Assembly: GCA_963665745.1 (NCBI GenBank)
Contig: OY762443.1
Span: 2,182,301 to 2,246,300, forward strand
Direction of reading: 5' to 3'
Source: Dehalococcoidia bacterium
Lineage (GTDB): Bacteria; Chloroflexota; Dehalococcoidia; Lucifugimonadales; VXLM01
Length of the DNA stretch: 64,000 bases
The notes under the pieces are model-generated. The model did not search any database and had not been told where the DNA came from. It saw nothing but the letters and a program-made list of their open reading frames with translations. Of the stretch, positions 1 through 64,000 are shown piece after piece; within the stretch, counting starts at the first letter, position 1, and each line of letters starts with the position of its first letter. The position numbers were made by a program, and so were the translations under genes.

Positions 1-1
1 G

Positions 2-259
2 CGCTTTGGCTTCGCCGCTCTGCCATACGGCGTCACGTGGCTTCAGTTCTACGGCGTGGCGCTGCTGGGCGGAATCGGCTTTACCATGTCGTTGTTTATT
101 ACGAACCTCGCGTTCACCGTCGATCTGCTGACGACGGAAGCGAAGATCGGCATTCTACTCGGCTCTGCCATTTCCGGTATCATCGGATACCTCGTCTTGT
201 TTAGAGCAGGCAAAGGCATGACGGGCGTGAGCTCGTCAGGGGCAGGGATGGGGAAATGA
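2..259 (+). CDS. nhaA: Na+/H+ antiporter NhaA, C-terminal fragment (5' end outside window)
   Basis: The frame is open from the window edge. The translation RFGFAALPYGVTWLQFYGVALLGGIGFTMSLFITNLAF matches the conserved NhaA C-terminal TM region. Confidence 0.8.
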   Translation, partial: RFGFAALPYGVTWLQFYGVALLGGIGFTMSLFITNLAFTVDLLTTEAKIGILLGSAISGIIGYLVLFRAGKGMTGVSSSGAGMGK

Positions 260-275
260 GCCTGGGAACCGCGGG

Positions 276-716
276 CTACTCCAACTCGTAGGTCCGCAGG
301 CTGTAGCGGGGACGTGGGAACCCGCCCAGGGCATCCATTCGGAAGTGTGCCGGCGCGTCAGCCGCGCCCAGCCGGTCGAGGAGATCGGGCAGCAGATGCG
401 CGATGATCGCAAGCTGTTCCCGCCCCGACATCACCCCTCGCGGCCGGTAGACCCACAGCGTTCGTACACCTTCCGTGAGGATGGTCTTCGCACTCTCCCG
501 TTTGGGCTTGTCGTCGGAGTAGACCCACAGGGCGCTGCTTGCGCCCGCCCACTCGATGATCTCGCGGTCCGTCACACCTTGGCGGTTGTCGAAGACGTTG
601 CGGGTGCTGGTGGCGTTGTATCCGACGAGGCTGAGCGCGTCGGATACGAATGGCGAGAGGGAGTCGTCGAGGAGGATAAGGGTATCCTCAGGCCGCGATA
701 CTATTCTCCCAAGCAA
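276..716 (-). CDS. DUF5615 / Mut7-C-type PIN-like domain protein (toxin-like partner of the DUF433 gene)
   Basis: The N-terminus TLILLDDSLSPFVSDAL..GY.. followed by acidic SDDKP resembles DUF5615 PIN-like proteins. The TTG start overlaps the upstream DUF433 gene by 29 nt. Confidence 0.55.
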   Translation of the reverse strand: MLGRIVSRPEDTLILLDDSLSPFVSDALSLVGYNATSTRNVFDNRQGVTDREIIEWAGASSALWVYSDDKPKRESAKTILTEGVRTLWVYRPRGVMSGREQLAIIAHLLPDLLDRLGAADAPAHFRMDALGGFPRPRYSLRTYELE

Positions 717-1383
717 TGGCGGCTTCTACCTCCTCTTCGGACAGTCGATACGCTTCTGCCACCCATCCGGGTGAGTCACCGGCTTCAATCATACCCCAAA
801 TGGAGCGCGTCGGCACCCTCGTGCCCTTCACGCATGGCGCTCCGAACTGCACCATCGGATCGAGGAGCACCCCCCCGGACGGCTCCCAAGTCGCGGCCAG
901 ACGGTTCTTGAATGTCAGCCCGTGCACGGGTACGAGATACTCCCTCATCACGTCCATGGCAAGCTGCCCGTACTTGCTGGCCGATATGAGGCGCTCGTGG
1001 AGCTCGATGAATATCCCGGAACCCTCCGTCCAGACGATCTCCGTGGCGAACGGACGACTCGCATCGGTCTTCCTTCGCAGCCACTCCTCAGCCGAGTAGA
1101 TGGCGCGGAAGTTGACCTTCGCGGCCCGCAGCGCCGCTATGACCCTGAGCGAAACAAGGTCCTCGAAGGTGATGACCATGCGATTGGCGGGAAGTCCCGC
1201 CAGACCCGGCGACGCGACGCCATTGCGAATCCACCGAATCAACTTCTTGGAGTCCACCCGGTAGATCTCGTGGGCGAGCCGCGAGCCGTAGATGTACCGC
1301 ACGGCCTGCGGGACATCGTACACCCCGGCGAACTCCGTGTCGGGCGGAGGCCCGGGACTGAACAGGGGCAACTGCGTTGTCAT
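688..1383 (-). CDS. DUF433 domain protein with an N-terminal MerR/HTH-like region (antitoxin-like)
   Basis: The C-terminus DPMVQFGAPCVKGTRVPTRSIWGMIEAGDSPGWVAEAYRLSEEEVEAAIAWE is a typical DUF433 signature. An ATG at 1383 is preferred over the GTG at 1428. Confidence 0.6.
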   Translation of the reverse strand: MTTQLPLFSPGPPPDTEFAGVYDVPQAVRYIYGSRLAHEIYRVDSKKLIRWIRNGVASPGLAGLPANRMVITFEDLVSLRVIAALRAAKVNFRAIYSAEEWLRRKTDASRPFATEIVWTEGSGIFIELHERLISASKYGQLAMDVMREYLVPVHGLTFKNRLAATWEPSGGVLLDPMVQFGAPCVKGTRVPTRSIWGMIEAGDSPGWVAEAYRLSEEEVEAAIAWENSIAA

Positions 1384-1526
1384 GCCGAGTAACGGATCCT
1401 TCGTGGTGGGATAACCGGTTCGCCTCACGTTGTACTATACGAGGCGGGACGGCGCAAGGAAGTTCCGGTCGTTCTATAGGCGCTTTCCGCGCAGGCCATT
1501 CGGCCTTCCACAGACTTGCATCCCCG

Positions 1527-2264
1527 TTATGTTTCCTCTTCGTCGCCGTAGCTGACCTTGCCGAGGAACACCTCGGTCAGGATGTCGGTCTCTCGGACCC
1601 TATCCGGAGTCCCTTCGAAGACCACCCGCCCCATGTCCAGCACGTACGCCCGGTCGACGATGTCCAGCACGCCCTTGATGTTGTGCTCGACGACCATGAT
1701 GGTGGTCTGGAACTTCTCGCTGATCTCGGCGACCTTCTCAAACACCTCGGTGACGATTATGGGCGCCAGGCCAAGCGTAGGTTCATCCAGCAGCAGCACC
1801 TGGGGGTCCGCCATGAGTCCTCGGCCGAGCGCCAGCATCTGCTGCTGGCCGCCCGACATCTGGCTCGCAAGGTCGCGTCGCTTTTCGTGGAGGACCGGGA
1901 ATAGTCCCATGACCGAGTCCAAACGGCGGGCCTTTTCCGACTTGTCGTTCAGGTACAGGCATCCCATCTCAAGGTTCTCTTCGATCGTGAGGTGCGTGAA
2001 CACGCGCCTTCCCTGCGGGACGAAGGAGATGCCCTCCTTGACGATCTCATGCGTGGCGGCCGCCAGCGGCTCTTGACGCCAGTGCACCTGCCCGTCAACG
2101 ACCGGCGCGAGGCCCATGATGGCCTTCAGCACGGTGGACTTTCCGGCCCCGTTCGGCCCCATCACCGCCACGACCTCTCCCTTCCGCACTCCCAGGGATA
2201 CGTCGGTCAGCGCCGTTACGGCCCCGTACCGTACCGATATGTTGTTCAATTCGAGGAGCATCAT
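1527..2264 (-). CDS. livF: Branched-chain amino acid ABC transporter ATP-binding protein (LivF type)
   Basis: Walker A GPNGAGKST, signature SGGQQQML and Walker B LLLDEP. It is the last gene of the liv-like operon. Confidence 0.85.
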   Translation of the reverse strand: MMLLELNNISVRYGAVTALTDVSLGVRKGEVVAVMGPNGAGKSTVLKAIMGLAPVVDGQVHWRQEPLAAATHEIVKEGISFVPQGRRVFTHLTIEENLEMGCLYLNDKSEKARRLDSVMGLFPVLHEKRRDLASQMSGGQQQMLALGRGLMADPQVLLLDEPTLGLAPIIVTEVFEKVAEISEKFQTTIMVVEHNIKGVLDIVDRAYVLDMGRVVFEGTPDRVRETDILTEVFLGKVSYGDEEET

Positions 2265-2282
2265 TCCATCCCGTAGTTGATG

Positions 2283-3053
2283 CTATGCGCCCAGGTACGC
2301 GTCTATGACGTTCGGTCTGCTCAGCACTTCATCGACCTCCCCCACGGCGAGCAGGGTGCCGCTGTCCAGTACGAAGAGATGGTCGGACAGTTCGCGAACG
2401 ATATCCATGTTGTGTGAGACGAAAATGATGGTGTTGCCCTGCTCTCGCATGTCCTTCAGTATCGCCTTGACCCTTTCCAGCATCTGCGGGAAGAGACCCG
2501 CGAAGGGTTCGTCGAATAGGTAAATGCCAACGTCCATCGCCATCGCGCGTCCGATCTCCAGCAGCTTGCGCTGCCCGTAGGAAAGGTCCATCGCCATGGC
2601 GTCCCGCTTCTCCCACATTCCGACGCTCTGCAAGATGCTCTGGGCCTTCTCCTTGTGTTCGGAACTGGTTCGCTCGAAGAGCGCGGGGAGGAAGCGACGT
2701 TCGGTCAAGGTGACCATGATGTTGTCCCATACGGTGATCTGGTCGAAGAGACGCACCTCCTGGAAGGTCCTCGTAATGCCGTGGCCGGGCGTCTCGTGCG
2801 CCTTCACTACGCGGAGTCCCACGCCGTCGATGACGACGATTCCCTCATCGAGCGGCAGCATCCCGCTCAGCAGATTGATGAGGCTCGACTTTCCCGATCC
2901 GTTCGGTCCGACGATGCACGTGATCCACTCCCGGAAGATGGAGATGCTGAGTTGGTCCACGGCCTTTACCGCGCCGAAGTGCTTTGAGACGTCCTTCGTT
3001 CTCAGAACGAAGACTTCGTCGAGGTCGATCAGGCCCGGTCGATCCGCAGTCAT
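2283..3053 (-). CDS. livG: Branched-chain amino acid ABC transporter ATP-binding protein (LivG type)
   Basis: Walker A GPNGSGKSS, LSYGQRKLLEIGRAM and YLFDEP. The ATG at 3053 forms an ATGA overlap with the livM stop. The Arg/Pro-rich 104-aa upstream extension in the ORF track was rejected. Confidence 0.85.
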   Translation of the reverse strand: MTADRPGLIDLDEVFVLRTKDVSKHFGAVKAVDQLSISIFREWITCIVGPNGSGKSSLINLLSGMLPLDEGIVVIDGVGLRVVKAHETPGHGITRTFQEVRLFDQITVWDNIMVTLTERRFLPALFERTSSEHKEKAQSILQSVGMWEKRDAMAMDLSYGQRKLLEIGRAMAMDVGIYLFDEPFAGLFPQMLERVKAILKDMREQGNTIIFVSHNMDIVRELSDHLFVLDSGTLLAVGEVDEVLSRPNVIDAYLGA

Positions 3054-4105
3054 AGCTTGAACCTCCCCACAAGGCCCTGTGGCCTGAACAGCATGAGGAC
3101 CACCAGCAGGATTCCGAGGACGACCTGCCGGGCCTGACCGACGTACTCGCTGGGCAGGAACGGTATGAAGCGCATCCCCTCTTCGAGCAGGACGAACACG
3201 ATAGCGCCGAGCAGGGAGCCCCATATCGTCGCCAGCCCCCCGAGAATGACGATGCAGACCAGGAGCATCGACTCCAGCAGGATGAAGGAGTTGGGGTCGA
3301 TGAATGTCGTCCAGCTTGCGAACAAACCGCCTGCCAGTCCCGCCATCATGGCCGAGATGACCCATACCGCCAGTTTGAAATGCGTCACCTGATAGCCGAA
3401 GACCTCGGTGGCCTGCTCATCCTCTCGGATCGCGGTGAGCACCCGTCCGAAGGATGATGTCACTATGAACCATGAGATCAGGACAACGAGGGCGAGGAAG
3501 GCTACGACGAGCGCGAGGAACTGCAATTCGCCGTCGAATACCCATGTCCCGATCTCGGGCCGGTCAATCTCATGGATGCCGAAGGCCCCCCTCGTGACGC
3601 TTCGCCAGTTCAGGAAGAGATTGAAGGCGATGATGGCGAAGCCGAAGGAGACGAGGACGTATATGTCGTCCCTGAACCGGTTGAATACGATGCCCACCGC
3701 CAACGCAATGAGGCCCGCCACGAGTATGCCGACGGGCAGGGCGGCGAAGAAGGGCCACCCGAACGTGGGGATGGCCTCGGTGCGAAGCTGCTCGTATGCC
3801 GCATCCGAAGTGAGAACGGCAACCGTGTACGCGCCGATTCCGAAGAAGCCGACGTGACCGACCGACAGCAGTCCCGTGAACCCCACCACCAGGTTCAGAC
3901 TTACGGCCAGAATCGCCCAGATGGCGAAGACGGTACCCACCGTTATGGCGAATCCCGTCCCCTGCCAAATCATGAACACCACCGCCGAGCCGATGATGAA
4001 CAGGTTTGCCCACAGTTCCACGTTGCCCCTGGCGAACTGAAGGAACTCCCTCGGCGAGCGAGCGAGCCTCAGCATGTCGGCGATGGCAGCTGTGTCGATC
4101 TGCAA
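3050..4105 (-). CDS. livM: Branched-chain amino acid ABC transporter permease (LivM type)
   Basis: Polytopic membrane protein with a LivM-like C-terminal half (FGRVLTAIREDEQATEVFGY). Operon context supports the call. Confidence 0.85.
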   Translation of the reverse strand: MQIDTAAIADMLRLARSPREFLQFARGNVELWANLFIIGSAVVFMIWQGTGFAITVGTVFAIWAILAVSLNLVVGFTGLLSVGHVGFFGIGAYTVAVLTSDAAYEQLRTEAIPTFGWPFFAALPVGILVAGLIALAVGIVFNRFRDDIYVLVSFGFAIIAFNLFLNWRSVTRGAFGIHEIDRPEIGTWVFDGELQFLALVVAFLALVVLISWFIVTSSFGRVLTAIREDEQATEVFGYQVTHFKLAVWVISAMMAGLAGGLFASWTTFIDPNSFILLESMLLVCIVILGGLATIWGSLLGAIVFVLLEEGMRFIPFLPSEYVGQARQVVLGILLVVLMLFRPQGLVGRFKL

Positions 4106-4109
4106 AGCC

Positions 4110-5492
4110 CTACTCCCTCGGCAAGAGGCCCTTGGGCCAGAACGATAGGAAGAGGATGAGGACCAAGAACGATATGACGTCCTTCCACTCCCCGGCGAGA
4201 TCCCAGATGCCGAACTGCTCGATCATGCCCAGGGCGAATCCCCCCACGATTGCGCCGTACAGGTTGCCGATTCCTCCGACCACTGAAGCTATCCAGCCCT
4301 TCAGCAGGAGCAGGAGGCCCATCCTCGGCTGAATGGCCGTGTCGTGGCCGCTCAGCAGCCCGGCCATGGCCGCGAAGACCGCGCCGATGAAGAACACGAT
4401 CGCGATGATGACGGTGGTGTTTATTCCCACCACCTTCGACACCTCTTCGTCGTCGCCGATCGCCCGCACGGCCTTGCCGAAAGAGGTCATTCTCAACAGG
4501 AACAGCAGGAAGACGAATCCGGCGAGTGACACGCCGATGGTGAAGACGTTGAACCCCTTGATGTTGCTGCCCCAAATCGTCCATGGAGCGCTGCCGAAGG
4601 CCTCTGGAAGCGGACGCGGGTTGCTCTCGAAGATGATGGAGGTCGCGGCGGTGATGGCCAGAAGGATACCCAGCGTGGCTACCAGCATGATGAGGGGCGA
4701 CCTCGCACGCTCGCGCATGTACACGTAGAGACCCCGGTAGAATGCTACGGCGACGATCCCCGCCATCAGGCACGACACCCCCCAGCTGACGTAGAGGTTC
4801 GACCCGGGAGCGTTGGCGACAAGGAACGCGCAGTACGCTCCCAGCGCCACCCCGATGATCCCTGCCACCACCATGAAGGGCGCGGCGCTCGATGTCGGAA
4901 GTGCAAGTCGAGCTCCGCGGAACAGGGCCCAGCCCGCGATAAACGCCACCAGGACGCCTATCGCCGGGCTAAGGATGACATGTGTGTCATCCGTGAAGCT
5001 CAGAACGATGCCCATGTAGACCCCCGCGCCGACGGCCAGGAGTCCTCCGGCTGCGTACAGGACCCTTCGGTCGAAACGGGGCCGCAGCTTGTGGAAGAAT
5101 GCCTCGTAGAGCGCCCACGCGACCACTCCTGCCGTCACGGCGGCAAGCATGGCGTTCACGTAGGGGTTCGTGTAGTCGTTGCCGCCGAAGCCGTCCTGCG
5201 ATCTAAGGTAGAAGACGCCGTAAGCCCCTATGGCTGCCGCCGCCCCGTAGTACAGATCGAAGAACCATACGGTGCTGTAGACGATGGTAAAGCCCATCGC
5301 GAGGAGGGCGTAGATGGCGCCTACGGCTAAGCCGTTGAAAGCGAACTGTACGGCTTGGTCGGGAGACTCGGTGATCTTCCAGGCGATGTAGCCGATCACT
5401 GCGACGGTCAGCACAGTCGCCAAGATCCTGTGGCCGTCACCACCCGGCAACAGACGGCTCCACCAGGCGAACCTCAGTCTCTCGAGACTCAT
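4110..5492 (-). CDS. livH: Branched-chain amino acid ABC transporter permease (LivH type) with an internal extra-TM insertion
   Basis: LivH-like start NGLAVGAIYALLAMGFTIVYS and C-terminal half GKAVRAIGDDEEVSKVVGIN. At 460 aa it is longer than the usual ~300 aa. Confidence 0.8.
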   Translation of the reverse strand: MSLERLRFAWWSRLLPGGDGHRILATVLTVAVIGYIAWKITESPDQAVQFAFNGLAVGAIYALLAMGFTIVYSTVWFFDLYYGAAAAIGAYGVFYLRSQDGFGGNDYTNPYVNAMLAAVTAGVVAWALYEAFFHKLRPRFDRRVLYAAGGLLAVGAGVYMGIVLSFTDDTHVILSPAIGVLVAFIAGWALFRGARLALPTSSAAPFMVVAGIIGVALGAYCAFLVANAPGSNLYVSWGVSCLMAGIVAVAFYRGLYVYMRERARSPLIMLVATLGILLAITAATSIIFESNPRPLPEAFGSAPWTIWGSNIKGFNVFTIGVSLAGFVFLLFLLRMTSFGKAVRAIGDDEEVSKVVGINTTVIIAIVFFIGAVFAAMAGLLSGHDTAIQPRMGLLLLLKGWIASVVGGIGNLYGAIVGGFALGMIEQFGIWDLAGEWKDVISFLVLILFLSFWPKGLLPRE

Positions 5493-5633
5493 CTACGTAT
5501 AGGGCCTCTGTCTAGACTTCCCCGCGGTGCTGTTTGAACGGCGTGGAATATCTGGCGTCTTTTGCGGACGGCGTTACCCGGTCCACGCGCCATGTGCACT
5601 CATGCCAACGGCACTGAGACCGGGAATTGGAAC

Positions 5634-6821
5634 CTACTCAGTGGGTGCGCTGCCCCAGTATTTGAAGCCTTGATTATCTTCGGTCCTTTGAGACGTCGGT
5701 AAAACCTCCACCACCTCATTGGAAAGACCAACAACCTCGCCTTTGTCGTCGAAGCTGTAGTTATCTCCGATGGCGCCGCTCCAGGTAATGTCGTATAGGC
5801 AGTCCCTGAATCCGTCCGCGTCTTGGTCGTCGTCGGTCTTCTTGAGGCACTCCGCCGCGATGTACACGTCGTCGTAGGCGGACCCGAGGAACCATGCCAG
5901 CGTGATGTACCCGTAGCGGGTCCTGAAGTTAGAGAGGAACTCCTTGCCCCTATTCGTGGTCAGATCGGGACTGGGGATGACGCCCTTCACCCCGGTAGCG
6001 GCGTCGCCCGCTATCTCCAAGGCGGTTGTCCCCGTGACTACCGACTCCCCGTAGATGGGGCCGTTGAAGCCCAGTTCCCGTGCCTGCTTGACGATGGTGC
6101 CGCCGGTGAACTCTGACTGAGCGGCTACGTGGAGCGCGTCGGGCGTGGCGTCGAGCAGCTTCGTAAGCTGACTCCTGAAGTCGGTAACGTCGGATGCGTA
6201 ACGTTCCTCGGCGACCACCTCTCCGCCACGCTTCTCGAACTGTGCGACCGTCGTCCGCCTCACTCCCTCCGCGTAGTCGGTCGTCTCGTTGATGGTCGCC
6301 AGCTTGCGTATGTCGTCCGCCCACAGCAGGTTGCCGGTGTCGACGCCCAACTGGTTGTCGTTTATGGCGGTGCGGAAGATGTAGTCGCCAGCCTCGGCGA
6401 TGTCGGGGTTCGTTGCCGACGCGGAGAAGAGTACCACACCGTCAGTCTCGGCTCTAGGCGCGGCTCCAAGCATGGCGCCGCTGCATGATGTTCCAAGGAT
6501 GATCTTCACTCCGTCCACATCAGTCAGCTTGTTATAGGCAGTAATCGCGTCTTGGGCTCCGCATTTCGAGTCTTCGACGATGAGTTGCAACTTGCGCCCG
6601 TTGATGCCGCCGGCGGCGTTAATCTCGTCTGCCGCCAACTGCTTGGCCTGAACGATCACCGTACCATAGCTCTCACCCGGACCCGTAACCGAGTCCATCA
6701 CTCCAATCCGAAACGGTTCTCCGTCTCCTTCATCCTCATCATCTCCACAAGCCACAACCACCGACGCCAGAACCGCCAGCAATCCTATCGCGACAATCCG
6801 TTTCCACGAGAATAAGCGCAT
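5634..6821 (-). CDS. ABC transporter substrate-binding lipoprotein, LivJ/LivK (type 1 PBP) family
   Basis: Signal peptide plus lipobox (VVACGDDE). Leu/Ile/Val-binding-protein-like core FRIGVM..GG..GRKL..VEDSKC. Confidence 0.85.
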   Translation of the reverse strand: MRLFSWKRIVAIGLLAVLASVVVACGDDEDEGDGEPFRIGVMDSVTGPGESYGTVIVQAKQLAADEINAAGGINGRKLQLIVEDSKCGAQDAITAYNKLTDVDGVKIILGTSCSGAMLGAAPRAETDGVVLFSASATNPDIAEAGDYIFRTAINDNQLGVDTGNLLWADDIRKLATINETTDYAEGVRRTTVAQFEKRGGEVVAEERYASDVTDFRSQLTKLLDATPDALHVAAQSEFTGGTIVKQARELGFNGPIYGESVVTGTTALEIAGDAATGVKGVIPSPDLTTNRGKEFLSNFRTRYGYITLAWFLGSAYDDVYIAAECLKKTDDDQDADGFRDCLYDITWSGAIGDNYSFDDKGEVVGLSNEVVEVLPTSQRTEDNQGFKYWGSAPTE

Positions 6822-6924
6822 GACAACCCCCTTTTGGTAAGGATGCTCCCTACTGGCCGATGCTTCTGATACGTTTTATCACCGCTACGAAAGTCTTGCA
6901 AGTACGTGCACGCGGTCAAGGAAG

Positions 6925-8103
6925 TTATCTTTCACCACTTAGAACCCTGTACCCAAAGTTCTCTTCGGTCCGCTCTGCCGGGGGAAGAACCTCGACGACT
7001 GCCCTCGACAGACCTACGACCTCGCCATCATCGTCGAAGCTGTAGTTGTCTCCGAGAGCCCCGCTCCAGGTGATGTCGTACAGACAGTCCCGGAAGCCGT
7101 CGGCGTCCTGGTCGTCGTTCGTCCGCTTGAGACATTCCGCCGCGATGTAGACGTCGTCATACGCGGACCCCAGGTGCCAGGGCAGGGTGATGTACTTGTA
7201 GCGTTCCCGGAAATTGGCGAGGACTTCCTGCGCCTTGGGGTTGTTGGGGTCGGGCGCGGCCGTGATGGCCTTGAGGCCCGTTGCCGCGTCGCCCGCGATA
7301 TCGAGCGCGGTCGTCCCCACCGTGATCGTTTCGCCGTAGATCGGCCCCTCATAGCCCAGCTCCCGCGCCTGCTTTACGATGGTGCCCGCCGAGAACTCGG
7401 ACTGTGGCGCTATGTGGAGAGCGTCCGGCTCGGCTTCGATCAGCTTCGTCAGCTGCGATCTGAAGTCCGTGGTGTCGGATCCATATCGCTCTTCGGCGAT
7501 TACCTTGCCTCCGTTCTTCTCGAACTGCGCGACGGACGTTCGTCGCACGCCCTCGGCATAGTCGGTCTCTTCGGTGATGGTCGCCAGCCCGCGGACTCCG
7601 TCCGCCCAGAGAACGTTGCCCGTTCTGATGCCCACCTCGATGTCGCTGATCTGCGTGCGGAAGATGTAGTCTCCGGCGTTGGCGATGTCGGGGTTGCTGG
7701 CAAGGCCCGAAAAGAGCACCACTCCGTCCGCCTCTGCCAGTGGCGCGACGCCGAGCATCGCTCCGCTGCACGACGTCCCTAGAATGATCTTCATTCCGTC
7801 AACGTCGGTGAGCTTGTTGTAGGCATTAATCGCGTCCTGGGCGCTGCACTTCGAGTCCTCGATAACCAGCTCCAGCCTGCGCCCATCGATGCCTCCGGCG
7901 GCGTTGATCTCGTCCATGGCCATCGTCTTGGCCTGGACCGCCACACTGCCGTAGGTCTCGCCCGCGCCCGTGAGAGACTCCATGACGCCTATTCGAAACG
8001 GGCTGTCTTCACCCTCTTCATCTGTCCCGCAGGCCATCGCCACCGTAACGACGACTGTCAGCAGTCCTAATATGACGATCCTTCCCAAAGACGAGATTCG
8101 CAT
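6925..8103 (-). CDS. ABC transporter substrate-binding lipoprotein, LivJ/LivK family (tandem paralog)
   Basis: Closely similar along its full length to the 5634..6821 product. Lipobox MACGTDEE. Confidence 0.85.
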   Translation of the reverse strand: MRISSLGRIVILGLLTVVVTVAMACGTDEEGEDSPFRIGVMESLTGAGETYGSVAVQAKTMAMDEINAAGGIDGRRLELVIEDSKCSAQDAINAYNKLTDVDGMKIILGTSCSGAMLGVAPLAEADGVVLFSGLASNPDIANAGDYIFRTQISDIEVGIRTGNVLWADGVRGLATITEETDYAEGVRRTSVAQFEKNGGKVIAEERYGSDTTDFRSQLTKLIEAEPDALHIAPQSEFSAGTIVKQARELGYEGPIYGETITVGTTALDIAGDAATGLKAITAAPDPNNPKAQEVLANFRERYKYITLPWHLGSAYDDVYIAAECLKRTNDDQDADGFRDCLYDITWSGALGDNYSFDDDGEVVGLSRAVVEVLPPAERTEENFGYRVLSGER

Positions 8104-8303
8104 GAAGTATCTCCTTGACTCCTATCAACGAATTGCCACTCCTGGGCGTTACGGATGCTTTTGTCCTCGACTATGGCGCAAGTCGGCATCCTTGAGACAT
8201 TATATCGCAGGACACATGCTCTCTACTTTCTGCTCTTCTCCGCGCCCTCTGCGGTGAGTCCCTTTTCCCACGCCCGACGAGGTTGTGGTACACTCCCGCG
8301 TCG

Positions 8304-9521
8304 ATGGACAAACCCAGCCGAACACACACCAGACCCCGCAATGTATCGTCTTCGACCCCACCTCGACGGCGCGCTCGAACTCCAACCGCCGACTATGAAC
8401 TGGTTACCGACCGGAACCGCTTCAAGCGGGTTATGGAGCGGGTTTCGCAAGAGCCCCGTTTGGGCTTCGACCTCGAGTCGAACGGCTTCTTTCGGTACCC
8501 CGAACGTATCTGTCTCATCCAGCTTTCCACTTCCGCGCGCGTCTACCTGATAGACCCCCTCGCCATCGACGACATGAGTCCTCTGGGCGAGGTCCTGGCT
8601 AATCCCGCCGTCGAGACCGTGCTGCACTCCGGCGACCATGACGTTCGGAGCCTCGACCGCGACTGGGGATTCCACGTAGGCAACCTCTTCGATACGAGCA
8701 TCGCCGCGGCGTTCGTAGGGAGCGAGCGTCTCGGGCTCGCCTCGACCTTGCAAGACTTCATGGGGATTGATATTCCGAAACAGAAGAAAATCCAGCGCTC
8801 GGACTGGTCGATTCGTCCCCTCAGCGATGAGGCGCTCTCATACGCCGCGGGGGATGTTCGGCACCTTTTCGGCCTTCGAGACAGGCTTGCCGAAAAACTC
8901 CGAGCGCTGGGCCGCGTCCACTGGGTTCGGGAGGAGTGCGACCGCCTCGCGGAGATTCGATACAATCCGCCCGACCCCGAACTGGCGGTCTTCGCCGTCA
9001 AGGGGGCTCGGGACCTGGACGGTCGCGGACTAGCCATCCTCAAGGCGCTGACGGAGTACCGGGAGCGCCATGCCCTCCGGTTGGGCAGACCGCACTTCCG
9101 GGTGATCCCCGACGCCGCATTGGTGACCCTCGCGGCAGAACCCAAGTCCGACCTGCGTGATGTCCGGGGCTTGGGAATGTTCGCGCGCGGCAGGTTGGCG
9201 GCGGGACTCCGGGCCGCTATCAAGAAGGGCAGGGCCGCCCAGCCCCTCCAGAGGCCTCGTCAGTCGCGCGGACATCGTCTTTCCCGTGCTGAACGCGCGA
9301 AAGTCTCACAGCGCCTTGACGCGCTGAAGGCGTGGCGGGCAGAACATGGGAAGCGACTTTCTCTGTCGGCAAGCCTCCTCTGGCCGATGGCGAGTCTCCA
9401 GCGTCTCGCGTCATACCCCGACGACTTGCAGACCGAGCTGGATGCGCCGGAGGTCAGGCAGTGGCAGCGCGACGAGTTCGAGGACTCGCTTCGGCAGATG
9501 GTAGCCCTAGAGCGTTGGTGA
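8304..9521 (+). CDS. rnd: Ribonuclease D (DEDD 3'-5' exonuclease plus HRDC region)
   Basis: LGFDLESNGFF (ExoI), HSGDHDVRSL and YAAGDVRHL motifs. The ATG at 8304 is preferred over the TTG at 8283, but the start is uncertain. Confidence 0.8.
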   Translation: MDKPSRTHTRPRNVSSSTPPRRRARTPTADYELVTDRNRFKRVMERVSQEPRLGFDLESNGFFRYPERICLIQLSTSARVYLIDPLAIDDMSPLGEVLANPAVETVLHSGDHDVRSLDRDWGFHVGNLFDTSIAAAFVGSERLGLASTLQDFMGIDIPKQKKIQRSDWSIRPLSDEALSYAAGDVRHLFGLRDRLAEKLRALGRVHWVREECDRLAEIRYNPPDPELAVFAVKGARDLDGRGLAILKALTEYRERHALRLGRPHFRVIPDAALVTLAAEPKSDLRDVRGLGMFARGRLAAGLRAAIKKGRAAQPLQRPRQSRGHRLSRAERAKVSQRLDALKAWRAEHGKRLSLSASLLWPMASLQRLASYPDDLQTELDAPEVRQWQRDEFEDSLRQMVALERW

Positions 9522-9536
9522 GTTGACGTAGCGCGG

Positions 9537-11576
9537 CTACCCCTCGTCCGGCTGCACGCTGGGCACGTGGAGGAAGTAGGCATGGCGACGCCATAGATTG
9601 ACTCCCGTCAGCTTGAGCGTCACCGTCGTTCCCGGCTCAATGGTGTTAGGCAGATCCGCGCGGGCGCGGAACGGGTACTCATCGAGGTCGAGCGCGGCCA
9701 GACGACGAGGCTCGTTCTCCAAGACATAGGCCGTGAAGTGGTCGGCATCGTCAGGCGCGCCGAGTCGCGTTAGCATGAGGAATTTCAAGAACCAGTACCG
9801 CCGCCGCGCCTCCTCGATCCGGGACAGGTCCCGCATCTGCATCTCGGCGCGTTTGGCCACCGATGAAATGTCATCGGCTGAGTAGACCGGCTCACCTGAG
9901 GCAAGAAAGTGGCTGATCTGCCGCTGCATCACGAGGTCGGGATACCGTCGCAGGGGAGAAGTGGCCTGGATGTAGGCATCTACGCCGAGTCCGACGTGCG
10001 GCGTCGGAGTCACACTGATGACGGCAGGCGAGAACCTGCGCATGAGCCGGTATCGCTGAAGGCGGGTCAATGGGCGCAGGACTCCATCCTCGTCGTACAG
10101 GTCGAGGTCGGCAACATCCGGCGCTGACTGCGATCTGTACGAAGCAGGAAGGTCGTTGGCCTTGCAGTAGTCGGCCATCAAAGAGTTGCACAGCACCATC
10201 ATCTCCGATACGAGGTCGCGCGCCGGGGTGCTCCGAGCCACCACCCGCACTTCGATGTCCGTCGGTGTGGTGACCTTGATGATCATCTCTTCGCGATTGA
10301 CGTTGATCGCGCCCGCCTGTTCTCGCCGTGCAAGGAGCGCCTGAGCGAGGTCGTTCAGTGGTTGCAGGACGTGGCGCCACTTGTGGGACTCGTCCGCAAT
10401 CGCGGCGTCCGCCTCGACGTAGGAGATAGCGACCCGGCTGCGTATCAGAGAAGGCTTGATCTCGTAGTCCTGCACCTGCCCCGATTCGTCGATGTTGACT
10501 AGCAGGCTCACCGCCGGCCGTACTTGGTCGGGATCGAGACTGCCGACGCCGTGGACGAATTCCGGCGGGAGCATCGGTATCGAGCGCTCAGGGAGGTAGA
10601 GGGTCGCCATCCTCCTGTCCGCCTCGGTGTTCATGGCCCCGTCGAACGGCACGACCGCGCCGGCGTCCGCGATGTGAATTCCGACGCGGTATCCGCCGTC
10701 GACCATCTCCAGAGAGAGCGCGTCGTCGCGGTCTCGTGTGTCCGCGTCGTCGATGGTGAAGGTCTCGAGGTCCGTCAGGTCGAGCCGCTCCCGGTCGTCC
10801 GAGAGAGAGTTTTGTGGAATAGCCTCGGCCTCTTCGAGCGCGGCTTTGGGGAAATCCTCCTCGATCTCGGAGCGATGCAGCTCCAGCGGCTCGTCCTCCG
10901 AGAAGACCCCCGCGCCCACGAGCAGGTCGAATGCCCTGCGCTGGAGATCGCGAGTCCCGTCCGACGCATCGTGCAGCAAGCTGTGCGCGGCATAGCTGCG
11001 GGTATACTCGTCGCCATGTACGGCGAACTCTCGAATGTGCCCTAGGAGGCCCTCATGCAGCCGCGACATGGGATCGGGGAGATATCCCGCCTTCAGCGCG
11101 GCCATGAGAGTTCTGGCGGCCTCGGCATTCTCCGCCTCCCGCCGCCGCCGGGCGCGAAGAGCTTCAAGGTCCTCTTCCGTACGCGGGACGTGCCCGCCGT
11201 CTTGCTGCACAAAGTAGTCGGAGCCGTGGTCGAGGTGCAGCGTCAGAGCAACCATCTCGGCCGACCCCACGCCGCTGTCGTAGTACAGGTCGGCGATCTC
11301 CTCGACGGTCATCACGACCTGCTCGTCTGCCGTAACCTCCCAGACTTCGGACAGGTCTATCCCCTTGGCCGCTTTCTCTGCCCCGTCGCGGAATTCGAGG
11401 AACCCTTCGTAGTCACGCGGTACTATGCCCGTCGCGTACAACACGCGATCGGCGGGCAGCTTGGCCTGCTTGTTGCGCCCAAGCGCGAGGGTGACGCGCG
11501 ACGGCGTCCTGTCCACGTAGCGCAGGACGGTTGCTCCCTGGTTCAGTCGCGCGACTACGATCTCGTCCGGTTCCAT
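9537..11576 (-). CDS. RNase II / RNase R family 3'-5' exoribonuclease (RNB domain)
   Basis: RNB motifs: TIDDADTRDRDDALS, HIADA, ATSPLRRYPDLVMQRQ. The ATG at 11576 follows GAGGGG. The ORF track begins at a TTG at 11588. Confidence 0.8.
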   Translation of the reverse strand: MEPDEIVVARLNQGATVLRYVDRTPSRVTLALGRNKQAKLPADRVLYATGIVPRDYEGFLEFRDGAEKAAKGIDLSEVWEVTADEQVVMTVEEIADLYYDSGVGSAEMVALTLHLDHGSDYFVQQDGGHVPRTEEDLEALRARRRREAENAEAARTLMAALKAGYLPDPMSRLHEGLLGHIREFAVHGDEYTRSYAAHSLLHDASDGTRDLQRRAFDLLVGAGVFSEDEPLELHRSEIEEDFPKAALEEAEAIPQNSLSDDRERLDLTDLETFTIDDADTRDRDDALSLEMVDGGYRVGIHIADAGAVVPFDGAMNTEADRRMATLYLPERSIPMLPPEFVHGVGSLDPDQVRPAVSLLVNIDESGQVQDYEIKPSLIRSRVAISYVEADAAIADESHKWRHVLQPLNDLAQALLARREQAGAINVNREEMIIKVTTPTDIEVRVVARSTPARDLVSEMMVLCNSLMADYCKANDLPASYRSQSAPDVADLDLYDEDGVLRPLTRLQRYRLMRRFSPAVISVTPTPHVGLGVDAYIQATSPLRRYPDLVMQRQISHFLASGEPVYSADDISSVAKRAEMQMRDLSRIEEARRRYWFLKFLMLTRLGAPDDADHFTAYVLENEPRRLAALDLDEYPFRARADLPNTIEPGTTVTLKLTGVNLWRRHAYFLHVPSVQPDEG

Positions 11577-11584
11577 GGTTCCCC

Positions 11585-12262
11585 TCAAGTAGGAGGCGCT
11601 TCCGTCTGGGATGGCTGATCCGGGTCGCCGGACGGGTCAATGGCGGCTTTGTCTTTTCCGTTTCTCAAGCCTGTTAAGGGCTTTGCGACGCCCATGAGGA
11701 GCCGCAGCACAAACTCCAATGCTATGAGGAATACCAGATAGTAGAAAATGGTTTCGCCGTAATCTCCCGTCACTCTCAGCCTGTTCAGGGAGTCCGAAAC
11801 GGAGGAGAAAGACGCATTGATAAGCAAAGCGCTCAGTACGGCGAAAGGCAGGATCTTGGCTAGGTCCCGCGCTAGGTCTTCCTTGTAATACGCCGTGACA
11901 CGGATGGCGCCGACCGTGACAAGGGCTATCAGCAGCGTTTCCGAGAAGCCCTGCTCTTTCGACAGGAAGGCCAAAATCACCGTGAGAACCGCGAACCATA
12001 AGAACGCGATTACCGGAAACAGAAGAAGATATTTGACGACATAGAGAATGAGGTGCAGGAGAGACTTCGCCCAACGGAAGCTCAGTCCTTCATACTTGGC
12101 CAGGTCCAACTCAAATACGTCCCGAGCGGCTATGAATCGATAGAACTTGAATACGAAGATCGCATAGATGGACATGCCCAGAACGTAAATCGACGCGGGC
12201 CCCAAGAGGTCCAGCGCGTCATTGATATCCAATCCCTTGCTAAAGATGTCGCTAATGTCCAT
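11585..12262 (-). CDS. Hypothetical polytopic membrane protein
   Basis: Several hydrophobic helices and no family recognised. Its stop lies within about 10 nt of the downstream RNase II-family start. Confidence 0.5.
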   Translation of the reverse strand: MDISDIFSKGLDINDALDLLGPASIYVLGMSIYAIFVFKFYRFIAARDVFELDLAKYEGLSFRWAKSLLHLILYVVKYLLLFPVIAFLWFAVLTVILAFLSKEQGFSETLLIALVTVGAIRVTAYYKEDLARDLAKILPFAVLSALLINASFSSVSDSLNRLRVTGDYGETIFYYLVFLIALEFVLRLLMGVAKPLTGLRNGKDKAAIDPSGDPDQPSQTEAPPT

Positions 12263-12303
12263 TGCTAATGTCCGTCAAATTTCATGGTGGCGAGTTCCCC
12301 ACG

Positions 12304-13377
12304 TCAGGGCAATCGAGGGATCACCTCGTTCTTCAGGAGGGTGATCGAGCGCTCCCACTGCTCTCGCGGCTCCCACTCGTGGCCCATCGTCAGGAGGATG
12401 CCGAAGCCGCCGACGTTGTGGTATAGCTCTTCTAGCCGCTCGACCACGTGGTCGGGGCTGCCGACGATGAAGATGTTGTCGAGGACGTAATCCAGCGTGA
12501 CGTCGGAGTCGGGCATGTCGGGGTCGTCCTTCAGCAGGTCGATCCGCTTGGTGTACGGCAGCATCCGCATGAAATACTGCGCGAAGTCGCGGGCAAGGGT
12601 GCCCTCCATGACCTCCTTCCGGGCCTGCTCGGTGGTCTCGGCGACGTAGACCTCCCGGGCGATGCGCCACGCGGACCGGTCGGGGACGCGCCCCGTCTTC
12701 TCCGCGCCTCTCTCCACGGCCTCCCAGTGTGTGCCGATCACGGAGGGAGGAACGATGTTGATGCTCATGGGAATGAAACCGCGCTCACCCGCAACTACGA
12801 GCGTACCCGAGTTGGGAGACACGCCCGCGACGCCGATGGGCGGGTGGGGAAGCTGGTACGGACGAACGTGAAGGTCGAGGCCGATCTCGCCAATCGTCTC
12901 CGGCACGTTGAAGTCCCAGTACTTGCTCTTGTACCGGCCCGGCTTGGGGTCCTGCCAGAGTTGCAGCACGAGTTCCAAGGACTCGCGCGACATGGCGAGA
13001 TGCTCTCCCTTGCTCGGATCGAAGCCGAATACTTCGAAGTCTCCAACGAAACCCCCGGAGCCGACTCCCCAGTGGAAACGTCCCTTGGCCATGTGGTCGA
13101 GTTGCGCGATGCGGTGCGCCAGCATGAAGGGATTGTGGTTCGGCAGGCAAGAGACGCCGGTCCCAAAAATGATGTTGTCGGTCAGTCCGAGAGCTTGCGC
13201 GATGAAGAGGTCGGGCGCCGGGATGTTCTCCCACTGGGCCGTGAAGTGCTCGCCGATCCAAGCCTCGCGGTATCCCAGCCTATCGAGCGTGATCATCTGC
13301 TGCATGTCGTGTTCGAGCGTCTCGGTAAGGTTAGAGCCGGGCGGGTGCAGCGGCATCGTGAAATAGCCCAGTTCCAT
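12304..13377 (-). CDS. LLM-class (luciferase-like) flavin-dependent oxidoreductase
   Basis: N-terminus MELGYFTMPLHPPGS..LDRLGYREAWIGEHF is typical of luciferase-like monooxygenases. Confidence 0.8.
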   Translation of the reverse strand: MELGYFTMPLHPPGSNLTETLEHDMQQMITLDRLGYREAWIGEHFTAQWENIPAPDLFIAQALGLTDNIIFGTGVSCLPNHNPFMLAHRIAQLDHMAKGRFHWGVGSGGFVGDFEVFGFDPSKGEHLAMSRESLELVLQLWQDPKPGRYKSKYWDFNVPETIGEIGLDLHVRPYQLPHPPIGVAGVSPNSGTLVVAGERGFIPMSINIVPPSVIGTHWEAVERGAEKTGRVPDRSAWRIAREVYVAETTEQARKEVMEGTLARDFAQYFMRMLPYTKRIDLLKDDPDMPDSDVTLDYVLDNIFIVGSPDHVVERLEELYHNVGGFGILLTMGHEWEPREQWERSITLLKNEVIPRLP

Positions 13378-13419
13378 GTTCGTTCCTCCAATCGTTTTCT
13401 CAGTGCGGATGGTACCACT

Positions 13420-14313
13420 TTAGGTTGACAGTGACACGGCCCGGTCGAATCGCCGAATGACGATTCCGCCGATGATGAACACTAACCCGATCACCGACGA
13501 CAATAGAATCGTCTCCCCGACGATGACGGCGATCAGCGCGAGCGACACGAACGGCGAGAGGAAGACGAGATTGCTGACCTGTGCGGTCGTTCGTGAGAGC
13601 GACAGCGCGCGCATCCAGAGCACGAAGGTTATCCCCATCTCAAACACCCCCGCGTAGGCCGATCCCCCGATGCCGCGCAGGTCCAGGGAAGGCGGCCCCG
13701 CCAGCACGAACGCGGCGATGGCCACGAACACCAGCCCGAAGGAGAAGCTCAGCAGTAGTTTGACGACCTCGTCGCGTCTGTCCCGGACGTTGGCCAGCCA
13801 GAACGTCGCCCAAATGAACGCGCTGCCTACAGCCAGCCCCGTGCCAAGCGGATCGCTGAACCGGAAGCCCAGCAGGTCGCCCCGCGTCGAGATCACCAGG
13901 ACGCCGAAGAAGCTCACGAGAATCGCGGCCAGAGATACCCGGCCAATCGGCTGCTTGAGTAATGGCACCGACAGGATGACAACTACCACGGGCCAGGTGT
14001 AGTTCAGGGGCTGCGCCTCCTGTGCGGGCAGACGGTCGTACGCCTCGAACAGGACGAGGTAGTACAGGAACGGGTTGAGGAACCCGAGCGCCGCCGACCG
14101 CAGGTACTGTTTCGGCGTACACGAGAAGACCTGTCCCAGCTTCCGCTGCCACGCCGCGACGACGAGGAACACTAGCACCGACACAAGCGTGGCGTACAGC
14201 AGCATGTGGGGTACTTCGACGTAGCGCAGCGACACCTTGAAGGCCGACGCCACGGTCGACCACATGAGCACGGCGCTTCCCGCGTATATGTAGGCCTTGG
14301 TCTGTCTGTCCAT
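13420..14313 (-). CDS. EamA/DMT family transporter
   Basis: Ten predicted TM helices in two EamA-like halves. The ATG at 14313 is preferred over the upstream extension. Confidence 0.75.
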   Translation of the reverse strand: MDRQTKAYIYAGSAVLMWSTVASAFKVSLRYVEVPHMLLYATLVSVLVFLVVAAWQRKLGQVFSCTPKQYLRSAALGFLNPFLYYLVLFEAYDRLPAQEAQPLNYTWPVVVVILSVPLLKQPIGRVSLAAILVSFFGVLVISTRGDLLGFRFSDPLGTGLAVGSAFIWATFWLANVRDRRDEVVKLLLSFSFGLVFVAIAAFVLAGPPSLDLRGIGGSAYAGVFEMGITFVLWMRALSLSRTTAQVSNLVFLSPFVSLALIAVIVGETILLSSVIGLVFIIGGIVIRRFDRAVSLST

Positions 14314-14412
14314 GGCATGGCGCTGCCCGGTTGGTGCCGAACATTGTAGTCGTTCGTATGAGCGATTTTCTGCTACACTCACACCGATTTCTGGCTGAAG
14401 GAGACCCTCGAC

Positions 14413-15276
14413 ATGGCCCGACTCACTATCCTCGGCGCAGGGACGCCAACTCCCACGCCTGCCCGGTACGGCACCTCATACGTGCTGGAGGTCGGCGGAG
14501 AGCAGATCATGGTCGACTGCGGCCCTGCCGCGACGCACAAGCTGGTCAAGGCCGGACTCTGGCCGACGAAGATCGACTACCTGTTCTTCACGCACCATCA
14601 CTTCGACCACGACGTCGACTACCCCTGCTTCCTGCTGACCCGGTGGGACCAGAGCATCGGCAAGGAGAACGTACTCCAAGTCTTCGGCCCAACGCTGACC
14701 GAGCAGTTGACCCACCGCATCCTCGACGAGAACGAGGGCGCGTTCTCCCATGACTGGAAGGCGCGCGTGAATCACCCGGCCAGCCAATTGGTATACGTGA
14801 ACCGCGGCGGCACGCCTCCACGTATGCCCCCGGAGGTGAGCGCCAAGGACATCACGGCGGGCAAGATATTCTCAGGCCCAAGCTGGGAGGTCACCGGAGC
14901 GGATGCCGTCCACGTCCAACCGTACCTCGACTCGCTGGCCTACCGCATCGACAGCGACGAGGGCAGCGTCGTCTTCACGGGGGATACCGAGCCATGCGAC
15001 GCCGTCACGAAGCTGGCCGAAGGGGCCGACCTCCTGATCACGATGTGCTGGGACGAGGAAGAGCACATGCACGAACAAGGCGAGCATCATGGGGCCATGG
15101 GCAACGTGGGCTCCGCGAAGATGGCCCAGGAGGCGGGCGTCAAGAAGCTGGTGCTAGCCCACGTGGGGCCGTACCTGGCGCAGCACCCGGTCATGGAAAA
15201 GGGCATCGGCGACGCGAAGAAACATTATGACGGCGACCTCGTATTCTCCGAGGAGCTGATGTCGTTCGAGATTTGA
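14413..15276 (+). CDS. MBL-fold metallo-hydrolase (RNase Z-like)
   Basis: The HHHFDHD metal-binding motif follows a beta-lactamase-fold N-terminus (LTILGAGTPTP). Confidence 0.75.
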   Translation: MARLTILGAGTPTPTPARYGTSYVLEVGGEQIMVDCGPAATHKLVKAGLWPTKIDYLFFTHHHFDHDVDYPCFLLTRWDQSIGKENVLQVFGPTLTEQLTHRILDENEGAFSHDWKARVNHPASQLVYVNRGGTPPRMPPEVSAKDITAGKIFSGPSWEVTGADAVHVQPYLDSLAYRIDSDEGSVVFTGDTEPCDAVTKLAEGADLLITMCWDEEEHMHEQGEHHGAMGNVGSAKMAQEAGVKKLVLAHVGPYLAQHPVMEKGIGDAKKHYDGDLVFSEELMSFEI

Positions 15277-15300
15277 GGCTCCGACGAGATCTCGCGCGGC

Positions 15301-16845
15301 CTACTCGTACCGCACGTCGACCCTGACCTGCCGGAGCACGAGGTCATCTTTGCGGGCGGGGTCTTCGGACACGAGCTTGACCTCGACCGTGTTCATTCCC
15401 CTCTGGAGCATGGTCCGCGCGAGGTTGTAGCCGAGGGTCTCTCCCGGAAGCTCCTCGGTCTTCGTCTCGGACGGGTACTTGTTCCACCCTTCCTCGTAGA
15501 AGACGTGTGTCCAGCCGTCTCCCTTCGCGGGAGCGTCCGAAAGCGCCAGCCCGTTGACGACGACTTCGACCACGTCGTTCTCGGCGAGGCCGCCGAACCT
15601 GAGTCCGAGGGTCGTGTGCGCGTTCCGAAAGCTCTCCGGCATGTCCATCGCGACCTTGACGCCCGATCCGGTTTCGGTACGGCGCAGGGTCACGGGAAGC
15701 TGAGCGCGCGGAATCGCGTTGAGGAACGTGAGATGAAGATGCGAGGTCGGGACGAAGCGAGTGCGGTCGTCGGTCTGGTAGCGTTTGTCCATGCGGCGGA
15801 GACCGTCGCGGTCGATGAGGTCTCCAAGCACGCGACACTTCCACTCCTGCGGCATCGAGTAGAAGTTGAACAGGTATAGGCCGTCTACACCGGCGTCCCA
15901 GTACCGCGCCGCAATTGCTCGCAGCGTCAACTCGTCCACGGCGGGACGGTACGCCTCCAGGCAGCCGTAGATGAGCGTTTCCGTGCCCTCGGCCAGGTCC
16001 ACGAACTCCCTGATGGGCATCTCGAACGGGATGAACCCGCCGCCCGCCACGACCACGTCGACCAGATAGGAATCGACCCACTCGCGGATGTCGAGGCCCA
16101 GTCGCTCGCAGCGCTCGATGGTCGCGGGAACGCGCACCATCAGGTCGAGTCCCTTGCCCCGCTCCTCGCCGATCTCGTCCATCCGTCGGCGTATCTTCTC
16201 GACCATGTCGGTCATCAGGTAGCGGTTGGAGTACGCCTCCTCGATGTTGAAGTGGGTAGGGTGGCGAAAGAAGTCGAGCTCCACGCCTTCGACGTCCCAG
16301 CGTTCAACCGTCTCCAGGACGATGGAACTCATGTAGTCCCTGACCTCGGGCAGGGCATAGTCGAGGCCCGTGCTGACTCCCCACTCCATGCTCGGCTCCG
16401 GCAGGTACTTGCCCCTGCCGATGGTGAGTTCCGGGCGCTCGCGGCGCAGCTTGCCGAAGGCAGGGTCGTCAAGGTCGATGTCGTAGTGCTCGTTCATGCG
16501 CACGGAGGGGAGGAAGTCCATGCCGAGGCGGTGGCACTGCTCGGTCATCACGGACATGGGGCCGCCGTGGTGGTCGATCATGTGCCGGAGGTTGTTGCCT
16601 CGATTGCGCTGGCGCTGGTCGCCCCGCTCGGCGTAGGCCTCCGACGTGCGCTCTCCGATGTCGGTCTCGTAGTCGTACACGTCGTGACCGCCCACGGAGT
16701 ACAGCCAGCCGTCCACCGGAGACCCCTCGTGCGGCTGGATCATGTTCCACCACATGATGTCCGGCGTCAGGGGCGGCTTGGTCTCCGCCATGATCCATGC
16801 GTCGTCGTTGTCGTAGATTCGCCGTACTTTCCCGCTGCGTGGCAT
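15301..16845 (-). CDS. Hypothetical protein, possibly a TIM-barrel glycoside-hydrolase-like fold
   Basis: Long ORF with normal composition. VEGVELDFFRHP and LDYALPEVRDY resemble hypothetical glycosyl-hydrolase-like families. The function call is weak. Confidence 0.45.
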   Translation of the reverse strand: MPRSGKVRRIYDNDDAWIMAETKPPLTPDIMWWNMIQPHEGSPVDGWLYSVGGHDVYDYETDIGERTSEAYAERGDQRQRNRGNNLRHMIDHHGGPMSVMTEQCHRLGMDFLPSVRMNEHYDIDLDDPAFGKLRRERPELTIGRGKYLPEPSMEWGVSTGLDYALPEVRDYMSSIVLETVERWDVEGVELDFFRHPTHFNIEEAYSNRYLMTDMVEKIRRRMDEIGEERGKGLDLMVRVPATIERCERLGLDIREWVDSYLVDVVVAGGGFIPFEMPIREFVDLAEGTETLIYGCLEAYRPAVDELTLRAIAARYWDAGVDGLYLFNFYSMPQEWKCRVLGDLIDRDGLRRMDKRYQTDDRTRFVPTSHLHLTFLNAIPRAQLPVTLRRTETGSGVKVAMDMPESFRNAHTTLGLRFGGLAENDVVEVVVNGLALSDAPAKGDGWTHVFYEEGWNKYPSETKTEELPGETLGYNLARTMLQRGMNTVEVKLVSEDPARKDDLVLRQVRVDVRYE

Positions 16846-16881
16846 GAAAGTAGTCCCGCCTTGTCCTTTGGGTTGTGTGTC

Positions 16882-17853
16882 CTAGCGGTATCGCATCCGC
16901 ATCATCTGCATCATCTGTCCCTGATCGTTGATTTCCTCGTCTCGAATCTCGCGTCCGGTCAGGTGAAGGAACACGTCGTCCAGAGTGGGCCGCCGCAGGC
17001 CGATGGACTGGATGCCGCCTTCGTAGCTCTGCACGAACCGGGGCAGAAACGACTCGCCGTTGGGGACTCGCACGGTGATCGCGCCGTCTCGAATCTCCGG
17101 TTCGAGGGAATGCCTGTCGCGCAGCTCCTCCTCTGCGTGCGAGATGTCGTCCGTCCGCAGCGTAAGCAGATCGCCTCCCACCTGGCTCTTGAGATTGTCC
17201 GGCGTGTCGAGGGCTACGATCTCGCCGTGGTCGATGACGGCGATGCGGTCGCAGTTCTCGGCCTCGTCCATGTAGTGGGTCGTCAGGAATATCGTCAGGT
17301 CTTCCTCACGGCGCAGGTCGCGAATGTACTCCCATATGCGATTGCGCGTCTGCGGATCGAGGCCCAGGGTCGGCTCATCGAGGAACAGCACGCGCGGGAG
17401 GTGAATGAGCCCCCTGGCGATCTCCAGCCTTCGCTTCATGCCGCCTGAGTAAGTACGGATGTGGCCCTTGCGACGGTCCCAAAGTCCCATCAGGCTGAGA
17501 AGCGCCTTCGTCCGCTCTTGGCGGACCTTCTTCGGGACGCCGTAGGCCATGGCGTGAAACATGATGTTCTGCTCGGCCGTCAGGTAGTCGTCAAGCGTCG
17601 TGTCTTGGAAGACGAGTCCGATGGAGCGGCGGACGTCGTTCTTCTCGCGGACGATGTCGTGACCGTTGACCGTTCCCCCGCCCCCTCCCGGCTTGACGAG
17701 CGTGCAGAGCATGTTGATCGTGGTGGTCTTGCCCGCGCCGTTCGGTCCCAGGAATCCGAAGATCTCCCCGGCTTCCACGTCGAACGACACGCCCTTTACG
17801 GCTTCGATCTTCCCGTAGCTCTTGGCAAGGTCTTGGACCGAGATTATCGACAT
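16882..17853 (-). CDS. ABC-2 type (DrrA/CcmA-like) transporter ATP-binding protein
   Basis: Walker [10 protein letters not shown], signature [12 protein letters not shown] and Walker B LFLDEPT. The ATG at 17853 (MSIISVQDL) is preferred. Confidence 0.85.
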
Positions 17854-17942
17854 GGCGAGGTATTCGTAGAAAGTATAGGGCAGGGCGTTGATATAATACG
17901 TGCAGCCGACCATCAGCCTATCACACATCGAGGGGCGCGGAC

Positions 17943-18203
17943 ATGAGCGATTTCGGACTGAACGTCAAGGGCGAGACCGGTAGCCGAAGGGTGGAACTGG
18001 AGTGCGAGCACCAAAACGGTCTCGTGTATGTCGTTCGAGCGGAGAAGAACTGGGTCTGCTCCGATGACCTCCTCCACGTACATTCTCTCGCCGGGTTCTT
18101 CAGGGAACTGGCGGAGATGGAAGACCCTCACGTGCGGGAGGTCATGCAGCGGTGGGGGGTCTACTACCGGAGCCGCCCCCTCGCAGAGCAGGCGAACGAA
18201 TAG
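17943..18203 (+). CDS. Hypothetical small protein
   Basis: An 86-aa ORF in an otherwise empty intergenic space. No recognisable motif. Confidence 0.3.
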   Translation: MSDFGLNVKGETGSRRVELECEHQNGLVYVVRAEKNWVCSDDLLHVHSLAGFFRELAEMEDPHVREVMQRWGVYYRSRPLAEQANE

Positions 18204-18228
18204 GCGTAGCGTTCAGAAGTGAGCAGCA

Positions 18229-19089
18229 ATGGGTGAAGCCGAGATAGCGTTCATCGGAGGTTCCGGGCTGTACGACCTCGACGGCCTGACGGACGCCGAG
18301 CAGGTCACCATAGACACCCCGTTCGGCCCGCCGAGTGATACCGTTACGATAGGAACCCTTCAGGGACGGCGCGTTGCCTTCCTCTCTCGTCACGGGAAGG
18401 GGCACCGCCACCTGCCGGGCGAGATACCCTTCCGGGCCAACATCTACGCGCTCAAGTTATTGGGCGTCGAGCGCATCATTTCGATCAGCGCGGTTGGAAG
18501 CCTGCAAGAGGGCATCGCGCCGCTCGACATGGTCGTGCCTGACCAGATCATCGACCGGACCCGTGGTCGCGTCAGTACCTTCTTTGGGGACGGCGTTGCC
18601 GCGCACGTCGGATTCGCCGAACCCTTCTGCCCGGAGCTCCGACAAGACCTCGTGGCGACCGTAAACAGCAGGTCGGTCACCGTCCACGACGGAGGCGTCT
18701 ACGTCGTCATGGAAGGACCGCAGTTCTCCACTCGCGCCGAGTCCAACCTCTATCGCTCGTGGGGCGCAAGTATCATCGGAATGACCGCCCTGCCGGAGGC
18801 CAAACTGGCCCGCGAGGCGGAGATCTGCTACGCGACTTTGGCGCTGGTGACGGACTACGACGTATGGCACCGGACGGAAGCCGAGGTATCGGTCGATCTC
18901 GTCATAGCGAACCTTATGAAGAACGTTGAGACCACGCAATCTCTCTTGCCCGACCTCGCCGCGCGCATCCCCGCTTCAAGGGCGTGCGTCTGTCAATCGG
19001 CCCTTGAACGCGCTATAATTACAAGCCACGACCTGATACCCGACGACGCGAAATCGAGGCTGTCGGCGATCATCGGTCGGTATCTGTAA
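18229..19089 (+). CDS. mtnP: S-methyl-5'-thioadenosine phosphorylase
   Basis: IGGSGLYDL..TPFGPPSD..VAFLSRHGKGH..RANIYALK..GV matches the MTAP family. Confidence 0.85.
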   Translation: MGEAEIAFIGGSGLYDLDGLTDAEQVTIDTPFGPPSDTVTIGTLQGRRVAFLSRHGKGHRHLPGEIPFRANIYALKLLGVERIISISAVGSLQEGIAPLDMVVPDQIIDRTRGRVSTFFGDGVAAHVGFAEPFCPELRQDLVATVNSRSVTVHDGGVYVVMEGPQFSTRAESNLYRSWGASIIGMTALPEAKLAREAEICYATLALVTDYDVWHRTEAEVSVDLVIANLMKNVETTQSLLPDLAARIPASRACVCQSALERAIITSHDLIPDDAKSRLSAIIGRYL

Positions 19090-19123
19090 CGCGAGAACTA
19101 CGTCGAGGGTGGAGGCGAAGAAG

Positions 19124-19477
19124 ATGCCGAGGAGAGAGGCAAACGAGCCTTACTACAGGCTCACCATCGCAGAGGCGGCCGAGATGTACGAGGACGACGA
19201 CACGGTCGTTGTGGACGTGCGCCGTGAGGACGAGTACCTGTCCGGACACGTAACGGGCGCACTGGCGATACCGGTCGACGACCTGCTGATGCGGATTGAG
19301 GAGCTACCGACGGACAAGAAGCTGCTCTTCATCTGTGCCCAGGGTGTGAGGAGCGGGCTTGCCGCCGAGATGGCCGGCGCCATGGGGGTTGATCCCGAAA
19401 GCCTGTACAACATCGAGGACGGCACGCCGGGGTGGATCGAGCAGGGCCTTCCCACGAGCTACGGCGCCGACGACTAG
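19124..19477 (+). CDS. Rhodanese-like domain protein
   Basis: VVDVRREDEYLSGHVTGALAIP and the active-site loop FICAQGVRSG. The ATG at 19124 lies behind a GGAGG. Confidence 0.7.
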   Translation: MPRREANEPYYRLTIAEAAEMYEDDDTVVVDVRREDEYLSGHVTGALAIPVDDLLMRIEELPTDKKLLFICAQGVRSGLAAEMAGAMGVDPESLYNIEDGTPGWIEQGLPTSYGADD

Positions 19478-19644
19478 GCCCATTCCGAGAGGGGCGCGTT
19501 GATGAACAAGCGGAAGCGCGAGGCGTGGAGGAAGCACCGCAAGCACCTAAGAAGCTCAAGACACGCCGCAAGGCCGAGCGCAAGCGGGTGAGCTAGCATT
19601 ACTCCGCACTTCCCCAGGCGGCGGCCGACAGTGTGCTTGGGTCA

Positions 19645-20022
19645 ATGAAGGAGACTGAAACGGTGACGGTGCAAGAGCATGTCGATACCGCGCGGGATTT
19701 TTTGGCCGCGTCCGACCGGGAGTTTCTGGACGGTGATGAGTTACAGGCGTCCGAGAAACTCTGGGGTGCGGCGTCGCATGCAATAATGGCGGTCGCCGAG
19801 CAGCGCGGCCTCAAGTACGGCAGGCATCGGCAGCTGCGAGAAATAGCGACCCAATTGGCCCAAGAGCACGGCGACCCGCTCATCGACAAAGGATTCAACG
19901 TTGCGGAGACCTTTCATCGCAACTTCTACCATGCCTTCATGGAAGAATATGAGATAGAGCAAAGTCGCCCGGAGGTTCACGAATTCACTGAGCGCGTCTT
20001 GGAGCTTGTCTCAGTCGCGTAG
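19645..20022 (+). CDS. All-helical HEPN-superfamily-like (PaREP1-type) protein
   Basis: ASEKLWGAASHAIMAVAEQRG and ETFHRNFYH resemble PaREP1/HEPN-like families. The start is ambiguous (GTG 19633, ATG 19645, GTG 19663). Confidence 0.4.
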   Translation: MKETETVTVQEHVDTARDFLAASDREFLDGDELQASEKLWGAASHAIMAVAEQRGLKYGRHRQLREIATQLAQEHGDPLIDKGFNVAETFHRNFYHAFMEEYEIEQSRPEVHEFTERVLELVSVA

Positions 20023-20052
20023 CATCCCGACACCAACCAACGGAGGAATACA

Positions 20053-20322
20053 GTGGATATCAGTGACGCAGCGGCTCTGCTGAAGGACATGTATAAGGAA
20101 GGCGGCCGCCGGCGAGAACGGGCGGTCTTCGTCCCTCTGTTCGGGATCAAGTATGCAAAGGAGCTCCGCTCGTTGGCGGACGAACGCTCATCGTCGATTA
20201 CACAGCTGCTCCGAGAACTGGTTGATCATGCGTCCCTGCCCCGTTCCTATGTCATAGAAATCATGCAGGGAATCAACTTGTCGAGATATGTAGCAGTGAA
20301 TGATTCGGCGGAACTTTCCTAA
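20053..20322 (+). CDS. Small hypothetical protein, 'LFGIKY' family (paralog of 57863..58090)
   Basis: GTG start behind GGAGGA. It shares an N-terminal helix plus the LFGIKY motif with the ORF at 57863. Confidence 0.45.
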   Translation: MDISDAAALLKDMYKEGGRRRERAVFVPLFGIKYAKELRSLADERSSSITQLLRELVDHASLPRSYVIEIMQGINLSRYVAVNDSAELS

Positions 20323-20326
20323 CAGC

Positions 20327-21274
20327 ATGTCCGTACTCGTCGTAGGGTCCGTGGCGTACGACTCCGTAGAGACTCCCGCGGGCCGACGGGATGAGGCACT
20401 CGGCGGCTCCGCCACCTACTTCTCCGTTTCGTGCAGCAACTTCGCCCCGGTGAGCCTCGTCGGCGTGGTCGGCGATGATTTCCGAGACGGCGACGTGGAA
20501 CTGCTCCGCTCGCATGGGGTCGATCTCTCCGGTCTCGAACGAGTCGAGGGGCAGACGTTTCGCTGGTCGGGGGTCTACGGCCCGGAGGACGTGAATACCC
20601 GGATGACGCTGGACACGCAGTTGAACGTCTTCGCCGATTTCGTGCCGAATCTGAGTGAAGCTCAACGTGACGCCCCATACTTGTTCCTGGCGAATATCGC
20701 GCCGTCTCTGCAACTCGATGTCCTGCGACAGATGCGGAAACGTCCAAAGCTCGTCGCCCTCGACACGATGAACTTCTGGATAGAGGGAAGCGGCCAAGAG
20801 TTAAGGGAGGTCGTGCGGCAGGTCGACGTAGTGTTCATGGACGAGAACGAGGCGAGGAGCTTTACGGACTCCATGAACCTCACGCAGGCCGCCGGAGCCA
20901 TTCATGCCATGGGCCCAAGCACCGTTGTCGTCAAGCGAGGAGAACACGGCGCGATCTTGTTCCACGAAGGGCAGCCGTTCTTGACGCCAGCGGTGCCGCT
21001 GGAGCGCGTTATCGATCCCACGGGGGCAGGTGATACCTTCGCAGGCGGATTCTTGGGCTACCTCGCCGCGTCCGAGGACTTGACTGAGCGGGGATTCCGC
21101 CGCGCCGCTGTCACGGGGTCGGTGATGGGGTCGTTCGTCGTCGAGGGATTCAGCCTAGAACGCCTTGCGAAAGCCACTGGCGAAGAAATAGAGGCGCGAT
21201 TCCGTCAACTCTCGACATTGACACGGTTCGAGCCGTTAGCGGATGATGAATTACTACCCACGCGCAGGGGATAG
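20327..21274 (+). CDS. PfkB-family kinase (ribokinase/adenosine-kinase-like)
   Basis: MSVLVVGSVAYD..GGSATYFS at the N-terminus and the DPTGAGDTFAGGF anion-hole motif. Confidence 0.8.
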   Translation: MSVLVVGSVAYDSVETPAGRRDEALGGSATYFSVSCSNFAPVSLVGVVGDDFRDGDVELLRSHGVDLSGLERVEGQTFRWSGVYGPEDVNTRMTLDTQLNVFADFVPNLSEAQRDAPYLFLANIAPSLQLDVLRQMRKRPKLVALDTMNFWIEGSGQELREVVRQVDVVFMDENEARSFTDSMNLTQAAGAIHAMGPSTVVVKRGEHGAILFHEGQPFLTPAVPLERVIDPTGAGDTFAGGFLGYLAASEDLTERGFRRAAVTGSVMGSFVVEGFSLERLAKATGEEIEARFRQLSTLTRFEPLADDELLPTRRG

Positions 21275-21355
21275 CCGTCTATGAAGCAGTGAGGGCAATC
21301 GAATATGGGCAGGACGATGGCGAGATACGGGAAAACACACGATTAGGAGCGCACA

Positions 21356-21757
21356 ATGGGAGTTACACGAGTGACCGCCACTATACGGAACCTTGCTGAA
21401 CCCGACAGGGTCTGGGAAGGGCTTTTCTTAGTGGACACCGGCGCGACCGACTGCCTGGTGCCCAGACAGCACTTGGAGTCCATTGGCCTCGTTCCTGGAG
21501 GGAAAAGAGTATACAGTCTGGCCGACGGCAGAGAAATCAGAATGGACATCGTCGCTGCACAAATAGAATTCATGGGGGAATTCGTCGGGGGAACCATCGT
21601 GTTCGGCGAAGAAGACGCTGAACCCCTGCTGGGAGTAACCGCCCTGGAGTCGGTGGGCATCGAAGTCGACCCGCACAATCAGACCTTGCATAGACTTCCC
21701 TCCACTCGGCTCCGCGGTTTTCGGACAAGGCCTCGAACATCAAGCGCCGGGACCTGA
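21356..21757 (+). CDS. Retropepsin-like (clan AA) aspartic protease
   Basis: FLVDTGATDCLVP active-site motif in a protein of about 130 aa. Confidence 0.6.
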   Translation: MGVTRVTATIRNLAEPDRVWEGLFLVDTGATDCLVPRQHLESIGLVPGGKRVYSLADGREIRMDIVAAQIEFMGEFVGGTIVFGEEDAEPLLGVTALESVGIEVDPHNQTLHRLPSTRLRGFRTRPRTSSAGT

Positions 21758-21764
21758 CGAGTAG

Positions 21765-23096
<1,332 letters not shown>

Positions 23097-23123
23097 AGCA
23101 ACAACAAGGAACTGGCAACCCCA

Positions 23124-24341
23124 ATGACATCCAGCTTCGCTAACTCACCTTCCTACCTATTCACCTCCGAGTCTGTGACCGAAGGTCACCCGGACAAGCT
23201 TTGCGACCAAGTTTCGGACGCCGTCCTCGACGCATTCCTCGCCGGTGATCCCAGGGCGCGAGTCGCGTGTGAGACCGCTACGTCCACCGGCCTCGTCGTC
23301 GTCATGGGCGAGATTTCGTCGTCCAACGACAGAGTGGACGTTCGAGGAGCCGTGCGAAATGCCATCCGCGACGCGGGCTATACGAAGCCCGAGTACGGGT
23401 TCGACTACCGATCGTGCGCCGTCATGGTCTCGCTCGACGAGCAGTCGCCCGACATCGCATCGGGTGTCAGCAAATCGCTCGAGGTGCGTGACCAGGAACA
23501 AATAGACGAAGAAGAGGTCGAGAGTCTCGGTGCGGGCGATCAGGGAATGATGATCGGCTACGCGACCAACGAGACACAGGAGCTGATGCCGCTGCCCATC
23601 ATGCTGGCCCACAAGCTGACGCGCCGCATGTCGGAAGTCCGGCGGGAAGGCTTGATGCCATACCTGAGGCCGGACGGGAAGTCGCAGGTTACGGTCGAGT
23701 ACGAGATGGGCAGGCCCAAGCGTGTGGCAACCGTCGTCATGAGCAGCCAGCACGATGCCGAGACCCCACAGTCGGTAATCCAGAATGACCTCGTCGAGCA
23801 CGTCGCTCACGAGGTCATTTCTTCGTCCTTGAGAGACGGAGATACGCAGTACCACGTCAACCCCTCAGGGCGCTTCGTCACGGGAGGCCCCGTCGGTGAC
23901 GCGGGCCTGACCGGACGCAAGATCATCGTCGACACTTACGGCGGGTTCGCGCGACATGGCGGCGGCGCGTTCTCCGGGAAGGACCCTACGAAGGTTGACC
24001 GTTCTGCGGCGTACGCCGCGCGGTGGGTCGCCAAGAACCTCGTTGCCGCCGGGCTGGCCGACCGCCTGGAGATCCAGCTTGCCTACGCGATAGGTGTCGC
24101 GCATCCAATGTCCATTTCCGTGGAGACCTTCGGTTCAGGCCACGCCGGCGATGCCGAGATCGTAGGGCTGGTGGAGCGCCACTTCGACCTGCGCCCGGGC
24201 GCGATCATCCGCGACCTCGGCTTGCGCCGCCCAATCTACAAGCAGACCGCCACCTACGGCCACTTCGGTCGTGACGACCTCGACCTGCCCTGGGAGCGGA
24301 CCGACAAAGCAGAGGCGATCAGGGCAGAGGCTTTCGGCTAG
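23124..24341 (+). CDS. metK: S-adenosylmethionine synthase
   Basis: [52 protein letters not shown]. Confidence 0.95.
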
Positions 24342-24413
24342 AGCGCCCGGACGCCAACGTCTCCCCGGCGAGAGATACAGGGAGGTTCGCAGAGTGAGGA
24401 AAAGGGCATCGTT

Positions 24414-25571
24414 GTGAAGTCATCCGACGCAGTAGAGTCCCTGAGGCGCAGAGGCAGCGTCTACGAGCGGTACGGCGTTCGCCCGATCATCAACGGCAAC
24501 GGTACTCAGACCATCCTCGGCGGTTCCATCATGGAGCCCGAAGTCGCGGAGGCGATGGCCGAGGCCAGCCGTACGATGGTCGTGCTCGAAGAGTTGAATG
24601 AGGCGGCCGGGCAGCTCATCGCCCAGCACACCGGGGCCGAAGCGGGACTCGTCACGAGCGGGGCGGCGGCCGGGCTAACCCTCCAGGCCGCATCCGTGAT
24701 TGCCGGGGACGACCCCGACAGGGTCGCTCTGCTTCCCGAAGCGGCCCATGATCGGAACCGTATCGTCATCAAGAAGTCGCACGACAGCGAGTTCACGCAG
24801 GCGTGGCGACAGGGCGGCGCGCGACTGGTCTGGGTCGGCAACAATGACACGTGTCACGACTGGGAGATCGAGTCGGCCATCAGCGGCGAGACGGTGGCTT
24901 TGGGGTTCATAGCCTCGCGGTGGCATCCCGACTCATTTGAAGGTCTATCGAAGTTTGCCGAAATCGCGCACGGTCACGGACTCCCCCTCCTCGTCGATGC
25001 CGCCGCTATGCTCCCGCCTGCGGAAAACCTTCGCCGGTTCATCGAACACGGCGCGGACCTGGTCTCCTACAGCGGCGGCAAGGCGATCAAGGCTCCGCAG
25101 TCAACGGGCATACTCTGCGGACGCGCCGACCTGATCGCTGCCGCCAAGCTGAACGCCAGCCCGCACTACTCCATCGGTCGCCCCATGAAGGTTGCCCGCG
25201 AGGAGATCGTCGGCCTGATGGCCGCCCTCGACCTGTACGTCCGGCGAGACCACGACGCCGACATGCAGCGCTGGTTCAGCGAGTGCAGGACCATCATCGA
25301 CGCGGTAATCGAGATACCCGGCGTCACGGCCACAGTCGAGCAAGACGACTGGCTCAGACCGGTCCCGGAAGTCTCGATCGCATTCACATCCGAATGGCGC
25401 GGCAGGTCGGCTGAAGAGATAGTCAATGCACTCGCCGATGGCGATCCGCCCATCATCATAGAGGCCAGCCGACGCGACGACGAGGACATCTTCATCAACC
25501 CGCACGGCCTCATGCCTGGCGAGGCGGAGCTGATCGCCGAGCGACTGCGGACGGAGTTGGAGGCCGGGTAG
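24414..25571 (+). CDS. SelA-like / DgaE-like PLP-dependent enzyme
   Basis: SGGKAIKAPQSTGIL (PLP lysine region) and overall SelA-related-protein length and pattern. Confidence 0.65.
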   Translation: MKSSDAVESLRRRGSVYERYGVRPIINGNGTQTILGGSIMEPEVAEAMAEASRTMVVLEELNEAAGQLIAQHTGAEAGLVTSGAAAGLTLQAASVIAGDDPDRVALLPEAAHDRNRIVIKKSHDSEFTQAWRQGGARLVWVGNNDTCHDWEIESAISGETVALGFIASRWHPDSFEGLSKFAEIAHGHGLPLLVDAAAMLPPAENLRRFIEHGADLVSYSGGKAIKAPQSTGILCGRADLIAAAKLNASPHYSIGRPMKVAREEIVGLMAALDLYVRRDHDADMQRWFSECRTIIDAVIEIPGVTATVEQDDWLRPVPEVSIAFTSEWRGRSAEEIVNALADGDPPIIIEASRRDDEDIFINPHGLMPGEAELIAERLRTELEAG

Positions 25572-25599
25572 CGCGGTGAGTTCGATTGTTACCTGACCC

Positions 25600-26109
25600 T
25601 TACCGTCTTTGAGACATAAGCTCCGGGCACAAGAACATGACTTCCACGCCGTGGTTGCCTAACGGTTCGTGGTGATGCCACCAATCCGTGTCCGACGCAT
25701 TGAGTACCACGGGATTACTGCCGCTAGCCAGTGCTACGGCAACGAACTTGCGGTCATCTCGGTCGAACGACGCGAGGCGCGGATCGTCGGGGAACTCCTC
25801 GAATCCACGATCTTCGTGAGGAGTCACGGGAACCATTCGGCAGTATCGCTCGTTTGTCTGGCTTTCCCAAAGCCATTGAATGAAGAAATCACCGTATCCA
25901 GGTTGGCCTGAGAGACTGAGATTGTTCCGATACTCTTCAAGGATGAGGTACTTGTCATCCAGCAGGAGAAGGTATTTCTCACCCTCTATTATCTTACGTA
26001 GCGTGTCAGTGCATGTGGACACGCACGATTGCCCCGCTTGCTCGGTCATACCATTGGCTACGACGGCGACGTTGGTGTCCACTACGACACCCGCCTTCTC
26101 CACGTTCAC
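25600..26109 (-). CDS. PIN-like nuclease domain protein (third gene of the candidate defence cassette)
   Basis: The acidic residues are placed as in PIN domains: VVVDTNV, ILEEY, FDRDDRKFVAVA, NASDTDWW. The GTG at 26109 overlaps the ATPase stop as GTGA. Confidence 0.55.
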   Translation of the reverse strand: MNVEKAGVVVDTNVAVVANGMTEQAGQSCVSTCTDTLRKIIEGEKYLLLLDDKYLILEEYRNNLSLSGQPGYGDFFIQWLWESQTNERYCRMVPVTPHEDRGFEEFPDDPRLASFDRDDRKFVAVALASGSNPVVLNASDTDWWHHHEPLGNHGVEVMFLCPELMSQRR

Positions 26110-27470
26110 TCGGCGTTCCTCCGCCTTCTCAGCGTGGCATCGCTCATGGCGGCGATCTCGCCAAGTTGGTCCCGGAAGAAATCCGTCGGCCAATTCGCAA
26201 TGTTCCCGTAGGAATTAAGTTCAAGCGGCGTGAGACTGGAGCTGCGACCGCCCGCCGAGCAGAAGAACAGGCCGACATCCTCTGCTGAAATCGTCTCTTC
26301 GGCAACGCGGCGCTGAAGTCTGCGAAGAAGGTGCTCGCTATGACTTTCCAGCAAAATTTGCACCTTCCGCTTCTTCCATGCGTCGATGAGGACGTCCGCG
26401 AGGCCGGACTGAATGGCCGGGTGCAGGTGAATCTCGGGCTGCTCCAAGATCACTGTGGAACCCTCCGGAACGTAGAAGCACAGTACGAGCACAGGGAGAA
26501 TTTGCGAGACGCCGAAGCCCACATCAGTGATCAGCACCTCCGACGCTCTCACGGACTTTCTAACCCTAACCTCGAACACGGGACTGCCTTCGGCGAGCCG
26601 CTCGACCCGGAAGTCGTGGATCAGATCGAGTTCCTTAAGCCACTGAGCCACATACTCCTCAAGGGTGACGCGAGGTCTACCTCGACCCCGGCCAATCGTC
26701 TCTCCCCGTTCTCGGGACGCCAGTATAGCGTCCACCGCATATTCGCCTGCTTGCCCCACGTCGATCGGTTGAGCCCCTGTCCATGTGTATCTGCGTTCAG
26801 GGTGAGCGCGCAGCGGGCCGAGGTAATATAGGCCTCCTAGGCGTTCTTCCAGCGCGAATTCGAGATCCGAGAGGAACCCCGCGTTCGTGAAATTCGCGCG
26901 CACTTGGTCGGGAAACCCGTAGCACTTGACTGGAGGAAGTGTAGCCCAGGGCCGTCCTCTACTCCGCTCGAACTCGAACTTCGTCTCCTCTTGGAACAGG
27001 CCATGATTTCCTTTAGAGTTTCGGCCCAGGCCGAACACGGCATCACCTACGCGATACGACATCCGCTCCACGGTCAGCGACTTTCTCGATTTGCTCCCCA
27101 CCTCATGCGAGGCGACTTCGAATCCGATACGTGCGTCTTCAACCACTGTGCGTCCGTCCACATTGGGAACCTTAAAGGGCTTCTGTTCTTCCGTTTCCCA
27201 GTCAAGTGAAATCTTTAGAGTGTTGCCGGAGTCATGTCCGTATACGACACTCTTGAAGTCACCCAAATCCACGGGCGTCGTTCTGTCACCGAAGTGGAAG
27301 ACGATTCCACGGTCGGACGACTCGGCCGTCTGCTTCAGGAGGAGCAGCGCTTGAATCAGGCTGGTCTTCCCAGAACTGTTCGCGCCGAAGATGCCGGTGA
27401 TAGGCTTGAGTGCGATGTCCCCGGTGTTCTTCCATGACTTGAAGTTTTCCAATCGCAGTCGTGTCAACAT
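26106..27470 (-). CDS. ABC/OLD-type ATPase (AAA_15/AAA_21-like with a DUF3696-like C-terminus)
   Basis: LENFKSW..., Walker A GANSSGKTS, Walker B-like VILEQPEIHLHP and H-loop LESHSEHLL. Confidence 0.8.
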   Translation of the reverse strand: MLTRLRLENFKSWKNTGDIALKPITGIFGANSSGKTSLIQALLLLKQTAESSDRGIVFHFGDRTTPVDLGDFKSVVYGHDSGNTLKISLDWETEEQKPFKVPNVDGRTVVEDARIGFEVASHEVGSKSRKSLTVERMSYRVGDAVFGLGRNSKGNHGLFQEETKFEFERSRGRPWATLPPVKCYGFPDQVRANFTNAGFLSDLEFALEERLGGLYYLGPLRAHPERRYTWTGAQPIDVGQAGEYAVDAILASRERGETIGRGRGRPRVTLEEYVAQWLKELDLIHDFRVERLAEGSPVFEVRVRKSVRASEVLITDVGFGVSQILPVLVLCFYVPEGSTVILEQPEIHLHPAIQSGLADVLIDAWKKRKVQILLESHSEHLLRRLQRRVAEETISAEDVGLFFCSAGGRSSSLTPLELNSYGNIANWPTDFFRDQLGEIAAMSDATLRRRRNAE

Positions 27471-27490
27471 GAGAATTTACCTGTGTTAGA

Positions 27491-28042
27491 TCATTTACGC
27501 CGCATATGATTCAGGAGGTGTGAAGACGCATCGCTCTTAAAGACCATTTTCCCACATTCATCACATTGTACTCTCATGCGCCGTCCCCTATCTCCCATAG
27601 GCCGTCTCCTATGCAGATCGTTGCAGTATGGGTTCCCCTCGTCGTCCTCACAGCGGTCATCCGTAGGATTGATGATCTTGCGGCAATCCCCATAAGAACA
27701 GCGCTCAACTTCTGGTAGGTCGCTCTGGCAATGAGGACATGCCGTTGCTAGTTCATGAACTTCTTGGATGCAGTGAGGACATTGCCGAACATCAATCTCT
27801 TCCCTACGGCGTCCACTACCTGCACTCGGAGTGATCGTTGTACTGGTTGAAGATCGACGGGGTTTGTTGGAAGAGCGATCTTCACTCGGCAACCCGATAA
27901 GCACCAGTAGGGCGAGGATACCGAAGATGAGTCCCAGAAAGAACCATGAGCCTCCACTGCGACCCTTCTCCCCGGCCAGGTATGCGCAAAAGGCTCCGAA
28001 GATCAAGGCGTAGGCCAGAAACAGTACTATCAAGAATTCCAT
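27491..28042 (-). CDS. Membrane-anchored protein with multiple zinc-ribbon (CxxC) motifs
   Basis: Two N-terminal TM helices, then CPHC..CPHC, CSYGDC and CDEC cysteine pairs. Its stop lies 20 nt upstream of the ATPase gene. Confidence 0.6.
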   Translation of the reverse strand: MEFLIVLFLAYALIFGAFCAYLAGEKGRSGGSWFFLGLIFGILALLVLIGLPSEDRSSNKPRRSSTSTTITPSAGSGRRREEIDVRQCPHCIQEVHELATACPHCQSDLPEVERCSYGDCRKIINPTDDRCEDDEGNPYCNDLHRRRPMGDRGRRMRVQCDECGKMVFKSDASSHLLNHMRRK

Positions 28043-28178
28043 AGCTACTCTCTTGCCTGCGGCCTACTTGTGCGGGGTTGAAGTGTATCATAGCGGCGTA
28101 CCCGTTTCGTGGGTGGAGATGTATTATGTTGTGGTACCGGTCGTTATTTCGTGACCGCAAAATGGTGATATTGCCAAT

Positions 28179-29597
28179 ATGCCCATAAAGTTCGGAACCG
28201 ACGGTTGGCGGGGTGTCATCGCCGAGGACTTCACCTTCGACAACGTTCGCGTGTGCGCCCAGGGGACGGCGGACATGCTGGCGGCGAACGGTGACGGCCG
28301 GGGGGTCGTCGTGGGCTATGACACCCGGTTCGCGTCGGAGCGGTTCGCGGCTGCTGTGGCCGAAGTGTTCGTGGGAAACGGTCTCCATGTCCTCCTCGCG
28401 GATCGGCCAGCGCCCACTCCCGCCGTTGGGTTCAACTTGGTCGCCCGGGACGCGGGCAGTGGGGTAGTTATAACGGCGAGTCACAATCCCCCTGAATGGA
28501 ACGGCTATAAGTTCAAGCCCGATTACGGCGGCAGCGCATCGCCTGAGATCGTAGCCGAACTCGAACGTCACGTTGCCAATGCCGAACGGCAGGGGCAGTT
28601 CAAAGCCACCTCGCTTGCTCAGGGCGTCAAGAGCGGGCTTGTGGAGTACTTCGATCCGGAGCCTCCGTATCTGGAGAATCTTGGGCGACTTGTCGATCTC
28701 GACGGGATCCGGCGGTCCGGTCTGCAGGTCGTGGTCGATTCGATGCACGGCTCCGGCGCCGGATACTTGGCGCGCCTCGTTTCCGGCGGGAGCACGTCAG
28801 CAGTAGAGCTTCGTGGTGAGAGGAACCCAAGTTTCCCGGGGATGACGCAGCCCGAACCGCTCCCCCACAACCTCGCAGGGCTTATTGAGGAAATGGAGGA
28901 GTCCGATGCCGACGTTGGCCTTGCAACGGACGGTGATGCCGACCGTCTCGGAGTCGTCGATGCCCGCGGTCGCTTCGTGACGACCCTCGAAGCGTTCGCC
29001 CTGCTGTGCTACTACCAACTGGAGGTTCTCGGCAATCGCGGGCCTCTGGTGCGGTCTATCACCATGACCAGCATGATCGACAAGCTGGGAAAGGCATACG
29101 GCGTCCCGGTGTTCGACACGCCCGTCGGGTTCAAGCACCTGGGGCCGGTGATGATGCGAGAGAACGCTCTCACGGCGGGCGAGGAGAGCGGCGGGTACGC
29201 CTTCCGGGGCAACATCCCGGAACGCGACGGCATCCTGAGCGGGCTGATGATACTCGACCTCATGGTCAGGACGGGCAAGACCGTGTCCGAACTGCTCGCC
29301 GTCCTGAAGGATACCGTCGGCCCTCACCACTATGACCGTCTCGACCTTCATTTCGACGCCGCGGAACGCGAGGCCATTGAGCGACGGGTCGGTTCCGCCC
29401 AGCCTCCAAAACTTGCAGGACGACCTGTTGAACAGATCGACACGAGGGACGGCTATCGGTTCGTACTGCCGGAAGGCTACTGGGCGCTGGTGCGCTTCTC
29501 GGGCACCGAACCGCTCCTTCGCATCTACGCCGAGGGTGACTCCCCCGAAATGGTACAGTCTCTTCTGACGGAAGTGCGTTCCTTGGCAGGCGTGTAG
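28179..29597 (+). CDS. Phosphoglucomutase/phosphomannomutase family protein
   Basis: FGTDGWRG, active-site TASHNPPEWNGYK and metal loop DGDADR. Confidence 0.85.
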   Translation: MPIKFGTDGWRGVIAEDFTFDNVRVCAQGTADMLAANGDGRGVVVGYDTRFASERFAAAVAEVFVGNGLHVLLADRPAPTPAVGFNLVARDAGSGVVITASHNPPEWNGYKFKPDYGGSASPEIVAELERHVANAERQGQFKATSLAQGVKSGLVEYFDPEPPYLENLGRLVDLDGIRRSGLQVVVDSMHGSGAGYLARLVSGGSTSAVELRGERNPSFPGMTQPEPLPHNLAGLIEEMEESDADVGLATDGDADRLGVVDARGRFVTTLEAFALLCYYQLEVLGNRGPLVRSITMTSMIDKLGKAYGVPVFDTPVGFKHLGPVMMRENALTAGEESGGYAFRGNIPERDGILSGLMILDLMVRTGKTVSELLAVLKDTVGPHHYDRLDLHFDAAEREAIERRVGSAQPPKLAGRPVEQIDTRDGYRFVLPEGYWALVRFSGTEPLLRIYAEGDSPEMVQSLLTEVRSLAGV

Positions 29598-29665
29598 TCG
29601 CTACTATGGAGTCCATTCGGCTGTTCTTGATTCACTCCCGATAGCCGTTTCGGTAGAATGTCCCC

Positions 29666-31993
29666 ATGCTTGACGTCGTCCTGTGGCTGATCGCCGCCTA
29701 TGCCATCGCGCTGGCGGCCTTTCCCCTCTGCTATTTCCTACTTCCCAACCTGCGCGATCGCGGCGCGAGCATTGCCATGCCGTTCGGCATTCTCACGTTG
29801 GGGTACGTCTCGTGGATTCTGAGCGTCCTGCGGATCGTGCCCAGCACGCAGATTACGGTCATCCTTCTGCTGATTGTCATGGCCGGCTTTTCGGCCTGGC
29901 TAGTGAGAGGCAACCGGCGGGAGTTGGTTGACTTCGTTGTTCGGGAGTGGAGGACGTTGGCGCTGGGCCAGGTCGTCTTCCTCAGCGTGTTCGCCGTGTG
30001 GATTGCCTACCGGTTCCACGACCCCTCGATCAACCATACCGAGCAGCCGATGGACTTCATGTTCCTCAACAGCACGGCGCGTTCGATGCTTGGGACGCCG
30101 GAGGACCCGTGGCTCAGGGGCGAGGGCATCAGCTACTACTACTTCGGATACTGGAACTTCGCCTTGCTGACCAAGCTCACGGGCATCGTGTCCGGCGTGA
30201 CGTACAACCTCTCCCTGGCGCTTGTTCCCGCTATGGCGGCGGCCGGCATGTACGGGCTCGTCTCCAACCTTGTGCGGGCCGATAGAGGCAAGTTCAAGGC
30301 CGCGGTGCTGACGGGGATGGTGGCCGCACTCATCCTCGTCTTCCTGGCAAACTTGGAGGGCGTGTTAGAGTTCATGCGTGCAAACGGCATGGGCTCCGAC
30401 GGTTTCTGGGACTGGATCGGCGTGGCCGGACTGACGGCTCCGACGGGAAGCCTCACCCAAGAGTGGTGGCCCACGGAGAACTGGTGGTGGTGGCGCGCGA
30501 CCCGCGTGATAGGCAGCTTCGATGCCGGTCTCCAGACCGACTACACGATCCATGAGTTCCCGGCGTTCAGCTACGTGCTTGGAGACCTGCACCCTCACGT
30601 GATGTCGGTGCCGTTCGTCGTGATGTTCCTCGGGTTCTTGTGGAACTTTTGGCGCGTCCCGTCGGTGTGGTCGTGGAACGACTGGAGATCGTACCTTCCA
30701 CTCTTCGTGATCGCCTTCCTACTTGGCGGCCTCGGATTCACCAACATGTGGGATCTTCCGGTGTTCGCCCTGGTTTTCTTGCTCATGGCTGCGCTCAAGG
30801 TGTACCGGAGCGGAGGGACGCGGGTCCGTGACCTGATACTGGAGACGGCGCCGCTTGCTCTGCTCGTGGGTGTCGCGGTGTTCATACTCTATTCGCCATA
30901 TTTCCTCACCTTCACGAGCCAGGTGGGCGGCATCGGAGCGTTGGACGGCCCGGCGACTCGCAGCTTTCATTTGTTCCTCGTATGGGCTCCGTACCTTGTC
31001 GCGGTCGCGCCCTTCGTCGTTGCGGTTTATTCGCGCACGACGGTCAGAGAGGACTGGGCACGCACAACTCTCTATGCACTATTGGCGGGATTTCTGCCGT
31101 TTGTTGTTTGGATCCCCTTGTACATGAACGGAGGCGGTGACCCCGCAGGCGTCATCGGCCGGTTCATCCAGGTCCTGCCCCTTGCGCTACTCGTCACACT
31201 GGCGGCCTATGCGACGTTGTGGCTCATTGGCGAAGGGAAAGCGTCGGAGGGGATGATATTCGCCATGGCCCTAGCGACCCTTGGACTGGCGCTGATAATG
31301 GGGCCGGAACTGCTCTTCGTCGACGACTCATTCGGCGGCGCGCACGAACGCATGAACACCGTGTTCAAGCTCTACTACCAAGCGTGGACGATTCTCGTGG
31401 CGGCAACGGGCTTCGTCATATACTATTGGGCCAAACTCATCCGGGAGTCGCAGGGATCACCCCGGCTACTGCTGCGATTTTGGGGAGCCGTGTTCGTACT
31501 CGTACTAGTGGGGGCGTTGTACTACACACCCGCTGCGATTGCGTCCAAGGCGGAGTTGTACGGTGAGGACAGGACGCTGGACGGCCTCCAGCATGTTGAA
31601 CGCTACGCCGGCCCTGAGTACCGTGCCATCGAGTACATCCGGGAGAACGTCGGAAACGACTCCGCGATACTGGAGGCAGTCGGGGGGGGATACTCGGAAC
31701 ACGGGCGTATCGCGTCGAGCACCGGCGTGCCGACCGTGCTCAACTGGCCTGGACACGAGATGCAGTGGCGAGGATCGTCGAAGCCGTTCGAGGGCCGGGA
31801 GCAGGACGTACAGACCATCTATCAGACGCTCGACATCAGCGAGGCTGCGTCACTGCTGGACAAGTACGACGTCGACCACGTATACGTCGGTGCTCGCGAA
31901 CGCAGCAGGTACGGTGAGGCGGGCCTCTCGAAGTTTGCCGAGTTCATGACGCCTGTCTTCTCCGAAGCGGATGTCGTTATATACAGAAGGTGA
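29666..31993 (+). CDS. DUF2298 (Chlor_Arch_YYY domain) polytopic membrane protein
   Basis: The GISYYYFGYW 'YYY' motif in a large multi-TM protein. Confidence 0.75.
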   Translation: MLDVVLWLIAAYAIALAAFPLCYFLLPNLRDRGASIAMPFGILTLGYVSWILSVLRIVPSTQITVILLLIVMAGFSAWLVRGNRRELVDFVVREWRTLALGQVVFLSVFAVWIAYRFHDPSINHTEQPMDFMFLNSTARSMLGTPEDPWLRGEGISYYYFGYWNFALLTKLTGIVSGVTYNLSLALVPAMAAAGMYGLVSNLVRADRGKFKAAVLTGMVAALILVFLANLEGVLEFMRANGMGSDGFWDWIGVAGLTAPTGSLTQEWWPTENWWWWRATRVIGSFDAGLQTDYTIHEFPAFSYVLGDLHPHVMSVPFVVMFLGFLWNFWRVPSVWSWNDWRSYLPLFVIAFLLGGLGFTNMWDLPVFALVFLLMAALKVYRSGGTRVRDLILETAPLALLVGVAVFILYSPYFLTFTSQVGGIGALDGPATRSFHLFLVWAPYLVAVAPFVVAVYSRTTVREDWARTTLYALLAGFLPFVVWIPLYMNGGGDPAGVIGRFIQVLPLALLVTLAAYATLWLIGEGKASEGMIFAMALATLGLALIMGPELLFVDDSFGGAHERMNTVFKLYYQAWTILVAATGFVIYYWAKLIRESQGSPRLLLRFWGAVFVLVLVGALYYTPAAIASKAELYGEDRTLDGLQHVERYAGPEYRAIEYIRENVGNDSAILEAVGGGYSEHGRIASSTGVPTVLNWPGHEMQWRGSSKPFEGREQDVQTIYQTLDISEAASLLDKYDVDHVYVGARERSRYGEAGLSKFAEFMTPVFSEADVVIYRR

Positions 31994-34448
31994 TAGGTTG
32001 ACCGTCCACCTCCACGACCTCAAGCAATACGCCGCCAAGCGCCCGTGGTACGCGGCGCTCTACGTCGTTGTGGCCGTCGCGGCCGCGGTCGTCCGGTTCT
32101 GGGACTTGGGGGCGCGAGCATTACACCACGACGAAAGCCTTCACGCCTTCTACTCTTGGAGTCTGTACAACGGGGACGGCTACATCCACAACCCGATGAT
32201 GCACGGCCCGTTCCAGATGGAGGCCACAGCCGGGCTGTTCTTCCTATTCGGCGACGACGACTACACGGCAAGACTGCTCTATGCCATTGCCGGCACGGCG
32301 CTGGTGCTGATGCCGCTGCTCTTCCGGTCCCGGCTGGGAGACTGGGGCGCGTTGTTCACGTCGCTATTCCTGGCGTTTTCTCCGGCGATGTTGTACTACA
32401 GCCGCTTTGCGCGCAACGATATTCTCATGGCGGTCTGGGCGCTCGGCATCGTCATCGCAATGTGGAGGTATCTCGACGAGGACGCAGGGGATGGCTCACG
32501 GAAGCGTCCCTCCCTTGTCCGACGCAGGGGGGCCGTCGCCATGGCTGCGATTCGAGACGCTTGGAGCAACTCCCGCCTTCGACGTTGGACATCAGCATTT
32601 GCGACCGTTCTCCGGAACGACTTGAGCAAGGAGGCGGAAGAGTCTAAGCACGAGGAATCCGCCCGCGAACCTAACGAAGAAGAGATTGCCGAGCCTCCAC
32701 CCAAGATGGGCAAGGCGATTTATCTGTACATTACCGCGGCCCTTCTCGCCTTCGCCTTCGCCTCGAAGGAGAGCGCCTACCTCATTACCGCGACGATGGG
32801 CCTGTACCTCGTGCTCGTGATCGTAAGCCGCAACTGGAGCGCGGTGAAATCGAAGGTTAATGTTGGTGTCGACTCGCCGCCCGTCGCCGCCGTCAAGATT
32901 GTGGGTGGCTGGATATCCCGGCTTGAACAGGGCCTCGAAATGCGGGGTATATCAAAGGAGGCCGGCTTCCTGGTGCTGCTGATTACCATCACCCTCCCGC
33001 TGTGGGGGGCGTTTGTCAGCATCCTCCAGGACACCCCGCTCCTCGACTGGAGCGGACTGACGTTGGCGAGTCCCGTAGGAGGTTCAGGTCCGATCGGCTC
33101 TCCTGTCGGGGGCGGACTGGTCGTCGCCTTCCTCGTTACGGCGCTCCTGATCTTCCTCGCTCTGTCCTACGGTCTCAAGTGGAACACGTCGGTCTGGTGG
33201 AAGGCCGCCGCGATCTTCTACGCGCTCTACATCCTGATGTACACATCATTCCTCACCAACGGTTTCGGCATAGGATCGGGCGTGTGGCAGTCTCTCGGCT
33301 ACTGGGTCGTGCAGCAGGGCGAGGGAAGAGGCAGCCAACCCTTGTACTACTACACCGTGATAACCACGCTGTACGAGTTCCTTCCGCTGCTGCTCTCGAT
33401 CATCGGCAGCGTCTACTACCTCCGCAAGCGGGACAAGTTCGGCCTGTTCTTGGTGTACTGGGTCTGGACAACCTTCCTGCTCTACACCATCGCCAGCGAG
33501 AAGATGCCCTGGCTGCTGGTCAACATCACCCTGCCGATGATCGTGCTTTCCGGCAAGTTACTCAACGACATAATCGTGCGTGTCGAGTGGAGAAAGGTCT
33601 CGATTGTTGGGGGCCTCCTAACGCTCGTCGGCGTTCCCGTATTTCTGGCCCTCCTGTGGAACTTGGCCTTCCTCGGCCTCGATGGCAGCGAAACGGTTGC
33701 CGGTCTTCAAGTCGATGTCTTGGCTATGGCCCTAGCAGTGGTCGTCATAGTCCTTGTAGCTGCCGGGTATTTCCTAGCCCGGAAAATCGGCCCCGCCGTC
33801 TTCGCGACGATTGGCCTGGTCTCAATAGCGGCGATACTGCTGGTTCTCAGCGGGCGCGCGGGCCTGATGGCGACCTTCCGGCACGGGGACATCCCCGTCG
33901 AGATGATCGTCTATACCCAGACCTCGCCCGACATCCACGACTTGGCGGAACGATTGCGCGGGCAGGACGCAAGTGAGGGGATACATATCGCCGCCATTGA
34001 CGGCACGAGCGGATTCCACTGGCCGTGGTATTGGTATCTGCGTGGGAGAGAAGATATCCAATACACGAACTATGGCACTACGGGAGTGACGAACCCACCG
34101 AACTCGCCGGTCGCTCTTGTACACTCGACCAACAAGAAGTCGGCGGACACCACCCTGGAAGATGCGTTCTCCGAACCTCAGCTCATCAGGCATCGATGGT
34201 GGTTCCCCGAGGCAGTTTACAGGGGATATCACGACCCTGAGCATTTTGGCATAGGCAAACTCATGGCCGACCCCCTGGACCGGCGTACCTGGCGAGAACT
34301 TGCCGATTACTTTCTCTACCGGGAATTCTGGACCAACAACGGCGCTTGTGTTCCCGCCGATGACAACTTCTCATGCCTCGGCAGCGAGAACGCCTACATC
34401 TACCAGAAAGCGGACATGTCTACACCGTTTGTCCCACGCTATAACTGA
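31971..34448 (+). CDS. TIGR03663-like / GT-C-fold (PMT_2-like) membrane protein
   Basis: ALHHDESLHAFYSW, YSRFARNDILMAVW and many TM helices. It sits immediately downstream of the YYY gene. An alternative TTG start at 31998 lies just after the upstream stop. Confidence 0.65.
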   Translation: MSLYTEGDRLTVHLHDLKQYAAKRPWYAALYVVVAVAAAVVRFWDLGARALHHDESLHAFYSWSLYNGDGYIHNPMMHGPFQMEATAGLFFLFGDDDYTARLLYAIAGTALVLMPLLFRSRLGDWGALFTSLFLAFSPAMLYYSRFARNDILMAVWALGIVIAMWRYLDEDAGDGSRKRPSLVRRRGAVAMAAIRDAWSNSRLRRWTSAFATVLRNDLSKEAEESKHEESAREPNEEEIAEPPPKMGKAIYLYITAALLAFAFASKESAYLITATMGLYLVLVIVSRNWSAVKSKVNVGVDSPPVAAVKIVGGWISRLEQGLEMRGISKEAGFLVLLITITLPLWGAFVSILQDTPLLDWSGLTLASPVGGSGPIGSPVGGGLVVAFLVTALLIFLALSYGLKWNTSVWWKAAAIFYALYILMYTSFLTNGFGIGSGVWQSLGYWVVQQGEGRGSQPLYYYTVITTLYEFLPLLLSIIGSVYYLRKRDKFGLFLVYWVWTTFLLYTIASEKMPWLLVNITLPMIVLSGKLLNDIIVRVEWRKVSIVGGLLTLVGVPVFLALLWNLAFLGLDGSETVAGLQVDVLAMALAVVVIVLVAAGYFLARKIGPAVFATIGLVSIAAILLVLSGRAGLMATFRHGDIPVEMIVYTQTSPDIHDLAERLRGQDASEGIHIAAIDGTSGFHWPWYWYLRGREDIQYTNYGTTGVTNPPNSPVALVHSTNKKSADTTLEDAFSEPQLIRHRWWFPEAVYRGYHDPEHFGIGKLMADPLDRRTWRELADYFLYREFWTNNGACVPADDNFSCLGSENAYIYQKADMSTPFVPRYN

Positions 34449-34482
34449 AATACCCTAAACATAATCCCGCAAAGGACACACC

Positions 34483-34623
34483 ATGAACATCACGGCCATC
34501 CACTCGCTCTTCGACTACAACTACTGGGTGAACCAACGAATTCTTGAGGCTGCCGTCCTTCTCACCCAATTCGGCCACTCCCCCGGCGATCTCGACTACA
34601 TGATCTTTCTCCGAGACGGCTAG
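34483..34623 (+). pseudogene. Truncated DinB-family fragment (46 codons)
   Basis: MNITAIHSLFDYNYWVNQRILEAA matches DinB-family N-termini. The ORF stops after 46 codons, whereas full-length proteins are about 150-170 aa. Confidence 0.4.
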
Positions 34624-34635
34624 GTCTGGCCTCTT

Positions 34636-35910
34636 TTGCGTAGAGTCTCTTTTCGCGATTTCCCGGCGGCTGCCTTCCCGTTCCCTGAGCTTACCAAGCG
34701 CCAACGTGGTGTGCTGGCGCTGGTTGCCCTTGCATCACTCGTCACGAGCTACGGCACTGCCATCATGGTGCTTGCTCTGCCGCAGATCCAGAGCGGACTC
34801 GGCATCGAAGACGCGGCGGTCAGCGACGTTGCGGCCGTCATCAGACTCGGGTCGCTCGTTGCGGTGCCGGTCGTTCTGGTGGCCGATCGCGTCGGACGTC
34901 GTCCTGCGCTCATATTCGTCATGGTCGCCAATGTGGTATTGACCGCGGCCACGGGGGCATCTCCGTCCATGGAGGCGTTTACCGCTCTCCAGTTTCTCGC
35001 GCGCATTTTCCATACGGCGACGGGTATTGTGGCCGCCGTCTACATTGCCGAGGAATTCCCGTCCGAACACCGGGGCTGGGGATTCGGCGCTCTTGCCATC
35101 CTTGCCGGCGTGGGTTCCGGAGTGGCGCTCGTCATGTTCGGAATGATTGAACAGTTGCCCTTCGGCTGGAGAACGCTCTATCTCTTGGCGCTCGCCTCAT
35201 TGGCGCTCTTCCCGCTCCTGCTTCGGGGACTCCCTGAGACGCAGCGCTTCTTGAGTGCCCAAACACAATCGGCCCCGTCCTACGTGACCGCTCACCTCAG
35301 CCCCATCGTGAGCGTGGCGACGGCCTACCCCGGACGTTTCGCGGCGCTGGCCATCATCATTCTGGTAGTGGCGATCTCAAACGTTGCCGCGGGGCTCTAC
35401 GGGCCGACATACCTGCAATCCGAGCACGAATACTCGCCGGCTCGCCTCTCGACCATTCTTCTCCTCACGGGAATTTTTGGCGCAGCGAGCGCCCTCTACC
35501 TTGGAAGTCTCAGCGACCGTTTTGGACGCAGACGGTTGGCGGTCTTGCTCCTCATAGCAAGCCCCTGTGCCATGGTCGGTTTTTACGAGGCATCGGGGAC
35601 GGTGCTGCCGGTCCTGCTCGTGACATTCGCGCTGGTCGGTACGGGAGCGGACGTCTCATTGGCCGCTATGGGCAAGGAGCTGTTTCCCACGTCGTATCGG
35701 TCTACGGTTTCCGGGTTCGTCGCCATGGTGGCGGCTGCGGGCGGCGTGATCGGACTCTGGGTACACGGACGACTGTTCGATCTCATCGGCGACCAGTGGA
35801 CGGCTGTCAGTGCCCTAGCCGTGTTGGGACTGCTCGCGCCACTCACTCTCGCCTTCACTCTGCCGGAAACGAATCGGCGAGCGCTGGAAGAAATTTCGCC
35901 GGAGCGATAG
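34636..35910 (+). CDS. MFS transporter
   Basis: Twelve-TM pattern with the loop motif ADRVGRRP between TM2 and TM3. The start (TTG at 34636) is uncertain. Confidence 0.75.
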   Translation: MRRVSFRDFPAAAFPFPELTKRQRGVLALVALASLVTSYGTAIMVLALPQIQSGLGIEDAAVSDVAAVIRLGSLVAVPVVLVADRVGRRPALIFVMVANVVLTAATGASPSMEAFTALQFLARIFHTATGIVAAVYIAEEFPSEHRGWGFGALAILAGVGSGVALVMFGMIEQLPFGWRTLYLLALASLALFPLLLRGLPETQRFLSAQTQSAPSYVTAHLSPIVSVATAYPGRFAALAIIILVVAISNVAAGLYGPTYLQSEHEYSPARLSTILLLTGIFGAASALYLGSLSDRFGRRRLAVLLLIASPCAMVGFYEASGTVLPVLLVTFALVGTGADVSLAAMGKELFPTSYRSTVSGFVAMVAAAGGVIGLWVHGRLFDLIGDQWTAVSALAVLGLLAPLTLAFTLPETNRRALEEISPER

Positions 35911-35920
35911 GGCAGGGCAG

Positions 35921-36541
35921 CTAGTTGTACAAGTTCATGGCGCGTTCGACTCCCTCGGCAAGAGTCATAAAGATCGCCTCGACGGCGCGGTCGATTCCCT
36001 CGTCGATAGCTCGACGCTCCTCGTCGCTCGGTCTGCTGAGCACGTGCTGGACATCGCCGACCTGTCCCTCCGGTCTCCCGATTCCAATTCGCACTCGAAC
36101 GAACTCCTGCGTGCCGACTGCCCCGATGATGGACTTCATGCCATTGTGGCCGCCGTCCCCGCCCCGTGCCCTGATGCGCACTTTCCCGGACGGAAGCGCC
36201 ATCTCGTCATACACAACGATGAGGTCCTTCGCCGTCGCTCGGAATCGCGTAAAGAGGGACGTGACCGCTCTCCCGCTTTCATTCACGTATGTTCGCGGCT
36301 TCGCAAGGACGACACGGTGACCGTCGACAACCTGCTCCGACGTATGTACGAGTCGATGCGAACGTGTGGAGCCGCCTGGGTAGCTCTCCCCAATCCGGTC
36401 GACGCACCAAAACCCAACGTTGTGCCGGGTGCCTTCGTATTGGGAACCCGGGTTTCCAAGACCGACAATGATGGTAGGAGTAGAGCCGGGATCGTGCCGG
36501 TCTTCCTGTCTGAGGAATTTTGCGAACGCACCGCGTATCAC
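35921..36541 (-). CDS. pth: Peptidyl-tRNA hydrolase
   Basis: IIVGLGNPGSQYEGTRHNVGF and GGHNGMKSI. A GTG at 36541 was chosen, and the long upstream extension in the ORF track was rejected. Confidence 0.85.
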   Translation of the reverse strand: MIRGAFAKFLRQEDRHDPGSTPTIIVGLGNPGSQYEGTRHNVGFWCVDRIGESYPGGSTRSHRLVHTSEQVVDGHRVVLAKPRTYVNESGRAVTSLFTRFRATAKDLIVVYDEMALPSGKVRIRARGGDGGHNGMKSIIGAVGTQEFVRVRIGIGRPEGQVGDVQHVLSRPSDEERRAIDEGIDRAVEAIFMTLAEGVERAMNLYN

Positions 36542-36787
36542 CGCATACCACCTTAGCGCATAATTTGATCGCCCGACCGACGAGAATCGAAGCGATTCTA
36601 TCAAGCGCGTTCCCCCACTTGAAGATATCGTGATCGTTGCCCGCAAGTCGCTTGGCTTCAGATGATGAGGCATGAGGTGGAGAGACCGCACTCCATGCCG
36701 TTGACCGCTATGCGGCATGAACGCTTGACCGCAGGCAGGGGAGCCTACTACAATCTAGTCAAGGCCTTGAGCCTCTCCACGATTCGC

Positions 36788-36864
36788 GGCCCCGTGGTGT
36801 AGCGGTTTAACATACTGCCCTGTCAAGGCAGAGATCGCCGGTTCGAATCCGGTCGGGGTCGCCA
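36788..36864 (+). tRNA. tRNA-Asp (GTC), CCA encoded
   Basis: Cloverleaf readable by eye. Acceptor GGCCCCG/CGGGGTC, anticodon stem CTGCC/GGCAG with loop CTGTCAA, T-arm GCCGGTTCGAATCCGGT, 3' GCCA. Confidence 0.9.
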
Positions 36865-36998
36865 CCCTTTTAGACACCCTCTTAAGTCAATGGCGTGCTT
36901 CTTGATGGTGTCCTGCTGAGTAGGGTACATTCGGATCGCTGCGCGGCGGCCGGAGGAGTGCGTCCGGCTCGTGACGGCGCTGCGGGAAGTGTTGCCGC

Positions 36999-38525
36999 AT
37001 GAGTAGTCGCGGGATTGCCAAAGTCATCATGGTGCAGGGGACATCGTCCCATGCGGGTAAGTCTGTGCTGGCTGCGGCGCTCTGTCGCATCTTCGCCCAA
37101 GACGGTCTTCAGGTGGCCCCGTTCAAGGCGCAGAATATGTCGCTGAACTCCTACGCCACTCCCGACGGTGGCGAGATAGGTCGTTCCCAGGCAGTGCAGG
37201 CGGCGGCGGCAATGACGGCTCCCAAGGTGGAGATGAACCCCGTGCTGATCAAGCCGGAGGGGGAGGGACGTTCCCAGCTTGTGGTGATGGGCAAACCCCG
37301 GGCCGTGACTTCGCCCCAAGAATACTATGAATTGAAGCCGATGATATGGGAGACGGTGACCTCGTCACTGGCCACGCTGCGGGCGGACTATGACGTCGTG
37401 GTGATCGAAGGGGCGGGGAGCCCGGCGGAAGTCAATCTGAAGGAGCAGGACATCGTCAACATGCGCGTGGCCCTCCACGCCGACGCGCCTGTCCTGCTGG
37501 TTGGCGACATCGACCGCGGTGGCGTCTTCGCCCAGCTGGTAGGGACGATGGTCTTGCTGGAGCCGGAGGAACGGGCGCTGGTGAAGGGCCACGTCATCAA
37601 CAAGTTCCGAGGCGACCCTGCGCTGCTTACGCCGGGACTCGGCTTCCTGGAAGAACGAACCGGAGCGCCGGTCGCAGGCGTGATCCCCCACTTCTCGGAC
37701 ATTCATATTCCCGAGGAAGACTCTGTTGGGCTGGCCGCCAATTCAGGAAATGACGACGATGCGGTGGTTGACGTTGCGGTGATGCGCCTGCCGCATATCG
37801 CCAACTTCGACGATTTCGACCCTCTTCGCCACGAGCCGGGCGTCCGCGTACGCTACGTGGGTCGTGTTGAGGATTTCGGCGCCCCCGACCTCGTTATCAT
37901 CCCGGGAAGCAAGACGACGATGGCCGACCTTGACTGGCTGCGCGCTCAGGGTCTCGCGGAGCGCATCCTGGTCGCGCGCGGCGGCGGGACGCCGGTCATT
38001 GGTATCTGTGCCGGATACCAAATGCTTGGCGAGAGACTCCTTGACCCTGATCGAGTCGAGTCGTCCAGAGATGAGGCGAAGGGACTGGGGCTTCTGCGAA
38101 CGTCTACCACCTTCCTCAGGGAAAAGTCCACGCATCAGGTGAAGGGTCGAGTGACGAATGGCCGGGGTCTCCTGAGCGGGTGCCGGGGCGAGCAGATCAC
38201 GGCCTATGAGATTCACATGGGTGTATCGCACGGGGAGGGGCTGCGCCGTCCGTTCATCATGGAGACGAGATCGGGCGAACGCGTGGACCTGCCCGACGGC
38301 GCGCAGGATGACGAAGGTATCACCCTTGGCACGTATCTGCACGGACTCTTCCACAACCGGACAGTGCGTCGCTCGATGCTGGAGTATGTCGCGCGACGCA
38401 AGGGAGTGACCCTGCCTAGCGCCGGGGAGGAAGTCGAGCCGAGCGCCGAGTACGACAAGCTGGCGGCGCTGGTACGCGAGAACCTCGACATGAAACTGGT
38501 CTATCGCGTGACGGGGCTGTCGTAG
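36999..38525 (+). CDS. cobQ: Cobyric acid synthase
   Basis: VQGTSSHAGKSVLAAALCRIF at the N-terminus plus a C-terminal glutamine amidotransferase region (GICAGYQMLG). Confidence 0.9.
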   Translation: MSSRGIAKVIMVQGTSSHAGKSVLAAALCRIFAQDGLQVAPFKAQNMSLNSYATPDGGEIGRSQAVQAAAAMTAPKVEMNPVLIKPEGEGRSQLVVMGKPRAVTSPQEYYELKPMIWETVTSSLATLRADYDVVVIEGAGSPAEVNLKEQDIVNMRVALHADAPVLLVGDIDRGGVFAQLVGTMVLLEPEERALVKGHVINKFRGDPALLTPGLGFLEERTGAPVAGVIPHFSDIHIPEEDSVGLAANSGNDDDAVVDVAVMRLPHIANFDDFDPLRHEPGVRVRYVGRVEDFGAPDLVIIPGSKTTMADLDWLRAQGLAERILVARGGGTPVIGICAGYQMLGERLLDPDRVESSRDEAKGLGLLRTSTTFLREKSTHQVKGRVTNGRGLLSGCRGEQITAYEIHMGVSHGEGLRRPFIMETRSGERVDLPDGAQDDEGITLGTYLHGLFHNRTVRRSMLEYVARRKGVTLPSAGEEVEPSAEYDKLAALVRENLDMKLVYRVTGLS

Positions 38526-39349
38526 GGAAGCCCCGTTCCATTTTGCGGGCGCTCGTCCGCCGGACCGATTAGGCTGATCGCCAGCGAACCCGTAACGGGG
38601 TCTTGGTACACCGCAGACTTCACTCCGAAGGCGGACTCAAGCGTTTCCGGCGTGAGGACCTCACTTGGCGCCCCCTCCGCGAGCACCCGTCCGTCGCTCA
38701 GGAGCACCAGCTTGTCGCAGTAGCGCGCCGCCATGTTCAGGTCGTGGATGGCGGCGACGGCGGTGAGGCCGTCGTCCACGAGCTGCCGCACGAGGTCGAG
38801 CACCTTGAGCTGGTGGAGCACGTCCAGGTTCGCGGTTGGCTCGTCCATGAGGAGAATTCGGGGCTGCTGCGTCAATGCGCGGGCGACGAACACGCGCTGG
38901 CGCTCGCCGCCGGACAGGGTGTCGAGCGTCCTGTCGGAGAATTGCTCGATCTCGGTCAGCCGCATCGCGTCCCTGGCGATGCGGTCGTCTTCCCGCCCCT
39001 CGATCTCGAAGCGTCCCAGGTGGGGATACCGGCCCATGAGGACAAGCTCTATGGACGTGAAGCCGTAGGTGTACGGCGTGATCTGGGGGACGAGCGCGAG
39101 GGTTGCCGCCACGTCCTTGGGTGACAGCGACGTCAGGTCCGAACCCTCCAAGCGTACCGAGCCGTGGCGGTGCCGCAAGATGCCCGATATGGTCCTCAGG
39201 AGCGTGGTCTTCCCCGCGCCGTTGGGCCCGATCAGTCCGACGAGTTGCCCGCGATCTGCGTGGAGGTCCACGCCGTCCAACAGCGTCTTCCCCTCGACCT
39301 CGTAGGTAAGGTCCTGCGCGCTGATCGCCTGTGGTCTGCTGCCGTTCAT
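38501..39349 (-). CDS. Cobalamin/siderophore-type ABC transporter ATP-binding protein (BtuD/FecE-like)
   Basis: [18 protein letters not shown] and LLMDEPT. It belongs to an operon with FecCD-type permease and BtuF-like genes. Confidence 0.85.
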   Translation of the reverse strand: MNGSRPQAISAQDLTYEVEGKTLLDGVDLHADRGQLVGLIGPNGAGKTTLLRTISGILRHRHGSVRLEGSDLTSLSPKDVAATLALVPQITPYTYGFTSIELVLMGRYPHLGRFEIEGREDDRIARDAMRLTEIEQFSDRTLDTLSGGERQRVFVARALTQQPRILLMDEPTANLDVLHQLKVLDLVRQLVDDGLTAVAAIHDLNMAARYCDKLVLLSDGRVLAEGAPSEVLTPETLESAFGVKSAVYQDPVTGSLAISLIGPADERPQNGTGLPYDSPVTR

Positions 39350-39355
39350 GTCGTG

Positions 39356-40555
39356 TTACTCGGCCAAGCTGAAGGGGATGTTGGACGGCTCCGGGAACTC
39401 CTCCGGCCAGAGTATCCGGGCGAGGTCCTCGGCGCCTCGGATGTTCCAGTAGGACAGCGTGGTGAAGTGCTTGCCTTCGACCAGGTGCACTTGACTGTTC
39501 TTGATTGCCGGAAGCTCGGCGAGGGCCTCATTGTCGAGCAGGCTTTGCCGGAACTCTTCGCCGCCGAACTCGGCGGGCTGGGCGATGATGATGACCTCAG
39601 GGTTCATGGCGATGACGCCTTCGAGGCTGGTCGTCTGGTTGCCTTCGATACCCGCTTCCTCGGCAGCGTTGATGCCCCCCGCGGAGGTGATGACGCCGCC
39701 CTCGGTGGAGTTGCCGCCTGCCGTCCACAGCTTGTCCGAGTACTGCGTGAGCGCGAGTACCATGGGCTTGGGCTCCGCCTTGCCTGTTACCGCGGTGAGG
39801 GAATCGTGCCGCTCGCGCACCTCGTCCGCGAACTCGATGGCGCGTTCCTCCTCGCCGAAAATGTATCCCATGAACAGGATGCTGCTAATCCGCGCTTCGG
39901 GGTCATGCTTCAACTCGGTCTGGACGACGGGGATGCCGGTTTTCGACAGCGCCTCGATTGCCTCAGCCGGGAAGAACGGGCTGGTGACGACCACGTCCGG
40001 CGCTTTGGCGACGATGGTCTCCGGGTCGCGGGAGATCTCGTCGATGTCCTCGACGTACGAGGCGACGTTGGAGTAGGTCGCGTTCTTCGAGACGTTCCCC
40101 ACTCCCACGAGCCGGTCTCTGGGCACCAGCGCCACGGTGATTTCGTCGTGTCCGATGGAAGCGGTGATGATGCGCTGTGGCTTGGCGGGGATGCTGACCA
40201 GCCCGTTCAGCCCCTCGACCTCGCGGGGCCAGCCGAGGTTCGTCGGGTCGACTATCCCACGCACGCCTTCGAAGAAGCTGCTCACAGGCACGGGCGTCGG
40301 CGTCGGCACGGTTGTCGGTGTGGGTACCGCCGTCGGAACCGGCGTCGGAGCGACGGTGGGAACCGCGGTCGGGGGCGGCACTGCTGTTGCCGTTGGTTCC
40401 GGCGATTCCGACGAACATGCCGCCAACACAATCGCAAGCAGGACGACTGGAAGAATTGTGAGGCTCAAAAAGACTTCGTTCGCCCTGAGCCTGTCGAAGG
40501 GCGCTTCATGGCTCGACAGGCTCACTATGAACGGTTTCGTTGATTTATTGACCAT
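39356..40555 (-). CDS. Periplasmic-binding lipoprotein, BtuF/FhuD (cluster A/8) type
   Basis: Lipobox LAACSS, a Thr/Pro/Val-rich linker, then a BtuF-like domain (PQRIITASIGHDEI). The ATG at 40555 was chosen. The 155-aa Arg-rich extension in the ORF track was rejected. Confidence 0.75.
   Translation of the reverse strand: MVNKSTKPFIVSLSSHEAPFDRLRANEVFLSLTILPVVLLAIVLAACSSESPEPTATAVPPPTAVPTVAPTPVPTAVPTPTTVPTPTPVPVSSFFEGVRGIVDPTNLGWPREVEGLNGLVSIPAKPQRIITASIGHDEITVALVPRDRLVGVGNVSKNATYSNVASYVEDIDEISRDPETIVAKAPDVVVTSPFFPAEAIEALSKTGIPVVQTELKHDPEARISSILFMGYIFGEEERAIEFADEVRERHDSLTAVTGKAEPKPMVLALTQYSDKLWTAGGNSTEGGVITSAGGINAAEEAGIEGNQTTSLEGVIAMNPEVIIIAQPAEFGGEEFRQSLLDNEALAELPAIKNSQVHLVEGKHFTTLSYWNIRGAEDLARILWPEEFPEPSNIPFSLAE
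40474..40539. repeat. REP-like hairpin element ('SLSKG/FDRLRANG' family), copy A
   Basis: cgttcgccctgagcctgtcgaaggg ... ctcgacaggctcactatgaacgg, with inverted arms tgagcctgtcga / tcgacaggctca. Confidence 0.7.
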
Positions 40556-40581
40556 CTGTGACTCCTTTTCACGGCCTGCTC

Positions 40582-41694
40582 TCACAGCGAGTAGGCCTGA
40601 CGCTTGTTCTTGATGAGCAGGAAGATGAAGAACGGCGCGCCGACGAATGCCGTGAGCACGCCCACGCGGAACTCGGCGGGCTGGACGATGGTCCTCGCCA
40701 CGGTGTCGGCAACGATGACGAAGACGGCCCCGCCGGCTGCGCTCATGGGGATCAGCACCCTGTGATCCGGCCCCAACACGAGACGGAGGATGTGCGGCGT
40801 CACGAGGCCGACGAACGCGATGGTGCCGCTCACCGCGACGGCTGCCCCGGTCGCGAGGGACGCAGCCGCGAGCAGCACGGGACGCGCCATGCCGACCCGG
40901 ACGCCCATGGAACGCGCCTCGTCGTCGCCGAGCATCAGCAGGTTCAGGTCGCGCGCCATGAGGACGATAACCGCCGTAGCGCCGAGGATGAGCGGCGCGG
41001 AGATGCGGACGTGCTCCCACGAGCGCGAGTCGAGACCGCCGGCGAGCCAGAACAGTATCTCGCGCAGGGCTTCGTTATCCGGCAGGAGGATGATGATCGC
41101 CGAGACGACCGCGCCGAGGAAGGCGTTCACCGCCACTCCGGCGAGCAGCAGCGTCGCCATCGAGAAGCGCCCGCCCACTGCCGCGATGCCATACACCAGG
41201 AACGACGCCGCGATCGCGCCCACGAACGCGAAGGTCGGTAGCGCGAGGAAGAACAGCCCCGTCAGCCCCGTCGCGATGGCGATCACCGCGCCCACCGCTC
41301 CGCCTGCGGAGACCCCGATGATCCCGGGATCCGCCATCGGGTTGCGGAAGAGGCCCTGCATCGTCGCCCCCGCGACCCCGAGCGCCATCCCGACCGTAGC
41401 GCCGACTACTATCCGGGGCAGCCTGATCTGCTCGATGACCAGCTGCTCGGTGCGCCCGAAGTCGGCCAGGTTCAGGCCGACGTACGACAGCAGAATCGAG
41501 ACCACGCGGCTCGCCGGTATCTCGACCGGCCCGAGGTTCAGCGAGACGAGCGCGACCGCCAGAATCACCACCAGCAGCGCCGACGAGCCGACCGCCAACC
41601 GCGTGGAGACGCCCGACTGCCGATACCCCCGCAGCGCCGTGACGCTTGCCGTCCTCAACAAAAAAGACCTCCGCGGCTCTCCGCAGGAGGTCAT
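40582..41694 (-). CDS. FecCD-family ABC transporter permease (BtuC-like)
   Basis: Polytopic protein with the FecCD pattern (IRLPRIVVGATVG.. and a C-terminal FFIFLL). Confidence 0.85.
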   Translation of the reverse strand: MTSCGEPRRSFLLRTASVTALRGYRQSGVSTRLAVGSSALLVVILAVALVSLNLGPVEIPASRVVSILLSYVGLNLADFGRTEQLVIEQIRLPRIVVGATVGMALGVAGATMQGLFRNPMADPGIIGVSAGGAVGAVIAIATGLTGLFFLALPTFAFVGAIAASFLVYGIAAVGGRFSMATLLLAGVAVNAFLGAVVSAIIILLPDNEALREILFWLAGGLDSRSWEHVRISAPLILGATAVIVLMARDLNLLMLGDDEARSMGVRVGMARPVLLAAASLATGAAVAVSGTIAFVGLVTPHILRLVLGPDHRVLIPMSAAGGAVFVIVADTVARTIVQPAEFRVGVLTAFVGAPFFIFLLIKNKRQAYSL

Positions 41695-41744
41695 CGTTTC
41701 GCTCTGTCCGGGACCTAATGCCCGACGACCGAGGGACCCTCTCT

Positions 41745-41935
41745 AAGGCGGAGAGCGGTCACCTTCCGTTCAGGCAGGTCTCCTGGCTCGCGGGCGGATT
41801 TACATCAGCCTCGCCCTTCCCATCGAATCATCGACAGTGGGCTTCGGCCCCAAATCCCGCTTACAGTGGCGCTACCGCGGCGGACTCTCACCGCCTTCCC
41901 TATTCTCCCAACGTGGGCACCCGAACGGGCAGTGC
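41745..41935 (-). promoter_or_regulatory. Cobalamin (B12) riboswitch upstream of the btuC-like operon
   Basis: The minus strand reads GGGAAGGCGGTGAGAGTCCGCC..GCGCCACTG..GGGAAGG.. and the B12 box AGCCAGGAGACCTGCC (plus 41773..41787). It lies directly 5' of the operon. The boundaries are approximate. Confidence 0.75.
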
Positions 41936-41991
41936 TTCTATATTTTTCTGGCCGACATAATAGGCGCAGGGCAGGGGAGTGTCAAGGGGGT

Positions 41992-42017
41992 GGATTCCCG
42001 CCTTCGCGGGAATGACG
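41992..42017. repeat. REP-like hairpin ('attcccgc-N4-gcgggaat' family)
   Basis: ggattcccgccttcgcgggaatgacg. The same motif recurs at 42496, 51388 (degenerate) and 55805. Confidence 0.7.
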
Positions 42018-42332
42018 TTACGCCCCGTCTTCCTCCGAGTCATCGTCGTCGAGCCAGCCGTACTTGGTGGCGAGGCGCACCCACAGCCGACGGGTCATCT
42101 CCGCATCATGACGCATCTCAGCAAGTTGTTCTCGATGACGCTCAAGCTGTTCCCGATGGTCAGCAAGCATCTCCCGGTGATCAGCAAGCTGTTCCTGATG
42201 ATCAGCAAACCGTTCCTCATGACGCTCAAGCAGGTCCTCCTGCCGTTGGACCATGCCGGCGACGGTCGCCGTCAACTCGGTTAGAATGCTGTCCGTCTCT
42301 TCAAGGCGCTGAAGTCTGGCTTCGGTTGTCAT
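42018..42332 (-). CDS. Hypothetical coiled-coil protein with heptad (21-bp) repeats
   Basis: ERHEERFADHQEQLADHREMLADHREQLERHREQLAE is encoded by five imperfect 21-bp tandem units at 42134..42238. Confidence 0.45.
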   Translation of the reverse strand: MTTEARLQRLEETDSILTELTATVAGMVQRQEDLLERHEERFADHQEQLADHREMLADHREQLERHREQLAEMRHDAEMTRRLWVRLATKYGWLDDDDSEEDGA

Positions 42333-42400
42333 ACGTCGCCTCCTTGCCTGCTCTCATCATACATCAATCACATCCCCCACGCCGTCCTCTACTTGAACCC

Positions 42401-42476
42401 CCGTTCACCCTGAGCCTGTCGAAGGGTGAGCCTGTCCAAGACCGGCTTCATGGTTCGACAGGCTCACCACGAACGG
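42401..42476. repeat. REP-like hairpin element ('SLSKG/FDRLRANG' family), copy B
   Basis: ccgttcaccctgagcctgtcgaaggg...ttcgacaggctcaccacgaacgg. Confidence 0.7.
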
Positions 42477-42495
42477 TTTTGCTTATCCCCTCTCC

Positions 42496-42521
42496 CGTCA
42501 TTCCCGCGAACGCGGGAATCC
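42496..42521. repeat. REP-like hairpin ('attcccgc-N4-gcgggaat' family)
   Basis: cgtcattcccgcgaacgcgggaatcc. Confidence 0.7.
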
Positions 42522-42533
42522 ATCCCCCCTAGA

Positions 42534-42572
42534 ACCCAGCACCCAGCACCCAGCACCCAGCACCCAGCACCC
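42534..42572. repeat. Heptanucleotide microsatellite (acccagc) x5 plus a partial unit
   Basis: Five perfect tandem acccagc units read directly from the sequence, about 190 nt upstream of the giant surface-protein gene. Confidence 0.9.
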
Positions 42573-42759
42573 CTCCGCGCCGAAATTCTTAGACCGAATC
42601 TTATATTTCTCCCATTCCGACACCCCTATTCCGATTGACACCAACTGGGGGAGGGGGAGTAGCCTAGTCACATATCGCCTTTTACCGCGACCGCCACTTC
42701 GCGCGCGGACGCACAGAGGCACGGAAGCCTCCTCAATCACGGAGACCTCGGAGGAATCA

Positions 42760-45700
42760 ATGACTCGCAGAACACCCCTCACCACCATCGCCGCCGCTCT
42801 CGCCCTCGCTCTTGCGCTGCTCGTGGCAGTCATGCTGCCCGCGGATAACGCCGTCTACGCGGCCGATCCTGGGTTCGACGACAATACCGACACACGGGAG
42901 ATTCCTGAGAACACGCCGCCGGGCGTCAACATCGGCAATCCCATCTCGGCCACCGACGCCGACGAGGGCGCGATCGAGTACGCGGACACGCTGACCTACA
43001 GCCTCGGCGGCACGGACGCGGCGTCCTTCGACATCGACGCCTCGACCGGACAGCTCATCACCAAGGCCCCGCTGGACGCGGAGACGAAGACCAGCTACTC
43101 GGTGACGGTGACGGTCAAGGACAGCACTGGCACTAGCATAACCAAGACCGTGGGGATCACGGTGAATGGCGTTGCCGAGGCTCCGGGCGCGGTCGCCGCG
43201 CCGACGGTAGTGTCGGCGGACGTGGATAACGACCCAACGAACAACTACGAGTTGAAGGTTATCTGGTATGCCCCCGACGACACGGGGGACGGCGTTACGG
43301 GCTACGACGTGCAGTATAAGAAGACCACTGCCGCCGGCTTCACCGATTTCGCCCATAGCGGCACGACCGCGACCGCCAACATCACCGGACTGGACCTCGA
43401 CACGGCCTACCACGTGCGGGTGCGGGCCAAGAAAGGTGACAATGCTGGGGATCTCGGCCCCTGGTCGCTGTCGAGCACAGGGTCGACCAACAAGAAGGAC
43501 AACGACCTGCCCACGTTCGGAGATACCGCCATCACGCTGAACGTGTCGGAGAATGCCGAGGCGGGGCTGGTCGTCGGCACCCCGGTCAGCGCGACGGACG
43601 ACGATAACGTGCTCCCTCTGAGCTACCGGCTCCACGGCCCGGACGCCAACTCGTTCGACCTGCAGGCCTCGACCGGGCAGATACGGACGAAGAGGGGCGT
43701 GGTCTACGACTTCGAGAAGAAGCCCGCACTCAACGTGACGATGACCGTCTCGGACGGGCAGGGAGGGACCGACGCGACGGCGGTGACCATCAGCGTCACG
43801 GACGTGCCCGAGGCGCCGTCGAAGCCGGACCGCCCGACGGTCCGCGCGACACAGGGATCGAGCAGGAGCCTCGACGTGAGCTGGAAGGCGCCCGCCAACA
43901 CGGGGCCGGCCATCACCGGCTACGATCTGCGGTACCGCAAAGGCAGCAGCGGCAGCTTCACACGCATTCAGCTCACGGGCACGGGAACCACCCACACTAT
44001 TGCGCCCCCGGACGATGAGAGCACCACCGACGTCGATGAGCGCCTCACGCCCGGCGCCTCCTACGAGGTGTACGTGCGGGCTAAGAGCCCCGAAAAGACC
44101 GTCGGCGGCGAGTGGTCGGCGGCAGGCACGGGGAGGACGAGCGCCGGCAACAAAGAGCCGGTATTCGGTGACAGGTCCAGCCTGACCGACCAAAATCCCA
44201 CCACCCCGCGTACCGTGGCCGAGAACACCCGGGCGGGGCAGTCCGTCGGAAAAGCAGTCTCAGCATCGGACGGAAACGGTGACAAGCGGACCTACAGGCT
44301 GGTCACGGCGAATGTCGCGGCACACGTGGCCAAGTTCGACATCAACGAGTCGACCGGGCAGATCCTGACCAAGGCCCCCCTGAATCACGAGGCGGATGAC
44401 TGCGGATACGATGATTCGGCTAACCCAACCGTATGCACCTACACGGTGAAGGTGCAGGTCTGGGACGGTCTCGACGAGCACAGGAACAAGCAGGATGCCT
44501 CCGTCCTCAACGACGACAACACCGATAACGACAGCACCATCATCGACGACACGATCACGGTGAATATCACGGTGAGCGACGTGGCCGAGAAACCGGCCGC
44601 GCCGGCGGTGACGGTCACGTCACTCGCGAACGGCACGGACCTAGTAGTAACGTGGACGGCGCCGGACAACACGGGGCCGGCCATCACCGGCTACCGGTTG
44701 GAGTGCACCGGCACCCCCACGCCACCCGAAGCCCAGTGTCCCAAGGACGACATTGCTGCGAACCTCCTCACGCACACGATAACGGGGCTCACCGCGAACA
44801 AGTCCTACCGGGTGCGACTGCGGGCGGAGAGCGACGAGGGCGACGGCGCGTGGTCGAGCTGGGTCACACAGTCGACCAACAAAGACGGAAACAACCTGCC
44901 CTCTTTCACTACCACACCTGGGAACCTGTATGTGGCCGAGGACGCTCCTTCGGCCCAGCAATCGCTCACCACGGACAGCGACGGGCAGACTGTGGCCTCC
45001 CTGGAGGGGGACGACCAGGACGGCGACACGCTTACCCTTCGTCTCGAAGGCCCCGGCGCGAGCCGGTTCACCATCGACAACACATCCGGGCAGATAAAGA
45101 CGAGGTCCAAGCTGAATTATGAGGACGCCGCCGCCTACGCGGTGAGGGTGAAGCTTTCCGACCCCAATGGCGGCAGCATCTTTCACGCCTTGACTATCAA
45201 CGTCACGGACAAGAACGAGCCGCCTGCGGCGCCTTCCGCGCCGAGGGTGACGGCCACGAAGGACTCGGGCTGGAGCCTCGAAGTGACGTGGAGCGAGCCG
45301 CGCAACGACGGCCCCTCCATCACCGGCTACCAGATACGGTACCGCAAAACCGGGGAGAATCCTCCTGCCGCTTGGCAGCAATGGCCCCCCGATGAAAGCA
45401 ATGTCACGGGCAGGAGCGTCAAGATAACGACCAGCGATACAGCGCCCGGTAATACTGCACAAGTGCACCTGGAGCCCAGCACGCAGTACGAGGTGCAGGT
45501 GCGGGCGCTGAACGGAGAGGGAGACTCAACCTTCGCCAACGCCAACAACTGGTCGACGTCGGGTCGTGGCACGACCGGCAAGGGCAACAGGAGGCCGGTC
45601 TTCGCGAGCACGGCGGCCGTCGTCGAGCTGGAAGTGGAGGAAAACACGCGGTCGGGGCAGAACGTGGGCAGCGCCGTGGAGGCCACGGACGCCGACAAGA

Positions 45701-48609
45701 ACGGGCTGACGTACACCCTCGAGGGGCCGGGCAAGGACTCCTTCAGCATCACCAGCTCGGGGCAGATACGGACGAGGTCGCCCCTCAACTACGAGGAGAG
45801 GAACAAGTACGCCCTTACGGTGAAGGTGGATGACAGACAGAATAAAGACAACAGCGTCGCCACCAAGCCGGTGACCATTACGGTAACGGACCGGCGGGAG
45901 GCGCCGTCCGCGCCCAGCGCGCCGAAGGTGACGGGGATACCCGGCTCGACGGACAGCGTGCGTGTCACGTGGGACGAGCCCGCGAACGCTGGGCCGCCCA
46001 TCATCCGCTACAACGTTCAGTGGGCCGTTAGCGGGAGCCGTGACTCTTTTACTAGGGCCGATCCTCCCCTCGGCAGCGCGGACAGGAGCGCGGTCATCAC
46101 GGGGCTGACGGCGGGCACGCGCTATGATGTGCAGGTGCGGGCAGTGACCCTCGACGAGGACCACAGCGACTGGTCGAGCTCGGGGACGGGTTCGCCGAAC
46201 CCGGACCAGGAGAACAGGCGACCCGCCTTTGCCACCCGCTCCTACACGTTCAGCGTGGCGGAGAACACGTCGCCGGGTGCCAACGTCGGCGACCTCGTCG
46301 CGGCCCTCGACCAGGACGGGGACACGCTGATCTACGCCCTGGAAGGGGTGGACGCCGACTCGTTCGACATCATAACCACCAACGCCGCCGCGCAGATACA
46401 GACGAAGGCGGCATTGAACCACGAGGAGAAGGCGAGCTACTCGGTGTCGGTGCGGGCGCGCGACGGCAGGGGCGGAACCGACGCGGTGAACGTGACCATC
46501 AGGGTGACGGACGTGGACGACGAGGCCCCGGACACGCCGTTCGCTCCGACGGTGACGGCGATATCGAGCACGAGCGTCCAGGTGAGCTGGGACGCGCCCG
46601 CGAACGAAGGCCCGCCCATCACCGACTACGACTACCGGTACAAGGAATTCGGGACCGCCGACTGGACGGAGGTCTCGAACACGACGATATCGGGAACGAC
46701 GGCGACTATCGACAGTCTCACGGCGAGCACGTCCTACGACGTCGAGGTGCGGGCGAACAACGCCGAGGGCAAGAGCGAGTGGTCGAATCCGGGCAACGGC
46801 GCGACCAACGCGCCCGGCGCGAACAACCTGCCCGTGTTCTCCGACGGCACGAGCGCGACCCGGAGCATAAGCGCGAGCGCGCAGCCGAATACGCCCATAG
46901 GTGATCCCATCGCGGCAACGGACGCCGATTCCGGCGACACGCTGACGTACACGCTCGAAGGGCGCGACGCCGCGAATTTCGACATCACCAGTACGACCGG
47001 CCAGCTTCTCACCAAGTCCGGCGTCACGCTGATCGTCGGAGATACGTACACGGTGACGGTCGCCGTCAGCGACACGAAGGACACGACGCGGATCGACGTC
47101 ACCATCAACGCCACCGCCGCGCCTCCGAACAACCCGCCCGTGTTCTCGGGTACGTCCCGGTCGTTCACGGTGCGCGAGAACGCCTCGGCGGGCACGGCCA
47201 TCGGCAGCCCCGTCACGGCCACCGACGCCGACGCCGGCGACACGCTGACGTACACGCTGGAAGGCACGGACAAGGACTCGTTCAGCATCGGTTCGAGCTC
47301 GGGCCAGATCGTCACGAAGGCGAACGTCGCCCTGACGATCGGCGCGACGCACAGCGTCACCGTGGTCGCGACCGACAACAACGCGGGCAGAGCCACCATC
47401 GCGGTGACCATCACCGTCATCCGCGGCTCGTTCGGCTGCGCGACCAACGGCGCCGTCACGGACAGCACGAACACCGGCCTCGTCTCCGACTGCGAGGCCC
47501 TCCTGTCCGCCAGAAGCACGCTGGAGGGCGCCAACCCCAACGCCGTCCTGAACTGGACGGCGAGCAGGCCGATCACGGAATGGCAGGGCGTCTGGCTGAG
47601 CGGGACGCCTGCGCGAGTCGGGGTCATCAGTCTCCCTCGCCGGAATCTCAGCGGGACGATCCCCGCGGAACTGGGGCGGCTCAGCGGCCTCACCCGGCTG
47701 ATCCTGCACAGCAACTCGCTGACGGGGTCGATTCCGAGCGAGATCGGCAACCTGACGAACCTCCAGGATCTCATCCTGCACAACAACAGCCTGTCGGGCA
47801 ATTTCCCGAACCTGAGCCGCCTGAGCCGCCTCAAGAAGCTCTGGCTCTCCGGCGCGAACAACAGGATCGGGCAGGGCGGAGGCATTCCGACGTGGCTCAA
47901 CAACCTCACCGGCCTGGAGGAGCTTAACCTCTGGGGCAACGAGATAGGCGGAACCATTCCGAACCTGAGCCGCCTGTCCAACCTGAAGCTCCTGAAGCTC
48001 CAGAACAACAGCCTGACGGGAACTATCCCCGCGTGGTTCGGAGATATGAGCAGCCTGAGCGGCCTCTATCTCCACGCCAACAACCTGAACGGGAGTATCC
48101 CCGCGGACCTCGGGCGGCTCACCGGACTGCGGCGGCTGTGGCTCGACAGGAACGCCCTGACGGGGAGCATCCCGACCGCGCTGAGCGGGATGACCAACCT
48201 CGGAACGCTGAACCTGCACACCAACCAGCTGACGGGCAGCATCCCGCCGCAGCTCAGCAACCTGAGCAGGCTCCAGCACATCGGCCTCCACAACAACCGG
48301 CTGACCGGAATCATCCCATCGCAGTTGGGGTCTATGGGCGAACTGACGCGGCTGGCGGTGTCGAACAACCAGCTATCGGGGACGATCCCGCCGGAGCTCG
48401 GCGCGTTGCCAAAGCTGTCGCTGCTCTGGATCCACGGAAACGGCCTGACGGGGACGATCCCGTCGCAGCTCGGCGACCTCGGCGACACCCTGACCAACTT
48501 CAAGCTCGCCGGCAACAGCTTCGACGTCGACGCCTGCATCCCAAGCGCCCTAGCGAACGTGCGCACGAACGACTACGCCGACGCGGGCCTCACCGCCTGC
48601 ACGCAGTAG
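42760..48609 (+). CDS. Giant secreted/surface protein: signal peptide, alternating cadherin-like and fibronectin type III modules, C-terminal plant-type leucine-rich repeats
   Basis: N-terminal signal/anchor AAALALALALLVAV. Eight cadherin-like units (ENT..G..VG.PV.ATDAD.GDTLTY.L.G.D...F). Six FN3 units (P..V....S..SL.V.W..P.N.GP.ITGY...Y). LRRs of the form L..L.L..N.LTGSIP..LG.L start at about nt 47428. Confidence 0.85.
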   Translation: MTRRTPLTTIAAALALALALLVAVMLPADNAVYAADPGFDDNTDTREIPENTPPGVNIGNPISATDADEGAIEYADTLTYSLGGTDAASFDIDASTGQLITKAPLDAETKTSYSVTVTVKDSTGTSITKTVGITVNGVAEAPGAVAAPTVVSADVDNDPTNNYELKVIWYAPDDTGDGVTGYDVQYKKTTAAGFTDFAHSGTTATANITGLDLDTAYHVRVRAKKGDNAGDLGPWSLSSTGSTNKKDNDLPTFGDTAITLNVSENAEAGLVVGTPVSATDDDNVLPLSYRLHGPDANSFDLQASTGQIRTKRGVVYDFEKKPALNVTMTVSDGQGGTDATAVTISVTDVPEAPSKPDRPTVRATQGSSRSLDVSWKAPANTGPAITGYDLRYRKGSSGSFTRIQLTGTGTTHTIAPPDDESTTDVDERLTPGASYEVYVRAKSPEKTVGGEWSAAGTGRTSAGNKEPVFGDRSSLTDQNPTTPRTVAENTRAGQSVGKAVSASDGNGDKRTYRLVTANVAAHVAKFDINESTGQILTKAPLNHEADDCGYDDSANPTVCTYTVKVQVWDGLDEHRNKQDASVLNDDNTDNDSTIIDDTITVNITVSDVAEKPAAPAVTVTSLANGTDLVVTWTAPDNTGPAITGYRLECTGTPTPPEAQCPKDDIAANLLTHTITGLTANKSYRVRLRAESDEGDGAWSSWVTQSTNKDGNNLPSFTTTPGNLYVAEDAPSAQQSLTTDSDGQTVASLEGDDQDGDTLTLRLEGPGASRFTIDNTSGQIKTRSKLNYEDAAAYAVRVKLSDPNGGSIFHALTINVTDKNEPPAAPSAPRVTATKDSGWSLEVTWSEPRNDGPSITGYQIRYRKTGENPPAAWQQWPPDESNVTGRSVKITTSDTAPGNTAQVHLEPSTQYEVQVRALNGEGDSTFANANNWSTSGRGTTGKGNRRPVFASTAAVVELEVEENTRSGQNVGSAVEATDADKNGLTYTLEGPGKDSFSITSSGQIRTRSPLNYEERNKYALTVKVDDRQNKDNSVATKPVTITVTDRREAPSAPSAPKVTGIPGSTDSVRVTWDEPANAGPPIIRYNVQWAVSGSRDSFTRADPPLGSADRSAVITGLTAGTRYDVQVRAVTLDEDHSDWSSSGTGSPNPDQENRRPAFATRSYTFSVAENTSPGANVGDLVAALDQDGDTLIYALEGVDADSFDIITTNAAAQIQTKAALNHEEKASYSVSVRARDGRGGTDAVNVTIRVTDVDDEAPDTPFAPTVTAISSTSVQVSWDAPANEGPPITDYDYRYKEFGTADWTEVSNTTISGTTATIDSLTASTSYDVEVRANNAEGKSEWSNPGNGATNAPGANNLPVFSDGTSATRSISASAQPNTPIGDPIAATDADSGDTLTYTLEGRDAANFDITSTTGQLLTKSGVTLIVGDTYTVTVAVSDTKDTTRIDVTINATAAPPNNPPVFSGTSRSFTVRENASAGTAIGSPVTATDADAGDTLTYTLEGTDKDSFSIGSSSGQIVTKANVALTIGATHSVTVVATDNNAGRATIAVTITVIRGSFGCATNGAVTDSTNTGLVSDCEALLSARSTLEGANPNAVLNWTASRPITEWQGVWLSGTPARVGVISLPRRNLSGTIPAELGRLSGLTRLILHSNSLTGSIPSEIGNLTNLQDLILHNNSLSGNFPNLSRLSRLKKLWLSGANNRIGQGGGIPTWLNNLTGLEELNLWGNEIGGTIPNLSRLSNLKLLKLQNNSLTGTIPAWFGDMSSLSGLYLHANNLNGSIPADLGRLTGLRRLWLDRNALTGSIPTALSGMTNLGTLNLHTNQLTGSIPPQLSNLSRLQHIGLHNNRLTGIIPSQLGSMGELTRLAVSNNQLSGTIPPELGALPKLSLLWIHGNGLTGTIPSQLGDLGDTLTNFKLAGNSFDVDACIPSALANVRTNDYADAGLTACTQ

Positions 48610-48621
48610 CGCTGGATGCAC

Positions 48622-55900: not shown

Positions 55901-57724
55901 GTGGTATTGTGTACGTTGCCCGTAGGCCCACTATGCTCTAGTACCCCGGAGACGACTTTGGCGACGACATCTTCCGGCAATCCCCGTTACGAGGCGCATG
56001 AGAGTCCGTCCTATCGGGCCTCTCTGGGCTACGGCGTGCAGTTCAGCCTGATTGCCTCGGCCACGCTGCTGGTGACGCCGGTGATCGTGGCGAGCGCGTC
56101 GGACATAGGCGAGTCCTACGTGACCTGGATGGTCTTTGCCTCCCTGGTAGTCGTGGGCCTTTCGACGCTGATTCAGGTCTATCGGATCGGGCCAGTCGGC
56201 GCCGGGGCCGTCCTTCCGATGTTCACCGCGGCCTTCGCCATCCCGTTTTGCATCACCGCGGTGGTGGACGGAGGGCCGGCGACGCTGATGACCCTGGTGG
56301 TCGTCACCGCAATAATCCAGATCGTGATCTCCAAGTGGCTGTTCCTTCTGAGGCGCGTCGTCACGCCGATAGTGGGCGGGACGATAATGATGATACTCTC
56401 GATCACCCTGGCTTCCGTCGTCTTCAGCCTGTTGGACGAAGCGTCGCAGGAAAATCCGACAGAGGCGACGCTGACCGCGCTGGCCACCACGGTAATCGTG
56501 GCGGCGCTCATGCTTCGCGGCTCAGCCATGCTGCGCCTGTGGGGACCGCTGATCGGGATAGTCGGCGGCTGCATCGTCGCCTTCGCCCTCGGAATCTACG
56601 AGTTCGACAGGGTGATCGATGCCGCATGGATCGGGTTTCCGAGTGAGGTGCCCGACTTGGGTCTCGACTTCGGCATTCACTTCTGGACGCTGCTTCCGTC
56701 GTTCCTGTTTCTCGGCCTGATCAACTCCATTCAGGTGAATGGAGCCTCTATCACCAACCAGCGGGTCGCTTGGCGCGAGGACCGAGCGATAGACTTCCGA
56801 GAGGTGCAGAGGGCCTTGGCGGGAGGAGGCGTGAGCAACCTTCTCGCCGGGGTGGGAGGCACGGTGCCCAACGTCGTCAATCCGGCCGGCGCTTCGTTCA
56901 TCCAGACCACGGGTGTTGCCTCCCGCAGGGTCGGGTACTTCATCGGCGGCATTCTGCTGGTGATAGCGTTCCTCCCCAAGGTGTCCGGCCTCATCGCCAC
57001 CATACCCGGTCCCGTGATGACGGGATACCTCATTATGGTGACGGGGAGCCTGCTTGTTGACGGCGCGAGGACGGTCTTCCAGGGCGAGCAAGACCGGCAG
57101 AAGATTGCGGTCGCGGGGGTCTGCTTCTGGATTGGCGCGTCATTCCAGTTCGGGTTGTTCCACCTGCCCGACTTCGGCCCCGTGTGGGGAGCGCTGTTCA
57201 AGAGCGGTATAACGACCGGGGGGATCGCGGCGGTGGTGATGATCCTCTACCTGGAACTTACGAACCCGCGCCGTATGCGGTTTCAGTCGAAGCTCCACAT
57301 CGACTCGCTGCCGGAACTGCAAGAGTTCATCGCAAAATTCGCCGACCGCAGGGGCTGGGGCGCCGAGATGAAGGACAAGCTCAGCGCCGTTGCGGAAGAG
57401 ACTCTCCTGACGCTGGCCCCGCTGGACTTGACATCGTTCGACCTGGACGAAGAAGACGACGACGAGGATGAGGAGGATGGCCGACAATTGATCGTCTTGG
57501 CGTCCAGCGAAGGCCAGGCGGCGGACTTGGAGTTCATTGGCGGAGGGAACCAGGAGAACATCGAGGACCAGGTCCGCCAGCTCCAGGAGCTTGAAATCGA
57601 GACTCCCGCAGAGCATGAAATCTCGCTGCGGCTGCTTCAGAACTACGCCTCGTCCGTGAACCACCATCAGTACTCCGGCACGGACGTCATCACGCTTCGA
57701 GTCGAGCCTCCCAGCGCGAGTTAA
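55901..57724 (+). CDS. NCS2-like transporter paralog with the same C-terminal domain and an acidic linker
   Basis: Collinear with the 49040..50782 product. DLDEEDDDEDEEDG linker. An alternative TTG start at 55958 lies behind GGAG. Confidence 0.65.
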   Translation: MVLCTLPVGPLCSSTPETTLATTSSGNPRYEAHESPSYRASLGYGVQFSLIASATLLVTPVIVASASDIGESYVTWMVFASLVVVGLSTLIQVYRIGPVGAGAVLPMFTAAFAIPFCITAVVDGGPATLMTLVVVTAIIQIVISKWLFLLRRVVTPIVGGTIMMILSITLASVVFSLLDEASQENPTEATLTALATTVIVAALMLRGSAMLRLWGPLIGIVGGCIVAFALGIYEFDRVIDAAWIGFPSEVPDLGLDFGIHFWTLLPSFLFLGLINSIQVNGASITNQRVAWREDRAIDFREVQRALAGGGVSNLLAGVGGTVPNVVNPAGASFIQTTGVASRRVGYFIGGILLVIAFLPKVSGLIATIPGPVMTGYLIMVTGSLLVDGARTVFQGEQDRQKIAVAGVCFWIGASFQFGLFHLPDFGPVWGALFKSGITTGGIAAVVMILYLELTNPRRMRFQSKLHIDSLPELQEFIAKFADRRGWGAEMKDKLSAVAEETLLTLAPLDLTSFDLDEEDDDEDEEDGRQLIVLASSEGQAADLEFIGGGNQENIEDQVRQLQELEIETPAEHEISLRLLQNYASSVNHHQYSGTDVITLRVEPPSAS

Positions 57725-57862
57725 GCAACCGTAAGCTCCTTCGGGCCGGATTTCGATAGGGAGAAGCACATGACTCGAACAGACGAGGGTTCTCGCGATT
57801 CATCGAAGGTTGGACAAGGTCAGCCCTCCCCTAGGGTCAAGCAAAGAAGGGACGTAGGAACC

Positions 57863-58090
57863 ATGACTTTAGACGAAGCAACCGCAATCCTCCGTGAGAT
57901 GCGCAAGAACGCGCCCTATGGAGAGGTCGGTATACAAGCCATCTTGTTTGGTATCAAGTACCGCGAACAACTTGAACACATGAGCCTTGCTGAGCTTTCC
58001 CGCCAAGTGGGGGGCGGCCCAGAAACCTGTAAGGTCGAGTTAGAGTACGGTATGAAACTGGCGCAACACGTGGACCTCAGGCGGGATTGA
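57863..58090 (+). CDS. Small hypothetical protein, 'LFGIKY' family (paralog of 20053..20322)
   Basis: MTLDEATAILREMRKN...ILFGIKYREQL aligns with MDISDAAALLKDMYKE...PLFGIKYAKEL. The ATG at 57863 is preferred over the ATG at 57770. Confidence 0.45.
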   Translation: MTLDEATAILREMRKNAPYGEVGIQAILFGIKYREQLEHMSLAELSRQVGGGPETCKVELEYGMKLAQHVDLRRD

Positions 58091-58200
58091 AGACCATGTG
58101 AACAATGGCAACGGCCCTCACGGTTAAGGGCCTTCTACTCGGTAGGCCGAGCTCCGTGCTCGCCTCAGTTACGGGTGCACCGAATACTGCACAGCTCATC

Positions 58201-59052
58201 TTACCAAACTCTCCTTTTCGGAGTGTACCCCAATGACCAGAACGTGTAGTTCATGTGGACTTGAGGTCGGGGTCCAGCTGGATAAACTTGTATGGCCGGG
58301 ATCTCAGCTAGCTTGTCGAACTTGAGAGCGACTCCGTCTGGATATGTTTGGATGTCGAGCGTTTCTTCTACCTCAAGAACTTTGTTCGAGAGAATGAGAA
58401 TAGTATACGTGTCCAACTGTGATACATCTGCCCCTCGCTCAAACTTGAGGCACCACAACTCAAAACCGATCTCGGCCATGCCCCACATGAGCGAGACCTC
58501 AGTACGCAACCTGGGGTTAAAAATTTGACCATATCTCTCCAGCCATATTCCAGTGGGTACTCCGAAGCTCGCAAATTTGAAGAAATCCGCATCAAGCTTC
58601 CGAATCCCGTTAGCATCAACCTTCCAATTTCCGACCCGCCTATGACTACACTGAGTCATGAACTTGAGTACGTCTCGTCGTACATTCTCGTCGAAGTAAA
58701 TCCAAGACCTCGTCGGTTCCGGATCCCACAACAGATCGACGAGTTCGACGAACTCCGGTTTGAACTCTGGAGTCGGCACAGGCGTGGGTATCAACGTTGG
58801 GATGGTCGTCACTCTGCCGGTACGCGTTGGCGTTGGTGTCGGAGTAAGTCTCCAGTCGCCTCTACTCATAACGGAATCGCCGGGTTGAGTGGCAACAGGT
58901 GCAGACGTTGGCGTGGGAGTCGGTGTCAGGGTTGGAGGCTCTATCCAACCGTCCGGAGTCGGAGTGGGAGTGGAACTTTCGTCCCCAACGTTACAAGCCG
59001 TCACAATCATCACTCCGAGCACAACTCCAAAAGTCGCTAAGAACCCCTTCAT
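58201..59052 (-). CDS. Hypothetical lipoprotein with a Thr/Pro-rich linker
   Basis: Signal peptide plus lipobox (IVTACNVG), TPTPTP-type linkers and an unassigned C-terminal domain of about 170 aa. The region has lower GC than its surroundings. Confidence 0.5.
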   Translation of the reverse strand: MKGFLATFGVVLGVMIVTACNVGDESSTPTPTPDGWIEPPTLTPTPTPTSAPVATQPGDSVMSRGDWRLTPTPTPTRTGRVTTIPTLIPTPVPTPEFKPEFVELVDLLWDPEPTRSWIYFDENVRRDVLKFMTQCSHRRVGNWKVDANGIRKLDADFFKFASFGVPTGIWLERYGQIFNPRLRTEVSLMWGMAEIGFELWCLKFERGADVSQLDTYTILILSNKVLEVEETLDIQTYPDGVALKFDKLAEIPAIQVYPAGPRPQVHMNYTFWSLGYTPKRRVW

Positions 59053-59272
59053 GCCCTCTCCCGTTGTTTTGATTCACCCTGCTTATAATTATAGAAAACG
59101 AGCGTAGCCTCCGCGACCCCCGTCAGTTGGCCTAGCTAGTTCGCGCTGGCGATCTCTATGTCCGCAAGGCGGTTGGCGTCGTGCTCTCGCTTGGCGGTGA
59201 GGGATCGGATTGGATGGGCAGACATAGTTGCTCGCGCTCATTGGTCTGTCCCCAATAGTAGGTGTTGGAGGG

Positions 59273-60493
59273 TTAGTGAATAGCCGCGGCGATGGCGGCG
59301 GCGCGCTCGTTGATGAGCCGGCCTTCGTGGAAGCGGTTGAGGTCGAATGACCGTATGAGTTCCGGCGTCACGCCGGTGGTGATGAGTTCGGCTGTCATCT
59401 TGCCCGATATGGGCGCGGCCTTGAATCCCCACGTTCCCCAGCCGCAGTTGAGGACGAAGCCGTCGACGCCGTCCACCGGCCCGATGATCGGGGCGTAGTC
59501 GGGCGTTATGTCGCAGATGCCCGTCCACTGGCGGAGCACCTTCACGTCGCGAAGCTTGGGCAGGAGACGGATGGCGTTGGCTGCCAGCTCCTCCAGCATT
59601 TGCAGCGTCGATTTGTGCGAATAGGCCGGGAAGTGGTCGACACCGCCTCCGATGACGAACTCGCCGCGCTCGGTCTGGTAGACGTACGTGTGAAGCTCGC
59701 CGGACGAAATCGTCGTGTGCATGAATGGCTTGAGCGGCTCGGTGACGAAGGCCTGGAGCGGGTAGGTGATGATCGGCATGTCGATGTCCAGCATGTGAGC
59801 GATGGTCGATGTCCAGCCCGCCGTCGCGCTGACGACGAGGCCCGCGCTCACGCGACCCTTTGCGGTCTCCACGCCGGTGACCCTGCCGTTCTCCCGCGTG
59901 ATTCCCGTGACCTCGGTGAAGGGGTGCAGCTCGACGCCGAGCCGGTCTGCCGCGCGGGCGTAGCCCCAGACTACCCCGTCGTGACGGGCGACTCCCGCGG
60001 GCGGATGGTGCAGCGCCCCGACGATGGGGAACGGCTTCCCCTCCCGCAGGTCGATCTGTGGGACGATCCGCTTGACCTCACGCGGCTCGATGAGGCGACT
60101 GTCCACGCCCATCAGCCGGTTGTACTCGACGCGCTGTCGAAGCCAGAACAGGGTGGACTCCGTGTGAGCAATGTCCAGCCGTCCGATCTGGCTGAACAGA
60201 ACGTTCAGGTTGAGTTCCGTCGCAAGCTGCTCGTACAGCTTCAGGCTTGCGTTCATGAAGGCTATCCCCTCGGGCGTGAGGTAGTTGGAGCGGATGATGG
60301 CCGTGTTCCGCCCGCTCGCTCCCGCGCCGAGGTAGCTCTTGTCGAGGACGGCGACCCGCTTCACGCCGAGCTTGGCGAGGTGATAGGCGGTCGAGAGACC
60401 ATGCACCCCCCCGCCGATGACGACCACGTCATAGTGCGGCGCAAGGTCGGCTTGCCGCCAGAATTTTTCCTTCCTGAGTACTTGGAGCACCAT
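59273..60493 (-). CDS. soxB: Sarcosine oxidase beta-subunit-like FAD-dependent oxidoreductase
   Basis: YDVVVIGGGVHGLSTAYHLAK dinucleotide fold with SoxB-like length. ATGA overlap with the upstream gene. Confidence 0.75.
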   Translation of the reverse strand: MVLQVLRKEKFWRQADLAPHYDVVVIGGGVHGLSTAYHLAKLGVKRVAVLDKSYLGAGASGRNTAIIRSNYLTPEGIAFMNASLKLYEQLATELNLNVLFSQIGRLDIAHTESTLFWLRQRVEYNRLMGVDSRLIEPREVKRIVPQIDLREGKPFPIVGALHHPPAGVARHDGVVWGYARAADRLGVELHPFTEVTGITRENGRVTGVETAKGRVSAGLVVSATAGWTSTIAHMLDIDMPIITYPLQAFVTEPLKPFMHTTISSGELHTYVYQTERGEFVIGGGVDHFPAYSHKSTLQMLEELAANAIRLLPKLRDVKVLRQWTGICDITPDYAPIIGPVDGVDGFVLNCGWGTWGFKAAPISGKMTAELITTGVTPELIRSFDLNRFHEGRLINERAAAIAAAIH

Positions 60494-61191
60494 CAGATTT
60501 CACCACAGAGGGCGCGGAGGGCGCAGAGACCAAACGGCGTCAGCCCGTGTCGCTCGCCCGCGTCGATGAGCGATTCCCACATATGGTCTCCGTAGTCTCT
60601 ACCGAAGAGAAGGTCATACACCAGGAGTCCGCCGATGTCCTTGCGGATGATCGTGCCGTGTATCTCTGCGACCATGCTCTGCGCGCAGGAGAGATTCGGG
60701 AAGTATGGCGGCGCAAGGTCGAGGTCGGTCACTCCGGCAAGGACGGCGGGGGCGTTCGGGCCGATGATGCGGACGGCGGCGAGGACCGAGGTCACGTTCA
60801 CCGGATGCACACAGCCGTCGAACCTGAGAGAATCGAGGACGTGGTCGACGCTTACCTGTTCCGACACAATCAGGCAGTCATCGTCGGCCAAGCGTATTAC
60901 GACCGGTTCACCGGAATCGTCTGGGTTTACGAATGTCGATCCGACGGACGTGACTTGATAGCCTGGGACGGCCTCTCGGAGGGCCTGATCGACCGACTCG
61001 CCCTGCAGGCGAATTTTTCCAATAGAGCTGATGTCGGTAATCCCAGCCGCCTGCCGGACTCGGTCCGCCTCGTCTCCGGGATCAGAATACCGCGCAGGGA
61101 GTGTCCAGCCCTCGTGCTCCACCATCGCAGCCCCAAGTTCGAGGTGCCGGTAGTGCATGGCGCTGATGGCAGGCGGTCTTTGGACTTGCAT
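60493..61191 (-). CDS. Sarcosine oxidase gamma-subunit-like / GcvT-fold protein
   Basis: Protein of about 230 aa with a GcvT-like pattern (ITDISSIGKIRLQG). It lies between the alpha-like and beta-like genes. ATG at 61191. Confidence 0.55.
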   Translation of the reverse strand: MQVQRPPAISAMHYRHLELGAAMVEHEGWTLPARYSDPGDEADRVRQAAGITDISSIGKIRLQGESVDQALREAVPGYQVTSVGSTFVNPDDSGEPVVIRLADDDCLIVSEQVSVDHVLDSLRFDGCVHPVNVTSVLAAVRIIGPNAPAVLAGVTDLDLAPPYFPNLSCAQSMVAEIHGTIIRKDIGGLLVYDLLFGRDYGDHMWESLIDAGERHGLTPFGLCALRALCGEI

Positions 61192-61193
61192 CT

Positions 61194-64000
61194 TCACTCG
61201 CGCAGCCTCTTGCCTTCGGGGTCGTAGAAGGGCTTGAGCGTCACCGTTGCATCGTGGGCGCTGCCCTCCGTCCATATTCTGATAGTTTCGCCCTCATCGG
61301 CGAGATGAGCGGGAACGCGCGCGTAGCCGAATCCCTTGCCCATCGTGGGACTGAGTCGCGAACTGGTGATCCGGCCGATGGGTCTACTCTGCGCGTCAAC
61401 GACCGAGTCGCCGTCGTGGGGGACGACGCCATCGCTCATGACGAACCCCACCAGCTTGTCGCGGTCGCCGCGATCTCTCGCGAGTCGCAGTCCGCCCGCG
61501 CCGACGAAGTCGCCCTTGTCGAAGTTGACCACCCAGTCAGCGCCCACGTCGAAGGGAGTAGTGAGCAGATCGGTGTCCTGGCTTGGGATGATGTGCATCT
61601 TTTCCAGCCGGAGTATGCGCTGGGCTTCGACCCCGAACGGACGAATGCCGAACTCGGCCCCGGCATCTAGCAGCGCGTCCCACATGTGCTCGCCGTACTC
61701 GGCAGGGCAGTGCACCTCCCAACCCGATTCGCCGACGAACCCGATCTTGAGCAAAATGGCGGGTACCCCGGCCACGTCGCCTCGTTTGACCCGCATGTAG
61801 CGGAACTTCGCGGGGGTGAGGTCGATGTCGGTCAGTTTCGAGAGCGTCGCGCGCGCGTTCGGCCCCGCTATGTTGATGACTGAGTACCCCGACGTGACGT
61901 TCGTGACGTACGCGCACATCTCACGGTCGGCCATCCACCACTGGAACCACTGCTCGACCGTCTCGACGTTGGCCGTGGAGGTCGTGACGTAGTAATGGTC
62001 GTCCGCTAGGCGCGCGACGGTGCCGTCGTCCATGATCGTGCCGTTGTCGCCCGTGAGCACTCCGTATCGGACACGCCCGGGACGCAGATCGGAGAAGCGG
62101 TGCGTGTACACGAAATCGAGAAGCTCAGGCGCGTCCTTCCCCTGAATGTCGAGCTTGCCGAGTGTGCCCACGTCGATAATGCCGACGCTCTCCCGGACGG
62201 CCTTAGCTTCCTCCTGCGGATCACCGTAGCTGTGCGGACGATGCCAGCCGCCCGTCTCGGCCATCTTGGCGTTCGCCTGGAGGTGTCGCTGGTGGATCGG
62301 CGTTCGCTTGAACGCCATGTGCATCGGCCCGGCCAGTTCACCCAGCGTGAGCGGCTGGACGGGTGGCCGTGAGGTCGTCGAGCCGACCTCCGTGAGCGGC
62401 GTATCAGTCTCTTGGGAGAGTATCTCGGCGAACCGCTTATGGCACATCTTCCCCTGGCACGGCCCCATCGTGACCGTGCTGTACCGCTTGAGCATCTGCA
62501 CGTCCCGGAAGCCCTCGTCTACGCCCTGTACCACGTCCTTGGCGAGCACGTCCTCGCAGTAGCAGACGAACTGGCGCGGTCCCGCCGCGAGATCGACCGG
62601 GGCCGGCGTGATGAGTGCCCGTCGTCGGTACGAGGAAATGCTCTCCCTCAGTGACCGCTTGATGGCCGAACGCTCGGTACCATTCAGGGAGGGACTGATG
62701 ACTAGAGAAGCCTCGAGGCCCGCCAGTCTCCCCTGCATTGCTGATATAGTCGGGTCATGGATCGCGGTCACGTCGCCAGCCGCATGGACCGATTCCGGCA
62801 GCTCCACGGGTATGTCCGCGTCCACGTCGAAGTCGCGCATGAACGTTGCTCCGGCCTGGTGGAGCAGGGCGGACGACGGCTGGAAGCCGCCGCTCATGGC
62901 GATGGTGTCGCAGTCGAACTGGCGCTCGTTGCCGGTCACGCCGTCCGGTCCCACCTCGGCCACTACTCCCCCGATGACCGTTCGCGTGCCCTCCGCCCTG
63001 ACCATGGCATGGTTGGGCAGAATCAGCACGCCCCTGGACTTGAGGGTGGTCGCGGCGTCGAGGTCGCGACGGAACTCCGGGCGAGTGTCGGCGAGGGCGA
63101 CGATTCTCATGCCCGCATCGAGCATATCGAGGGCGGCGTAGTATGCCTCGTCGTTGGTCGTCACCACGAGTGTGGAGTTGCCCGGCTTGACGCCGTAGAG
63201 GTTGATGAGACGCCGGACTCCCGTGCTGAGCATGACGCCGGAAAGGTCGTTGCGCTCGAACGTGAGCGGCACTTCCTGCGCCCCGGTCGCAACGATGGCG
63301 TGGCGGGCGCGAAGGTGGACGATCCCATGAGGGGTGCGCACGCCGAGAAGGTTGTCCTCGTAGTGGCCGAAGACGGTGGAGTCGGAGAGAACGTCGATGC
63401 GGTCCTGCGCTGCCACGCGAGCGGCGAGCGCTTGGACCGCTTCCGGCGCGGACATTTCACGGTCGTCGACGTTCACGAGTTCGTGTCGGGAGCCGTACCG
63501 GAGCCTGCCTCCGAGCGCGGGCTGATCGTCGACGAGGGTGACGCGAGCGCCGTTGCGGGCCGCCTCCAGGGCGGCCGACATCCCCGCGACGCCGCCTCCA
63601 ACGACGGCGACGTCCGCATGGGCATATGAGCGGTGCTCGGCTGCATGACCCTCTGCATCGAGATTGACGCTGCCAAGTCCCGCAAGCCGTCGAATGACCG
63701 AAGCCGAGAAGTCCCAGAGCGCCCTGGGCCGGTAGAGGCCCTTGTAGTAGAACCCGATGGGCAGCGCCCAGCGAAATCGGTCGATGACGGAAAACAGGTC
63801 TCGTTCGAGGCCGGGCCAGGCGTTCTGCCCCTTGACCTTCATTCCCTGTTCCACGCGCCGGACGCACGCGCGAACGTTCGGGACGCCGTCCACGGTCATC
63901 AGGCAGTTCGGACAGTTCCCGGAGACGCACAGCATCCCGCGAACGCGGTGATACTTGAAGCTGCGGGAGAAGATGCGAACCCCGGAGGCGTACAGCGCCG
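61194..64000 (-). CDS. soxA: Sarcosine oxidase alpha-subunit-like protein (2Fe-2S-like N-terminus, FAD/NAD domain, C-terminal GcvT domain); 5' end outside window
   Basis: The frame stays open to the window edge (..SFKYHRVRGMLCVSGNCPNC). ADVAVVGGGVAGMSAALEAA. The C-terminal aminomethyltransferase-like half carries GKLDIQG. Confidence 0.8.
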   Translation of the reverse strand, partial: ALYASGVRIFSRSFKYHRVRGMLCVSGNCPNCLMTVDGVPNVRACVRRVEQGMKVKGQNAWPGLERDLFSVIDRFRWALPIGFYYKGLYRPRALWDFSASVIRRLAGLGSVNLDAEGHAAEHRSYAHADVAVVGGGVAGMSAALEAARNGARVTLVDDQPALGGRLRYGSRHELVNVDDREMSAPEAVQALAARVAAQDRIDVLSDSTVFGHYEDNLLGVRTPHGIVHLRARHAIVATGAQEVPLTFERNDLSGVMLSTGVRRLINLYGVKPGNSTLVVTTNDEAYYAALDMLDAGMRIVALADTRPEFRRDLDAATTLKSRGVLILPNHAMVRAEGTRTVIGGVVAEVGPDGVTGNERQFDCDTIAMSGGFQPSSALLHQAGATFMRDFDVDADIPVELPESVHAAGDVTAIHDPTISAMQGRLAGLEASLVISPSLNGTERSAIKRSLRESISSYRRRALITPAPVDLAAGPRQFVCYCEDVLAKDVVQGVDEGFRDVQMLKRYSTVTMGPCQGKMCHKRFAEILSQETDTPLTEVGSTTSRPPVQPLTLGELAGPMHMAFKRTPIHQRHLQANAKMAETGGWHRPHSYGDPQEEAKAVRESVGIIDVGTLGKLDIQGKDAPELLDFVYTHRFSDLRPGRVRYGVLTGDNGTIMDDGTVARLADDHYYVTTSTANVETVEQWFQWWMADREMCAYVTNVTSGYSVINIAGPNARATLSKLTDIDLTPAKFRYMRVKRGDVAGVPAILLKIGFVGESGWEVHCPAEYGEHMWDALLDAGAEFGIRPFGVEAQRILRLEKMHIIPSQDTDLLTTPFDVGADWVVNFDKGDFVGAGGLRLARDRGDRDKLVGFVMSDGVVPHDGDSVVDAQSRPIGRITSSRLSPTMGKGFGYARVPAHLADEGETIRIWTEGSAHDATVTLKPFYDPEGKRLRE

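Follow-up and report, generated by a model that had tools for sequence, protein, structure and literature searches.

A HEC-03 ATPase–PIN gene pair in a Dehalococcoidia genome is accompanied by a probably phage-derived membrane zinc-ribbon gene

Several anti-phage systems place a nuclease effector under the control of an ABC ATPase of the AAA_15/AAA_21 type, with a Toprim effector in PARIS (AriA/AriB) and AbiL (AbiLii), an HNH effector in Septu (PtuA/PtuB) and a UvrD-helicase effector in Gabija (GajA/GajB). HEC-03, the Hma-embedded candidate 3, consists of an ABC-ATPase and a VapC-like PIN protein and is included in PADLOC-DB v2 (Payne et al., bioRxiv 10.1101/2024.01.29.577857). A representative of the system, a homologue other than the one studied here, protected Escherichia coli from phages and needed both genes to do so; the HEC-03 strains were kept uninduced because induction with IPTG seemed toxic (bioRxiv 10.1101/2024.01.29.577857). 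Embedding in a helicase-methylase-ATPase (Hma) system was the context of the discovery and is not demanded by the PADLOC model. In the three-gene system Menshen (NsnA-NsnB-NsnC), NsnA is a sensor with ParB-DUF262 and ParBDB domains, the ATPase NsnB is predicted to bind its partner's PIN-like domain through a DUF3696 tail, and that partner, NsnC, combines an inactive PIN-like N-terminal domain with a separate C-terminal nuclease (PMC12065111).

We analyzed a window of 64,000 nucleotides from a Dehalococcoidia bacterium (contig OY762443.1), in which the initial annotation had singled out a low-GC cassette of three tightly packed minus-strand genes between two housekeeping genes (Table 1). The open reading frames and the sequence agreed with this layout, including the 20-nt gap and the GTGA overlap, and the flanking genes matched PF03841 and all four phosphoglucomutase domains. 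The cassette has a GC content of 0.554, lower than the 0.617 of the window as a whole. The open reading frame of the PIN gene was listed as 25600..26193(-), and its length of 169 aa counts from the GTG at 26109; the GTGA at 26109-26106 makes this start overlap the ATPase stop, and a GGAGGA stands about 8 nt 5' of the GTG. Every motif that had been quoted was found in the translations: LESHSEHLL and the Walker motifs in the ATPase, VVVDTNV, ILEEY, FDRDDRKFVAVA and NASDTDWW in the PIN protein, and CPHC, CPHC and CDEC in the zinc-ribbon protein.

Table 1. Features of the cassette and its surroundings (positions in the window)
Feature	Position	Strand	Description
SelA-like flanking gene	24414..25571		PF03841, E 1.2e-9
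HEC-03 PIN-like effector gene	25600..26109	(-)	169 aa, GTG start
HEC-03 ATPase gene	26106..27470	(-)	454-aa ORF
DUF3696 helical tail	26154..26291	(-)	ATPase C-terminus, residues 394-439, Pfam DUF3696
Walker B region VILEQPEIHLHP	26418..26453	(-)	ATPase residues 340-351
Walker A GANSSGKTS	27360..27386	(-)	ATPase residues 29-37
Spacer, zinc-ribbon stop to ATPase ATG	27471..27490	(-)	20 nt; no terminator found by scan
Zinc-ribbon gene	27491..28042	(-)	183-aa ORF; membrane multi-zinc-ribbon protein
Divergent intergenic region, zinc-ribbon gene/phosphoglucomutase gene	28043..28178	.	136 nt
Phosphoglucomutase flanking gene	28179..29597		All four PGM domains

The ATPase and PIN genes are clearly a member of HEC-03, an already catalogued two-gene anti-phage system. 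The ATPase matched the PADLOC model PDLC04148 with an E-value of 4.5e-152 (505 bits; residues 1-451, model positions 1-453 of 458) and the PIN protein matched PDLC04147 with an E-value of 3.6e-37 (residues 8-164, model positions 3-154 of 159). The ATPase corresponds to HEC-03A in the paper, while the PADLOC model that it matches is named HEC-03B. These matches bear out the reading of the pair as a module of the anti-phage type in which an ABC/OLD-type ATPase is joined by a PIN-like protein; since both models are matched over their full length, the proposal of an undescribed system falls, the pair being HEC-03, which is in PADLOC-DB v2 and has been validated experimentally as a two-gene system. 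An existing model thus covers two of the three proteins, and the zinc-ribbon protein is covered by none of the PADLOC defence models (best E-value 0.048). No NCBIfam equivalog was found for any of the three, the only matches being to the N-terminal P-loop and far under the cut-offs.

In 78 of 80 homologous loci, drawn from GTDB and spread over many phyla, the gene that immediately follows the ATPase encodes a PIN homologue, and the 4-nt start/stop overlap recurs in loci L001, L084, L087 and L089. The linkage expected of the cassette is strongly supported for the PIN gene; for the zinc-ribbon gene it holds in one small Dehalococcoidia clade only, the gene preceding the ATPase in a single GTDB locus of the 80 (the contig of L001). 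A DUF1156 Hma-type methylase adjoins 19 of the 80 loci; the window pair lies outside any Hma system or defence island, its neighbours being the SelA-like and phosphoglucomutase genes. On plasmids of Azotobacter and Aeromonas, a gene of the RNA ligase family is found downstream of the HEC-03 pair.

The assignment of the ATPase to the AAA_15/AAA_21/DUF3696 type was confirmed by Pfam, with all three matches above their gathering scores (1e-22, 6.4e-21 and 3.5e-8, respectively). Among the other PADLOC models, NsnB matched with an E-value of 1.6e-62, the HEC-03 profile scoring far higher, and weaker matches were obtained to AriA (3e-24), GajA and AbiLi. G29, N31, S32, S33, G34 and K35 of the Walker A motif and L342 to P351 of the Walker B region are invariant in the family alignment (A1). 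The Walker B dyad of ABC ATPases is D-E as a rule, and its replacement here by the invariant E343-Q344 suggests, from the sequence, an ATP-binding switch and not a fast hydrolase. A PDB sequence search with the ATPase profile found nothing beyond the N-terminal part of an OLD-family ATPase (6p74), and a search of phage records gave only partial matches.

In the PIN protein, D11, E59, D116, D119 and D140 are invariant (alignment A2), and D11, E59, D116/D119 and D140 are candidate catalytic residues. The AlphaFold (AF2) model is confident (pLDDT 92) and has the conserved acidic residues at strand ends and helix starts, as in PIN domains. The top matches of a fold search against the PDB were PIN domains, among them the SMG6 PIN domain, VapC, PAE0151 and PRORP/HARP, and Mycobacterium tuberculosis VapC toxins were among the best structural matches. 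The modeled protein is a PIN fold on modest scores: Foldseek probabilities were 0.87-0.99, but the best E-value was 3e-3 and none reached 1e-3, and PIN_3, the sole recurrent Pfam match (14 of 32 members), was under its gathering score in every member. A PDB sequence search with the PIN profile gave noise only, neither this search nor that with the ATPase yielding a solved structure of a close relative, and neither Pfam nor PADLOC matched a Toprim, HNH or helicase domain in this partner.

The model of the zinc-ribbon protein confirmed the two transmembrane helices followed by CxxC pairs, with helices at residues 2-25 and 30-50 (pLDDT 85-92) preceding the Cys-rich modules; over the whole protein the model is uncertain, with a pLDDT of 69 and a pTM of 0.29. 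The helices are followed by a disordered linker rich in Ser/Thr/Arg, and the modules comprise a CPHC-x10-CPHC ribbon, a C-x4-C...C-x9-C..H module and a C-terminal C2H2-like beta-beta-alpha finger. Pfam Zn_ribbon_3 matched at 3e-5, under the gathering score, and the family alignment (A3) has 36 invariant columns. The N-terminal half (residues 1-112) matched the PHROGs family phrog_8436 with an E-value of 1.6e-16 over profile positions 1-90 of 110. Both share two transmembrane helices and the first CPxC...CPxC ribbon; unlike phrog_8436, the window protein and its close relatives adjoin HEC-03 and not prophage lysogeny modules. The window protein and 48 close relatives carry C-terminal zinc modules that are extra to phrog_8436, consisting of one to three repeats of CSYxxCxKxIxPTDxRCEDDEGNPFC or a C2H2-like finger, and in some of them a C-terminal transmembrane helix. 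The family is small: it comprises 49 clusters, whereas the ATPases number at least 7,991 and the PIN proteins 1,714. In scans of JGI metagenomes and IMG/VR with the zinc-ribbon alignment, every relative recovered was distant, with 28-58% identity confined to short stretches, and none adjoined ATPase-PIN genes. A small transmembrane open reading frame with two CxxC pairs, 5' of the ATPase in a cyanobacterial locus (L069), had no Pfam match, was unlike the window zinc-ribbon protein and was dropped.

Using the related loci, we followed the gain and loss of the three genes. The ATPases linked to zinc-ribbon genes form a single clade, and the trio was found at three different chromosomal sites. 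Seven trios are intact (the window, L001, L003, L084, L087, L114 and L115), with a gap of 16-30 nt between the zinc-ribbon gene and the ATPase. L004 and L005, and likewise L003 and L088, differ solely in the zinc-ribbon gene, their ATPase-PIN DNA being about 96% identical: the gene has been lost from L005 and L088 with the pair intact, and L088 retains a 28-aa remnant. Conversely, the ATPase-PIN pair has been lost in L085, L086 and L116 with the zinc-ribbon gene kept, and an ATPase stub remains beside it in L086 and L116, where the deletion breakpoints differ; L002 is a further locus with the gene but no pair. Outside the window, 11 zinc-ribbon homologues were examined, and 10 of these share their site with HEC-03 genes or remnants of them; 11 further homologues are on contigs equal in size to contigs with ATPase or PIN matches. 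The zinc-ribbon gene appears to be a lineage-specific accessory that is dispensable for the pair.

The base composition at third codon positions (GC3) is 0.52 for the zinc-ribbon gene, 0.67 for the ATPase and 0.63 for the PIN gene, and 0.74-0.81 for the flanking genes. All three cassette genes are under purifying selection, with dN/dS of 0.02-0.39 (zinc-ribbon), 0.13-0.28 (ATPase) and 0.08-0.46 (PIN), several of the underlying dS values being saturated. The divergent intergenic region is presumably the seat of the cassette promoter; it contains no sigma-70 consensus, and a scan for promoters and terminators found nothing beyond the expectation from shuffled sequence. The cassette borders showed no meaningful direct or inverted repeats, no integrase is among the neighbouring genes, and the only tRNA, at 36788, is some 9 kb distant. 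Among the syntenic relatives seen, no empty site between the phosphoglucomutase and SelA-like genes was found, each holding at least a remnant.

Compared with described systems, the window pair shares with HEC-03 the order of ATPase then PIN gene on one strand, the tight or overlapping junction, the ABC-fold ATPase and the conserved PIN acidic residues. It differs in its position between housekeeping genes instead of within Hma or a multi-gene system, in its Dehalococcoidia-type host genome and in the upstream membrane zinc-ribbon gene, which is absent from both model and paper. With Menshen, it has in common an NsnB-homologous ATPase with a DUF3696 tail and a noncanonical Walker B dyad, a PIN-like partner and a three-gene order with a variable first gene. 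However, a ParB-DUF262 NsnA is missing, the upstream gene giving only transmembrane helices and zinc-ribbon matches, and the PIN protein is a single domain of 169 aa with D-E-D-D-type acidic residues and no C-terminal nuclease domain. PARIS, Septu, Gabija and AbiL share the control of a nuclease by the ATPase, but their effectors are not of the PIN type and the window ATPase scores far higher with the HEC-03 profile than with any of theirs. VapBC also has a small PIN-protein effector; its VapB-type antitoxin is replaced in the window by a 454-aa ABC ATPase.

We consider it likely that positions 25600-27470 are a free-standing, horizontally acquired HEC-03 and that the upstream zinc-ribbon gene is a lineage-specific accessory derived from phrog_8436. 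Membership of the family, conservation of the gene pair and the presence of PIN-type acidic residues in a confidently modeled, PIN-like structure can be taken as established, while the PIN substrate, the trigger of the ATPase and the architecture of the complex are modeled on related systems. Taking the predicted NsnB4-NsnC2 complex as a guide, we infer an ATPase-PIN assembly in which the NsnB-like ABC ATPase would keep a small PIN-domain RNase inactive, probably via the DUF3696 tail. On infection, the ATPase would sense a phage cue and free or activate the nuclease, which would then cut RNA and halt the infection or the cell; the association with an RNA ligase family gene fits RNA as the target of the effector. 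The zinc-ribbon gene probably stems from phrog_8436, a phage family whose members are small membrane proteins with zinc ribbons; a single joining event in one Dehalococcoidia clade would have linked it to the pair, with which it then moved, neither being needed for keeping the other. The gene is probably cotranscribed with the pair, and its product might act as a modulator or membrane sensor or as an independent exclusion-type protein.

The role of the zinc-ribbon protein can be read in two further ways. The gene may be of phage origin and independent of HEC-03, with which it would have in common no more than a small foreign island and a transcript; a membrane protein of the superinfection-exclusion type is one example. 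We give this reading a little less than an even chance. The match to phrog_8436, the relatives carried by IMG/VR viral contigs and the persistence of the gene without the pair in four loci point this way, as do two relatives in prophage settings, one flanked by a CI-like HTH repressor and a serine recombinase (L092) and the other by a Peptidase_S24 repressor and a tyrosine integrase (L093). However, phrog_8436 has no known function, an exclusion role is mere analogy from prophage gene position, and the long-tailed subfamily with the extra zinc modules is nearly restricted to HEC-03 sites. In the other reading, the zinc-ribbon protein would be the sensor or membrane anchor of a true three-component variant, occupying the gene position of NsnA in Menshen, whose gene order has been described (PMC12065111). 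In its favor, 10 of 11 homologues are at sites of HEC-03 genes or remnants and 11 more are on size-matched contigs. Each of the seven intact trios has the gene on the strand of the ATPase and 16-30 nt 5' of it, the occurrence at three unrelated chromosomal sites indicates that the trio moved as a unit, and purifying selection acts on the gene; with its constant spacing and joint relocation, the protein could be a true third subunit in its clade. Against this stand the sufficiency of two genes for HEC-03 in E. coli, the lack of the zinc-ribbon gene beside more than 99% of ATPase homologues, the very recent natural deletions sparing one part or the other, the distant relatives that never adjoin ATPase-PIN genes and the disparity in GC3 between the gene and the pair, and we regard a three-component system as rather unlikely.

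A different possibility concerns the pair itself, whose main role in the window host could be that of a selfish module, a toxin-antitoxin or addiction system, and not immunity. Its VapC-like PIN protein, the apparent toxicity of IPTG induction that left HEC-03 strains uninduced, its position alone between housekeeping genes and its fast turnover by gain, loss and replacement would all be consistent with this. The measured phage-defence phenotype of HEC-03 requires both genes, though, the DUF1156 Hma-type methylase recurs beside homologous loci and the ATPase is unrelated to VapB antitoxins, making an addiction module improbable in our judgment.

Returning to the HEC-03 reading of the pair, the analysis does away with a false lead, since HEC-03 already names this ATPase-PIN design, which has been both catalogued and validated and thus does not make a new family. 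The sole new element is the phage-derived membrane zinc-ribbon gene that accompanies the pair in one group of Dehalococcoidia. The locus is a free-standing HEC-03 far from the discovery hosts and from the Hma context, and different lineages attach different third genes to the system, upstream for the zinc-ribbon gene here and downstream for the RNA ligase gene on the plasmids. The trio, pair-only and zinc-ribbon-only alleles at one chromosomal site form a natural comparison for the function of the accessory, and the same alleles may also inform how HEC-03 senses infection, a question left open by the original study (bioRxiv 10.1101/2024.01.29.577857). More tentatively, and with considerable doubt, HEC-03 in one Dehalococcoidia clade might have recruited a phage-derived membrane zinc-ribbon protein as a third working part, tethering or gating the ATPase-PIN assembly at the membrane or sensing phage entry. 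If true, this recruitment would represent a membrane-coupled, Menshen-like sensor-transducer-effector form of ABC-ATPase defence.

The three minus-strand ORFs of the cassette, the 20-nt spacer separating the zinc-ribbon gene from the ATPase gene and the GTGA overlap of the ATPase stop with the PIN-like start were recovered from the ORF list and the sequence as the initial annotation had described them, together with all motifs quoted for the three proteins and the SelA-like and phosphoglucomutase genes as neighbors. The PIN-like ORF reaches a TTG at 26193 in the mechanical ORF list, and the GTG start is preceded by GGAGGA. The low GC content was also confirmed: the cassette has a GC of 0.554 (0.617 in the window) and its genes a GC3 of 0.52–0.67 (0.74–0.81 in neighboring genes), and it is compositionally foreign. 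A border scan found no repeats, tRNA or integrase marking its borders, and a terminator scan no terminator between its genes.

Features of the cassette, of the window around it and of homologous loci
Feature	Position or locus	Strand	Description
Zinc-ribbon gene	27491..28042	minus	ORF, 183 aa
ATPase gene	26106..27470	minus	ORF, 454 aa
PIN-like gene	25600..26109	minus	ORF, 169 aa read from GTG
Walker B dyad	26439-26444	minus	E343-Q344 of the ATPase
pVip gene	54809-55681	minus	290-aa radical-SAM protein
Low-GC patch	54400-56400		holds pVip gene
Lowest-GC patch	57600-59200		GC 0.52-0.54
HTH_73 protein	57770-58090		in lowest-GC patch
283-aa ORF	58201-59052	minus	in lowest-GC patch; no Pfam or PADLOC match
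Intact trio	L001, L003, L084, L087, L114, L115
Zinc-ribbon gene with ATPase stub	L086, L116		stub of 74-75 aa; deletion breakpoints differ
Zinc-ribbon gene with adjoining pentapeptide-repeat gene	L085		site holding the trio in L084
Zinc-ribbon gene alone	L002		metabolic operon
Trio site 1			between pgm and SelA
Trio site 2			between adh_short/Asp_protease and BNR gene
Trio site 3			between Peptidase_S58 and 2-Hacid_dh
RNA ligase family gene	L105 9927-10619		Azotobacter plasmid
RNA ligase family gene	L106 7928-8629		Aeromonas plasmid
RE_HindIII	L088 1-821		within a few kb of cassette relative
Type ISP N6_Mtase/Eco57I gene	L089 10029-11362		within a few kb of cassette relative
Zinc-ribbon relative	L092		between CI-like HTH repressor and serine recombinase
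Zinc-ribbon relative	L093		between Peptidase_S24 repressor and tyrosine integrase

The ATPase and the PIN-like protein, proposed earlier as parts of an undescribed system, match the two HEC-03 models of PADLOC: the ATPase hits PDLC04148 with E 4.5e-152 over positions 1–451 of 458, and the PIN-like protein nearly the whole of PDLC04147 with E 3.6e-37. The pair is thus a new member of a known and validated system, while a PADLOC search found no defence model covering the zinc-ribbon protein. The assignment of the ATPase to the ABC class held, with Pfam AAA_15, AAA_21 and DUF3696 all exceeding gathering scores. HEC-03 was defined as an ABC ATPase and a VapC-like PIN protein embedded in Hma systems; in Escherichia coli, a representative requiring both genes brought the plaquing of at least two phages down by orders of magnitude and was kept without IPTG induction, which appeared toxic (10.1101/2024.01.29.577857). 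In the preprint, HEC-03A is the ATPase and HEC-03B the PIN protein (10.1101/2024.01.29.577857); PADLOC-DB reverses the names, with PDLC04147 (PIN) as HEC-03A and PDLC04148 (ATPase) as HEC-03B.

The PIN assignment of the third protein is supported by its predicted structure. AlphaFold modeled the protein with confidence (pLDDT 92.1, pTM 0.88), and the model's best match in the PDB is the PIN domain of SMG6 (2hww; E 3e-3, probability 0.99), along with the PIN domains of Mycobacterium tuberculosis VapC (7vwo, 5sv2), PAE0151 (2fe1), PRORP and HARP, with TM-scores of 0.42–0.58 and none reaching E 1e-3. D11, E59, D116, D119 and D140 are invariant in the PIN alignment; in the model they lie where strand 1 ends, in the helix that follows strand 2, at the beginning of helix 117–128 and just past strand 134–137, which we read as the usual PIN layout. 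Of the Pfam families, only PIN_3 was hit repeatedly, in 14 of 32 members (best E 7.7e-4, all below threshold). Like the HEC-03 paper, we accept the 169-aa protein as a PIN domain, though a divergent one.

Among 80 loci from GTDB genomes, retrieved with the alignment of ATPase homologues and spanning Chloroflexota, Acidobacteriota, Planctomycetota, Cyanobacteria, Proteobacteria and other phyla, a PIN homologue lies directly downstream of the ATPase in 78, and one of the others is cut by the contig end. The pair is strongly conserved, as the expected linkage demanded. A DUF1156 methylase neighbors it in 19 of the 80 loci, often abutting the ATPase start; in L015, L017, L021, L022, L036 and other loci, a methyltransferase gene of 960–1000 aa at about 3000–6000 ends at or overlaps that start. 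This neighborhood is the Hma embedding in which HEC-03 was discovered, whereas the window copy is free-standing and has no restriction-gene neighbor like those in L088 and L089. On two plasmids, genes for an "RNA ligase family protein" (70% identical to each other) directly follow the HEC-03 pair, which in L105 matches PADLOC with E 2.7e-132 and 9.2e-28; such a third gene is absent among the 80 GTDB loci, and the association may point to RNA as the target and to a role in repair. The window itself contains a second, known defence gene, matching prokaryotic viperin (pVip) models of PADLOC with E 1e-89.

The ATPase is homologous to Menshen NsnB (E 1.6e-62) and shares its DUF3696 tail. Its Walker B dyad, invariant in 22 homologues, reads E-Q in place of D-E; the NsnB dyad is E-N. 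A Q at the catalytic Glu position prevents hydrolysis in other ABC ATPases, and the invariant dyad suggests slow hydrolysis, with the ATPase possibly serving as an ATP-binding switch. A PDB sequence search returned no structure of a close relative of either protein. In AlphaFold 3 models of an NsnB4–NsnC2 assembly of Menshen, the NsnB tail abuts NsnC's PIN-like domain (PMC12065111). By analogy, the ATPase would restrain the PIN nuclease through its DUF3696 tail and, on infection, release or activate it.

The zinc-ribbon gene belongs to a small family (49 clusters, 45–100% identity). The anticipated linkage stood in part: the gene lies upstream of the ATPase in only one of the 80 GTDB loci (L004). 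A neighbor-joining tree groups the zinc-ribbon-linked ATPases in a single clade, within which L005, L088 and L089, which lack the gene, are nested. L004 and L005 differ by exactly this gene, their ATPase–PIN DNA being 96.6% identical, and so do L003 and L088, the latter retaining a 28-codon remnant. We read the gene contexts of 11 homologues outside the window; eleven other homologues lie on contigs equal in length to those of listed ATPase or PIN matches. The trio occupies three unrelated sites, and the zinc-ribbon gene also occurs without an intact pair. In L085 (5741–8107), an opposite-strand 788-aa pentapeptide-repeat gene replaces the pair present in L084 (5680–7574) with the zinc-ribbon gene kept; the site acts like a small hotspot of variation. 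These distributions are explained most simply by a single gain, relocation of the modules together and recurrent loss of one module or the other.

Residues 1–112 of the zinc-ribbon protein, comprising two TM helices and the first ribbon, match the phage family phrog_8436 (E 1.6e-16), and distant relatives occur on viral contigs and in lysogeny modules, with no ATPase–PIN genes near them. The HEC-03-linked subfamily carries extra C-terminal zinc modules in variable number; in the alignment (e.g., P0014, P0017, P0019, P0026–P0030) these appear as one to three tandem CSYxxCxKxIxPTDxRCEDDEGNPFCxxxH modules, for which no named domain was matched. A third TM helix forms the C-terminus of some members; the window protein ends in a C2H2-like finger instead. 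The gene is under purifying selection. It is an accessory restricted to one clade and appears dispensable; a true three-part variant seems rather unlikely. The zinc-ribbon gene may modulate HEC-03 or act on its own.
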